Made by a program: the position numbers and the translations under genes. Below, piece by piece: positions 1 to 56,648 of a DNA stretch of 56,648 nt (positions within the stretch are counted from its first letter, which is position 1; each line of letters starts with the position of its first letter). This stretch comes from Candidatus Thorarchaeota archaeon (lineage in GTDB: Archaea > Asgardarchaeota > Thorarchaeia > Thorarchaeales > Thorarchaeaceae). The notes beneath the pieces were generated by a model. That model was not told the DNA's origin. It ran no database searches and worked only from the letters and a program-made list of their open reading frames with translations. Location of the stretch: contig JBHLRP010000021.1 in NCBI GenBank assembly GCA_048882485.1, forward strand, positions 1 through 56,648, read 5' to 3'.

Positions 1-6
1 TGAAAA

Positions 7-115
7 TGGTGGGCCGGGGGCGACTTGAACGCCCGATCTCTTGCATTCTGTGACTTGAGGCCCTAGGTCCTTAGTCGCCCCAAGCAAGAATCATACCAAG
101 CTAGACTACCGACCC
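7..115 (-). tRNA. tRNA-Pro(GGG) with 32-nt intron at canonical 37/38 (intron 46..77), CCA encoded
   Basis: Reverse complement GGGTCGG..CCGGCCC ACCA acceptor, CTTGC/GCAAG anticodon stem around TT GGG G|T, T-loop TTCAAGT; intron forms GACT/AGTC stem with relaxed BHB. Confidence 0.9.
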
Positions 116-168
116 TTGCAGTCGTTGTCGTAAACTGATATCAAGATAAACGTTATTGCAAAGTGTAT

Positions 169-184
169 TAGAACACGTGTTCTA
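169..184. promoter_or_regulatory. 16-bp palindrome TAGAACACGTGTTCTA between divergent tRNA-Pro and HDAC genes
   Basis: Perfect palindrome; same core recurs at 25070, 33856, 34163, 34396. Confidence 0.6.
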
Positions 185-260
185 ATGGACTCGAATACAT
201 TGGGTCTGAGGTCTACACTTATCTAAGGGAATTGAACCAAGGAGGACCTGGGATGTAATA

Positions 261-1316
261 ATGGTCACAGATCTGCTCTATCATGAAGTGTTTACTAAGC
301 ATGTGATATCACCAAGTCACCCGGAAAGGCCTGAGAGATTGATTTCTGCCATGAAACATATCAACGAAACCGGTCTTCTTGAGAAGTCCAAGGTCAGAAT
401 CGTAGAAGCCATGCCAGCAGATCTGGGATTGGTCCATTCCATCCATGATAAACAGTACATCGAATTGGTCAGGACTAAGTCCGAAAGGGGTGGTGGATAC
501 TTCACATTGGATACAGCTGTCAATGAATACACCTTTGATGCTGCCATGATGGCTGCTGGTGCTGGAACATTAGCTATGGACAGAATCATGCAAGGTGAAT
601 CTGACAATGCCTACATATTGTGCCGCCCACCAGGACATCATGCAGAATACGATAGAGCCTTTGGGTTCTGTTTCATCAACAATGTCGCGGTCGCAGCAAA
701 ACATCTTCTTCAACAACATGGGATCCAGAGAGTGCTAATTGTTGACTATGATGCTCACCATGGAAATGGAACCCAGAATACGTTCTACAGTAGTAACCAG
801 GTTCTCTACATAGGGCTCCATCAAGACGGGCGAACACTTTTCCCCGGTTCAGGATTTCCGGATGAAATCGGTTCGGGGGAAGGAAAAGGATACAACGTGA
901 ATCTTGCGATGTATCCAGGAGCTGGTGACAAGTCCTACGACATTGCATTTACGGAAATTGTGGAAAAGATTGGTGAGTCATACAGACCCGAGTTTGTGCT
1001 TGTTTCATGTGGGTTTGATGGGCACTTCAATGACCCATTGACTGTCTTAGGTCTGACCACCTCAGGAATGGCAATGATGAACTCCCGACTAAACTCAATG
1101 GCAAAGAGTATTTGTGAAGGGAGAATCGCATTCTTCATCGAAGGGGGCTATGATCTCGATATAGTAGGGAAATGCTCACGCAATATAATCGAGGAGCTAA
1201 GTGGCACCGACGTTACAGTATACACAGACGAACATTCGGAGAGCGAAAACTGTACGAAGTATACAGAAGAGCTTGTTGACAGGCTAAGAAAGAACTTGAG
1301 TGATTTTTACTTCTAG
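261..1316 (+). CDS. Histone deacetylase family (class II/AcuC-like) Zn-dependent deacetylase
   Basis: HPERPER, RPPGHHA, GFCFINN, DYDAHHGNGTQ, EGGY motifs. Confidence 0.93.
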   Translation: MVTDLLYHEVFTKHVISPSHPERPERLISAMKHINETGLLEKSKVRIVEAMPADLGLVHSIHDKQYIELVRTKSERGGGYFTLDTAVNEYTFDAAMMAAGAGTLAMDRIMQGESDNAYILCRPPGHHAEYDRAFGFCFINNVAVAAKHLLQQHGIQRVLIVDYDAHHGNGTQNTFYSSNQVLYIGLHQDGRTLFPGSGFPDEIGSGEGKGYNVNLAMYPGAGDKSYDIAFTEIVEKIGESYRPEFVLVSCGFDGHFNDPLTVLGLTTSGMAMMNSRLNSMAKSICEGRIAFFIEGGYDLDIVGKCSRNIIEELSGTDVTVYTDEHSESENCTKYTEELVDRLRKNLSDFYF

Positions 1317-3565
1317 TCATTCTCAATCTCAAAGTCTTCAATAAGAGTCTGAATTGAGAATGGATCTTGGTCATCATCAGCAGACTCGATAAGAGGGTCT
1401 GTTTCGTCTTCTGTCATCGGCATATCCACTCCGAGTTGTCGCTTTATTGATTTGGCCAAAGAAGTGCCAATGGTCGGTACACGGGCGATTTGCTCAATGG
1501 ATGCATGATACAGATCAGACTGATTCTTCAAGCCATTTGCATATAGCATCCTTCCTCTTATGCGACCGATTCCTCTGAGTCTGACAATATCCAGCAGTTC
1601 TCTGTGCACCCCGTATTTCAGACGTGACCGAAGATTGTAGAAGAATGGAATATGTTGTGTGGCATTGACTACCCTAGCAATCTCTGATGCTGAGTAGGCC
1701 AACCATTCTGCTGTCTGGACGTACCTGTGAACATCACCCATTCCTACATTGAATCCCTCAGTGATTTCACGCTCCGAACTCTCAGAGGCCCATTCTTCCA
1801 GTAGTCGTGCGGTCTTCACCTCCGCAAGAAACTGCCCGTAGTCATCAAACTCATCTATTGGGGGTTCAATCAGGAAGTCATCTTTATTTCTTTCAACAAA
1901 GTAATCGTACTCATCGAAGTCCGATTTGGTAAGAAAGGTGGTTTGCTGGTCTGGAGTATGGCATATGAGATGGAGTGCACCAATAAGTGAAACCTCTTCG
2001 GCTGCAGTCAGTGTATCACGGAGCAATATGGCAGTGTAGGGATCGATGTATAGTCTGGACGCCCTCTTGCCCAATGGGGTTGCGGAGTATGATCCAGACT
2101 CAGTGTCAATCAGTTGACCCTCTTCAAGGAATATCAGAGCGGACGAAACATGATGCTGAATCTCCAACGGATCAAACTGGCAAGAGAAGAACGTTCCCTT
2201 AATCAATAAGTCAACTTCCTCTCTATTTCGTGTCATCTCTGTAGCAATGGTCGAAAGTAGATGGGAACGGAGAGCAGAAGGAGATGCAAGCTTGGATGTG
2301 ATGAGCTCTGGTTCGGCTAGTACATACTCGTCCGTTAGTGCGTCACGTTCTTGCTCGGATTTGGCAATGAGTATTGCCTCTCCATACTTGTCGTATTTTG
2401 GACGGCCAGCCCTTCCGGCCATCTGCTTGTACTCAAGGACTGGAATAGTATAGCTTCCTCGTCCTTGTTCAAAGCGGCGATAATCACGGATGACGACTCG
2501 TCTAGCTGGAAGATTCACACCAGCTGCTAAAGTAGGAGTTGCTATTACAGCTTTTAGCAAATCGTCTTTGAAGAAGTCTTCAACCAGTGTACGTTCATTG
2601 TTATCAAGTCCAGCATGGTGAAATGCAACTCCTGAAACGATGACTCTTGCTAGGGTCTTCGTTGCTTCAGGAGCTGAAGGTCTTGCAGACAACTTCCTAG
2701 CTGCTTTCGCTAGACGCTCATGCGCATCTGTATTGACATAGGGACGTACAGATGAGGCAAGTTTCTTGGCTACTGCAACAGTTGACCTTCTACTTGATAC
2801 AAACACGAGAACCTGACCCTTCTCATCCAAGATATCGCAGACCACATCACCGATTATCTCCGACCGCCTTCGGGGGATAGACTTTGTTTCACCTTCAAGA
2901 ATGAATGCGATTTTATTGTCAAAGTAGACGCCTTCTTTCAATGGCACCGGTCTCCACGAACTTGTGACAAGATTTGCACTCAGCCATTCTGCGATTCTCT
3001 CGGAATTTGAGATGGTAGCACTCAATGCTAAAATCTGCACATCTGGAAGACTCTGCATCATCTTGGCAATGACCATTTCCAGTGTAGGACCCCGTTGTGG
3101 GTCATTCACTAGATGGACTTCATCTACCACCATGATTCCTACTTCTTCAAGCCACTGTGTTCTATGGCGCACTAATGAGTCAGCTCGTTCTGTCGTCAAT
3201 ACAACTATGTCTGCCTCTCTTAGACGGGTGCCCGGCGAGTCATAGTCCCCTATGGACATGGCGACTGTGATTCCTAGTGATTCGTATTTCTTGAATTCTG
3301 AATACTTCTCTCTTGCAAGGGACCGTAGTGGAACAAGATACAATGCTTTGCCGCGTCCATCTAGAATACACTTGAGCATGGATATCTCTGCCACTAGCGT
3401 CTTGCCAGAACTTGTTGGAACTGCCAGAACGAGATTGTTGCCATCCAGCACTCCTGTTTCAAAGGCTGATATCTGAGGGGGAAAGAGTGTGAGTATTCCA
3501 GTATCCCGAAGCAGATTGATGACCTTCTTATTTACGGACAAGCTCTCAAGCTGCGTTGTAGTCAT
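1313..3565 (-). CDS. hel308: Ski2-like SF2 helicase Hel308/Hjm
   Basis: PTSSGKT, DEVH, LSAT, FHHAGL, TPTLAAGVNLPA, QMAGRAGRP; C-terminal HhH. Confidence 0.93.
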   Translation of the reverse strand: MTTTQLESLSVNKKVINLLRDTGILTLFPPQISAFETGVLDGNNLVLAVPTSSGKTLVAEISMLKCILDGRGKALYLVPLRSLAREKYSEFKKYESLGITVAMSIGDYDSPGTRLREADIVVLTTERADSLVRHRTQWLEEVGIMVVDEVHLVNDPQRGPTLEMVIAKMMQSLPDVQILALSATISNSERIAEWLSANLVTSSWRPVPLKEGVYFDNKIAFILEGETKSIPRRRSEIIGDVVCDILDEKGQVLVFVSSRRSTVAVAKKLASSVRPYVNTDAHERLAKAARKLSARPSAPEATKTLARVIVSGVAFHHAGLDNNERTLVEDFFKDDLLKAVIATPTLAAGVNLPARRVVIRDYRRFEQGRGSYTIPVLEYKQMAGRAGRPKYDKYGEAILIAKSEQERDALTDEYVLAEPELITSKLASPSALRSHLLSTIATEMTRNREEVDLLIKGTFFSCQFDPLEIQHHVSSALIFLEEGQLIDTESGSYSATPLGKRASRLYIDPYTAILLRDTLTAAEEVSLIGALHLICHTPDQQTTFLTKSDFDEYDYFVERNKDDFLIEPPIDEFDDYGQFLAEVKTARLLEEWASESSEREITEGFNVGMGDVHRYVQTAEWLAYSASEIARVVNATQHIPFFYNLRSRLKYGVHRELLDIVRLRGIGRIRGRMLYANGLKNQSDLYHASIEQIARVPTIGTSLAKSIKRQLGVDMPMTEDETDPLIESADDDQDPFSIQTLIEDFEIEND

Positions 3566-3585
3566 CTCCAGTGTAAAGCTGCCTG

Positions 3586-5661
3586 TTACTTTGGCGGCAG
3601 TCGAATGGTACCCTCGCCTTTAGGCCTATATGCAGTACCCTCTAGTAGAAGCTTCTCTATGACCGGCCCAGCTCTTTCTCTTGAAATCTTCTTGATCTCT
3701 AGTCTCTGCAAAAGCTCAACCTCGCTATTCACACCGTCGTCTTCCATTTCCTTGAGGGTTTCGATAATTGCAGTTCTAATTTGTCTCTGACTAGAAGACT
3801 CTTCTGCATAGATTCGGTCTGCGTCAAATTCACCAGTTTCAACATCATAGAACACCATTTGCATTGATGCCTTCATAAGGTCAACAGCCGCTGATCCGTC
3901 CTCTCTGCTGACTTCGCGCTTTAGTGCCATTCTTGCTCGAGCTTCTGCAAGACGTACTAATGACTCCAGCTGCCGGGCAGTGATGGGTATAGGGGCATCT
4001 TCTTCTTGAGCCTTTTTTCGAAGACCCACATAGAAGTCCTTTATTGCCTCAGCAGCCTCAGGAGTCAGTTTAGGCTCGAACTCGCGGTGCGCAAATGCAA
4101 TATACTTCTTCAAGAGCTTCTTCGGAATTGGGGCTGTTTCATCTCTTACCTTCCTCGGTTTCCCCTGATGCAGATCTAGAATGAATCCTGCTAGGTCTTT
4201 GTCGCGCTCTTCATCTGGAGTGTCAATCATGACCCAGATTAGATCAAATCTGGACAGAATTGTGAAGGGTAGTTTGATGTTTTCTTGTGGAGTCCATGAA
4301 ATGTTATATCGGCCAAGTGAGGGATTCGCCGCAGCTAGAATTGAGGTGCGTGCATTCAATGTCGCAACAATGCCGGCCTTTGCTATGCTCACAGTATGTT
4401 GTTCCATTGCCTCGTGTATTGCTGTTCGATCATTTGGATCCATTTTGTCAAACTCATCTATGCATGCAATTCCTTTGTCTGCCAGAACTAACGCTCCAGC
4501 TTCAAGTGTCATAGCTCCGCTGTCAGTATCATGAACAACAGCTGCTGTCAGACCTGCAGCAGTGGTACCCTTTCCTGATGTGTACAGGGCTCTGGAGCCA
4601 AGATCTGCCACATACTTCAAGATCTGGCTTTTTCCAGTCCCAGGATCACCGACTAGTAGAATGTTTGACCGTCCCCTTAGCCGAATTCCTTCCTCTTCGA
4701 AAATCTTCTCGACTCCACCGAATAGAAGAAGTGAGATTGATTTCTTGATGTCGTCATGCCCTTGGATTGCAGGTGCAATTGATCTGTAAATCTTCTCATG
4801 AATATATGGATTCTCAGACAGCGCGAGTATCTCTTCCCTATCTTCAGGGGAAATATCAAGCTCATATTCCTTCTCTGCAACTTCTACCCCATTAGCTTCG
4901 ATAAATACTCTGAAGGTGGCTAGCTTCCCACCCCTCCTCGAGAAGTCAGGTGCGGTTTGGAGCATTCCCGTCACATTGACCATGTCCCCAGGTCTCGAAA
5001 TGTCTACTATGTCACCCTTGAGGACTGCATCGACAGACCTTGGCATTTGTCCTGGAGGGAGCTCCTCAGGTGATTCCTGTATTCGAACCTTCTGCCAGTC
5101 TATGAACCGTGATTTTCCTTGCCCAAGTAACAGCTTCATAGGGGTCTTTTTCCCGCAGCTAGTACAAAACGCAGGTTCGGTGTAGCGACCTTCCTCTTGT
5201 TCTTGGGGAATTTCGTCACCACAAATTCTGCATTCGAATGTGGCATTGACCAATAATGGCTTGACTTCGCTTGCACGCATCATGATGCCCTTGACACGGA
5301 TTAACTTCCCGATGTGACGCGCCCGTATGTATCTAAGAGGAACAGTATCAGTATAGTTAATGATGCGGACATTTAATGCGTCATGCCCAATTGCTTCAAC
5401 ATACTTTGGATCTTCGATTCTAAGGATAGTAACCAATGCATTGTGAGCGTTCTTGAGAAATGACTGAGGGTCTTCTGTGGCGTCTGCTGTAAATTCATTA
5501 TCAAAGCTGATAAGATCTTCAAAGTTTATGACTAATGAAGTTTCACCGTCAACGGACATCTCTTGTACTTTAGACCAGTAGACTGGATTGCCATGTTCAT
5601 CTTTGAAGGTGCGAATGAATTCCTCGAATCTTCTCTCTTCGGTCTCCATTTCTGTTGTCAT
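3586..5661 (-). CDS. mcm: Replicative helicase MCM (no intein)
   Basis: Zn finger CRIC..CTSC, GDPGTGKSQ, IDEFDKM, LSRFD, ITARQLESLVRL. Confidence 0.97.
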   Translation of the reverse strand: MTTEMETEERRFEEFIRTFKDEHGNPVYWSKVQEMSVDGETSLVINFEDLISFDNEFTADATEDPQSFLKNAHNALVTILRIEDPKYVEAIGHDALNVRIINYTDTVPLRYIRARHIGKLIRVKGIMMRASEVKPLLVNATFECRICGDEIPQEQEEGRYTEPAFCTSCGKKTPMKLLLGQGKSRFIDWQKVRIQESPEELPPGQMPRSVDAVLKGDIVDISRPGDMVNVTGMLQTAPDFSRRGGKLATFRVFIEANGVEVAEKEYELDISPEDREEILALSENPYIHEKIYRSIAPAIQGHDDIKKSISLLLFGGVEKIFEEEGIRLRGRSNILLVGDPGTGKSQILKYVADLGSRALYTSGKGTTAAGLTAAVVHDTDSGAMTLEAGALVLADKGIACIDEFDKMDPNDRTAIHEAMEQHTVSIAKAGIVATLNARTSILAAANPSLGRYNISWTPQENIKLPFTILSRFDLIWVMIDTPDEERDKDLAGFILDLHQGKPRKVRDETAPIPKKLLKKYIAFAHREFEPKLTPEAAEAIKDFYVGLRKKAQEEDAPIPITARQLESLVRLAEARARMALKREVSREDGSAAVDLMKASMQMVFYDVETGEFDADRIYAEESSSQRQIRTAIIETLKEMEDDGVNSEVELLQRLEIKKISRERAGPVIEKLLLEGTAYRPKGEGTIRLPPK

Positions 5662-5800
5662 GATTAATCAGAACACTCCAGATGTAGTCCTAGTGATGTC
5701 ACACGACTCTCACACTGTGTCTGTAGGGGTCAGATATTAAAACCCGTTCTCGTTAGTTGTGAGTTTGCCTTTTAACTCTGTCAGAGCTGTTGGACGTTCT

Positions 5801-6403
5801 TCAGACTATGGTCTTTTCTCTCACCATTTCGCGCCAAGCAGAGAGTAGAAAGTAGAGTTCATCTGCAAGCCACCTTTCTTCCCGCGACATTCTCTTACGG
5901 TTATCTTGACTTACGCCAGACTCGGGTTTTGCAGCGCGTATTAGTTTAGACAAACGAGTTTCGGTCAGAATTCTGAGCATTGTGCTCATCTTCTTGATAT
6001 CAGCATAACGACGCGGTTCCATTGAGGTCTTGTCACTTTGTAGCTGGCTCATCTTTCGGATGAAAGCAGAATAAAGCAATTTGGGCCGCTCATTTTTTTT
6101 ATCATAAAGACTCTGTAATTTGGGGTCCTCTCTCTCTGTATTATACAGATTTTGAAAGGACCGAAAAGAATCATACGCATCACTGACATCCAAGTCAATA
6201 AGATCATGGACAATGAGCTTCTCGATTGCCCAATTAGGAAGTTGCGCCGCAGTTTCGGCTTTGAAAGGACCTAGTTTCTCTCCTCCTATCGTGATTTCTG
6301 GCACATCCTCGCGAAAGAAACACCTACGGGTTTCGTTTAGAAACTGCATTGCAAACCGGTCTCCCACAGTCTTGGAGTCGCGTTGAGAACTCATTGTGCA
6401 CAC
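5801..6403 (-). CDS. gins23: GINS subunit (Gins23-like)
   Basis: N-terminal beta B-domain (LGPF..LPNWA), helical A-domain with RLSKL and MSREERWL; directly upstream of mcm. Confidence 0.75.
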   Translation of the reverse strand: MCTMSSQRDSKTVGDRFAMQFLNETRRCFFREDVPEITIGGEKLGPFKAETAAQLPNWAIEKLIVHDLIDLDVSDAYDSFRSFQNLYNTEREDPKLQSLYDKKNERPKLLYSAFIRKMSQLQSDKTSMEPRRYADIKKMSTMLRILTETRLSKLIRAAKPESGVSQDNRKRMSREERWLADELYFLLSAWREMVREKTIV

Positions 6404-6589
6404 GATTTTCGATTGATTGGCGTACCATAAGAACTTGTGCCAAAGTACGAGTAATGGTGCTCCTTTTAGTCCAACAATGGTATTATCTAGTGGAGTTAGA
6501 CTTCTGTTTCCAATTGACTGATGCTTCCGGAGAAGCTTTTAAGAACAGCAGAAGATTGTCACCGCAGCCTACGACTGGATGGGAATCAA

Positions 6590-7546
6590 ATGGACTTGGA
6601 CCTCTGGACAGAGAAATATCGCCCTCCCACTCTAGGGGAGATTATTGGACAGGAATCGATTATTGAGAGTCTAACCAAATTCGTGGAGAACAGGAATGTA
6701 CCGCATTGTCTATTCAGCGGACCGCCAGGCACAAGCAAGACTACAGCTGCAATGGCGATGGCAAGAGATCTCTTTGACGACACTTTTGATCGTAACTTCA
6801 TGGAACTAAATGCAAGTGATGAGAGAGGCATTGATGTCGTCAGGAATCAGATAAAGAACTTCGCCAGGACCATGCCAGCGGGAGATGCACCCTTCAAGAT
6901 TCTGGTCCTAGATGAGGCAGACCATCTTACTGCTGACGCTCAACATGCGTTAAGACGGACGATGGAGTCGTATGCGAGCTCATGCAGAATGATATTGATA
7001 TGCAACTATTCGAGCAGAATCATTCCACCAATTCAATCTAGATGTGCGATATTCAGATTCGCCCGATTAAGTGATGACTCAATGGCTGAGAGGCTCAAGT
7101 TCATTGCGAAAAAGGAGAAAGTTTCTGTCAACGCAAGTGGAACCAAGGCTATACTCTATCTCGCAGAGGGGGACATGCGGGCTGCTATCAACCTTCTTCA
7201 AGCATCTGCATCTGCAGGAGAAAAGGTAGATGATACAATAGTTTACTCAATAGCTGGAAGAGCAAACCCTAGGGCAATTAGGGAGATGTTGGACTCAGCT
7301 GATGCGAACTATGAGGACTCTCTAGAGAAACTTAGAATACTCATCTACCAGCAGGGAGTGTCTCCCGTAGATTTGGCAAGGCAACTGCATAGAGAAGTGC
7401 TAAAGCTGGACATAGCAGAGGATCAAAAGATGCTGATTCTTGAGAGGGCTGCAGAAGTCGAGTTTCGAATAGGGGAGGGAGCAAGTGGAGAGGTCCAGCT
7501 GAGCGCACTATTAGCGCATATAGGACTGGAACGGGGTAAATCATGA
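6590..7546 (+). CDS. rfcS: Replication factor C small subunit (ATG 6590 preferred over ORF start 6521)
   Basis: WTEKYRP, GPPGTSKTT, ELNASDERG, LDEAD, IQSRC. Confidence 0.95.
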   Translation: MDLDLWTEKYRPPTLGEIIGQESIIESLTKFVENRNVPHCLFSGPPGTSKTTAAMAMARDLFDDTFDRNFMELNASDERGIDVVRNQIKNFARTMPAGDAPFKILVLDEADHLTADAQHALRRTMESYASSCRMILICNYSSRIIPPIQSRCAIFRFARLSDDSMAERLKFIAKKEKVSVNASGTKAILYLAEGDMRAAINLLQASASAGEKVDDTIVYSIAGRANPRAIREMLDSADANYEDSLEKLRILIYQQGVSPVDLARQLHREVLKLDIAEDQKMLILERAAEVEFRIGEGASGEVQLSALLAHIGLERGKS

Positions 7547-8751
7547 ATCACAGAAATCTGCCTTGGCCAGAACTCCACCGACCTACAAGTCTCAAGCAGG
7601 TAGCTGGCAACGTCGATGCAATAAGAGAACTGAAGAAGTGGATTCAGTCCTGGATTGATGGATTGCCTAGTAAGAGAGCTGCATTATTGATTGGCCCTCC
7701 AGGTGTGGGAAAGACTGCTTCTGTTGGTGCGCTCTCTCATGACTACGACCTAGAACTGGTAGAGTTCAATTCAAGCGATAAGCGAAACAAGGGGACTATC
7801 GAGAATCAGGTATGGAAAGCGGCAACGCAACAGACCCTGGATGGTAGACTTCGTCTTCTTCTCCTAGACGAGGTAGACGGGCTCTCCGGGACTAGTGATC
7901 GAGGAGGGGTGGGTGCGATTCTGAAAATCGTCGAAGACACAGTCCATCCCATTATAATGACAGCAAATGATCCAAACAGCCCACGCCTCAAGGATTTGGT
8001 GAAGGTCTGCAAGGTGTTCATGTTCGATGCAATTGAATCAAGTGATATGGTAGCTGTCATCAGAGAAATTGCAGCTGTGCATGAATCTGCGTTCTCTGAC
8101 GACGTGTTAGAGGGAATTGTTGATAGGGCTGGGGGCGACCTTCGAGCTGCAATATCAGATCTTGAAACGCTTTCTGTAAGCGGACGCACGTCTGATGTGG
8201 GACTGCCATCACGTGATGTGCGTCGTGAGGTTAGGGAAGCCTTTGGACGGCTGTTTATGACTACAGACGCAGAATCTGCCAAACGTGTTGTTTCAGAATT
8301 GGATATGGACCACAATCAACTGCTTCTTTGGCTTGAAGAGAATGTACATCTTCATCTCACAACCCCGGAAGAACTAGACCGGGGTTTTGAATTTCTCTCG
8401 CTTGCTGATCTATCACTTGGACGGATTTGGAAACGTCAAAACTGGAAACTGCTGGCCTATGTATATGACTTCTTGGCGGTTGGAATTTCGACAAGCAGAA
8501 AGGTGACTCCATATAGAAATGTTGAGTATTCTCAGCCAGCTTGGCCAATGCTGGTTTGGCGGGGGAACAGAAAGCGTGACAAGGAATCAGACCTTCTCTC
8601 AAAACTCTCTAGAATCGCTTCAATCTCTGGAAGGAGAACGGTACCTGCTTACAGGAGTGCAATATTGGAGATAGTCAGAAGGAATCCTCGATTGAAAGGA
8701 GTCTTCTCGGACTGGTTAGAAGTCAAGAGGGGTTTCTTTGATGAAAGATGA
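7543..8751 (+). CDS. rfcL: Replication factor C large subunit
   Basis: PWPELHRP, GPPGVGKT, EFNSSDKR, LDEVDG; ATGA overlap with rfcS. Confidence 0.92.
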   Translation: MNHRNLPWPELHRPTSLKQVAGNVDAIRELKKWIQSWIDGLPSKRAALLIGPPGVGKTASVGALSHDYDLELVEFNSSDKRNKGTIENQVWKAATQQTLDGRLRLLLLDEVDGLSGTSDRGGVGAILKIVEDTVHPIIMTANDPNSPRLKDLVKVCKVFMFDAIESSDMVAVIREIAAVHESAFSDDVLEGIVDRAGGDLRAAISDLETLSVSGRTSDVGLPSRDVRREVREAFGRLFMTTDAESAKRVVSELDMDHNQLLLWLEENVHLHLTTPEELDRGFEFLSLADLSLGRIWKRQNWKLLAYVYDFLAVGISTSRKVTPYRNVEYSQPAWPMLVWRGNRKRDKESDLLSKLSRIASISGRRTVPAYRSAILEIVRRNPRLKGVFSDWLEVKRGFFDER

Positions 8752-9562
8752 AGTCATCACTGATTGCATTTAGTGTACGTCTGAATCTCTTGAAATAATT
8801 CAAATGGACTCTTAACTCCTTCCGGACCCTTGAAATTGCATACTTACTGGTGGTCATGCGAATTGGTATCACTGTCTCCACTAGTACCAAGCATTCTGGT
8901 GGAGCAGGCTCAATACCTCCTGGAATTATATTATGGCCATTGAGATGGTCTGAGAATGTTTGAATGTCCATAGTGCCAGATCCAATCTGTTCAAGCAGTG
9001 ATACTGTCTTTCTGATTAGCTTCCAAAGGAAGTTAGTACCAAAGATGTCCAGAGTAATGCTGTCATCCGATTTCAGGAGACTTGCATTGATGATCGTGGT
9101 TGTAGTTGGTCTATCACCATCTGGCTTGGAGAGATGAGAGAAGTCGCGGGTTCCTGACAATAGCTGTATGGCAGTTCTCATCGCTTGGAGATTCACATCA
9201 GACGGATTTGTATCAAGATAGTATCTATAATGTCTCATAAGTACATCATATCGAGGATTGAAATTGGGTGGAGCTATGGCATATGCCCACAATGCAATAT
9301 CAGGTGGTAGGTATCTGTTTACTTTATCTATCTCGAGCTTCCTTTCCCCGTTTATCATAACAATTTGACCTATGCTATGCACTCCTCGGTCGGTACGACC
9401 CGAGAGTTGGACCGTCTGAGTAGCATAGCCGTTTTTACTCCCCGAGTCCCAACGATTCAACGCATCAATGAGTTCACCCTGTATGGTTTTGAGATTCGGC
9501 TGGAATTGAGACCCATGATAGGCATCTCCAAGATAGAAGAGACGTGCGATATAGGAGTGCAA
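8723..9562 (-). CDS. truA: tRNA pseudouridine(38-40) synthase
   Basis: YHGSQFQP, GRTDRGVH catalytic motif, FLWKLIR, PAPPECL. Confidence 0.92.
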   Translation of the reverse strand: MHSYIARLFYLGDAYHGSQFQPNLKTIQGELIDALNRWDSGSKNGYATQTVQLSGRTDRGVHSIGQIVMINGERKLEIDKVNRYLPPDIALWAYAIAPPNFNPRYDVLMRHYRYYLDTNPSDVNLQAMRTAIQLLSGTRDFSHLSKPDGDRPTTTTIINASLLKSDDSITLDIFGTNFLWKLIRKTVSLLEQIGSGTMDIQTFSDHLNGHNIIPGGIEPAPPECLVLVETVIPIRMTTSKYAISRVRKELRVHLNYFKRFRRTLNAISDDFIFHQRNPS

Positions 9563-9578
9563 TTAGCAGACCTCTTAG

Positions 9579-9872
9579 TCATGACTGCCATAGTCCAAAC
9601 AGGTTGCGTAAGGCTCGTGCCCTGTGGTCCTCTATCCGATAGCGGTAGATTTTGATTCTCCCAAACATCTTCTCCTCGACTAGACCTGATTTGATAAGTA
9701 CCTCGAGATGCGATTTGGTCGAGCTATGATTCAAGGAAACTCTCCGGCAGAGTTCGGATATATTCAGCTCGCTTGAGGTGGCAAGTTCTTTTATTATCTT
9801 GATTCTCCCTCTTGAAGAGAATAGTTCCTCTATTGGTACTCGAAATCCGTCATCAGTATCAGTAGAAATCAT
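9579..9872 (-). CDS. ArsR-like winged-helix DNA-binding protein downstream of cdc6
   Basis: LFSSRGRIKI..LNISELCRR..SHLEVL..GLVEEKMFGRIKIYR wHTH pattern. Confidence 0.8.
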   Translation of the reverse strand: MISTDTDDGFRVPIEELFSSRGRIKIIKELATSSELNISELCRRVSLNHSSTKSHLEVLIKSGLVEEKMFGRIKIYRYRIEDHRARALRNLFGLWQS

Positions 9873-9883
9873 GAAACCCCCCT

Positions 9884-11077
9884 TCAGGTAAGTAGGTCGA
9901 GCAGATGTTGTTCCAACATCTCAGCTGGTACATCAGAGAGACCTATCAGGGTTGTCTGGCCTCTCTGGCCAGCTCCTGAACGTTTTGTGTCCAGAAGCCC
10001 ATGCGCATTTAGATCCTGTACCCATTCCCAGATCTGGGTGTGCGCCCTTGGTTCTTCACCATACTCCTCGCATATCGGACGATACATCTCTTCGAGCTCA
10101 CCCATTGTGATATAGGCGCCTCGATTCACCTTGAGTTGTCTTGCAGCTGCTAGGAGAAGAAGTATATTCTGTCGTGGGATAGTTGCAAACACCTCCTTCC
10201 TCAACTCGGGATGTGTGTCTGCCTTGGCCTTGCGAGCATAATCAGGAATCACCTTTCGGGAATCAGCACTGTCGGCTTGTTTTCCTGCACGCCACAGGAG
10301 CTCGATTGCATAACGGGCATCCCCCCGTTCTGAGGCAATGTCGCAGATAAGCTGCAGTGTTTCATCCATAACGGCATCCTTCTCGAATGTCATATCTACT
10401 CGCTCCTTTAGAATATCATATAGAGCGTTGGATGCATATTGGTCAAAACGAAGTATGTTTCTTTGAAGTGTGCTCAATGTGCTTTGATCCAAGATGCTCT
10501 CATCAAGGGGTATATTTCTCCCCACTCCGATTACAGACAGGCGCTGAGGGGCATTCAATCTGTCATCCATCAGTCTAGTCAGATCATAGAGAATGTCAGC
10601 TCCTCGTTGTCTAATGAAATAGTCGAGCTCATCAAGTATCAATAGAAGGTATCTATCTTCTTCATCAAGTACTTCCACAACCATCTGTAGAATTTCTTCA
10701 GGTGAATGGCCTCGTCGAGGAAATCTTGGTTTAAACTCCCTCAACATCCGCAAATACACAAGATAGGTACTCTTACTCACTCTGCAGTTTATGTGCAGCT
10801 TGTGCAGTTGTATGCCACGGCGGGTAGCTGCTTTAACCATTTGTTCCGCAAAACGCTTAGTCACAGCTGTCTTTCCGGTTCCCACTGGACCCTCGATAAT
10901 GAACTTCTGACTTGCGCGACCGGGAGAAGCGATTAGTGTCTTGAAACTCTGGGCAAGCTTCCTCAACTCAGGCTCTCTATGTGGGAGAGTTTCTGGAACA
11001 TAGTCGATGGACAGCAATTGCTCCGACTTGAATACGCTCTGTCGACTCAATTCGTCTTCCACATAGTCATACGTCAT
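9884..11077 (-). CDS. cdc6: Orc1/Cdc6 replication initiator
   Basis: YVPETLPHRE, GPVGTGKT, LDELD, GDARYA, C-terminal wHTH with GQRGQTT wing. Confidence 0.95.
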   Translation of the reverse strand: MTYDYVEDELSRQSVFKSEQLLSIDYVPETLPHREPELRKLAQSFKTLIASPGRASQKFIIEGPVGTGKTAVTKRFAEQMVKAATRRGIQLHKLHINCRVSKSTYLVYLRMLREFKPRFPRRGHSPEEILQMVVEVLDEEDRYLLLILDELDYFIRQRGADILYDLTRLMDDRLNAPQRLSVIGVGRNIPLDESILDQSTLSTLQRNILRFDQYASNALYDILKERVDMTFEKDAVMDETLQLICDIASERGDARYAIELLWRAGKQADSADSRKVIPDYARKAKADTHPELRKEVFATIPRQNILLLLAAARQLKVNRGAYITMGELEEMYRPICEEYGEEPRAHTQIWEWVQDLNAHGLLDTKRSGAGQRGQTTLIGLSDVPAEMLEQHLLDLLT

Positions 11078-11181
11078 GAGTCATCCCGGTCCGATATAGA
11101 AACAAATCAGCAACTTAAAAGAGTTATGCGAATTGTTCGATTAAATGTATGCAAGAAGTGGTGCTAGCCGAAAGTAATAGT

Positions 11182-11254
11182 GGCGAGCTCGTTACTCAAG
11201 ATCCATATCATCGTCACTCCGGACTCATTGGGGTCATGGCAGTCATCACTCGCC
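11182..11254 (-). ncRNA. Candidate box C/D guide sRNA
   Basis: Minus strand: GGCGAG/CTCGCC terminal stem, box C GTGATGA, 14-nt spacer, D' ATGA, C' GTGACGA, 11-nt spacer, D TTGA; D boxes imperfect. Confidence 0.35.
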
Positions 11255-11299
11255 TCTCTAAACTTGGTCTATTTGTCCTTAAGTCTGACGAAAAGAATG

Positions 11300-11403
11300 T
11301 GCGGCCGCCGGGAGTATCTCAGCAGACGATGGTCGTCTGCTGATTCGAACCCGGGTTGGAGGCTTGGGAGGCCTCCGTCCTAACCAGGCTAGACTACGGC
11401 CGC
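11300..11403 (-). tRNA. tRNA-Gly(CCC) with 30-nt intron in T-loop (59/60; intron 11314..11343); CCA not encoded
   Basis: GCGGCCG/CGGCCGC acceptor, GAGGC/GCCTC stem around CT CCC AA; removing TCAGCAGACGACCATCGTCTGCTGAGATAC restores CCGGG TTCGAAT CCCGG. Confidence 0.88.
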
Positions 11404-11509
11404 TGAAGAGAGCATCCTTGTGGTACATGATAAAAGACTATCGGCAAAATGCTCCAAGTCAATGCTTATCAAGGACTTGTGGGACAGCCGCCCCTGAGGA
11501 TTATACTTC

Positions 11510-12646
11510 ATGGCCGGTCGCGATTTATCAGTCAACTTCTGGCAGGGAAATCAGGCATGTGCCGAAGCTGCAATTGCAGCAGGATGTCGGTTCTTCGCTG
11601 GCTATCCAATTACTCCAGCCTCTGAGATTGCAGAAATAATGGCAGAAAGTCTTCCCAGTGTCGGAGGGACTTATCTCCAAATGGAGGATGAAATAGGTGC
11701 GATATCTGCAGTAATCGGTGCATCATGGGGCGGCACCCTGTCAATGACGGCAACATCCGGTCCTGGTTTCAGTCTCATGCAAGAAAACATAGGATATGCA
11801 ATTATGACTGAAACTCCTTGTGTCATTGTGGATGTCCAGCGTGCAGGACCCAGCACTGGGCAGGCTACAAAAGGCGCACAGGGAGATTTCCAGCAATCAA
11901 GATGGGGTACACACGGTGACGTTGAGAGCGTAGTGCTTTGTCCTAATTCTGCACAGGAAACATTCGAACTCACACTGCGTGCCTTTCATCTCTCGGAAAA
12001 GCTTAGACATCCAGCGGTAATTCTTTCAGATGAAATCGTGGGACATTCTAGAGAGAAAGTTGTTGTGAACACCAAGGAAAGCCTTGGGGTTCAGCGAAGG
12101 TATGCAAAGGCGGGAATTCCTCCATTTGATGGATTCAATGAGAATGGATGGATACAAATGCCAAGGTTCGGTGAGGGCCACAACCTCCTGGTCACTGGGT
12201 CAACGCATGATGAATATGGCTATCGAAGGACGTCTGATCCCAAGGTGCATGATACACTGATTCGTCGAATCTCGGCGAAAATTCAGAATGAACGTGCCTT
12301 TCTCACAGATGTGGTAGTTTCAGGTCAAGAGTCAGCTGAATGGGGAATTATATCGTATGGGTGCACATCAAGGTCGGTAGAAGAGTTGATTGCTAGGAAT
12401 TCAGGAGCCCCTCCTGTGAGATCGTTGCGTTTGAGAACAGCATGGCCGTTTCCAGACTCTGAGATAAGAGAATTTGCCGAATCAGTTGATCGATTACTAG
12501 TGCCGGAGCTTAGTCTAGGACAGCTCTCCAGAGAGGTTTCAAGAGTAGTTGGCAACTCCGTCGACGTGGTTTCACTCACTAAGATTGGTGGAGGATTGAT
12601 GATTGAGCCTGATGAAATCGTGGAAAGAATTAGATCCGAGTCATAG
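11510..12646 (+). CDS. 2-oxoacid:ferredoxin oxidoreductase alpha subunit (KorA/VorA-like)
   Basis: GYPITP, QMEDE, TATSGPGFSLM, QRAGPSTG. Confidence 0.92.
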   Translation: MAGRDLSVNFWQGNQACAEAAIAAGCRFFAGYPITPASEIAEIMAESLPSVGGTYLQMEDEIGAISAVIGASWGGTLSMTATSGPGFSLMQENIGYAIMTETPCVIVDVQRAGPSTGQATKGAQGDFQQSRWGTHGDVESVVLCPNSAQETFELTLRAFHLSEKLRHPAVILSDEIVGHSREKVVVNTKESLGVQRRYAKAGIPPFDGFNENGWIQMPRFGEGHNLLVTGSTHDEYGYRRTSDPKVHDTLIRRISAKIQNERAFLTDVVVSGQESAEWGIISYGCTSRSVEELIARNSGAPPVRSLRLRTAWPFPDSEIREFAESVDRLLVPELSLGQLSREVSRVVGNSVDVVSLTKIGGGLMIEPDEIVERIRSES

Positions 12647-14373
12647 TCTGTAGACGGGAGAGATGTAGGTCCAGGAGGGTTGGGGTCCCCAATGATTATC
12701 ACGATACTAGTTCTCATCCAGACAGTCACAGGTTGTGAGATATTTGCTTCTTCACACCAAGGGTTGCTTATGTACAGATGAAGAATGTGTGATCCAGGAT
12801 AGATATCGAGCAAAAAGGGAACATCTATTGGTGACATGGCATTTGCATTGCTGATTGTGAGAAAGGGTGTAGGGGCTGAATCAGCATAAATTCTCAAATC
12901 AATGAGTCCAACACTCTGGCCATTATCATCTGTAGCATTGATATCGATCTGAGCAATCTCCCCATAATAGACTAGATTAAACTCTACATCAACATCAATG
13001 ACTCCATACACATTGATTTCCAAGTCAAGACGGTTCTCAATGCTGTACGCACTGTCGAGTATTCCAATGGACGCTGCATGAGGGCCTAATGATACATTAC
13101 TGTTGATAGGGAATGTAACTTCCGCTTGGCTGTTTGCAATGACTGATACGGAGGCATTGATTTCTCCGATTGAATCAAGGATTTCTATTGGAATCAGTTG
13201 GCTCTGCAGTAAAGTAGAATTGATGCTAACAATCAAGGTGACGTTGTTTCCTCGCTTGGCTGACCACGAAGCATTTGTTGCTGAAAGCTGAATAACATAA
13301 GGAATCACATCAATTGTGACCGATTCAGACTCGTTTCGATAGAGAGGGTTAGCTGCTGTAAGATTCACACTGTAAAGGCCTGGTTCAACAGTGAATGGGA
13401 TTGACACGCTGTAAAGTCCGTTACCAAGTGTGTTCATTATGCCTGAAGAAAAGGTCGTGGTCCACAGAATCGTACTGTCAGAAATCGGCTGACCGTCTCG
13501 TGTTTCCTGATTTACCATTATATCAGCGGATTCAATTTGGCTGCCATCTGGTGTTTGGCAATGAATTGATGGTGGTGCAGACAAGACCGTTAGATTGGAA
13601 ACCGCCCTTGTTACGACGAGAGGAAAGGAATCTGAAAAGGGAAGGAAGCTCTCCGTTCCATTACCTGCTATTGTGACTGTATAAGCACCAGGAGGGCCTG
13701 TGGTTTCAGTCCAGTTAATCCATATTTCTCCATCCGAAGATGTTGTTGTATTAATTTGTAGTATTGAATCAGATGTCGAATTGAGAAGTGTGACTGTCAC
13801 AGGACTGTTCCTGTATGGAATGGATTGGCTATGTGTACTTGCAACTTTGAAGGCAAGAGTGGAATTCTTGTTGAATTCAATGTTCAAAGGTGATAGCGGA
13901 AGAACACTAAGATAACCCCTTGTTATATTCACAACAACAGTATCTCCCTCGCCCTGTGAATAGGAGTCATAGATCTCGACATTGAAGATTACATAGGCTT
14001 GGGTGCCATTTACTCCTGGTGAGGTGTCTTCCGGGAGGATGGTGTAGGATGAATTGAAATGTCGTATGTCAGTTGAGGGTGAGAGGTAATAGAGGTCTGA
14101 GAATACCGGACCTTGGTCGGTCACTACTGCAAACGACACGTAGCACCACCCATCTCCACTGAAATCAGCAATAAGTTCAGCAACCATGTTTATTGTTTCA
14201 CCTACTTCATACACTAGCTTATCAGTTTCGAAGTAGTGGAATTCGAAGTAGAATGCAGAAACAGGTGCGACAAGAGCGAATACAATACATGCGCAGGCAA
14301 TGACTGATACTAACGTCCTTTGGCTCAAGAAACCCACCAAAACCCGGTCAGTATGTTGCCTAAAAAACAGCAC
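12325..14373 (-). CDS. Secreted/surface protein with beta-rich Ig-like repeats; true start probably near 14337-14340
   Basis: Signal peptide (RTLVSVIACACIVFALVAPVSA), many N-x-S/T sequons, T/S/V-rich beta pattern; 3' end overlaps the oxidoreductase gene antisense. Confidence 0.75.
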   Translation of the reverse strand: MLFFRQHTDRVLVGFLSQRTLVSVIACACIVFALVAPVSAFYFEFHYFETDKLVYEVGETINMVAELIADFSGDGWCYVSFAVVTDQGPVFSDLYYLSPSTDIRHFNSSYTILPEDTSPGVNGTQAYVIFNVEIYDSYSQGEGDTVVVNITRGYLSVLPLSPLNIEFNKNSTLAFKVASTHSQSIPYRNSPVTVTLLNSTSDSILQINTTTSSDGEIWINWTETTGPPGAYTVTIAGNGTESFLPFSDSFPLVVTRAVSNLTVLSAPPSIHCQTPDGSQIESADIMVNQETRDGQPISDSTILWTTTFSSGIMNTLGNGLYSVSIPFTVEPGLYSVNLTAANPLYRNESESVTIDVIPYVIQLSATNASWSAKRGNNVTLIVSINSTLLQSQLIPIEILDSIGEINASVSVIANSQAEVTFPINSNVSLGPHAASIGILDSAYSIENRLDLEINVYGVIDVDVEFNLVYYGEIAQIDINATDDNGQSVGLIDLRIYADSAPTPFLTISNANAMSPIDVPFLLDIYPGSHILHLYISNPWCEEANISQPVTVWMRTSIVIIIGDPNPPGPTSLPSTDYDSDLILSTISSGSIINPPPILVSETTSTELPTTLETSLESCPRLSSGTSNRSTDSANSLISESGNGHAVLKRNDLTGGAPEFLAINSSTDLDVHPYDIIPHSADS

Positions 14374-14443
14374 ACGAATAGAACGACAACTTTAATTCCA
14401 GACTGAACGCCAACCAAGCGCCGAAGAGCGAGAGTGTGAGAAT

Positions 14444-14809
14444 ATGGTAATCAGGCTAAAGAATGCCATAGTTGACTCAATTGAAGACACCGAAACAAAG
14501 AGGCTGAAAGTTGTCAGGATGATTGCCAAAGAAGAAGGTGCACGGATTTCATTAGAGCTTCCTGAAGTCCTGTCTGGTACGATAAAGCTAAGGGACGAGG
14601 TCACTGTTATTTTCGATTCGAAACCAATTGCACGAGGAGAGAACGCCAAGCTGTATGCAGAAGGCAAGGTGTTTCAAATAGGGGGCGAGGATGGGATTGA
14701 GGTCACTGGCACGATAGGAGGGCTTAGAATGACTCTTGATCTCAGCAATCCTACAGCTGCTCAACGAAAGACGTTTGATCAGAACAGGTTTCTGGTAGCT
14801 ATAATTTGA
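14444..14809 (+). CDS. rpo8: DNA-directed RNA polymerase subunit Rpo8 (RpoG, RPB8 homologue)
   Basis: 121-aa OB-fold-like; YAEGKVF..TIGGLRMTL resembles the RPB8 YxMxGKxY..SxGGLLM signature. Confidence 0.75.
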   Translation: MVIRLKNAIVDSIEDTETKRLKVVRMIAKEEGARISLELPEVLSGTIKLRDEVTVIFDSKPIARGENAKLYAEGKVFQIGGEDGIEVTGTIGGLRMTLDLSNPTAAQRKTFDQNRFLVAII

Positions 14810-14914
14810 AAATGTCTTCGAGAATTCATACTCCACAGAATAGTTTCGGGCATCTCTCTTTCTGTCAGTCCGGACTGCTAACACCCTCTGTAAAGCACTA
14901 GGAATTAGCTCTGT

Positions 14915-14929
14915 AGAACAGCATGTTCT
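14915..14929. promoter_or_regulatory. Palindrome AGAACA-GCA-TGTTCT upstream of the TFB paralogue
   Basis: Inverted hexamers identical to the arms of the AGAACACGTGTTCT motif but with a 3-bp spacer. Confidence 0.3.
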
Positions 14930-14989
14930 GAAGAATGGACTGAAACCTTCCTGAAATCTAGTTAGGACCGGGACCCACGCGGTATATGG

Positions 14990-16027
14990 GTGTGGTCTTT
15001 GATTGATGAAACATTCGAGGCTATTCAAAACTCGTCTTGGTCTTGCCCCGACTGTTCCGGTCTGATAACGGCAAACCAGGGCTATATTGTATGTATAGAA
15101 TGCGGTCTAGTAATCTCTAGAGAATACGTATCACCTACCTACCAGATGGGTGAAAAGGTATCTGACGGGGCACCTGAAGCAAGTGTATACGTGTCTCTTG
15201 GTAATCGTATGCATATTGTTGACGGGTTAGGGAGCTATATTGGCTTCCATAAGGACAGATATTTCCAAGATGCACAAGGTCAGACTCTCACAGCACGATC
15301 GCAGAAGAAATTCAAGCGGCTTAAGATGATATACAGCACGCGAATACGGATTGGCAGAAACGAGGCAAAGTATAGAGCCCTCAGAACCCTCAACCATGTT
15401 TCTAAGTTGCTTATGCTAAATGAACAGGTCCGTGATCGCACTGCCTATCTCTACAAGAAGATATCCTCTGAGTCTTCGGAGAAAATTAACAACAATATCC
15501 TGCTCATAGCTGTATGTCTTCTAATGGCTGTTAGAGAATTCAAGGATGGAGCACCAATCACCTTGGATGAGATAGCCAACACATTCGAGAAATGTGGTCA
15601 TCGTGTTAATGTCAGGGCTATTGTTAGAGAAGCATTGAAACTTAAATCACTAACAGGTGTTGCCCCCGAAATTCGACGTCCAGATGACTATGTACCAAGA
15701 GTCTTGTCTATGTTGATGAATAGTGAAAAGGTGCTCAAAAAGGTGATAGCTCGTGGATGGGAGCCAAAGAAGTATGAGAATGCTCTCAGAGATAAGATCC
15801 TTGAAGTTCTAGAGATGATACCGGCTTCAAAGAGAGGAGGAAGAAATCCCTTCATATTCACTGTTTCAGCCGCCTACGCAAGCGATCGTCTGGTTGCAGA
15901 TGAACATGGAAAACGGTCTGTGCTTACTCAGAAGCTTGCATCGGAAGCGACTCAAGTTGCTGAGTACAGCATTCGGGATCATTTCGGAATGATGAAGAAA
16001 GTGATTGCATCGGTTTCTCTAACCTAG
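14990..16027 (+). CDS. Divergent TFIIB/TFB family paralogue
   Basis: Zn ribbon CPDC..CIECGLV, two cyclin-fold repeats, GGRNP and LTQKLASEATQVAEYSIR HTH-like end. Confidence 0.8.
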   Translation: MWSLIDETFEAIQNSSWSCPDCSGLITANQGYIVCIECGLVISREYVSPTYQMGEKVSDGAPEASVYVSLGNRMHIVDGLGSYIGFHKDRYFQDAQGQTLTARSQKKFKRLKMIYSTRIRIGRNEAKYRALRTLNHVSKLLMLNEQVRDRTAYLYKKISSESSEKINNNILLIAVCLLMAVREFKDGAPITLDEIANTFEKCGHRVNVRAIVREALKLKSLTGVAPEIRRPDDYVPRVLSMLMNSEKVLKKVIARGWEPKKYENALRDKILEVLEMIPASKRGGRNPFIFTVSAAYASDRLVADEHGKRSVLTQKLASEATQVAEYSIRDHFGMMKKVIASVSLT

Positions 16028-16077
16028 ATGATCATATGACGCCGATTTGAATTATATTCCCAAGGGCGAGGATGTGA

Positions 16078-17718
16078 ATGGAAGATACACTCGAATTGAT
16101 TAGATGTCCAGACACTAGATGCAAGGATTGTTCTGAGGTGACCGCTTCAGAATGCACCAGGCTATCTATGCTATTCGAAGAAGAGAATAGGAAGAAGGTA
16201 CTGATTCTGGAGGGTTCTAGAAGGCTTCTTCATCTGAGTGGAATTTCTGGTCCAATCCCAACAAATCCTCCATGGAAAGGAGATGGATGGGAGTCGGTCT
16301 ATATCGGTGATCACGAGTATCCAGACGAGGATTGGATTCCAATAGATGCTTACTTGGTAGGTCCATATCTTTCGTTCTACTTCTCAAGAGCGGGTGGAAG
16401 GGAGGTTTTTCATCGGTCGTATCCACTAGTGAGGACTTCGCTCGAGTATGGACTCATGCAGAAACTGAATGAGGCAATTGGATGTAATCCCCATCCGTCA
16501 ATAGGAAGGTCCGATATTTCAACTCGAATTCAGCAGGTTGCTGACAATGTTTGTAGAGACCTTCTGACATCGTTACCTGAGATAGGCAGCACGACACGAG
16601 AGAGAATCTCTATGATAGTGGCAAACAAAACAACTGTGTTAGAGCCATTCCTGCCAATTCTATTGGATGATGATGTAGAAGAGATGTACGTGGATCGTCC
16701 AGGAAAGCCAATCTATTTTGACCATTGTAGGCTAGGAAGATGTATCTCAAATCATGAACTTCATCAAGAAGATGTCCCTCGTCTAACCACACTGTTACGT
16801 GCAGAGAGTAACCTCCATCTGGATAGGAGAAATCCTTCTTTGAAGACTGACTTGAATCTCTTTGATACGAATCTGCGAGTATCTGCCAGCCTGCCTCCAT
16901 TAAGCCCTGATGGGTTGCATATGGAAATTCGACGAGCGCGGAAGAATGCTTTCACCGTTTTGGATTTAATTCGCAATGGCACACTTCCAATTGAGGCAGC
17001 GGCAGCACTTCTTCTGGCACTGGGGTGCAGGTTTAACATAACGATAACTGGAGGGCCTGGGACAGGTAAGACTACTCTATTGAATGCACTTGACTTGGAT
17101 AGCCCAAAAACCTGGCGAAAAATCTACATAGAAGATGCAGTAGAAAGCAGAAGTCTTCACGATCACAACCAAGTTCGTTTCAAAGTCGACCCAGTTGATG
17201 AAGTAGATGGGCATTTTGACAAATCATTGGAGATTGTGAAAACTCTCCATAGGTCGCCAGACTATCTTGTGCTTGGTGAGATTCAGACTGCGGAGCACAG
17301 CCAAGCCCTTTTTCAAGCTATTGCAGCAGGTCTTCGTGCAATACAAACCTGCCATAGCTCTTCAGCAGCTAGTCTTGTATCCCGTTGGACAACTGGGCAC
17401 AATATCGACAAATCTAGTATAGCTATGATGGATTTGATTGTGACAATGGTACGACCAGTACCTGGAGAGTCGATTAGGCGTGTCAGTGAGATTGCTGAAG
17501 TCCAACGAACAGTTTCAGAAGGGGTACTCAAGTTCGTAGGACTCAGTACAGTCTACAATTGCAATTCATCCCAAGATTTGCATTGGGCAGCAGACGGCGC
17601 GTATCTTTCTTTTGCACGTGCAGCTGGGCATGAAAGTCATATTCAAGCATACAACGAAATAGTCAATCTTCTATCTGAAAGGTTACAGACGTCAGATAAT
17701 AGCGATAGCCGAGCTTAG
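16078..17718 (+). CDS. TadA/VirB11/CpaF-family secretion ATPase (type IV pilus assembly type)
   Basis: RVSASLPPLS, Walker A GGPGTGKTT, Asp box IEDAVE, PDYLVLGEIQ, His box TCHSSS. Confidence 0.88.
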   Translation: MEDTLELIRCPDTRCKDCSEVTASECTRLSMLFEEENRKKVLILEGSRRLLHLSGISGPIPTNPPWKGDGWESVYIGDHEYPDEDWIPIDAYLVGPYLSFYFSRAGGREVFHRSYPLVRTSLEYGLMQKLNEAIGCNPHPSIGRSDISTRIQQVADNVCRDLLTSLPEIGSTTRERISMIVANKTTVLEPFLPILLDDDVEEMYVDRPGKPIYFDHCRLGRCISNHELHQEDVPRLTTLLRAESNLHLDRRNPSLKTDLNLFDTNLRVSASLPPLSPDGLHMEIRRARKNAFTVLDLIRNGTLPIEAAAALLLALGCRFNITITGGPGTGKTTLLNALDLDSPKTWRKIYIEDAVESRSLHDHNQVRFKVDPVDEVDGHFDKSLEIVKTLHRSPDYLVLGEIQTAEHSQALFQAIAAGLRAIQTCHSSSAASLVSRWTTGHNIDKSSIAMMDLIVTMVRPVPGESIRRVSEIAEVQRTVSEGVLKFVGLSTVYNCNSSQDLHWAADGAYLSFARAAGHESHIQAYNEIVNLLSERLQTSDNSDSRA

Positions 17719-17837
17719 GAAGAGAAATCTGGACTAAAGGACAGTCGTTGTGGTATGCACGCATCTGAGGCTATCCTATTTCGTTTTTGAGGGCAGTTAA
17801 AATACCATTCCATGGACGGGTAATCAGGTGGAATTCT

Positions 17838-18032
17838 ATGCATGACCCGATAAGGGATGAACAGGGCGGCCCTCTTGTCGAAGAGAGCCTCCTGCTTGGT
17901 ATTGCTGTGGTTACTGTGTCGATAGTCATTGCTGTAATACTACAGGCAACAGGTTGGGCGCAAGACGTTGTAGCAGGACTCTTTCAGATTCTTGAAGACA
18001 GCTGGAGTAGCTTCACGAGTCTATTCCCGTGA
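17838..18032 (+). CDS. Small Flp-like/class III signal peptide pilin (64 aa from ATG 17838)
   Basis: MHDPIRDEQG|GPLVEE followed by a hydrophobic helix; SD AGGTG upstream; follows TadA-like ATPase. Confidence 0.7.
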   Translation: MHDPIRDEQGGPLVEESLLLGIAVVTVSIVIAVILQATGWAQDVVAGLFQILEDSWSSFTSLFP

Positions 18033-18132
18033 CTAATGATTTAATGCTGCTTGTGTGATTTTGGGAAAGATTTGGGGAAAGCCTTATTTGTAGTCTGGAG
18101 TGAGCACACCCGCTCCGGACTGGTGCGTCTTA

Positions 18133-18239
18133 GCTCCGGTAGATGCTTCATGAGGTCATGATGCAACCGTATGTAGTCCGGCCCAGCATGAGGGACTCTC
18201 GATCCCTCGACCCGGGTTCAAATCCCGGCCGGAGCACCA
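18133..18239 (+). tRNA. tRNA-Glu(CTC) with 29-nt intron at 10/11 (18143..18171), CCA encoded
   Basis: GCTCCGG/CCGGAGC acceptor, AGGGA/TCCCT stem around CT CTC GA; BHB with CGGT/ACCG central helix and AGA/TAT bulges. Confidence 0.87.
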
Positions 18240-18248
18240 ATTCTATTA

Positions 18249-20207
18249 TCATCCTATTAGACGGCGTCGCCATAGAATCGGTATGCTAGCAAGTGCAACT
18301 GATATGCCAAGGCTGAGTACAATGAAGGGAATTCCTACACCTTGACCAGCCATTGCTTCTGCGCTAGAGATGATAATGATGTGGTATCCAGTGGAAGATT
18401 GTGCAAACGCGGCTTCCTCCGTTTCATAATACAGATTATAGACACCTGATTCCGTGGGAATGCGAAGGCCAATCTCTACAATACCCGACTCGTGACTCTT
18501 AACAAGACTTCTTTGGCCTAGCCACTCATAAGACAGATTTACATCTTCTAGAGGAGTGCCATTCAGTGCTATGATGGACAATTGAACTGCAATTTCTTGA
18601 AGAGATGGATAAACCGAATAATCCATCATATTCACAGCTACCGGAACGACTCTGCTGACAATGATTTCATATTCTAAGACTGCAGGTAGTTCGTAGTTTA
18701 GTATGCTACCATTATAGCTTATGACTAATAGATGGGGACCTTCTACTGAAGAAACAGGAAATGCGGCTTCAGCAACACCATCGTTATTGGTGGTAGAAGT
18801 AGTCACCAGTTGGTTTCCAATTTGCCATGCAATTGGTCGTTCTGACATATTTATTCCACTTGCATTTAGCTGAACTTGGAATGTCACAACTTGAGAAGGC
18901 GATGCATAGCCTAGTATGTTTTGATAGGTCATGATGATATTCGGTTGCGACCAAACTATAACTGGGATTATTCTAGTTTTATCAGTCAAGAATGAATGTG
19001 AAACCTCGAACTGTAGATTTCTGGGTCCAAGAAGGCCATTGAATGTAATGCGTGAAGTGGTTGTGATTTGTCCAAGGGAGAATGATATCAAATGCGACTC
19101 GTGAGTAAGTTCATCAAATAGCGTTATAGTGGCATTGGGAATCGGTCTCATAAAGAGATCATGGAGCGTCACTTGGACTTCAGATTCTACTCCTACAGGG
19201 ATTGAATCTGGCAACTCGATGTAAATTGTTGCGGGGCTTATCACAGATATGTCAACTTCGATGTATGATGATTCATAACGGAAGGTTCCCGAATATTCTA
19301 TCTTAATGGTATGCATCCCAAGCATATACCGTGAATCAATATCCAGACTTAGCTGTGCAATACCATCTATGTCGCTCACGATAGCATCTATTGGATTTTC
19401 ATCAAGAAACACAGCAAGTGATGCATCGGAGTGATTCTGACCCTCAGCCCGAACTGTCATCTGCAACCAGAATGAGTCATTCAAATGAACAGTAGAGTTG
19501 TAGAAATCTTCTATTTCAATAGACGTTGCTATTTGGTGAACGTTCACAGATATCGGACTCTGTGAACCGTTTAGAAAGCGTACCATATCCTGTTCAAAGA
19601 CTATTCTCAATGTGTTTTGTCCAATGATGCACCATGTGTTATTGCAATCTATAATGAAAGCTGCATAGCCGCTAGCATTCGTTGGGGCAACTGCTAGAAG
19701 GGTACCTTCACTATAGACAGCCATAGTGACCCCACTAATTGATGAATTATGGTCATCAGTGATTTTGGCGGTAAGAACAATTTCATCCTCTGGGTGAATA
19801 GAGTTCTCATCGACTTGAACCTCTATGACTGTCATAGAAACCACAATGACTGAAGACCATTGGCAGGAAGGAGATAGAGAAAGGGAAGTGTTTCCCTCAA
19901 ATGTTACATTTAGCATGCACAGCCCCAAAGGGTGATTAATCGAAATGTTCCAAAGCACTGTTGCATAGCCATTAGTGTCTGTCAAGGCAGATCCAATGAA
20001 GATATCTTGCGTCTGATCGTAGAAGAGAAGACGCTGGTTGATTACTGGATCTCCGAAAGTGCCGTTTTGAAGGAGTCTTGCAGTGATAGGCACCAATTCT
20101 CCGCGCACGACAAGGATTTCCTCTGCCGATGCTACATCTGCAGTCAAACTAGATACTAAGAACAGTGCTGCCAATATCATTACTATTCCTGTGCAGACTC
20201 GCTTCAA
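18249..20207 (-). CDS. Membrane-anchored surface protein with Ig-like (Big) repeats
   Basis: Signal peptide, repeated TDxNGxA/YxGx..Y beta motifs, C-terminal TM helix plus RRR. Confidence 0.85.
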   Translation of the reverse strand: MKRVCTGIVMILAALFLVSSLTADVASAEEILVVRGELVPITARLLQNGTFGDPVINQRLLFYDQTQDIFIGSALTDTNGYATVLWNISINHPLGLCMLNVTFEGNTSLSLSPSCQWSSVIVVSMTVIEVQVDENSIHPEDEIVLTAKITDDHNSSISGVTMAVYSEGTLLAVAPTNASGYAAFIIDCNNTWCIIGQNTLRIVFEQDMVRFLNGSQSPISVNVHQIATSIEIEDFYNSTVHLNDSFWLQMTVRAEGQNHSDASLAVFLDENPIDAIVSDIDGIAQLSLDIDSRYMLGMHTIKIEYSGTFRYESSYIEVDISVISPATIYIELPDSIPVGVESEVQVTLHDLFMRPIPNATITLFDELTHESHLISFSLGQITTTSRITFNGLLGPRNLQFEVSHSFLTDKTRIIPVIVWSQPNIIMTYQNILGYASPSQVVTFQVQLNASGINMSERPIAWQIGNQLVTTSTTNNDGVAEAAFPVSSVEGPHLLVISYNGSILNYELPAVLEYEIIVSRVVPVAVNMMDYSVYPSLQEIAVQLSIIALNGTPLEDVNLSYEWLGQRSLVKSHESGIVEIGLRIPTESGVYNLYYETEEAAFAQSSTGYHIIIISSAEAMAGQGVGIPFIVLSLGISVALASIPILWRRRLIG

Positions 20208-20370
20208 ATGCAGTCACCTCGTTTATTGTGAAATAGATTGCAGCTATGCAAAAGGCTCATGCATAGTGTGTTCTGAATTCTCTCATGAGTCTGTATTCGA
20301 GTTTTTAATCTCCTACCGAACTATCAGATTCTGGAGGAGTTCATATGTAATTGTAAATCACCAAGGGTAG

Positions 20371-20399
20371 ACTGTGAATTTGCAAGAGACATTCACAGT
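20371..20399. promoter_or_regulatory. Inverted repeat ACTGTGAAT-N11-ATTCACAGT in the divergent promoter of the surface protein and VirB4-like genes
   Basis: Perfect 9-bp arms; TGTGAAT also clusters at 30006-30419. Confidence 0.5.
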
Positions 20400-20427
20400 G
20401 CTCTAGCTCCGAACGGGTGATGACGCA

Positions 20428-23400
20428 GTGTCCAGTCATGAATTGAGCGAGGGAGGTCGATTTAGAGTGCCATCTAGGAAGAATCATCCAAAGCGATGGA
20501 AATGGATTGAGCTCGGATGGCTTACTGGCATTGGTATCCTAGCTTTCTACTTTATAGTAGTCTACATGCTCCCGCTACTAGGACTAATCACCCCAGTTTT
20601 GATCCCATTGAAACTGCTTATTGAGATCATAATCTCCATAGCTCCAATATTGATGGGCGTGCTAGTGGCTCGCAGAAAGCTAGTTTCTGAGCAGACATTG
20701 ACTGCAGTCTTGGATGATGATTTGGTGTCAATGGACATTGGAAACCATACTGTGGCGGGATGCTGTCTTGATATCATGTCTGCACCTGGCTCAGTCCATA
20801 TTGCTCGGAACGATCGGCCGGAGTATGCTACTGCATTCCTTCTAGCACTTCGTGCAGGAATGAATGAGAAGGTAAGTATGGCATATGAAGTGGGTGTTTC
20901 GAGGGGTGAGGCTTTTCTACGGATTTTCATAACTGGAATAGGCAAGAATAAAGAAGAGGTTGGGAGTATTCTTAGACATGAGGCAACTCGAGCCGAGGCC
21001 ATTTTGATATCCTCTCTTAACAATGTGGAACTCCATCAGCTTAGAGGAGAGAGCCTCAGGGAAGCGGTATCGGGCATCCTTTCTCTTGACTTGGAGGGAA
21101 ACTCATCCAGAGATCTGCATACTGTATTGTTGCTAATTAATGGAGAGCCGCGAGTCGCGCCCAGTCTGGAAAGCTCTCAGATTGGGACTTTTCTCTCGAC
21201 TTCACTTCGGCAAGGATACGACGTAAGTCTCACATGCGTTTTTTCGAAAGCCAAACCTGGACGTGAACAGAGAAAACTGGAAGGGCAATGGAAATCAATT
21301 CGCGAGAAAGAAAAACGTAATGAAGACTCCCTGGCAGACCATTCAGAGAAGAAGAAGCTGTTACGCGATTATGAGGAGATACAGGGGAATACCAGTTGGT
21401 TTGATTCCTCAGTTTCTCTTGCGATAAGAACAGATAGTTCCGAACATCTTTCAAGCATTCAAGAAGCGGTGTGTGGTGTCGTTCACTCAATATGGGGAGG
21501 CGATAGCAAACTCAAATTGAAACCTAAAGCCATAGGGAAGGGTATAGCTTACAAACTCCTTCTTAGAAGACATATTGAGTCACAAAGGACTCATGTGAGT
21601 AGATTGGCAGCTTTCTTGAATACACCGGTCCAGCAGTTACCTGTCATTGCCGCATCCCCCGTGCCCACCTTCTCAATTCCATCAAGAAGATTGGTGAGTA
21701 ATGAGTTCGTCATTGGAAGAGCTGTCTTTGGCGGGCGCCGAATAAATGATGTCGGTTTGAAGCCTGAATGGCTTCGGGAACATGTAGCGGTACTGGGAGC
21801 AACAGGTACTGGAAAGACTACTCTTGTGAAACACCTTATTGCCGAACTAAGTAAGAAGTCGAGTGTTCCGTGGTGGATTTTTGATGTAAAGGGATCTGAG
21901 TATCAAGAATTAGTGGGCCTCTGTGACGATGATGTCCTCGTATTGAAACCTGGAGTAGATCCATCATTCGTGATTGATTTCATGGACCCGGAAACTGATT
22001 CTGGGGAGAGGCATGCATATACTACCTTTGCAATATTGAGAGAACTCCTAAACGAGAGGGGTGTTTCTTCAGAACTCTCGCCTGCAATGGAAAAGCTTCT
22101 TCGTGAAGCAGTTCTAGAGATTGCGCGTGCATCAAATAATGACAACTCGATTCAAGCACTGATTCGTGAGGTATCAGACCTTGCAGGAAAGGATCGGACA
22201 GCTATCATGACTAGAGATGCACTCCTTAATCGTCTGGAGATTCTATCCAGAGAGCCCCTTGGGACTATTCTAAGTGGCGGTCGAGATGCAGTAAAGATCT
22301 CGAACCTTATGGAGAAGCGGGTGATTCTTGACCTGCAGTATGTTGCTAGGACGGGTGGAATGGATGCCGCTCGTTTGCTGTATAATCTCATAGCTAAGCG
22401 CATCTTTGACTACGCATTGCACAGGGGGATAAAGCCAGGTCTTCATCATTTAGTAGTCCTCGAAGAAGCCAGTAATCTTGTACCTGAAAGCTATACGAGG
22501 CATACAGCTGCAGATATCACCACTGGAGAGTCGATGGTTATGCTCCAACGAGCAACAGGGCAAGGTGTAGTTGTGATATCAACTAGACCGAATGTGTCTT
22601 CGAATATTCTGGCAAACACAGCCACGAAAATTGCTTTTCGACTTCCCTATGATAGTCCCATTGGTGCCAGATTCATGTCTCTTGATGAGGAACAGGAGCG
22701 GTACCTTAAGACACTAAAGCGTGGAAGAGCGCTGATTGTCTTACCCGGGACAGAGCCGTTTGAGATCGCAACGCGACCATTTGAAATAACCAGCATTCTT
22801 GAGAGACCGTCTTTTGAGTCAAGACCTCATGATGAAGGAGCAATTCTAGAACACAAAGATACCTCTCTAGAACATGATACAACAGTTCAGTCTGGAAGCT
22901 TTGGCTCTTCTTCGAAACCGATGGGAGCGGTGTATGATCGATTGGGAGAATTGGGGTCGCATATTGTAGCATTTCTTGCCTCTCGGAATATGGCAAATCA
23001 AGCTGAAATGGAGGAGATTCTGACCGCAATCGATTCAAGAATGGAAAGTGACGACATAGGTGAAGTCATTCGTGACTTGGTATCCTTGGGGACAATTGAT
23101 AGAGAAGCTTTGCCAATTGTACCAGGCGACTTCATTTTTACTTTGCCGGGAAAAGGACTTGATGCAGTAAGAATGGTGATAACTGACTATATTATCGAGA
23201 AGCTTGGCTTGCATGATGTCACATGGGAACGAAATTTAGATGATGGACCAGATATCGTTCTCGACGACAGGGCCATTTTGATACTTCCTCAACATCTCAA
23301 AGCATCATCAATGAAGACAACAGTCACTAGAATTCGGAATTACATGAATAATCTGGGTAATGATTTCATCGAATTGATTGTTGTCGTCAGAGGGAGTGTT

Positions 23401-24201
23401 GCAGCAGCCAAGCTCAGGGAGGTGATGAGTGAAACAGATGAGTTTGACGCAGTAGGCATAGTTTCGGCATTTCCCAGTTCACTTGACGCAATGATTGAGA
23501 ATCTAGCAATGGGAACCTCAACTAATGTAGACTTGACAACTAGCGAGGATAAGGCCAAGGCGGATGCTGGAGTGAATCTCATTGGCGCTATGCATGACGT
23601 TGGAACAGCGACAAACCGTGCAATACAGATGCGACTATGGTTTCAGTTGATACAGGATTTCGTGGATTTGTCGAATGGTAGAACCGAATGGAATGTCTTA
23701 CTAGAGTTCATTGAAACAACCGCCCTTCAATCGCTTAAGGGGAAAACCACTCCAATGAATATGGAGGAAGGAAAGCGTGCATTGACAGAGCTGCTAGCGG
23801 ATGAAGTCCTGATGGCTCTGCGTGTTGGGAATGGTCTTGATTTCATTGATTTGGAGGAGGGGCTCTGGATTGTGAACTCTGGTGAACTAGGAAAGCTCAA
23901 GGATTCAGCTGTTAGTGCTCTCGAAAAGGAACTACGAAAGCGGCAGAATTCGGTTTCCCGTAATCATGGCTACTATGATCTTTGTACAAATGGCGTTTCG
24001 TATGTTGTCTTTCCAAATCAGCAACAGCTAAACACGTTGCTTCACCTTCAAAGTGATATTGCATGCAGGACTTGCAAGTCAGGAAGAATTGTCTGTGTAT
24101 TAACTGCCGCTGAGTATCTGGAAGAAACGGTGGTTATGCCGAACAATATTCTACTCTATGACTTCTCGGAGTATGTTTCTGTGGCCAGTGCGGCAGGATA
24201 A
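20428..24201 (+). CDS. Membrane-anchored HerA/VirB4-like (DUF87) ATPase with long C-terminal extension
   Basis: N-terminal TM helices; HVAVLGATGTGKT, IFDVKGSEY, VVLEEASN, LKRGRAL. Confidence 0.82.
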   Translation: MSSHELSEGGRFRVPSRKNHPKRWKWIELGWLTGIGILAFYFIVVYMLPLLGLITPVLIPLKLLIEIIISIAPILMGVLVARRKLVSEQTLTAVLDDDLVSMDIGNHTVAGCCLDIMSAPGSVHIARNDRPEYATAFLLALRAGMNEKVSMAYEVGVSRGEAFLRIFITGIGKNKEEVGSILRHEATRAEAILISSLNNVELHQLRGESLREAVSGILSLDLEGNSSRDLHTVLLLINGEPRVAPSLESSQIGTFLSTSLRQGYDVSLTCVFSKAKPGREQRKLEGQWKSIREKEKRNEDSLADHSEKKKLLRDYEEIQGNTSWFDSSVSLAIRTDSSEHLSSIQEAVCGVVHSIWGGDSKLKLKPKAIGKGIAYKLLLRRHIESQRTHVSRLAAFLNTPVQQLPVIAASPVPTFSIPSRRLVSNEFVIGRAVFGGRRINDVGLKPEWLREHVAVLGATGTGKTTLVKHLIAELSKKSSVPWWIFDVKGSEYQELVGLCDDDVLVLKPGVDPSFVIDFMDPETDSGERHAYTTFAILRELLNERGVSSELSPAMEKLLREAVLEIARASNNDNSIQALIREVSDLAGKDRTAIMTRDALLNRLEILSREPLGTILSGGRDAVKISNLMEKRVILDLQYVARTGGMDAARLLYNLIAKRIFDYALHRGIKPGLHHLVVLEEASNLVPESYTRHTAADITTGESMVMLQRATGQGVVVISTRPNVSSNILANTATKIAFRLPYDSPIGARFMSLDEEQERYLKTLKRGRALIVLPGTEPFEIATRPFEITSILERPSFESRPHDEGAILEHKDTSLEHDTTVQSGSFGSSSKPMGAVYDRLGELGSHIVAFLASRNMANQAEMEEILTAIDSRMESDDIGEVIRDLVSLGTIDREALPIVPGDFIFTLPGKGLDAVRMVITDYIIEKLGLHDVTWERNLDDGPDIVLDDRAILILPQHLKASSMKTTVTRIRNYMNNLGNDFIELIVVVRGSVAAAKLREVMSETDEFDAVGIVSAFPSSLDAMIENLAMGTSTNVDLTTSEDKAKADAGVNLIGAMHDVGTATNRAIQMRLWFQLIQDFVDLSNGRTEWNVLLEFIETTALQSLKGKTTPMNMEEGKRALTELLADEVLMALRVGNGLDFIDLEEGLWIVNSGELGKLKDSAVSALEKELRKRQNSVSRNHGYYDLCTNGVSYVVFPNQQQLNTLLHLQSDIACRTCKSGRIVCVLTAAEYLEETVVMPNNILLYDFSEYVSVASAAG

Positions 24202-24213
24202 TAACTATTGAAG

Positions 24214-25017
24214 TTAGAGTCGTATTCTTGTGCATCGAGTGGTCTTTCCAGAAAGCAAAGAAGACAATCGATTTGGCACTCCAAGATTAAATATTGCTAT
24301 GTCTATTTCAAGACCAGCCAGTGTGAAGATATCGCCAAGTTTCTTTTCCATTCCACCTGTGACGTCCGTAGCTGAGGATGGACCAGCTCCGTCAAGAATG
24401 GTATCTATGTTTGTTGCATCGATTACTTCTATATGCGCTGCTTTTGGATTGATCTGAGGATCTTCCTCAAGAACTCCGTTTACATCCGTTCCAATGTAGA
24501 GAGAAGTGGCTCTTAGCTTTTTAGCAAGATAGACAGCAATTGTATCACCACTGAGAATCGAAGCACCAAGAGATTCGTCAAAGCAGACATCTCCATGTGT
24601 GATGACAGTGAGGCTGGACCGAATTGCCTTCTCAATGAATGATGTTTGAAAGCTGACAATTTCCTTGTTATCTAGGCTGGCCATAAGAAAGGGTGGTAGT
24701 ACGACTCCCTGAATGCCTGCATCATTCAGACTTTGTTCGACCGCAGTTGAAAGGACTGACATATTGTGACGTATTGATGGGATTCCCTGAAGTAATTGCT
24801 CTGATGAAGTTGATGGATTGCCAAAGCCATGTCTGTGAGCCGCTTGATGTCCATGTGCACCGCCGCCTAGAATTATAATCAGCGGCTCGCTCGAGGTCTT
24901 CAATTCTTGGACAATACGAGATAGGTTTTCCTGATTGACTGTGGGAGGAGACATACCCTTGTGAGTTATGACTGATCCTCCCAGCTTTACTATTGTAAGC
25001 CCATTCACATCCAACAC
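24214..25017 (-). CDS. ipk: Isopentenyl phosphate kinase (start GTG about 25017)
   Basis: KLGGSVIT, GGGAHGH, HGDV, SGD, DVTGGM. Confidence 0.9.
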   Translation of the reverse strand: MLDVNGLTIVKLGGSVITHKGMSPPTVNQENLSRIVQELKTSSEPLIIILGGGAHGHQAAHRHGFGNPSTSSEQLLQGIPSIRHNMSVLSTAVEQSLNDAGIQGVVLPPFLMASLDNKEIVSFQTSFIEKAIRSSLTVITHGDVCFDESLGASILSGDTIAVYLAKKLRATSLYIGTDVNGVLEEDPQINPKAAHIEVIDATNIDTILDGAGPSSATDVTGGMEKKLGDIFTLAGLEIDIAIFNLGVPNRLSSLLSGKTTRCTRIRL

Positions 25018-25069
25018 TCGTTTCGTTTGGTCGCTTTCATACTTATGGACATTGTCATCTAGATTGTAA

Positions 25070-25081
25070 GAACACGTGTTC
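25070..25081. promoter_or_regulatory. GAACACGTGTTC palindrome between divergent ipk and rps10
   Basis: Same 12-bp core as the origin-flanking palindromes. Confidence 0.55.
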
Positions 25082-25162
25082 CAAGCCATTACACAAGACA
25101 ACCTTTTTATCCGAATGAAATTCCGTTGCGTCATCTACCTCGAAGACGAGGCTGAACCTATA

Positions 25163-25474
25163 ATGACCCAGAAAGCACGGATTCGACTGTCAAGCACGAG
25201 TACAGAACACCTAGACGGTGTCTGTAATCAGATTAGACGCATAACTCGAAAGACAGGGGTCCGAATGTCAGGTCCAATTCCGTTACCTACACGAAGAATG
25301 GTCATTCCCACACGCAAGACTCCATGCGGACAAGGATCTGAGTCATGGGACAAGTGGGAGATGAGAATTCACAAACGTCTGATTGACATCGATGCAGATG
25401 AACGTGCGATTCGTCAAATTATGCGTGTACGAATCCCGGATTCTGTCTATATTGAAATCGAACTCACTGGTTAG
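25163..25474 (+). CDS. rps10: 30S ribosomal protein S10 (uS10)
   Basis: [38 protein letters not shown]. Confidence 0.97.
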
Positions 25475-25554
25475 GACATTTGTGTCATCTACACAAACTC
25501 TTTTTGGTGTAGGGTTACTGTTGTGCATCCATAGAGAGCCTGAGGACCTTGTAG

Positions 25555-27378
25555 ATGTGTGGTATAATAGGTGTCGTTCAGAAGCGTGGTCAAGTAGCTC
25601 CGTTTCTGCACCAAGCATTGAAGCGCCTTGAATATCGTGGATACGATTCTGTCGGCGTAACAACCATTTCAGACAACAAGCTGCACATGAAAAAGGACAA
25701 GGGTAAGATTGAGGAGGTCCACATGAAGCTCAACCTTGATGAGATGCCTGGTAGTATCGGGATTGGGCATACTCGTTGGGCGACTCATGGAATACCGTCA
25801 ATGTATAACTCTCATCCACACTTCGATTGCAGTAATCAGGTTGCTGTTGTGCATAATGGAGTCATTGACAACTTCCTAGAGCTTAGAAAGGAGCTTGCAT
25901 CGAAAGGACACAAATTCGGCTCTGAAACCGACACTGAAGTTATTCCTCATATGATTGAGGATTATGTCGCTGATGGCATGAATCTGACTGAAGCAGTTAC
26001 GAAAGTCACTAAGAGAATCGAGGGCACATATGCTATTGTTGCCATGATGATAAAAGAGCCAGGCAAGATTGTTTGTACTCGTGATGGCAATCCCCTTGTT
26101 TTAGGGAGAAAGGAGGGGGCAACTTACGTGTCATCTGATATCCCTGCATTCTTGCCGATGACTAATGACATGATTTTGCTCCTTGATGGAGAAGTCGCAA
26201 CACTGACTACTGATAATGTTGAGATTAAGAAGCTCTCTGATGGAAGCATAGTGGAGAGGGAATCTATCGAAATCAGTTGGACTGCAGATCAGGCGCAGAA
26301 AGGCGGGTTTCCTCATTTCATGTTGAAAGAAATACATGAACAGCCTGATGCAATCAGAAACACATTGAGACTGAGACCGGAAGTTCTGCAGCATGCCGCC
26401 AAATTGATTCTTGAGAGCAAGAATATCTACATCCTAGCAATGGGTACATCTGGACATGCAGCGATAGCTGGAAAGCATATGTTCGCGTCTCTTGGTGGAG
26501 TGGTACCTAGATTTGAACTTGCCAGTGATTTTCCTGATACAGTATATAATGCCTTGTCTGAGGATGACTGTATAATAGCCATTACACAATCAGGAGAAAC
26601 GACTGATACTATTTTTGCTGTGAAGTACGCGAAGACATTCGGAACGAAGGTGCTAGCTGTCACTAATGTTGTTGGGAGCTCAATAACACGAGTAGCCGAC
26701 CACACGATCATCACTCAGGCTGGTCCAGAAATCGGAGTGGCCGCTACTAAGACTTTCATGGTTCAGCTCACGGCATTGGCCCAGATAGCTCTGGTGCTTG
26801 GAGAGATAACTGGGATTGTAGATAGGAAACTGTTGGAGAAGAAACGTGAGAGTCTGAAGAAACTTCCAGAGATTATTTCAGAGGTCATCTCAAGAAATGA
26901 GGAACAAGCTAGACGTCTTGCAGGAATGTTCTATGATAGGCCGAGTCTTCTCTTTCTAGGACGGGGTATATCTCAGGCTACAGCTGAAGAGGGGGCTCTC
27001 AAACTAAAGGAGATAGCATATAATCATGCTGAGGCTTATTCAGCCGGACTGTCTAAACATGGACCTATTGCATTAGTCCATGATGGATATCCTGTGGTTT
27101 TCATCGCGCCAAGAGATGAAACCAGAAGCAGACTCATCGGGAATATCATGGAAATGAAAGCTCGGGGGGCGGCAATCATTTCAGTTATCGAGAAGGGTGA
27201 TGAGGAGCTGGAAAGTCTCTCTGACTATCTATTCACTGTACCCAAAGGAGTCGATTCTGAGTTTTCTGTAATGCCCTACATTGTACCACTTCAACTCTTC
27301 AGCTATTACATGGCTCGGAGGAAGGGCTATGATCCGGACAAGCCTCGGAACCTGGCAAAGTCTGTGACTGTTCTTTGA
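25555..27378 (+). CDS. glmS: Glutamine--fructose-6-phosphate transaminase
   Basis: MCGI, LEYRGYDS, GHTRWATHG, QSGET, PRNLAKSVTV. Confidence 0.97.
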   Translation: MCGIIGVVQKRGQVAPFLHQALKRLEYRGYDSVGVTTISDNKLHMKKDKGKIEEVHMKLNLDEMPGSIGIGHTRWATHGIPSMYNSHPHFDCSNQVAVVHNGVIDNFLELRKELASKGHKFGSETDTEVIPHMIEDYVADGMNLTEAVTKVTKRIEGTYAIVAMMIKEPGKIVCTRDGNPLVLGRKEGATYVSSDIPAFLPMTNDMILLLDGEVATLTTDNVEIKKLSDGSIVERESIEISWTADQAQKGGFPHFMLKEIHEQPDAIRNTLRLRPEVLQHAAKLILESKNIYILAMGTSGHAAIAGKHMFASLGGVVPRFELASDFPDTVYNALSEDDCIIAITQSGETTDTIFAVKYAKTFGTKVLAVTNVVGSSITRVADHTIITQAGPEIGVAATKTFMVQLTALAQIALVLGEITGIVDRKLLEKKRESLKKLPEIISEVISRNEEQARRLAGMFYDRPSLLFLGRGISQATAEEGALKLKEIAYNHAEAYSAGLSKHGPIALVHDGYPVVFIAPRDETRSRLIGNIMEMKARGAAIISVIEKGDEELESLSDYLFTVPKGVDSEFSVMPYIVPLQLFSYYMARRKGYDPDKPRNLAKSVTVL

Positions 27379-27415
27379 GGACTTTAAATCTACACTTCAT
27401 TGGATTATGTAGTGT

Positions 27416-27673
27416 GTGAAACCAATGCTTGCATATTTACTTAGTCCGTTGGCTGACTTTGCAAACCTGATAGCAGGCTACTTTGCAGAAATATGGGACT
27501 TCCTGATTTTCATAGGTGGAGTTTCTGCAGCGATAGTCGTCCTCGCGGGAGCAATTCTATGGTTCACAGAGGTAAACTCGAAGCGTGGGAAAGGTCTGGT
27601 GATGAGTGGAGTACTTCTCGCGGTAATCGTGCAGTACTTCATCATGTATCCTCCCGTTTTTGGTGTTGGCTAA
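27416..27673 (+). CDS. Small two-TM protein resembling VirB2/TrbC/CedA1-type pilins
   Basis: Amphipathic N-terminus, helix-loop-helix AGAILWFT-EVNSKRGK-GLVMSGVLL. Confidence 0.5.
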   Translation: MKPMLAYLLSPLADFANLIAGYFAEIWDFLIFIGGVSAAIVVLAGAILWFTEVNSKRGKGLVMSGVLLAVIVQYFIMYPPVFGVG

Positions 27674-27687
27674 GCCCTTTCCTGGAA

Positions 27688-37044: not shown

Positions 37045-39378
37045 TCATTTCATTCGAGCCGCGGCAACAGCCACCTGACCTGCAGACACTCCTCCATCCC
37101 CAGGTGGTATATGCTTGTGTATCAGAGGCTGCTTTCCTTTCGAACGAATTACATCAACTAATGTTTCAGTAATAATTCGATTCAAAGCCACACCACCAGA
37201 GAACCCGACATACTTGACGCCTTCGTCATTAGCAATTCTGCAGGCCATCTCAGCGAGGGCTTCCCCAACATGTCGATGCACAGCATATGCAATCTTGTGT
37301 GTGGAATGTCCCTTTCTCTTTAGTTCCAGAATCTGGTCAAGGGATTCTGCTGAATTTAACTCGATGACTTTTCCACTTGAAATGAAGTCTGACTCGATAT
37401 TGAGTTCGGAGCTAACTGAGTGTGCCTCGAGTTTCATTGGACACTCGCCATCGTAAGAGTTCTCAGAACAGATACCTAATGAAACTGCCACAGCATCAAG
37501 GAACCTACCAACACTGGTACTCTGTAGGACATTGATGTCTTGGTCCATAGCTTGTAGTAGGACTGGCAATGTTTGCTCGTCCAGATTCTCGTTTGATGCA
37601 ATAGGCTGTCCTAATATGATTGGTAGGAACCTCTCAATTGGAAGTCTGTTCCCAAGAATCCCCACTAGAGACCGTGCTGCATACCTTGCCGAGAGATCCC
37701 CTCCAGGGAACGGACTTGGCTTCAATCCTCCCCTTCTCACAAACTCTGTTGCATTTCCGACTAGTATGTCGCCGCCCCATCCTCCTCCATCAGGAGAGTA
37801 TCCATAGCCATCTGCTGTAATACAAACAATACTTGTATCAAGGTCCATACTATTGTCTGCCAGTATTCCTGCAAGATGCGCATGATGATGTTGTACACGA
37901 ATCAATGGAGCGTCAATCTTGGAAGACAATCCCTCAGCCAGTTCTGTGCTCAGAAACTCTGGATGCAAGTCACATGCAATAGCATCAACCTCATCAACCC
38001 CAAGCAGAAACATCAGATGGCCGATGCTAGTTCTGAGGAAGTCAATGTTCTCAACTCGGTCAGTGTCGCCGATATGCTGAGTCATGTATACTTTCTTGGA
38101 CTTGAGGACCGCACCAGTCGCTTTCTCTTCAGGTCCTACTGCAACGACTTTCAATGCAGGTCTGCAATTAATGGTCAAAGGTTCAGGCACATATCCTCTA
38201 GCACGTCGAATGAACACTGGACTGTCATTGCCTACAAACTTAATCACTGAATCATCTGATCTCTGATGAATCCGGCGATTGTGTAGCAGGAAGTAGTCTG
38301 CTATCCCACTCAGCTCAGTGGTAATCACTTGTGGATTGATGTACATCGGTACACCTGTAGGATTTGCACTCGTCATTACCAAAGCCTCCTCTTCGAGCTT
38401 TTCGAATAGAAGATGATGAAGAGGAGCATAGGGTAACATGACGCCTAAGGTGTCCAAACCTGGAGATATCTCATCAAGTGACTTTTGGGAAATTGTTGAA
38501 CCAGTACGTTTTCTGACTAAAACAATGGGTCTTCGCCAAGTTTTCATTAGTTTCATTTCATTCTCAGTGGGTTCGCTGAATCGGAAGACTGCATCTGCGT
38601 CCTTGGCCATAATCGCAAAGGGCCGTTGAAACCTGTTCTTTCTCTCTCTCAGAACTCTAATCGGTCTATAATCAGAGGTCTTTATCACAAGATGTGTTCC
38701 GCCTATGCCTTGCAGAGCTAGAACAGCGTTCTTCTCTAATAGATGCGCCGCTTGAAATATACTGTCAATATCCTGTACCAGCTCTCCATCTTCACCATAG
38801 AGTAGATATCTTGGTCCGCAACTATCACATGCTGTTGTCTGGGCATGATACCTACGATCCATCGGACTTGTATAACCTGTATTACAAACATTACATAGAG
38901 GAAAATCCACCATTGTAGTATTTGGACGGTCGTAGGGGAGGCGAGTGATAGTTGAGTATCTTGGCCCGCATGCGGCGCACGAGGTAAATGGATACTGATA
39001 CCATCGTGAATCCGAACTCTTCAGGTCCAGAATGCAATCATCACAGATAGCAATATCCGGAGGCATTTCTGGTGCTGACTTTTCACTTCTCTCTGTTGAT
39101 GAGTTTCTTATTGAGAATGAGTCAAAGGAGTCGATTGCCGAATCCCACTCTACGTTGACTGAGTCAATGCGAGAGATTGAAGGAGGATTTGATTGGAGTT
39201 GCTTAATCAGTTCCTCTATTCTCTCACGATCCCCCTCGACCACTATTTGTACACCTGCATCTCCGAGGTTTAGTACATAGCCTAACAGTGACAGGTTGTT
39301 TGCAACTCGATAAACAAAAGGCCTGAATCCAACACCCTGGACAATTCCAGTGACATGGATATCAGCTCGTTGTTTCAA
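37045..39378 (-). CDS. hypF: [NiFe]-hydrogenase carbamoyltransferase
   Basis: GIVQGVGFRPF, two Zn fingers, TSAN, QHHHAH, PGDGGVSAGQ. Confidence 0.96.
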   Translation of the reverse strand: MKQRADIHVTGIVQGVGFRPFVYRVANNLSLLGYVLNLGDAGVQIVVEGDRERIEELIKQLQSNPPSISRIDSVNVEWDSAIDSFDSFSIRNSSTERSEKSAPEMPPDIAICDDCILDLKSSDSRWYQYPFTSCAACGPRYSTITRLPYDRPNTTMVDFPLCNVCNTGYTSPMDRRYHAQTTACDSCGPRYLLYGEDGELVQDIDSIFQAAHLLEKNAVLALQGIGGTHLVIKTSDYRPIRVLRERKNRFQRPFAIMAKDADAVFRFSEPTENEMKLMKTWRRPIVLVRKRTGSTISQKSLDEISPGLDTLGVMLPYAPLHHLLFEKLEEEALVMTSANPTGVPMYINPQVITTELSGIADYFLLHNRRIHQRSDDSVIKFVGNDSPVFIRRARGYVPEPLTINCRPALKVVAVGPEEKATGAVLKSKKVYMTQHIGDTDRVENIDFLRTSIGHLMFLLGVDEVDAIACDLHPEFLSTELAEGLSSKIDAPLIRVQHHHAHLAGILADNSMDLDTSIVCITADGYGYSPDGGGWGGDILVGNATEFVRRGGLKPSPFPGGDLSARYAARSLVGILGNRLPIERFLPIILGQPIASNENLDEQTLPVLLQAMDQDINVLQSTSVGRFLDAVAVSLGICSENSYDGECPMKLEAHSVSSELNIESDFISSGKVIELNSAESLDQILELKRKGHSTHKIAYAVHRHVGEALAEMACRIANDEGVKYVGFSGGVALNRIITETLVDVIRSKGKQPLIHKHIPPGDGGVSAGQVAVAAARMK

Positions 39379-39506
39379 TCCAAACAGTCCTCTCTACGTG
39401 GACCCCTATAAGTCTGGAATATTAATCCAACTAAGTAGCACGTTTGGTGTGTCGGTGCAATATATGACCTATTAAGGAGCCAGTTATCACAGAATCTTGA
39501 ACTAAC

Positions 39507-39923
39507 GTGCGTGTCTCAGGTGATAATAATCGGCCCCTATTGTTCGAACCCGAAACCACCCCTTCTATCTTAGCCAGTATTCCGGATTGCTTCAGGAGCA
39601 TTCTTCTGGAAACCGTTGAGAAGCTAAGGAAGAAGGAGAAATCCACACTCATATCGAGCAATAGTCTCGCCAATAGATTCATCCTTGAGAGATGGGGCAT
39701 TCGGCCTTCTCAGAGGAAAAGGTATCGCAACCTATTCGCACAGGTACGGAAACAATGTCGCGCTATATTCCAGCATTATCTCGCACGAGGCAGAGTCGAG
39801 TGGACAACTAACAACACGAACTATGTCTTTGGCGTTTTCAAATTCGATGAGATACGTGGCAATCTAATCCTCGGGTTTGTGTTAACCCCTCCCGAGTCAG
39901 AATGGAAACTTCGATTCAGGTAG
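39507..39923 (+). CDS. Hypothetical basic protein (possible winged-helix-like)
   Basis: 138-aa K/R-rich ORF; no family recognised. Confidence 0.6.
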   Translation: MRVSGDNNRPLLFEPETTPSILASIPDCFRSILLETVEKLRKKEKSTLISSNSLANRFILERWGIRPSQRKRYRNLFAQVRKQCRAIFQHYLARGRVEWTTNNTNYVFGVFKFDEIRGNLILGFVLTPPESEWKLRFR

Positions 39924-40094
39924 ATCTTTACTATTAATTGTTGTATTACAGGCATATCACGAATCTTCACCGGGAAGGTTTATGTGTTCAATTGTATACA
40001 AAATTGTATCCGTACAGATGTACAAGACTTAGGTCTGGAAAAAGCATTATGAAGCCTCTTTTTGCAGTTTCCATCCTTATGAGGCCTGTCAAAT

Positions 40095-40643
40095 ATGAGT
40101 CAAAAAAGGTCCAAAATCAAATGGCGTGGTACTGTGAAACAACTTGCAGATGGAGCACAGAGGGTCTTACAAGAGCCCATCTTGAAAGCACTGCTCGATC
40201 AATCCACACTTACAAAGGTCCAACTAGAAACTCTTCTGATAGACCTCGTTGTAGAAGACGAACATGGGAGTCATATTCCATATGATGAGAAGGCATCTCT
40301 CAGATTGAAAAGGAAGGGAAGTGGAGTTTCGCGTGGTTCGTTCAACAGAACCCTAGGCCAGGCGCGAAGAAACGTGACGCGTTGTCTATACACAATGTTA
40401 CTTCTAGCGTATCTTGGTCTGTTCGAATTCACACTTTTCAGGCCATTTGAGGAGATAGCCTCGAGGATTGGTGATTATCGGAAGATTCGTGATATACTAG
40501 CAGGGAAGGCAGATCTGTCCGACGAAGAGATCGAGAGCTATAGCACAGCAGAACGTACAATTCTCTCGGCGTTGGAAGAACTCACTTCATCAACAGTGCT
40601 AAAGTCCGAGTTGTCCAAACGCAAAGCTGAACCAGGAGTATAG
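40095..40643 (+). CDS. Hypothetical protein with HTH-like segment
   Basis: STLTKVQLETLL..YDEKA..VSRGSFNRTLGQARRN HTH-like pattern. Confidence 0.7.
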   Translation: MSQKRSKIKWRGTVKQLADGAQRVLQEPILKALLDQSTLTKVQLETLLIDLVVEDEHGSHIPYDEKASLRLKRKGSGVSRGSFNRTLGQARRNVTRCLYTMLLLAYLGLFEFTLFRPFEEIASRIGDYRKIRDILAGKADLSDEEIESYSTAERTILSALEELTSSTVLKSELSKRKAEPGV

Positions 40644-41033
40644 AAAAGAAACGGCACGAGCATGTCGTATCTGTGGCAAGTCGCTCAGGTTTCCAAGCAC
40701 CGAACTCTTACCGGCATTGGATCTTCTTGGAGGTACTTTTACTTGAGGAGATAGAGATGCCAACGACGGGCGTTTGAGGGTGCCAAAGGATGGAAATCCC
40801 GTAGCATTAGTTTGCCATCATTGACACAACATGCTCATACTTTACAAGGTCACAAGTATACATAGTTCTAATCTTAGAACGCATACTTTTTCTTTGTCTT
40901 GCTTCACTAAATGTTGTTTTCATATGTGAAATATTCATTGTATTACAAAAGATACAAACAATACAAGATAGCTCAACAAAGTCTTATCACTCAAGATAAT
41001 GATTCTAGTCATGCTATAGGAGTAAGACTGAGT

Positions 41034-42263
41034 GTGTCCGAAGAAAGAGATGCCAAGTGGTTCCTGAGGGCTAGTCGTGAGCGTGCGGAAAAAGCTGAGA
41101 TGGAAAGTTCACTGAAGGACATCGTTGACGCAATAGGCGAGAGAAGGTCCCGGGATCTGCTTGATATCGTTGCAACTGTAGAACAAGACAAGGGATGGAA
41201 CACAGCCCTGGAATATCTCATTTATGTAGGCAATATGGAGTATTCTACTCCAGCTGGCTTTGGAAAGCAACAGAAGCATATTGAGCCCCTGAAGTACCGC
41301 GAAATGATCTTTGACCTGTTGTCATGCAATGGATTTGAGCCTGTACAGACTGATACTGCAAGCCTTCTTCGAACGCTGAAATCGAGTAAATCTCTAGCTG
41401 AAGCATCACAGTCGTTCACTTTCCATGTTCAGGAGATTGCTATGAACCAAATAGAATCCGGTGACACACTATACTTCAATGTCCTTCCAGATCCTAAGTT
41501 TGAGGAGTTCAACAAACAGCTTGAAGCAATCCGCGTTGAACAGATAGCTAATCTCAATCTAAAACGAACTGGCGAGCTTGTGGAAACTACACAATTATGG
41601 TATTCTGAATACGGTCGCCTTGCTCTGTCCGACCTTGGGATAAAGGGAAACAAAATATCAATTAATCAGTTTGATATGGTATTATCAGTAATACAAGTAT
41701 CACCAGAGGTCAAACAAAAGATAACAGTGTCTGAAACAGTAGAAGCTTCTGGGATGGACTCCATCGGACCATCAAATCAAATGTACAAAGAACTTCATGA
41801 ACACATCATGCATCAAGACATTGAAGGTCTTATCTCCAAGGGCAGTATTCACTCCTTGCCAACTCTTAATGCAATACTAGATAATGCAGTTACTCAATAC
41901 ATGAGTTCTAAATCAAGCGAGGCTTATCGACAGCTTCTACAATGTGTCAATGGCCATGTTGCCGTCCGTCATTTGAACTCAATCACACACCTTGAGAAGC
42001 TATTGAGGACTGATGACCAAAGAATTATCACGCCATCGATAACAGCTCTTGGAAATCTCTACCATGAATCGTCCGCTCATGCCATTGTCGACCTGATTTG
42101 CAGGAGTATGGATAAGCGAGTCATCGATGCCTCATTAACTGCTCTTGACAACATCTTGAAGAAGTCTCCTGAAACTATGGCTGTGATCAAAGATGCTCTG
42201 GAATCTGAATGCAAGAACCGTAGGCATCTTAGACGCTTCCAAAAGAGAAGCCCTTCAGAATGA
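41034..42263 (+). CDS. Hypothetical protein with C-terminal HEAT-like repeats (GTG 41034 preferred)
   Basis: ITALGNL..AIVDLI..ASLTAL helical repeats. Confidence 0.65.
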   Translation: MSEERDAKWFLRASRERAEKAEMESSLKDIVDAIGERRSRDLLDIVATVEQDKGWNTALEYLIYVGNMEYSTPAGFGKQQKHIEPLKYREMIFDLLSCNGFEPVQTDTASLLRTLKSSKSLAEASQSFTFHVQEIAMNQIESGDTLYFNVLPDPKFEEFNKQLEAIRVEQIANLNLKRTGELVETTQLWYSEYGRLALSDLGIKGNKISINQFDMVLSVIQVSPEVKQKITVSETVEASGMDSIGPSNQMYKELHEHIMHQDIEGLISKGSIHSLPTLNAILDNAVTQYMSSKSSEAYRQLLQCVNGHVAVRHLNSITHLEKLLRTDDQRIITPSITALGNLYHESSAHAIVDLICRSMDKRVIDASLTALDNILKKSPETMAVIKDALESECKNRRHLRRFQKRSPSE

Positions 42264-42334
42264 TATTACTTGTAATACAATGCTCATTCGTTTCGCTCGG
42301 TAGACATAAATCAAGTGATAATTGGTTCAGAGTC

Positions 42335-43732
42335 ATGACCAGTTTGGGCCCAAAGGGATTCGATGAGATTGACTCCTTTTTCAATCCTTCACGGGTCGCC
42401 CTTGTTGGTGCATCATCCGACTATCGGAAACTAGGCAATTCCATTCTCATGAACCTCCTCACGTCCGAGATCGATGTCTATCCAGTGACTCGCAGCAGAG
42501 AACAAGTCCTTGGAGTCAAGACATATTCAAGTCTTGCCAATATTCCTGAACCTGTCGACTTGGTCATAGTTGCTGTTGCAGCAAAGTATTGTCCGGACTT
42601 GATGAGTCAGGTCCGAGAGGCAGGTGCGAGATCTGCAGTGGTGATATCGGGCGGTTTTAGTGAAACTGGGCCACAAGGTTCGCAACTTGAGGACGAGCTT
42701 GTCAAAGCCGCCCAGGAGGCTGGAGTCAGAATAATTGGACCTAATTGTGTAGGTGTTTCCAACAGCAGATTGTTCAATGGCACATTCACTATGACGCCTG
42801 AAAGAGGGAATATCTCACTACTCTCCCAGAGTGGAGCACTTGGTGGTATGCTCATCTACAACACACGTGTCAAGCGTATAGGTCTCAGTAAGTTTGCTAG
42901 CATTGGTAACTCAGCTGACGTCAGCTTTGGAGAGATTCTGGATTACTTCACTGACGATTCAAAGACCGCTGTGATAATGGTCTATGTAGAGGGGGTTGAT
43001 GACGGCCGTGCTTTCTTTGAGTCCCTCAGCAGAGCCGCTAGACAGAAACCGGTCATAGTGCTTAAGGGTGGGAGAAGCGAGCCTGGTGGTCGGGCAACCC
43101 AGTCTCACACAGGATCCCTAGCGGGTTCAACAGCTGTATTTGATGGTATGATTCGACAAGCCGGCTGTGTAACAGCTCCTTCTCTTGATACCTTTCTTGA
43201 GATTGCCAAATTGTTTGACTATCAACCACTACCAAAAGGACGTAATATTGGTATTATCAGTAATACAGGAGGGGCAGGTGTTCTTGCCACAGATGCATCA
43301 GCTGGTTTCGAGCTAAACATCCCTTCACTAGAACGAGAAACGAGCCAGGAATTAAGGCAGGTTCTATCTCTCATGGCTTCAGTAGAAAATCCGGTAGATG
43401 TTGTAGCAAGTGCAGGGAGAAAGGAATATCGAATTACCACAGAACTGATGCTCAAAGATCCTAACATAGACATGCTAATGGTGATATGCGGAGTTCCGAC
43501 CTTTGCTGGAATGACTCAGACAGAACATGCTGCAGGTACTCTGGAAGGGATACGAATTGCAGATGTCAAGAAACCCGTCGTTGGAGTATGGCTTGCGGGT
43601 GACGTTGGAAAACCCGGAAAGGATCTACTTGAGATGAATCGTATTCCTTGCTATGATGACCCGGCTCTAGCTGCATTGTGTATTGCACGAGTCACGGAAT
43701 ACTCGGAGATGCACGCATCCAAAAAGGATTGA
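42335..43732 (+). CDS. acdA: ADP-forming acyl-CoA synthetase alpha subunit
   Basis: FFNPSRVALVGAS, IIGPNCVG, SQSGALG, SHTGSLAG, NPVD. Confidence 0.92.
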   Translation: MTSLGPKGFDEIDSFFNPSRVALVGASSDYRKLGNSILMNLLTSEIDVYPVTRSREQVLGVKTYSSLANIPEPVDLVIVAVAAKYCPDLMSQVREAGARSAVVISGGFSETGPQGSQLEDELVKAAQEAGVRIIGPNCVGVSNSRLFNGTFTMTPERGNISLLSQSGALGGMLIYNTRVKRIGLSKFASIGNSADVSFGEILDYFTDDSKTAVIMVYVEGVDDGRAFFESLSRAARQKPVIVLKGGRSEPGGRATQSHTGSLAGSTAVFDGMIRQAGCVTAPSLDTFLEIAKLFDYQPLPKGRNIGIISNTGGAGVLATDASAGFELNIPSLERETSQELRQVLSLMASVENPVDVVASAGRKEYRITTELMLKDPNIDMLMVICGVPTFAGMTQTEHAAGTLEGIRIADVKKPVVGVWLAGDVGKPGKDLLEMNRIPCYDDPALAALCIARVTEYSEMHASKKD

Positions 43733-43810
43733 GCAGATTTAGTTACGACTAGACATAGTTGTATTACACGTATTATAACGATAATGCAATTATTCTCATG
43801 CTGAGAGCAT

Positions 43811-44098
43811 TCAGCCCTCATGATGCTTGTCGGCTATGTCTGGGAACTCCTCAGTCAGTGCTTTCCAAAGTTTTCTCTCAACCCACATACTCAGGTTGAT
43901 TGCCCTTTCATTACGCACATCCTGAAGACAAGATCGAAGCTCGGTCGTGAACGAGAATGACACGATTGGACTCTTCCTTTCCTTATTGGGTACAGCAATC
44001 ATTGCCTTCGGTTTCTCTACTGCAACTCTCGTTCCCGACTCAGCAACCGATTCTCTTTCCTCTTCACCAGCATCCCTATACTTTTTCAGAACACTCAA
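43811..44098 (-). CDS. Small protein with flexible N-terminus and C-terminal ribbon-helix-helix (ParG/SegB-like architecture)
   Basis: IVSFSF strand, TTELRSCLQDVRNER helix, INLSMWVERKLWKAL helix; SD GAGGTG; starts 2 nt after the ATPase stop. Confidence 0.7.
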   Translation of the reverse strand: MSVLKKYRDAGEEERESVAESGTRVAVEKPKAMIAVPNKERKSPIVSFSFTTELRSCLQDVRNERAINLSMWVERKLWKALTEEFPDIADKHHEG

Positions 44099-44100
44099 AC

Positions 44101-45075
44101 CTAACGCACCTCTCTCAGTATTGTCGCATAGGCATCCGATACAAGTTCTGCAATTCCTCTGCTAACTTCCGGATTGCCATTCTGCCTGAAGTTCTCTGCA
44201 GCCACCTGTTGACATCCTCTTGATAACATACGAATGTCACGTGGATTACCCTTGGCTGCTCTATTGATGACTATCACAGCATCATCAACGAATGGGTAGA
44301 TATCGTAGCTGTTCGCATCAAAGGTGTCAATCTGCCCCTTTGCATATGCGATTCTTCTGCCAATGAACTCCTTGGCCTTCTCATCGTCTAAAGCAGGAAC
44401 ATCAAGTGGCTCAGTCCTATCCGCAATTTGCGGCAAGAAGCTTAGCATTGCGTTCCAGTAAACCGCCGTCCCTGACATTATCAAAGTGATAATTGGCTCA
44501 TCTAATACCTCTGGATTGCCCTCTTTCATCTCCTGAGTGGGCAGGTCTGCAAGGTATCTGAGCTTGTGGAATGCTGCTTCTTGGTTATCAGCAACATCTT
44601 CCACAAATAGGGCTGTACGGCTTTTCTCTTCACTATATCTTCTCACACACTCTTGGGCAATTGATTCTACGATTTGACTTGATTCCCAAGATCTACGGTA
44701 TTTCACTCTCAACGAGTCTGCTATTGCTGCTGACATCTGTTTTTCATAAAGGCCAGTCATCCCAACATATCCGGTGACGAATTTGTTTCCTCGACGGTCT
44801 GCTAGGGTAGGCAGGTCTCTGAGAGCCAGCAACATGAGAGTACTCTTTCCTGAACCCACCGGCCCTCTGAGAAAGATGTGTCTCTCATTCGTGATTATCA
44901 AATCAACAATGCTATCGAGAAAATCAGGGTGTTCCACATATAGTCTGGAATCAGGCATCTTGTATCCCCTAAATGGGGAAAACCTACACCCAATTCTTTC
45001 CTCCCAAGCTCGCAAGACTTCCTTGCGCGTGTTGAAGTGGCGAATCAATGCACTTTCGTGAATTGCTATTGTCAT
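44101..45075 (-). CDS. ExeA/GspA-like AAA+ ATPase
   Basis: FSPF, Walker A GPVGSGKST, atypical Walker B LFVED, IMSGT, IADR, PF..GNPRDI sensor 2; no C-terminal wHTH. Confidence 0.8.
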   Translation of the reverse strand: MTIAIHESALIRHFNTRKEVLRAWEERIGCRFSPFRGYKMPDSRLYVEHPDFLDSIVDLIITNERHIFLRGPVGSGKSTLMLLALRDLPTLADRRGNKFVTGYVGMTGLYEKQMSAAIADSLRVKYRRSWESSQIVESIAQECVRRYSEEKSRTALFVEDVADNQEAAFHKLRYLADLPTQEMKEGNPEVLDEPIITLIMSGTAVYWNAMLSFLPQIADRTEPLDVPALDDEKAKEFIGRRIAYAKGQIDTFDANSYDIYPFVDDAVIVINRAAKGNPRDIRMLSRGCQQVAAENFRQNGNPEVSRGIAELVSDAYATILREVR

Positions 45076-45254
45076 GATGTGAACCTCATGGTATCACATG
45101 TACTTCTTGTAATACAATCACCGGGATGCTGACTAATAAGTGGTATGGTGGACTTTCAGTCTGGCGCCTCCAAGACGCAACCTTTTTGAACAAGATGAAT
45201 AGGCAAGAAGGCAAGTCCCGGCATGACCGGTCAATCACACAGGAGAATCCTCGA

Positions 45255-45533
45255 ATGGATGTCGATCGAATACGGCACGTCCTAAACTCTCTGATGATAC
45301 TCAGTTTCCTAATCTTCGGAGGTTTAGCAGCAATAATCCTAATCGCAGATGTGGAGCTAACAAGCCCAGCAGTGGCACTCCCCTTCGCATTCCTGTTTAT
45401 CTCCCTCACGACACTTATCACAACTGGACAGATAAACGACAGGCCCCGATTGGTTAAGAAATATCTCCGAAACTGGTTGATCATCTGTGCTTTTGCCATT
45501 CTTGTCAGTGCCCTAGTCATTACATTTGCATGA
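45255..45533 (+). CDS. Small three-TM membrane protein
   Basis: Three hydrophobic helices; AGGAG upstream of ATG 45255. Confidence 0.65.
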   Translation: MDVDRIRHVLNSLMILSFLIFGGLAAIILIADVELTSPAVALPFAFLFISLTTLITTGQINDRPRLVKKYLRNWLIICAFAILVSALVITFA

Positions 45534-45609
45534 TATGCATCACAAGAGTTTTAGGACATCAATATAGCACGACTGACTGTACCAATCTCATCCGCCGAAG
45601 TGAAGATCA

Positions 45610-46242
45610 ATGAGCAAAATTCTGCCTGGAACAAAGACGACTCGCATGGAGCTTCTGCGACTGAAAAATAGGATGAGACTCGCAGAACGAGGTCATAACC
45701 TTCTCAAAGAGAAACGCGACTCACTAATCATGGAATTCTTCAACTCAATTGAAGAAATCAAGAAGACTCGGGCGGAGGTTGAAGCGGCTCTCGCCTCAGC
45801 ATTCTCCGCACTAACAAAGACAAAGATGGTCATGGGTCCAGCTGAGGTCGTTGAGTTTGCCAATGCAAGCAAAGTCCAAGCTGACCTGAGAATCTCTACG
45901 AGATCTATGATGGGTGTAGTAGTCCCAGTACTGTCCGTAGAACAACACATACCCGAGCTCCCCTACTCTCTTCCAGATTCAAGCGTCCAGCTTGATGTCA
46001 TGTCGACCAGGTTTAACGAGGCCATGAAAGCTGTAGTTCGTCTTGCCGAGATTGATTCAACTGTCAAAAGACTGGCAATCGAAATCGAGCGAACCAAGAG
46101 ACGTGTTTCTGCTCTTGAAACCATTGTGATTCCTAGACTGGATGCAACAGCACGGTATGTAAAACAAGCTCTTGAAGAGAGAGAACGTGAAGACTTCTTC
46201 AGGCTCAAGTTTCTCAAAGAACAGATGGAGTCTGAGAGCTAG
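45610..46242 (+). CDS. atpD: A/V-type ATP synthase subunit D
   Basis: TRMELLRLK..GHNLLKEKRD, EIERTKRRVSALE, EEREREDFFRLK. Confidence 0.95.
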   Translation: MSKILPGTKTTRMELLRLKNRMRLAERGHNLLKEKRDSLIMEFFNSIEEIKKTRAEVEAALASAFSALTKTKMVMGPAEVVEFANASKVQADLRISTRSMMGVVVPVLSVEQHIPELPYSLPDSSVQLDVMSTRFNEAMKAVVRLAEIDSTVKRLAIEIERTKRRVSALETIVIPRLDATARYVKQALEEREREDFFRLKFLKEQMESES

Positions 46243-46265
46243 GTTATGTATTAGCTGTATTACAT

Positions 46266-46667
46266 CTACGTATGCCGTAATTTCAAAATTGCTGCCGCAA
46301 GATCTCCCTGTGTTTCCCGTAGAGCCTCTTTTGCTACTTCGATATCAACTCCAGTCTGTGCTGCAACAAGTGCGGCATCTTCCATTGGAATCTCAATCTC
46401 CTTCACTGGTTCTTGAGCAGATTCTTCGCTACCTTCTGCAGTTGTAGTCAGACCGCGTTCCATCTTTGTGCCTGATACTTGGAACGACTCACTACCAGCT
46501 TGTTTCACCAGCAACACCTGAGGATCATTGACTACCCATTCTTTGTCTGCAAAACGGAATATCACTTCCTTGACACCAGGCACGTCCTGCTGTTCGATAC
46601 CCATCTGTTTCATCATTCGGGCAATGGCTCTAGGTGACATCCCGCGTTGACCACGTCTGCGTGACAT
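46266..46667 (-). CDS. nac: Nascent polypeptide-associated complex protein
   Basis: MMKQMGI, FQVSG, UBA-like GDLAAAILKL. Confidence 0.93.
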   Translation of the reverse strand: MSRRRGQRGMSPRAIARMMKQMGIEQQDVPGVKEVIFRFADKEWVVNDPQVLLVKQAGSESFQVSGTKMERGLTTTAEGSEESAQEPVKEIEIPMEDAALVAAQTGVDIEVAKEALRETQGDLAAAILKLRHT

Positions 46668-46724
46668 TGTTCAATCCTCAAGTCTAGATATTCAATCTGA
46701 CACTCGAATGAGGAGATAAAATGC

Positions 46725-47567
46725 TTACGCTTGAACAGTATTTTCCTGCCCCACTAGGATGTCAAAAACGTAGTGGATGATGTTCGGGGCGTACATCTTT
46801 ACTTGACGAATTGAAATTTGAGATGCAAATCTCTGACTTACACAGATCTCTTTTACCAATTCAATAGTTCTAGACAAATCATTTTCGGGTAGTGCAATAT
46901 GCATGTGTACTATCCCTCCCTCTGGCACCAGAGCTTCCAATGCATGAATCAAGTACTCCTGGGTGTCATGAAGATATCCCATTATCACACGATTCATGCA
47001 GTTGTTCGGATGTACAACACGACAATCACCTAGAATCGCACTTACTTTGTCAGTGAGACCGTTTAGACTGATATTCTCAATAAGCAGTTCATATGCTTCG
47101 GGATTAATCTCAATCGAAGTCACCTCAGCCCTTCCAGTCTTCGCTGCATGCAGTGAGAATTGTCCAACACAAGCAAACATGTCTAGGACTCTCTCTCCCG
47201 ATTCTATAACTCGGCCCATTCTGATTCTCTCAGCAAGGTTTCCTCCAGAGAATGTAAATCGTAGTGGATCGATTCTGAAACTCACCCCTCCCTCGACATG
47301 TGTTGTGAGAGTGTTGGAATCTCCTGCAATCAAGGTATAGTTCGGTTTGCGAACCTGTCCCTTTGTAGGACCAGTCTTTACAGCAACCGATTTAATCCTA
47401 ATATCATACTCTAGAGTCGCTTTTCCAATCGGGCTAGCAAAAGAAACAGAATCATGGTCTAAGCTCAGAATAGCCACATGTCCTATTAGATGGAACCCTG
47501 ATGGGAGTCTAGTATCCTCAGGAATAACTCCATGAAGTCGAGTTCTGAGAAATTCCATATATTGCAT
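46725..47567 (-). CDS. Trm5/TYW2 (Taw2)-family SAM-dependent tRNA modification enzyme
   Basis: IGHVA, FSGGNLAER, DMFACVGQF, EINP, RVIMG. Confidence 0.87.
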   Translation of the reverse strand: MQYMEFLRTRLHGVIPEDTRLPSGFHLIGHVAILSLDHDSVSFASPIGKATLEYDIRIKSVAVKTGPTKGQVRKPNYTLIAGDSNTLTTHVEGGVSFRIDPLRFTFSGGNLAERIRMGRVIESGERVLDMFACVGQFSLHAAKTGRAEVTSIEINPEAYELLIENISLNGLTDKVSAILGDCRVVHPNNCMNRVIMGYLHDTQEYLIHALEALVPEGGIVHMHIALPENDLSRTIELVKEICVSQRFASQISIRQVKMYAPNIIHYVFDILVGQENTVQA

Positions 47568-47686
47568 TGACTTTCTCTATCATAGCCAACCTCATAAAAC
47601 ATTGGTGCTAGGATGACTTATCCTACGATATACATTTCCTACGTTGTATTTCTCGTATTACAATATCTTGGATGTTAGACCACATA

Positions 47687-48886
47687 TCAGCAATACATGC
47701 TGCCAGGAGCACCATCGCCTCTGCCGCGGCTTTGGACCTTGGCTATTGCCTTTCTAAAGTCATCTTGCTGCACACAGACTCTACTTTCGCGGATGGCAAA
47801 CATGCCCGCTTCAGTGCACATCGCCTTGATATCGGCACCAGTCTTCCCAGCTGTGGCGGAAACTAGTTTGGCAAAGTCAAGCTTTGAATCCAAATTCATA
47901 CCGCGAGTATGAATCTTGAATATCTCCTTCCGACTGTCATCATCGGGGAATGGGAATTCGATTATTCGGTCAAAACGGCCCGGTCTTAGTAATGCAGGGT
48001 CTAGAATATCCGGCCGATTAGTTGCACCAAGAACTGCCACCTGTCCTCGATTCTCAAAACCATCAAGTTCACTGAGGAGTTGCATTAGAGTCCGTTGGAC
48101 TTCCCTGTCACCCGAGGTAGCTATGTCGAGTCTATGTGAACCTACAGCATCGAGCTCATCAACAAACACGATGGCAGGTGCTTTCTCTTTAGCAAGCATG
48201 AATATCTCTCGTACAAGACGGGCCCCCTCTCCAATGAACTTCTGTACCAGTTCGGATCCAATCACACGAATGAAGGTTGCATTTGTTTCGTGTGCGACAG
48301 CACGTGCACAAAGCGTCTTTCCTGTCCCTGGCGGTCCAGTGAGGAGAACTCCTCTTGGTGGTTCAATACCCACCTGTTCGAAAAGATGGGGTTTCACGAG
48401 AGGTAACTCTACAGTTTCCTTGATTTCAAGAAGCTGGTCTCTGAGGCCTCCAATATCAGTGTATGATACCTCAGGAGCTTCTTCAATCTCCATAGCTCTG
48501 ATCATGGGGTCTCTTGATGGAGGCAGCTCTTGTGTGACTGCAAAAGATCGTTGATTGAGGGCCACTCTCATACCAGGTTGAATCTTCTCCTTGACTATAG
48601 ATGAAGAAACATGTACTACGAAGTTTGGTCCTGTAGAGCTCTTCACAACAGCTCTACCATCCTCCAACATCTCAATCACTGTCGCAGTGATTAGAGGTGA
48701 CTGCCTAAGCTTCTCAAGCTCAGTTCGGAGAGTTTGCGTTTCCTTCTCCAACCTTGAACGCTCAGCCTGGAGTATCTGCTTCTCTGTTTCAAGAGCACGA
48801 AGACGACGTTCAAGATGTCGAGTGTAATTCTCAGTTAAGGATGAATCATCCATGCCATCCTTTTTGGCATCAGTAGTTCCTGGCAA
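47687..48886 (-). CDS. pan: Proteasome-activating nucleotidase
   Basis: Coiled coil plus [34 protein letters not shown]-terminal HbYX (MYC). Confidence 0.96.
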
Positions 48887-49027
48887 TCAACGCGCCTCGC
48901 AGCTCAATTCCCTGTTGATGTTAAAAGGTTTATTTTGAGGGTCTATATGTACCAACTTATACCCACGTCCAGTCAGTTACTTTTATCTACATATCCGATT
49001 CTGAAGGACTTGAAGAGGGATAATAAC

Positions 49028-49597
49028 GTGCCCAGCTGCGAACTTTGTGGCCGAAACATGAAGGGTCGTGGACGGAACGTCGAGATCGAGGGCGCTCGAA
49101 TGAACGTCTGCCCTCAATGTGCTAGTAGATTCGGCGGTTCTGAGTCTGTTTCTGGTCATCGGGACTCATCCGCGCCAAAGATGAAACCGTCCTGGGTTGG
49201 TGAATCAAGGAAACCGGCTCCAATGACTCCGCACAGACCACCATCCTTTCCTAAGAGAAGACCCAAACCAAGGTCAAGTGGAACTCTCCTTGATGATATG
49301 ATGCTGGTAGAGGACTTTGCAAGAAGAATACAGATTGCAAGGCAGAAGAAGAAACTGAACCAAGAGGAGCTTGCACAGAAGGTAGGGGAGCGCATTTCAA
49401 CACTGCAAGCCATAGAAGCAGGTCGACTCAAACCCACTCGTAAGACAATCAGAGGTCTTGAGAGAGAGCTGGATATCTCCTTGCTTGAACCAATCGATGC
49501 CGTTCCTATCAAAACATCTCGAGGAAGCTCTGGCACTGGTCCTACATTAGGAGACAGGGTAGTTGTCAAACGAAAGAAGTCCCAGAAGTCTGAATAA
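49028..49597 (+). CDS. mbf1: Archaeal multiprotein bridging factor 1
   Basis: CELCG..CPQC Zn ribbon, Cro-like HTH, TLGD motif. Confidence 0.92.
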   Translation: MPSCELCGRNMKGRGRNVEIEGARMNVCPQCASRFGGSESVSGHRDSSAPKMKPSWVGESRKPAPMTPHRPPSFPKRRPKPRSSGTLLDDMMLVEDFARRIQIARQKKKLNQEELAQKVGERISTLQAIEAGRLKPTRKTIRGLERELDISLLEPIDAVPIKTSRGSSGTGPTLGDRVVVKRKKSQKSE

Positions 49598-49743
49598 GAT
49601 AGGACCCAAACGAAGTGAATAAATAGTCTGTTATACTATAATATAATAGTAAGTGCAAGTTCTAGTTTCCAAACGCAGGGCTTTTGGTTACATTAAGACA
49701 CAGTCGACTTCCCAGCTACCATTCGCTAGGGTGATTACTTCAA

Positions 49744-50271
49744 ATGGCACATGCGAACATAAATCATGACCTTTTCCGCCTTGTAGTTGAAGAGATATCA
49801 GGCAAGGAAGGTGTGGACGTTGCATCCGTCCTTGTAAATGCGGAAGAAACCACAGATGAGGAAATTGCAACCAAGACCGATTTGAAATTGAACATAGTTC
49901 GTAGAATTCTTTACAAATTGCACGATAATCACCTCGCCTCTTACCGTAGGATTCGTGACACTAACACAGGCTGGTTCCTTTACTACTGGAAAATCGACCC
50001 GAAAAAGGCTCAAGCTCTTGTCAATCGGAAGAAACGTATGGTATTGAACCTACTCGAACAGAGACTAGAACACGAAACCAACAATGACCTCTATGCTTGC
50101 GTGAACCGTGATTCATCTCCAGTTCCATTCGAAGAGGCAATGAATCTATCATTTCGTTGCCCCTCATGCAACGAGCAGTTAGAATATGTTGACAACAAGA
50201 GGGCCATTAACTTTCTCAAGAAACGCGTAGAGGAGCTAAAGGCGGATCTAGAAGCTACATCTACAACATAG
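49744..50271 (+). CDS. tfe: Transcription factor E alpha
   Basis: TDEEIA..VRRILYKL..TGWFLYYW, FRCPSC. Confidence 0.95.
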   Translation: MAHANINHDLFRLVVEEISGKEGVDVASVLVNAEETTDEEIATKTDLKLNIVRRILYKLHDNHLASYRRIRDTNTGWFLYYWKIDPKKAQALVNRKKRMVLNLLEQRLEHETNNDLYACVNRDSSPVPFEEAMNLSFRCPSCNEQLEYVDNKRAINFLKKRVEELKADLEATSTT

Positions 50272-50338
50272 AGAAACTTGGCCTTTTTCAGAAACCTACT
50301 TAGCAAGCAAGTAATAGCCAGCATCCGGAGATGGACTG

Positions 50339-51112
50339 GTGAAGCGTCTAGTTCTCAAGGCCCGTGCCTATGGGTCATTTAGAGGAAGAATCCTTCATGC
50401 AGTAGAGTCGGAAATCTCTGAGATGACAAGGGAGCTTGATGTGAGTCTGTCACGACTAAAGACCGACAACAGAGACCGCATAATCATCGAGGTCAATGGG
50501 GAAGACGAGGAATTTGTTGCTAATGTACTTTCCAAAGAATATGGCACAGTAATCGCTACTGATGCTATCTCAGTTGGGTCGGTGTATTACGGACATTTTG
50601 TAGATGTTGGAAAGGTCGGGTATGGTCTATACGTCGATATTGGTATAACCACACCACTTCAAGTCGATACTCTGATTCCCCTTTTTCGTCTTCGAGAACA
50701 GCTTTCAATGGAGAAAACCTCACTACGTGCAATTGCCAAGACAGTCGTCTTTGTAGACAACCTACCCGTCAATGTCAGCATAACAAGCATCGACAATCGA
50801 GGTCCCAAAATCGAGGCCGAGCTTGCTGAGTCGTTTCTCAATCAACTCAATCGGTGGGTGGAAGACGATCATGAACGATTGCTCATTCTAGGTTGTACTA
50901 GAAAGATGTTAGATGACGCATTGAAGAAATCCAAGCACTTGGAAGACATCTATCGAGTGGAAAGACTCGGCAGTTTCGAGTATTCGCTCAGATGTAAAAG
51001 AAGTACACGGGCATCTGGGATATTGGCGGCCATCGGTCCAAAACTTAGGGGCGTGCCAATGCACCTATTTATTCCAGACGAGGTGGGAGAGAAGTATCAT
51101 GCCAAGACTTGA
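50339..51112 (+). CDS. DUF2110 family protein
   Basis: GKVGYGLYVDIG, ERLG..C..T..GI..IGP; typical position after tfe. Confidence 0.8.
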   Translation: MKRLVLKARAYGSFRGRILHAVESEISEMTRELDVSLSRLKTDNRDRIIIEVNGEDEEFVANVLSKEYGTVIATDAISVGSVYYGHFVDVGKVGYGLYVDIGITTPLQVDTLIPLFRLREQLSMEKTSLRAIAKTVVFVDNLPVNVSITSIDNRGPKIEAELAESFLNQLNRWVEDDHERLLILGCTRKMLDDALKKSKHLEDIYRVERLGSFEYSLRCKRSTRASGILAAIGPKLRGVPMHLFIPDEVGEKYHAKT

Positions 51113-51776
51113 TATTTGGCTCGTGGAAAAAGGCTATTTCTCTTCGCGACAGGCTGCAAAACGCGCTATACGGGCGGGTCATGTCAAAGTAAATGGAGCT
51201 CTGTCAAAACCGTCAAAAACCATCAAGAAAACAGACTCGGTCGTTGTATCAACTGTAATACAAGACAATCCAATTGGATATGCTAAACTCAAAGAGATTG
51301 ATGATTATTTAGAAGGAAACCTACTGTGGGATATCAATCTGGCCCTCGACATTGGCAGCTCCGCTGGGGGTTTTTTAACCCTTTTAGGCGAGAGGAATAT
51401 TCGTGCTGTAGGTGTCGAAGTTTCTGATGAATTTGCAGAAACCCTTGAAGAACTTGTGGAAACCTATCCAACCATTTCAATTCTAATTGATGATGCTTTC
51501 ACAATGGACCCATCCATTGTCTGCAATGAAGGCACATTGGATTTGCTACTTGTGGATGTCACTACTGATCCAGACGGCACAATCAACTTGATTCAGAGAT
51601 TCTCTTCTCTCATGAAGAAAGGCAGTCGACTTGTGGCAGCCTTCAAAGCAAGAAGCACTCCTGAAACAATAGAGGAGTTGCGTAGACAAGTCTCTAGACT
51701 GGGTTTTGTCGAAATTCTGAATCTCACCCTTGACAAGACCCGTCAGGAGATACATCTGATAGCCACTCGACATTGA
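51099..51776 (+). CDS. S4-domain TlyA/FtsJ-like RNA methyltransferase
   Basis: RLDIWLVEKG..SR..A S4 domain, LDIGSSAGGF. Confidence 0.85.
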   Translation: MPRLDIWLVEKGYFSSRQAAKRAIRAGHVKVNGALSKPSKTIKKTDSVVVSTVIQDNPIGYAKLKEIDDYLEGNLLWDINLALDIGSSAGGFLTLLGERNIRAVGVEVSDEFAETLEELVETYPTISILIDDAFTMDPSIVCNEGTLDLLLVDVTTDPDGTINLIQRFSSLMKKGSRLVAAFKARSTPETIEELRRQVSRLGFVEILNLTLDKTRQEIHLIATRH

Positions 51777-51816
51777 GCAATTCTTTTATTTCAATTGAAA
51801 CTTCCGAGAATGCTAG

Positions 51817-51926
51817 GGGCCGGTAGTCTAGCCCGGCTATGATGTCTCGCTTACACCGAGAAGCTGGTTGAGATTTGCTCTCTCCAGATTCGAAGGTCGC
51901 TGGTTCAAATCCGGCCCGGCCCACCA
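51817..51926 (+). tRNA. tRNA-Val(TAC) with 32-nt intron at 44/45 (51863..51894), CCA encoded
   Basis: GGGCCGG/CCGGCCC acceptor, TCTCG/CGAGA stem around CT TAC AC; BHB-like CGAG/TTCG helix with AAG bulges. Confidence 0.88.
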
Positions 51927-52040
51927 CAATTCTAGAAAGATAAATCACCAAAGAGTTGAAGAGCTGTTATTGTTCCTGCAAAATCGTGCGGTGAGTTCCT
52001 ACGAGCCATCAAAGGGGTCAAAATAGCCTAACCGGCTTAA

Positions 52041-52128
52041 GCGGGAGTAGCCAAGCCCGGTCAAAGGCGGAGGACTTAAGATCCTCTCTCGTAGGAGTCC
52101 AGGGGTTCAAGTCCCCTCTCCCGCACCA
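52041..52128 (+). tRNA. tRNA-Leu(TAA), intron-less, CCA encoded
   Basis: GCGGGAG/CTCCCGC acceptor, GAGGA/TCCTC stem, long variable arm. Confidence 0.93.
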
Positions 52129-52199
52129 ACTCTTTCTATGATGTCCGTTGAGCAACCCTTATCGGGAAGATTCCTTGCGCTGAACTCGGAGATACAGCA

Positions 52200-53507
52200 G
52201 TGTATGAGGACCTAAGATTTCCAAAAGGTTTCAGATGGGGCAGTGCCGCGTCAGCTCATCAGACTGAGGGCGGCAACTACAACAGCTGGAGCGAGTGGGA
52301 AAAGATACCCGGAAAAATCAAGGATGGATCAAATGCAGATATTACATGTGACCACTACAACCGTTACGAAACTGACTTCGACCTAGGAAAGGAATTAGGC
52401 CATCAGGTCCATCGATTCTCAATTGAGTGGAGCAGAATTGAACCAAAACAAGGCAAATGGAACAAGAGAGAGATAGAGCATTACCGTTCAGTAATCAAGG
52501 CGCTCATCGACCGTGGCATCCAACCCATGATGACTCTTCATCACTTTGCTAATCCAATTTGGTTCCGGGATATCGATGCATGGCTTAATCCTGAGAGTCC
52601 TGAAATGTTCGGACAATACGCAAGAAAAGCTGCTGAAGCTTTCTCTGACCTTGATATAATCTGGAACACAATCAACGAACCAATGGTCGTGGTTGCATTA
52701 GGCCACCTATACGGTGAGTTTCCACCCGGTGTCAGTGACTTTGGCAAGGCTCTAGACGCTGCTAAGCATCTTTTGATGGCGCATGGGCAGGCAGCAACCC
52801 AGATTAGAGAGGTCTATGATGATGCAGATAAGAAGCAGCCGCAGATAGCTCCAGTGGTAAGCACGACATATTTCATGCCAGCTGACCCCTCTAATGATGA
52901 TGATGTAGAGATGGCAACCTATCTCGATAACCTCTACAATCAAATCTGGATTCGTGGGGTTGTGAATTCCCAAATTGAGGAAATCGATGGCAGCACAACC
53001 AACTACAAGCCACTAGAGAACTCAGCCGACTTCATAGGTGTCAACTATTACAGTCGGATGGTTGTATCTTCAGAAATGGACATACTAGCCGGTGAAACGC
53101 CTCCTAAGGACCCCAACTTGGAACGATGTGAGGGGTTGGACTGGGAGGTGTATCCTGAAGGTTACTATCATATACTCAAGTCATATTGGGAGAGGTACAG
53201 CAAGCCAATCTTTCTGACGGAGAACGGCATTGGAACACTCGATGACTCCCTCCGCAGAAGATATCTGATATCTCATCTTCAGCAAGTTCATCGAGCCATC
53301 CAAGATGGAGTGGATATCCGTGGATATCTTGTCTGGAGTCTGACAGACAATTTCGAATGGGCACACGGTTATGAGAGTCATTTCGGTCTTATCGAAGTAG
53401 ACTATAAAAACCAAGAACGCATTCCACGTGAGAGCGCATACATGTTCAGAGAAATCATAGAAAACAATGGTCTGACAAAGGAGCTTCAGGAGAAACATCT
53501 ACGCTAG
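52200..53507 (+). CDS. Glycoside hydrolase family 1 beta-glycosidase
   Basis: RFSIEWSRI, TINEP, TENG, DNFEW. Confidence 0.95.
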   Translation: MYEDLRFPKGFRWGSAASAHQTEGGNYNSWSEWEKIPGKIKDGSNADITCDHYNRYETDFDLGKELGHQVHRFSIEWSRIEPKQGKWNKREIEHYRSVIKALIDRGIQPMMTLHHFANPIWFRDIDAWLNPESPEMFGQYARKAAEAFSDLDIIWNTINEPMVVVALGHLYGEFPPGVSDFGKALDAAKHLLMAHGQAATQIREVYDDADKKQPQIAPVVSTTYFMPADPSNDDDVEMATYLDNLYNQIWIRGVVNSQIEEIDGSTTNYKPLENSADFIGVNYYSRMVVSSEMDILAGETPPKDPNLERCEGLDWEVYPEGYYHILKSYWERYSKPIFLTENGIGTLDDSLRRRYLISHLQQVHRAIQDGVDIRGYLVWSLTDNFEWAHGYESHFGLIEVDYKNQERIPRESAYMFREIIENNGLTKELQEKHLR

Positions 53508-53517
53508 GGGACTAAAG

Positions 53518-54078
53518 ATGCCAATTCAAGGACTGCTATCCGCATTTGGTCTTGTATTCATCACCGAGATTGGAGACAAGACAATGCTGACAACTATGTG
53601 TCTCAGTGCACAGTATAGGCGTCCCGCAATCATTCTCCTTGCAACAATGTCAGCACTGGCAATTGCGTCAGCAGTAGCCGTTGCTGCTGGTGTTATCTTA
53701 TCGGTGGCTATACCGATTGATTTCATTCTCTATGTTTCAGGAGCCCTTTTCATAATAATGGGCATTCACACACTTGTGAAGAACGATCCAGAACCTGATG
53801 ACTGCAAACAACCTGCAACATTTGCGAGTATGATATCTCTAGTCCTATTCTCAGAGCTAGGTGACAAGAGCCAGATTGCGATTCTAGCTCTTGCAGTTCA
53901 ATCCACTTTTCCTATAATGGTCTTCATTGGAGCCATGGTTGGTTTTCTAATCGTCAATCTCATTGGGGCATACGCTGGAGACCGTGTTGCCGAAAGAGTC
54001 CCTGTGAGTATGATTCGAAAAGCAACAGGCCTAATATTCATCGCATTTGGAATTCTGGTTCTAACTGGCATTATTTGA
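53518..54078 (+). CDS. TMEM165/GDT1 (UPF0016) Ca2+/Mn2+ transporter
   Basis: Duplicated EIGDKT / ELGDKSQ motifs, about 6 TMs. Confidence 0.92.
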   Translation: MPIQGLLSAFGLVFITEIGDKTMLTTMCLSAQYRRPAIILLATMSALAIASAVAVAAGVILSVAIPIDFILYVSGALFIIMGIHTLVKNDPEPDDCKQPATFASMISLVLFSELGDKSQIAILALAVQSTFPIMVFIGAMVGFLIVNLIGAYAGDRVAERVPVSMIRKATGLIFIAFGILVLTGII

Positions 54079-54152
54079 TTCCCTCTTTGCGGGCGAAGAC
54101 TTTATGACTCAGCCAGCAGCGTTGAACTCTGGAACCTCAAGGTGGGATATGA

Positions 54153-55505
54153 TTGAGTCTAGACGGTTCTGGTTATAGTGGACTTGTTCTGGAAAAGCTC
54201 TCTTCAGCAGGTGTCAAGATTGGTGACACAATCACGATTCGGCATGACGGCGAGGAACATAGTGGGGTCCTAATGCCTCGTGCCCAGATAGGCAGTGATC
54301 CAGACCATATCGTTGTCAAATTGTCTACTGGGTATAATTTCGGAATCCGCCTCACGAACGATTCAGAGGTCATGTTAGTCAAGAAACGTAGAGCAATCAA
54401 ACGTGCAGCCTCAGAGGATGTGCCAGCACACAGCGAAGGTCTTCCTGCGGTATCGATACTTAGTACTGGAGGGACAATTGCTAGTAAAGTGGACTATAGG
54501 ACTGGCGCCGTCAATCCTGCACTGACCGCACAGGATCTGTATGACACAGTTCCAGAACTGAAAGACTATGCCAATGTCAGAGCCAAGGTCTTGATGAGTG
54601 TGTTTTCTGAGGACATCAGACCATTAGACTGGACTAAGATTGCAAAAGGAGTAGCTAGTGAGATAAAGCAAGGCGCAGACGGTGTTATCATTGCACATGG
54701 CACAGACACCCTTGGTTTCACTTCAGCTGCATTGTCATTCGCACTTCAGAATCTTCCAGTACCTGTAGTGCTAGTAGGATCCCAAAGGTCGTCTGACCGC
54801 CCTTCCTCAGATGCTGCGATGAATCTTGTCTTTGCCACGGACTTCGTGGGTCGTGTTGATGCGGCAGAAGTAATGCTAGTCATGCATGGTGAAACAGATG
54901 ACACCTTTGCCTATGCACACCGTGGTACTCGAGTGCGAAAAAGCCACACAAGCAGACGTGATGCTTTCCAATCAATCAATACCTATCCTCTATTCAGGAT
55001 TGACTCTTCCGGCATAAAGGAGATGAACCCGCCTATTCTCAGACGTGATACAAATCGAACTTTGAAGTTGAAGCCAAAGTTCGAAGAAAAGGTCGCTATT
55101 GTGAAGACTTACCCGGGACTTAGTCATGATGTAATCGACCATCTTGTTGACAATCAATATCGAGGAATTGTCATTGAAGGAACCGGCCTCGGACATGCTC
55201 CCAATTCTTTACAGGCATCTGTGAAGCATGCAGTTGATACTGGCGTAGTCGTTGCAATGACTAGTCAATGCATTTCAGGCCGAGTTGATATGGATGTATA
55301 TCGAACGGGCGTGGAGTATCTGGAGCTAGGTGTTGTAGCATGTGAGGACATGCTGACTGAAACAGCATTTGTCAAACTATCTTGGCTCTTGGCAAACATG
55401 AAGACCACTGACAAGGTGGTAGCTGCTCTCGTCGAATCAATATCCGGTGAGATAGACATGCGTTCAGAGATGGCTGAATATTCCACCACTGCGGAGGGGA
55501 CCTAA
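54153..55505 (+). CDS. gatD: Glu-tRNA(Gln) amidotransferase subunit D
   Basis: KLSTGYN, STGGTIASKVDY, HGTDT, QRSSDRPSSD, HTSRRDAF. Confidence 0.96.
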   Translation: MSLDGSGYSGLVLEKLSSAGVKIGDTITIRHDGEEHSGVLMPRAQIGSDPDHIVVKLSTGYNFGIRLTNDSEVMLVKKRRAIKRAASEDVPAHSEGLPAVSILSTGGTIASKVDYRTGAVNPALTAQDLYDTVPELKDYANVRAKVLMSVFSEDIRPLDWTKIAKGVASEIKQGADGVIIAHGTDTLGFTSAALSFALQNLPVPVVLVGSQRSSDRPSSDAAMNLVFATDFVGRVDAAEVMLVMHGETDDTFAYAHRGTRVRKSHTSRRDAFQSINTYPLFRIDSSGIKEMNPPILRRDTNRTLKLKPKFEEKVAIVKTYPGLSHDVIDHLVDNQYRGIVIEGTGLGHAPNSLQASVKHAVDTGVVVAMTSQCISGRVDMDVYRTGVEYLELGVVACEDMLTETAFVKLSWLLANMKTTDKVVAALVESISGEIDMRSEMAEYSTTAEGT

Positions 55506-56648
55506 ATGGAAGAAACAGACCGCTACAAGAAGCTCGGTCTGATGGTCGGTCTTGAACTCCATCAACAGCTCAACACATCTCGCAAGCTCTATTGTCATTG
55601 TTCCCCGGTAGTCCGGGATGACGACCCCCAGGGCAGATTTGTCAGACGACTAAGACCCACACAGAGCGAAATGGGTCAAGTGGACCCTGCTGCCCTTTTT
55701 GAGTTTCAGCAAAACAAACGATTCTGTTATGAGTATTACAATGACACCACTTGTCTTGTAGAAGCCGATGAGGAACCCCCCCACAATCTCTGCGAGGAGG
55801 CTATTGACATCGCTCTGACCGTGACAAACTTCCTAGGCTCTACAGCGGTTGATGAGATTCATCCCATGAGGAAGCTTGTGATTGATGGAAGCAATACCAC
55901 TGGATTTCAACGCACATGCATCGCTGCTACTGGTGGGGAAGTTATGGTGGGAGAGAAAGTAATCGGGATTCAAACAATCTGCTTGGAGGAAGACGCCGCT
56001 AGAAAAGTGGGTGAAGATGACAAGGAGAACATGAGAATCTACAGACTGGACAGACTTGGAATACCCCTTGTCGAGATTGCCACAGCTCCTGACATCAGCA
56101 CTCCGGAAGAGGCTCAAGAAACAGCTCTTGTCTTAGGACGTCTTCTTAGGTCAACTGGTAGGGTGAAACGGGGCTTGGGGACAATCCGTCAAGATGTCAA
56201 TGTGTCGATTAGCGGCGGAGCAATCATTGAGATCAAGGGCTTTCAACAGCTAGAGATGCTTGCTGAACTAGTTGAGCTTGAAGCACTGCGACAGGAACGG
56301 CTGTTGGAGATACGAGATGCTTTGTTCGAGAGAGGAATCACAAGTGACTCTATCAGTGACAGGATTCATGACGTCAGTGAGGTCTTTACTAGGACTGAAG
56401 CCAAGGTCCTGAAACGCGCCTTGAAGTCTGGCGGAGCAGTGTTTGCAACCAGATTGCCTGGCTTTGCAGGACTAGTTGGTCGAGAACTCCAACCTGACCG
56501 AAGGCTAGGAACCGAGTTGTCAGACTATGCAAAGTTCTGGGGTCGAGTAGGGGGTATCTTTCACACCGATGAGCTGCCTAAGTATGGCATAACCGAGGCA
56601 GAAGTCGCCAGCCTAAGAAAGCATGTCGGAGCATCAGATCAAGATGCA
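55506..56648 (+). CDS. gatE: Glu-tRNA(Gln) amidotransferase subunit E, truncated by window end (absent from ORF track)
   Basis: MEETDRYKKLGLMVGLELHQQL..RKLYCHC, IDGSNTTGFQR, LDRLGIPLVEIAT. Confidence 0.95.
   Translation, partial: MEETDRYKKLGLMVGLELHQQLNTSRKLYCHCSPVVRDDDPQGRFVRRLRPTQSEMGQVDPAALFEFQQNKRFCYEYYNDTTCLVEADEEPPHNLCEEAIDIALTVTNFLGSTAVDEIHPMRKLVIDGSNTTGFQRTCIAATGGEVMVGEKVIGIQTICLEEDAARKVGEDDKENMRIYRLDRLGIPLVEIATAPDISTPEEAQETALVLGRLLRSTGRVKRGLGTIRQDVNVSISGGAIIEIKGFQQLEMLAELVELEALRQERLLEIRDALFERGITSDSISDRIHDVSEVFTRTEAKVLKRALKSGGAVFATRLPGFAGLVGRELQPDRRLGTELSDYAKFWGRVGGIFHTDELPKYGITEAEVASLRKHVGASDQDA

Follow-up and report, generated by a model that had tools for sequence, protein, structure and literature searches.

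Chromosome handling and segregation in Asgard archaea are a gap in current knowledge. Partition systems are classed by their NTPase as Walker, actin-like or tubulin-like. The archaeal systems SegAB and HpaAB use ParA-type motors, and none has been described from Asgard archaea in the literature that we searched. The locus studied here lies in a 56,648-nucleotide stretch of Thorarchaeota DNA (the window); its layout fits a DNA-partition kit, but its motor comes from a family that has no known partition role. The first-pass annotation had proposed an analogous partition or origin-organising system driven by an ExeA-like AAA+ ATPase. The layout, the arrays and their co-occurrence found support in our analysis, whereas the ExeA identity did not. 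No description of this combination of ATPase, small protein and arrays was found in the literature searched.

The operon lies on the minus strand and consists of a gene for a 324-aa AAA+ ATPase (44101–45075) and a gene for a small tailed protein of 95 aa (43811–44098); both open reading frames are as first annotated, including the LFVED end of the ATPase Walker B strand. The second one starts with TTG, 2 nt past the stop codon of the ATPase gene, and GAGGTG precedes this start by about 9 nt. At the level of gene layout, the downstream gene for a candidate centromere-binding protein and the repeats near the operon correspond to a type I partition locus. The ATPase gene is present in a single copy in 54 of the 59 genomes of the family, where its identity of 77–98% equals the level of PAN and IorA from the same block, and it was seen paired with a downstream small gene in seven Asgard families. 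Its neighbours are housekeeping genes (IorAB, HypF, ACS, AtpD, NAC, Taw2 and PAN), with synteny kept across genera and a flat GC content. The genes annotated at 31–49 kb are housekeeping genes or belong to no known family, likewise in relatives, and none of the neighbouring genes tested encodes a transposase domain. A candidate third component, p182 (182 aa; 40095–40643, plus strand), belongs to no known family and has no Pfam match. Its phyletic pattern is close to that of the ATPase, and its gene is always located 0.3–4.5 kb from the ATPase gene.

The AF2 model of the ATPase (pLDDT 91) has an AAA+ fold with a lid domain. Its top matches in Foldseek and VIA-align were Cdc6/Orc1, TnsC and MuB, with VIA-align Z scores of 19.4 for Drosophila Cdc6, 18.5–18.9 for archaeal Cdc6/Orc, 18.0 for TnsC and 17.2 for the MuB filament; the alignments with Cdc6/Orc span 250–272 residues. 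In the model, helices 111–121 and 132–150 are located between beta2 and beta3, like the initiator-specific motif, and the protein has the AAA+ module of the initiator clade. A C-terminal winged helix is absent from the model, which stops with the lid helices at residue 324, leaving the protein without a DNA-recognition domain; in this genome, Cdc6_C (PF09079) was detected only in two other genes (C21:9911-10192 and one on C50). Residues G74, G76, K77 and R220 are invariant, and conservation extends to Walker A (GPVGSGKST), sensor-1 T203 and the GNPR motif of sensor 2, with Walker B varying between ED, DD, DE and DN.

Pfam matches of the ATPase were weak (AAA_22 with 24.1 against a cut-off of 27, and AAA_16), and Orc models scored far below their cut-offs. 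A HMMER scan against 1.84 billion representatives returned only 20 clusters at E ≤ 0.001, and among the 8 of them that were looked up, each organism-named one is archaeal. The ExeA identity is not supported, as the ExeA model TIGR03015 scored 21.8 bits against a cut-off of 324.5 and the structure is nearest to Cdc6/Orc1, TnsC and MuB. No association with secretion, which had been named as evidence that would speak against a partition role, was seen in the neighbourhood or in relatives. JGI labels homologues of the ATPase 'type II secretory pathway predicted ATPase ExeA'. The protein does not have the deviant Walker A fold of ParA/MinD (Walker A GPVGSGKST, AAA+ model). Because the genome also encodes ParA/MinD-type ATPases (9 AAA_31 matches), a conventional ParA-type motor may yet be at work. 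Given these matches, absence of ParA from the genome cannot be claimed. To our knowledge, no AAA+ protein of the Orc1/Cdc6-TnsC-MuB clade moves DNA cargo.

In the 95-aa protein, the alignment and the AF2 model revealed an invariant N-terminal peptide (MSxLxKYR), followed by an acidic linker that varies and a C-terminus with a conserved beta-alpha-alpha pattern. In the monomer model (pLDDT 80–87), residues 44–49 are extended and lead into helices at 50–65 and 69–84. Its weak VIA matches include omega (Z 3.3; 1.9 Å over 40), SegB (7duv, Z 3.5; 2.4 Å over 46 residues) and the PutA RHH domain (Z 3.0); these three and pCXC100 ParB matched the model at an rmsd of 1.9–4.2 Å with low Z. A wide VIA search gave a best Z of 4.4, which is in the background range, and Foldseek found nothing at E ≤ 0.001, with Arc among the top 10 at E > 1. 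Atlas neighbours of the protein are CopG, Arc, HicB and RHH_10 clusters at 0.90–0.92. Neither Pfam nor NCBIfam has a family for it, a per-member Pfam scan gave chance-level matches and no RHH family, and a profile search of PDB sequences, SegB included, gave no match at E ≤ 10 beyond chance level. From these weak signals, which agree with one another, we tentatively consider an RHH fold of the C-terminus likely.

Two arrays of the GTAWTAC core in 9-bp register bracket the operon, at the places given in the first-pass annotation. A triple array (45089–45117) is located in the divergent promoter region, its three units (45089–45115; 1, 2 and 0 mismatches) lying 14–40 bp upstream of the ATPase start, and a double array (43759–43776; 0 and 1 mismatch) lies just 3' of the small gene, 35–50 bp past its stop. 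The window contains 19 copies of GTAWTAC where 2.7 would be expected, and none of 100 shuffles gave as many. The whole assembly has 212 cores (0.053 per kb), and its sole cluster of at least 7 per 15 kb is at this locus. GTAWTAC dimers with a 9-bp period (at most 1 mismatch) are concentrated here too: 11 of the 13 in the 3.96-Mb assembly are found at 34414–47646, and periods of 7, 8 and 10–13 showed no comparable excess. The core and dimer scans delimit a genome-unique field of about 14 arrays at 34414–47661, about 1 kb apart and mostly inside housekeeping genes. An extent of 17.5 kb had been proposed for this field; 13.2 kb of it is well supported, whereas the remainder depends on a lone core at 33834 and a weaker outlying array at 51246–51261 with 2 mismatches in its dimer. 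The spacing of the arrays is regular (CV 0.28 versus 0.94 for random placement, P ~1e-5; for a strict set of 12 sites, CV 0.51, P = 0.011). Furthermore, the same codon is used in five genomes at 10 of 15 invariant residues inside arrays, compared with 136 of 2416 outside (Fisher P = 1e-9). The intragenic arrays are under DNA-level selection, with synonymous sites frozen across genera.

The field begins next to a candidate oriC. As had been noted, a real-looking origin is present here: an inverted ORB pair (34188–34356) with ORBs at ~34188–34213 and ~34334–34356 flanks an AT-rich tract of ~120 bp, and the first array starts 57 bp away. An Orc1/Cdc6 paralogue gene (9884–11077, minus strand; Cdc6_C match 69.6 bits) is located 23 kb from the ORB pair. 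We compared the window's own family (f1) with six others (f2, f3, f7, f19, f21 and f27). In the f1 genomes G004 and G024, the corresponding end of the field also carries ORBs, and ORB pairs or lone ORBs were found 1–11 kb from the operon in six families. The best-scoring Orc1/Cdc6 gene is 3–10 kb from the operon in f2, f3, f7 and f19; in f27 this distance applies to the second-ranked paralogue, not the best-scoring one, and in f1 the best-scoring gene is elsewhere, away from the operon. In f27 the operon forms the centre of the field, and the 29 kb examined there revealed no ORB.

This proximity raises the alternative that the module is an auxiliary factor for initiation or origin control. The small protein would then bring the ORC/Cdc6-like ATPase to the arrays flanking oriC and regulate MCM loading, firing or re-initiation in the manner of bacterial datA/DARS, SeqA or Hda, with no movement of DNA. 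Such a role suits the ATPase fold no less than segregation does: Cdc6 and Orc1 are its top structural matches, and the Walker B variation (ED, DD, DE, DN) is of the kind seen in AAA+ switches and not in AAA+ motors. The field also adjoins the ORB pair, and the linkage of the operon to the best-scoring Cdc6 gene in four families, or to the second-ranked one in f27, points the same way. However, about 14 even, intragenic arrays that extend for 13 kb to one side of the origin are unlike known initiator sites, the f27 field has the operon at its centre with no ORB seen in the 29 kb examined, and a tailed RHH protein combined with an NTPase and repeats bracketing the operon is the signature of a partition cassette. 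We regard origin control as unlikely, although it deserves serious consideration.

In relatives, where the first-pass annotation had suggested looking for them, the two genes, the arrays and their origin neighbourhood occur together. An array at about −40 of the ATPase gene was found in 5 of the 6 f1 genomes scanned and in f27, with none above threshold in G098. In every f1 relative examined, cores or arrays are found no more than ~150 bp beyond the small gene, and f27 also has them just past it. Dimers in f1 are concentrated around the ATPase gene: in G004, 8 of 9 genome-wide are within 12 kb of it, and in G024 (24/24), G019 (8/8) and G021 (12/12) all are on its contig, a few of them up to ~26 kb from the gene. 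In the f27 genomes, 11/12, 10/10 and 6/6 dimers are within 1.6–3.6 kb of it. Because the synteny of a 25-kb block is conserved within f1, the array-operon link there cannot be separated from the neighbouring genes; f27, f19 and f7 supply the independent support.

The families with the f1-type small protein (f1 and f27) have GTAWTAC at 9 bp. In f19 and f7 a different small protein is encoded downstream (hhalign probability 0.1 against the f1 type, homology unsupported), and the repeat is GATATC in a 13-bp register, with its dimers clustered on the operon (16/22 in G063, 14/17 in G087, 13/15 in G093, 5/7 in G030 and 4/5 in G099). The repeat type thus changes where the small-protein type changes, and p182 stays homologous. 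In f19 and f27, the space that separates the small-protein gene from the ATPase gene is also filled with arrays. A GTAWTAC pair lies upstream of the operon in f7, although the main repeat there is GATATC. The Odin-like f3 and f21 have no repeat field with GTAWTAC or GATATC (no GTAWTAC dimer cluster in G026 and G077), and f2 has few GTAWTAC cores only. Scans for k-mer enrichment, palindromes and tandem periods revealed no convincing field in G025 (f2), nor one with GTAWTAC in G026 and G030. Two candidate field motifs were rejected in these scans: CCAWTGG in G025 belongs to ORBs, and CTATATA is unphased.

This switching also bears on the identity of the array binder, which might be another protein (p182 or Orc1/Cdc6), the operon just residing in the field and being regulated by it. 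The near-identical phyletic pattern of p182 and its constant position within 4.5 kb, the f7 GTAWTAC pair and the conserved synteny within f1 are compatible with such a binder. Against it, the repeat changes with the small protein while p182 remains homologous, and the operon lies between arrays, which in f19 and f27 fill its intergenic gap as well. In addition, RHH proteins (omega, ParG, CopG) typically bind short direct repeats in tandem. We consider another binder improbable and the small protein probably the one that binds the arrays. It is more improbable still that the small protein is an aCcr1/CdrS-type RHH repressor of local promoters and the co-transcribed ATPase is mechanistically separate. 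The aCcr1-box, printed as a 9-bp palindrome (bioRxiv 10.1101/2022.07.07.499082), does share the GTAWTAC core, and one array covers the operon's own promoter, but aCcr1 sites are distributed over ~300 promoters, whereas the arrays here are mostly intragenic, even and confined to one locus, and the pairing with the ATPase is kept in seven Asgard families. Finally, an origin of the locus as the partition cassette of some integrated plasmid or mobile element, or a role as ExeA-type accessory of secretion, as the JGI label and the likeness of the layout to plasmid par loci might suggest, is hardly credible and was rejected on the basis of the housekeeping neighbours with cross-genus synteny, the flat GC, the single-copy, near-universal ATPase gene and the TIGR03015 score far under the cut-off.

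We conclude that the genes and the arrays very probably form one functional unit. Whether the operon and the repeat field constitute a centromere-like, origin-handling nucleoprotein module is in our judgement evenly balanced, and a role in segregation or positioning, as opposed to control of initiation, is possible without being quite probable. Only tentatively do we propose the full version, an Asgard-confined machine for segregation or origin positioning, in which an ORC/Cdc6-clade AAA+ protein replaces ParA, ParM or TubZ and is loaded by a tailed RHH adaptor onto an evenly spaced, multi-kilobase centromere-like field by oriC. In our reading of the module, the 95-aa protein would dimerise via its RHH-type C-terminal domain and bind cooperatively to tandem GTAWTAC in 9-bp register. 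Its sites would be the arrays, which occur every ~1 kb over 13 kb from the ORB-DUE-ORB origin and are kept by DNA-level selection; the two that bracket the operon may provide autoregulation. The MSxLxKYR peptide on the flexible acidic linker would recruit or stimulate the ATPase. Since the latter has a Cdc6/Orc1-TnsC-MuB fold but does not itself contain a DNA-recognition domain, ATP-dependent oligomerisation on the array-marked DNA would be expected. The resulting domain could act as a centromere-like handle that positions or segregates newly replicated origin regions, resembling bacterial ParB-parS and archaeal SegB-segS.

With its defined proteins, sites and origin-side position, the module is a concrete candidate for Asgard chromosome handling. 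If the proposal is true, an ORC/Cdc6-clade AAA+ motor adds a new class of partition system and connects a eukaryote-like initiator fold to centromere-like DNA. If the module controls the origin instead, at least seven Asgard families still share a highly conserved origin factor that had not been recognised before. Every step of the mechanism is accessible to in vitro work on synthetic arrays and recombinant proteins.

Among the known systems, aCcr1 and CdrS are likewise small RHH proteins, and the aCcr1-box has the same GTAWTAC core, but these repressors of ~60 aa act alone, lack an ATPase partner and have their sites at hundreds of promoters instead of in a clustered field. The ATPase is structurally similar to TnsC/MuB/TniB (TnsC Z 18.0, MuB filament Z 17.2). 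ATPases of this group polymerise on DNA, to which they are recruited by a separate DNA-binding selector; in contrast to them, the locus has no transposase or transposon ends, and its ATPase is encoded by a stable single-copy chromosomal gene. Orc1/Cdc6 with its ORBs shares the best structural match (Z 18.5–19.4), the beta2-beta3 helices and the adjacency to ORBs and cdc6, whereas the ATPase has no winged helix, DNA recognition would fall to the small protein, and the repeats are not ORBs. The bacterial chromosomal ParABS system also has clusters of sites near the origin beside the genes for binder and NTPase, but its two proteins are unrelated to those studied here, and the module contains neither a ParB CTPase fold nor a ParA.

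SegA-SegB-segS of Sulfolobales and Euryarchaeota is similar in arrangement. The RHH protein SegB has a disordered N-terminus and is encoded right after its ATPase, its sites cluster near segAB and mostly lie inside genes, and segAB has been described from Thermoproteota and Euryarchaeota, not from Asgard archaea, in the literature searched (PMC12284271, PMC12139799). Gene order and clustered intragenic sites are thus common to both, and SegB is among the low-rmsd matches of the small-protein model. In contrast, SegA resembles ParA, the small protein showed no sequence homology to SegB in our search, and SegB sites are also scattered genome-wide, whereas nearly all dimers here are in one locus. 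The type Ib cassettes (ParF-ParG-parH of TP228 and delta-omega of pSM19035) have the same succession of an NTPase and a small protein whose N-tail is flexible and whose C-terminus is of RHH type, as predicted in our case, and they also carry short tandem repeats at the operon promoter. The conserved basic N-terminal peptide recalls the tail of ParG, which is described as stimulating ParF in the work cited by PMC13722703 (refs 96-97). What distinguishes the locus from these cassettes is its Cdc6/TnsC-type AAA+ protein in place of a ParA/MinD deviant-Walker NTPase, and its chromosomal, origin-linked position with about 14 mostly intragenic arrays over 13 kb.

The coupled two-gene operon described in the first-pass annotation was recovered on the minus strand of the window (contig C21, one of 157 in an assembly of 3.96 Mb that the names of homologues assign to Thorarchaeota): it consists of an open reading frame for a 324-aa AAA+ ATPase (45075..44101) and, 2 nt downstream, one for a 95-aa protein (44098..43811), which uses a TTG start codon preceded at about 9 nt by GAGGTG. 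In the ATPase, the Walker A motif reads GPVGSGKST and the Walker B strand terminates in FVED. Its homologues retain Walker A and sensor 1, together with the arginine at position 220 and a GNPR sensor-2 motif, and differ in the two acidic Walker B residues (ED, DD, DE or DN). Family profile scans gave exclusively sub-threshold matches (AAA_22, AAA_16, ORC-CDC6-like and TIGR03015). The predicted model (pLDDT 91) consists of an AAA+ base and lid with two helices between β2 and β3 and lacks any further domain. In VIA-align comparisons, its Z score was 19.4 with Drosophila Cdc6, 18.5-18.9 with archaeal Cdc6/Orc, 18.0 with TnsC, 17.2 with the MuB filament and about 15 with clamp loaders and NLRs. 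Of the ExeA/Orc-clade fold proposed earlier, the Orc part is supported by the Cdc6/Orc scores, and membership of ExeA could not be demonstrated, the TIGR03015 match being sub-threshold. Divergent from the ATPase gene, and sharing an array-bearing promoter region with it, is a gene for a small membrane-like protein (45126-45533, plus strand, likely start near 45195), which is kept throughout the window's own family, f1, with 52-70% identity.

No match to the 95-aa protein was obtained in family scans. The alignment divides it into an invariant N-terminal peptide (S2, L4, K6, Y7 and R8), a variable acidic linker and a conserved C-terminus, which in the monomer model forms an extended segment followed by two helices. 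Its weak structural matches include omega, SegB, PutA RHH, Arc and pCXC100 ParB, and its nearest Atlas neighbours are CopG, Arc and HicB clusters. Taken together, the model, the matches and the neighbours suggest that this protein is likely a ribbon-helix-helix (RHH) protein.

The GTAWTAC core occurs 19 times in the window (2.7 expected). Nearly all cores at 34.4-47.7 kb have one or two degenerate copies at a distance of exactly 9 bp; cores outside this stretch have no companions at that spacing. In the whole assembly, 11 of the 13 dimers with this period (≤1 mismatch) lie at 34414-47646, and no dimer excess was found for other periods. Both arrays previously reported to flank the operon are real, with three units in 9-bp register on the ATPase side (45089-45115) and two on the side of the small gene (43759-43776). 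The field comprises about 14 arrays placed roughly 1 kb apart, more evenly than expected by chance (CV 0.28 versus 0.94, P ~1e-5; P = 0.011 for a strict set of 12 sites). Most of them are intragenic; the host genes have unrelated housekeeping functions (IorA/B, HypF, an Arm/HEAT protein, ADP-forming acetyl-CoA synthetase). Sixteen genes of the window were codon-aligned with their counterparts in as many as four same-family genomes of other species and genera. Counted only where the amino acid is invariant, 10 of 15 codons inside arrays were identical in all genomes, versus 136 of 2416 outside (Fisher P = 1e-9). This conservation indicates that the arrays are functional DNA elements rather than by-products of coding.

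Within f1, 54 of 59 genomes carry exactly one copy of the ATPase gene, its product being 77-98% identical, on a par with PAN or IorA of the same block, and the small gene lies downstream in every relative looked at. Genome-wide searches placed 24/24 (G024), 8/8 (G019) and 12/12 (G021) dimers on the contig of the ATPase gene, clustered around it with a few outliers up to ~26 kb away; in G004, eight of nine were within 12 kb. Taking the ATPase start as zero, the field reaches from roughly -2.5 kb to +11 kb. Five of six genomes showed an array near -40, and all six showed cores or arrays just 3' of the small gene. Since gene order is conserved over the entire block, f1 alone does not allow the operon to be distinguished from the genes around it. 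A dimer-like sequence, CTATTACGAGTATTAC, is common to G004 (C1:54380), G019 (C17:177863) and G021 (C2:174206); its distance to the operon is ~10 kb in the latter two and 1.7 Mb in G004, whose assembly is a single contig. Possible causes are conservation of a coding motif, genome rearrangement and an assembly problem.

Full-length single-copy ATPase homologues were found in seven Asgard families (source names Thor, Gerd/Heimdall, Frey and Odin), and the profile yielded 0/26, 1/54 (weak), 0/16 and 0/10 in several large families; HMMER run exhaustively against 1.84 billion representatives returned only 20 clusters. In all six other families examined, the ATPase gene is followed by a small ORF whose C-terminus is beta-alpha-alpha-like. 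Family f27 (ATPase 45% identical) has the f1-type small protein and GTAWTAC at 9 bp, with 11/12, 10/10 and 6/6 dimers near the operon, packed into 1.6-3.6 kb around it. Family f19 has another small protein (hhalign probability 0.1) and a GATATC repeat at 13 bp, with 16/22 dimers near the operon in a closed 3.58-Mb genome (G063) and 14/17 and 13/15 in two others; f7 shares this protein type and repeat (5/7 and 4/5). A GTAATAC-N4-GTATTAC pair also occurs ~115 bp upstream of the f7 operon, although the main repeat there is GATATC. The expected co-occurrence of gene pair and arrays was borne out in f1 and f27, and in f19 and f7 with GATATC instead; f2 has merely a few GTAWTAC cores, and no field of either repeat was found in the Odin-like families. 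By sequence comparison, repeat type tracks small-protein type and repeats track the operon; the view that genes and sites form one unit draws its main support from this.

Origin recognition boxes (ORBs) also accompany the operon, as inverted pairs at 0.9-1.0 kb (G099, f7), 2.1-2.3 kb (G063) and 6.3-6.5 kb (G026, Odin-like), as two boxes at 7.2-8.5 kb with 1.3 kb between them (G025, f2) and as a single box at 10.7 kb (G030, f7). In f2, f3, f7 and f19, the operon has the top-scoring Cdc6 gene at a distance of 3-10 kb; f27 has its second-ranked Cdc6 paralogue at 10 kb. In the window, an inverted classical ORB pair with outward G-strings surrounds a 120-bp AT-rich tract (34188-34356), 57 bp from the start of the field, and an Orc1/Cdc6 paralogue is encoded at 9884-11077. 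Another well-formed ORB with a G-string, at about 30126-30148, lies 4 kb from the pair and has equivalents at the matching place in G004 and G024. GAACA-NN-TGTTC palindromes on either side of the pair (34165-34178, 34399-34410, 33856-33868), similar to those adjoining ORBs in G099 (L031 18689-18706 and 19400-19417), may be bound by a further origin factor. The field also contains the gene for a 182-aa protein, p182 (40095-40643, plus strand), for which no Pfam family was found; in the Atlas it neighbours unnamed clusters from Thor and Bathyarchaeota, and Sigma70_r4 comes up no higher than 0.78. Its phyletic pattern nearly coincides with that of the ATPase (f1 53/59, f3 4/4, f7 5/5, f19 5/6, f21 3/3, additionally f12 and f13), and the two genes are 0.3-4.5 kb apart wherever both are present. 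The protein may be a third component.

The module is best read as a putative centromere-like, origin-handling nucleoprotein system; the main rival is a role in origin control. No description of the ATPase family or of the gene-repeat layout was found in the literature searched. The genome also has nine ParA/MinD-type AAA_31 matches (contigs C41, C28, C47 and others; L023-L028). Like partition cassettes, the operon combines an NTPase with a tailed candidate RHH adaptor, and tandem repeats extend over the promoter as well; unlike theirs, its motor is a member of the AAA+ clade that encircles or coats DNA (Cdc6, TnsC, MuB). The GTAWTAC core is common to the repeat and to the aCcr1-box, the 9-bp palindrome of the Sulfolobales RHH cell-cycle repressor aCcr1 (bioRxiv 10.1101/2022.07.07.499082). 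The locus is origin-proximal, as is bacterial parS, and its arrays are mostly intragenic and clustered near their own locus, as are SegAB sites, which are mostly intragenic and clustered near segAB (PMC12284271).
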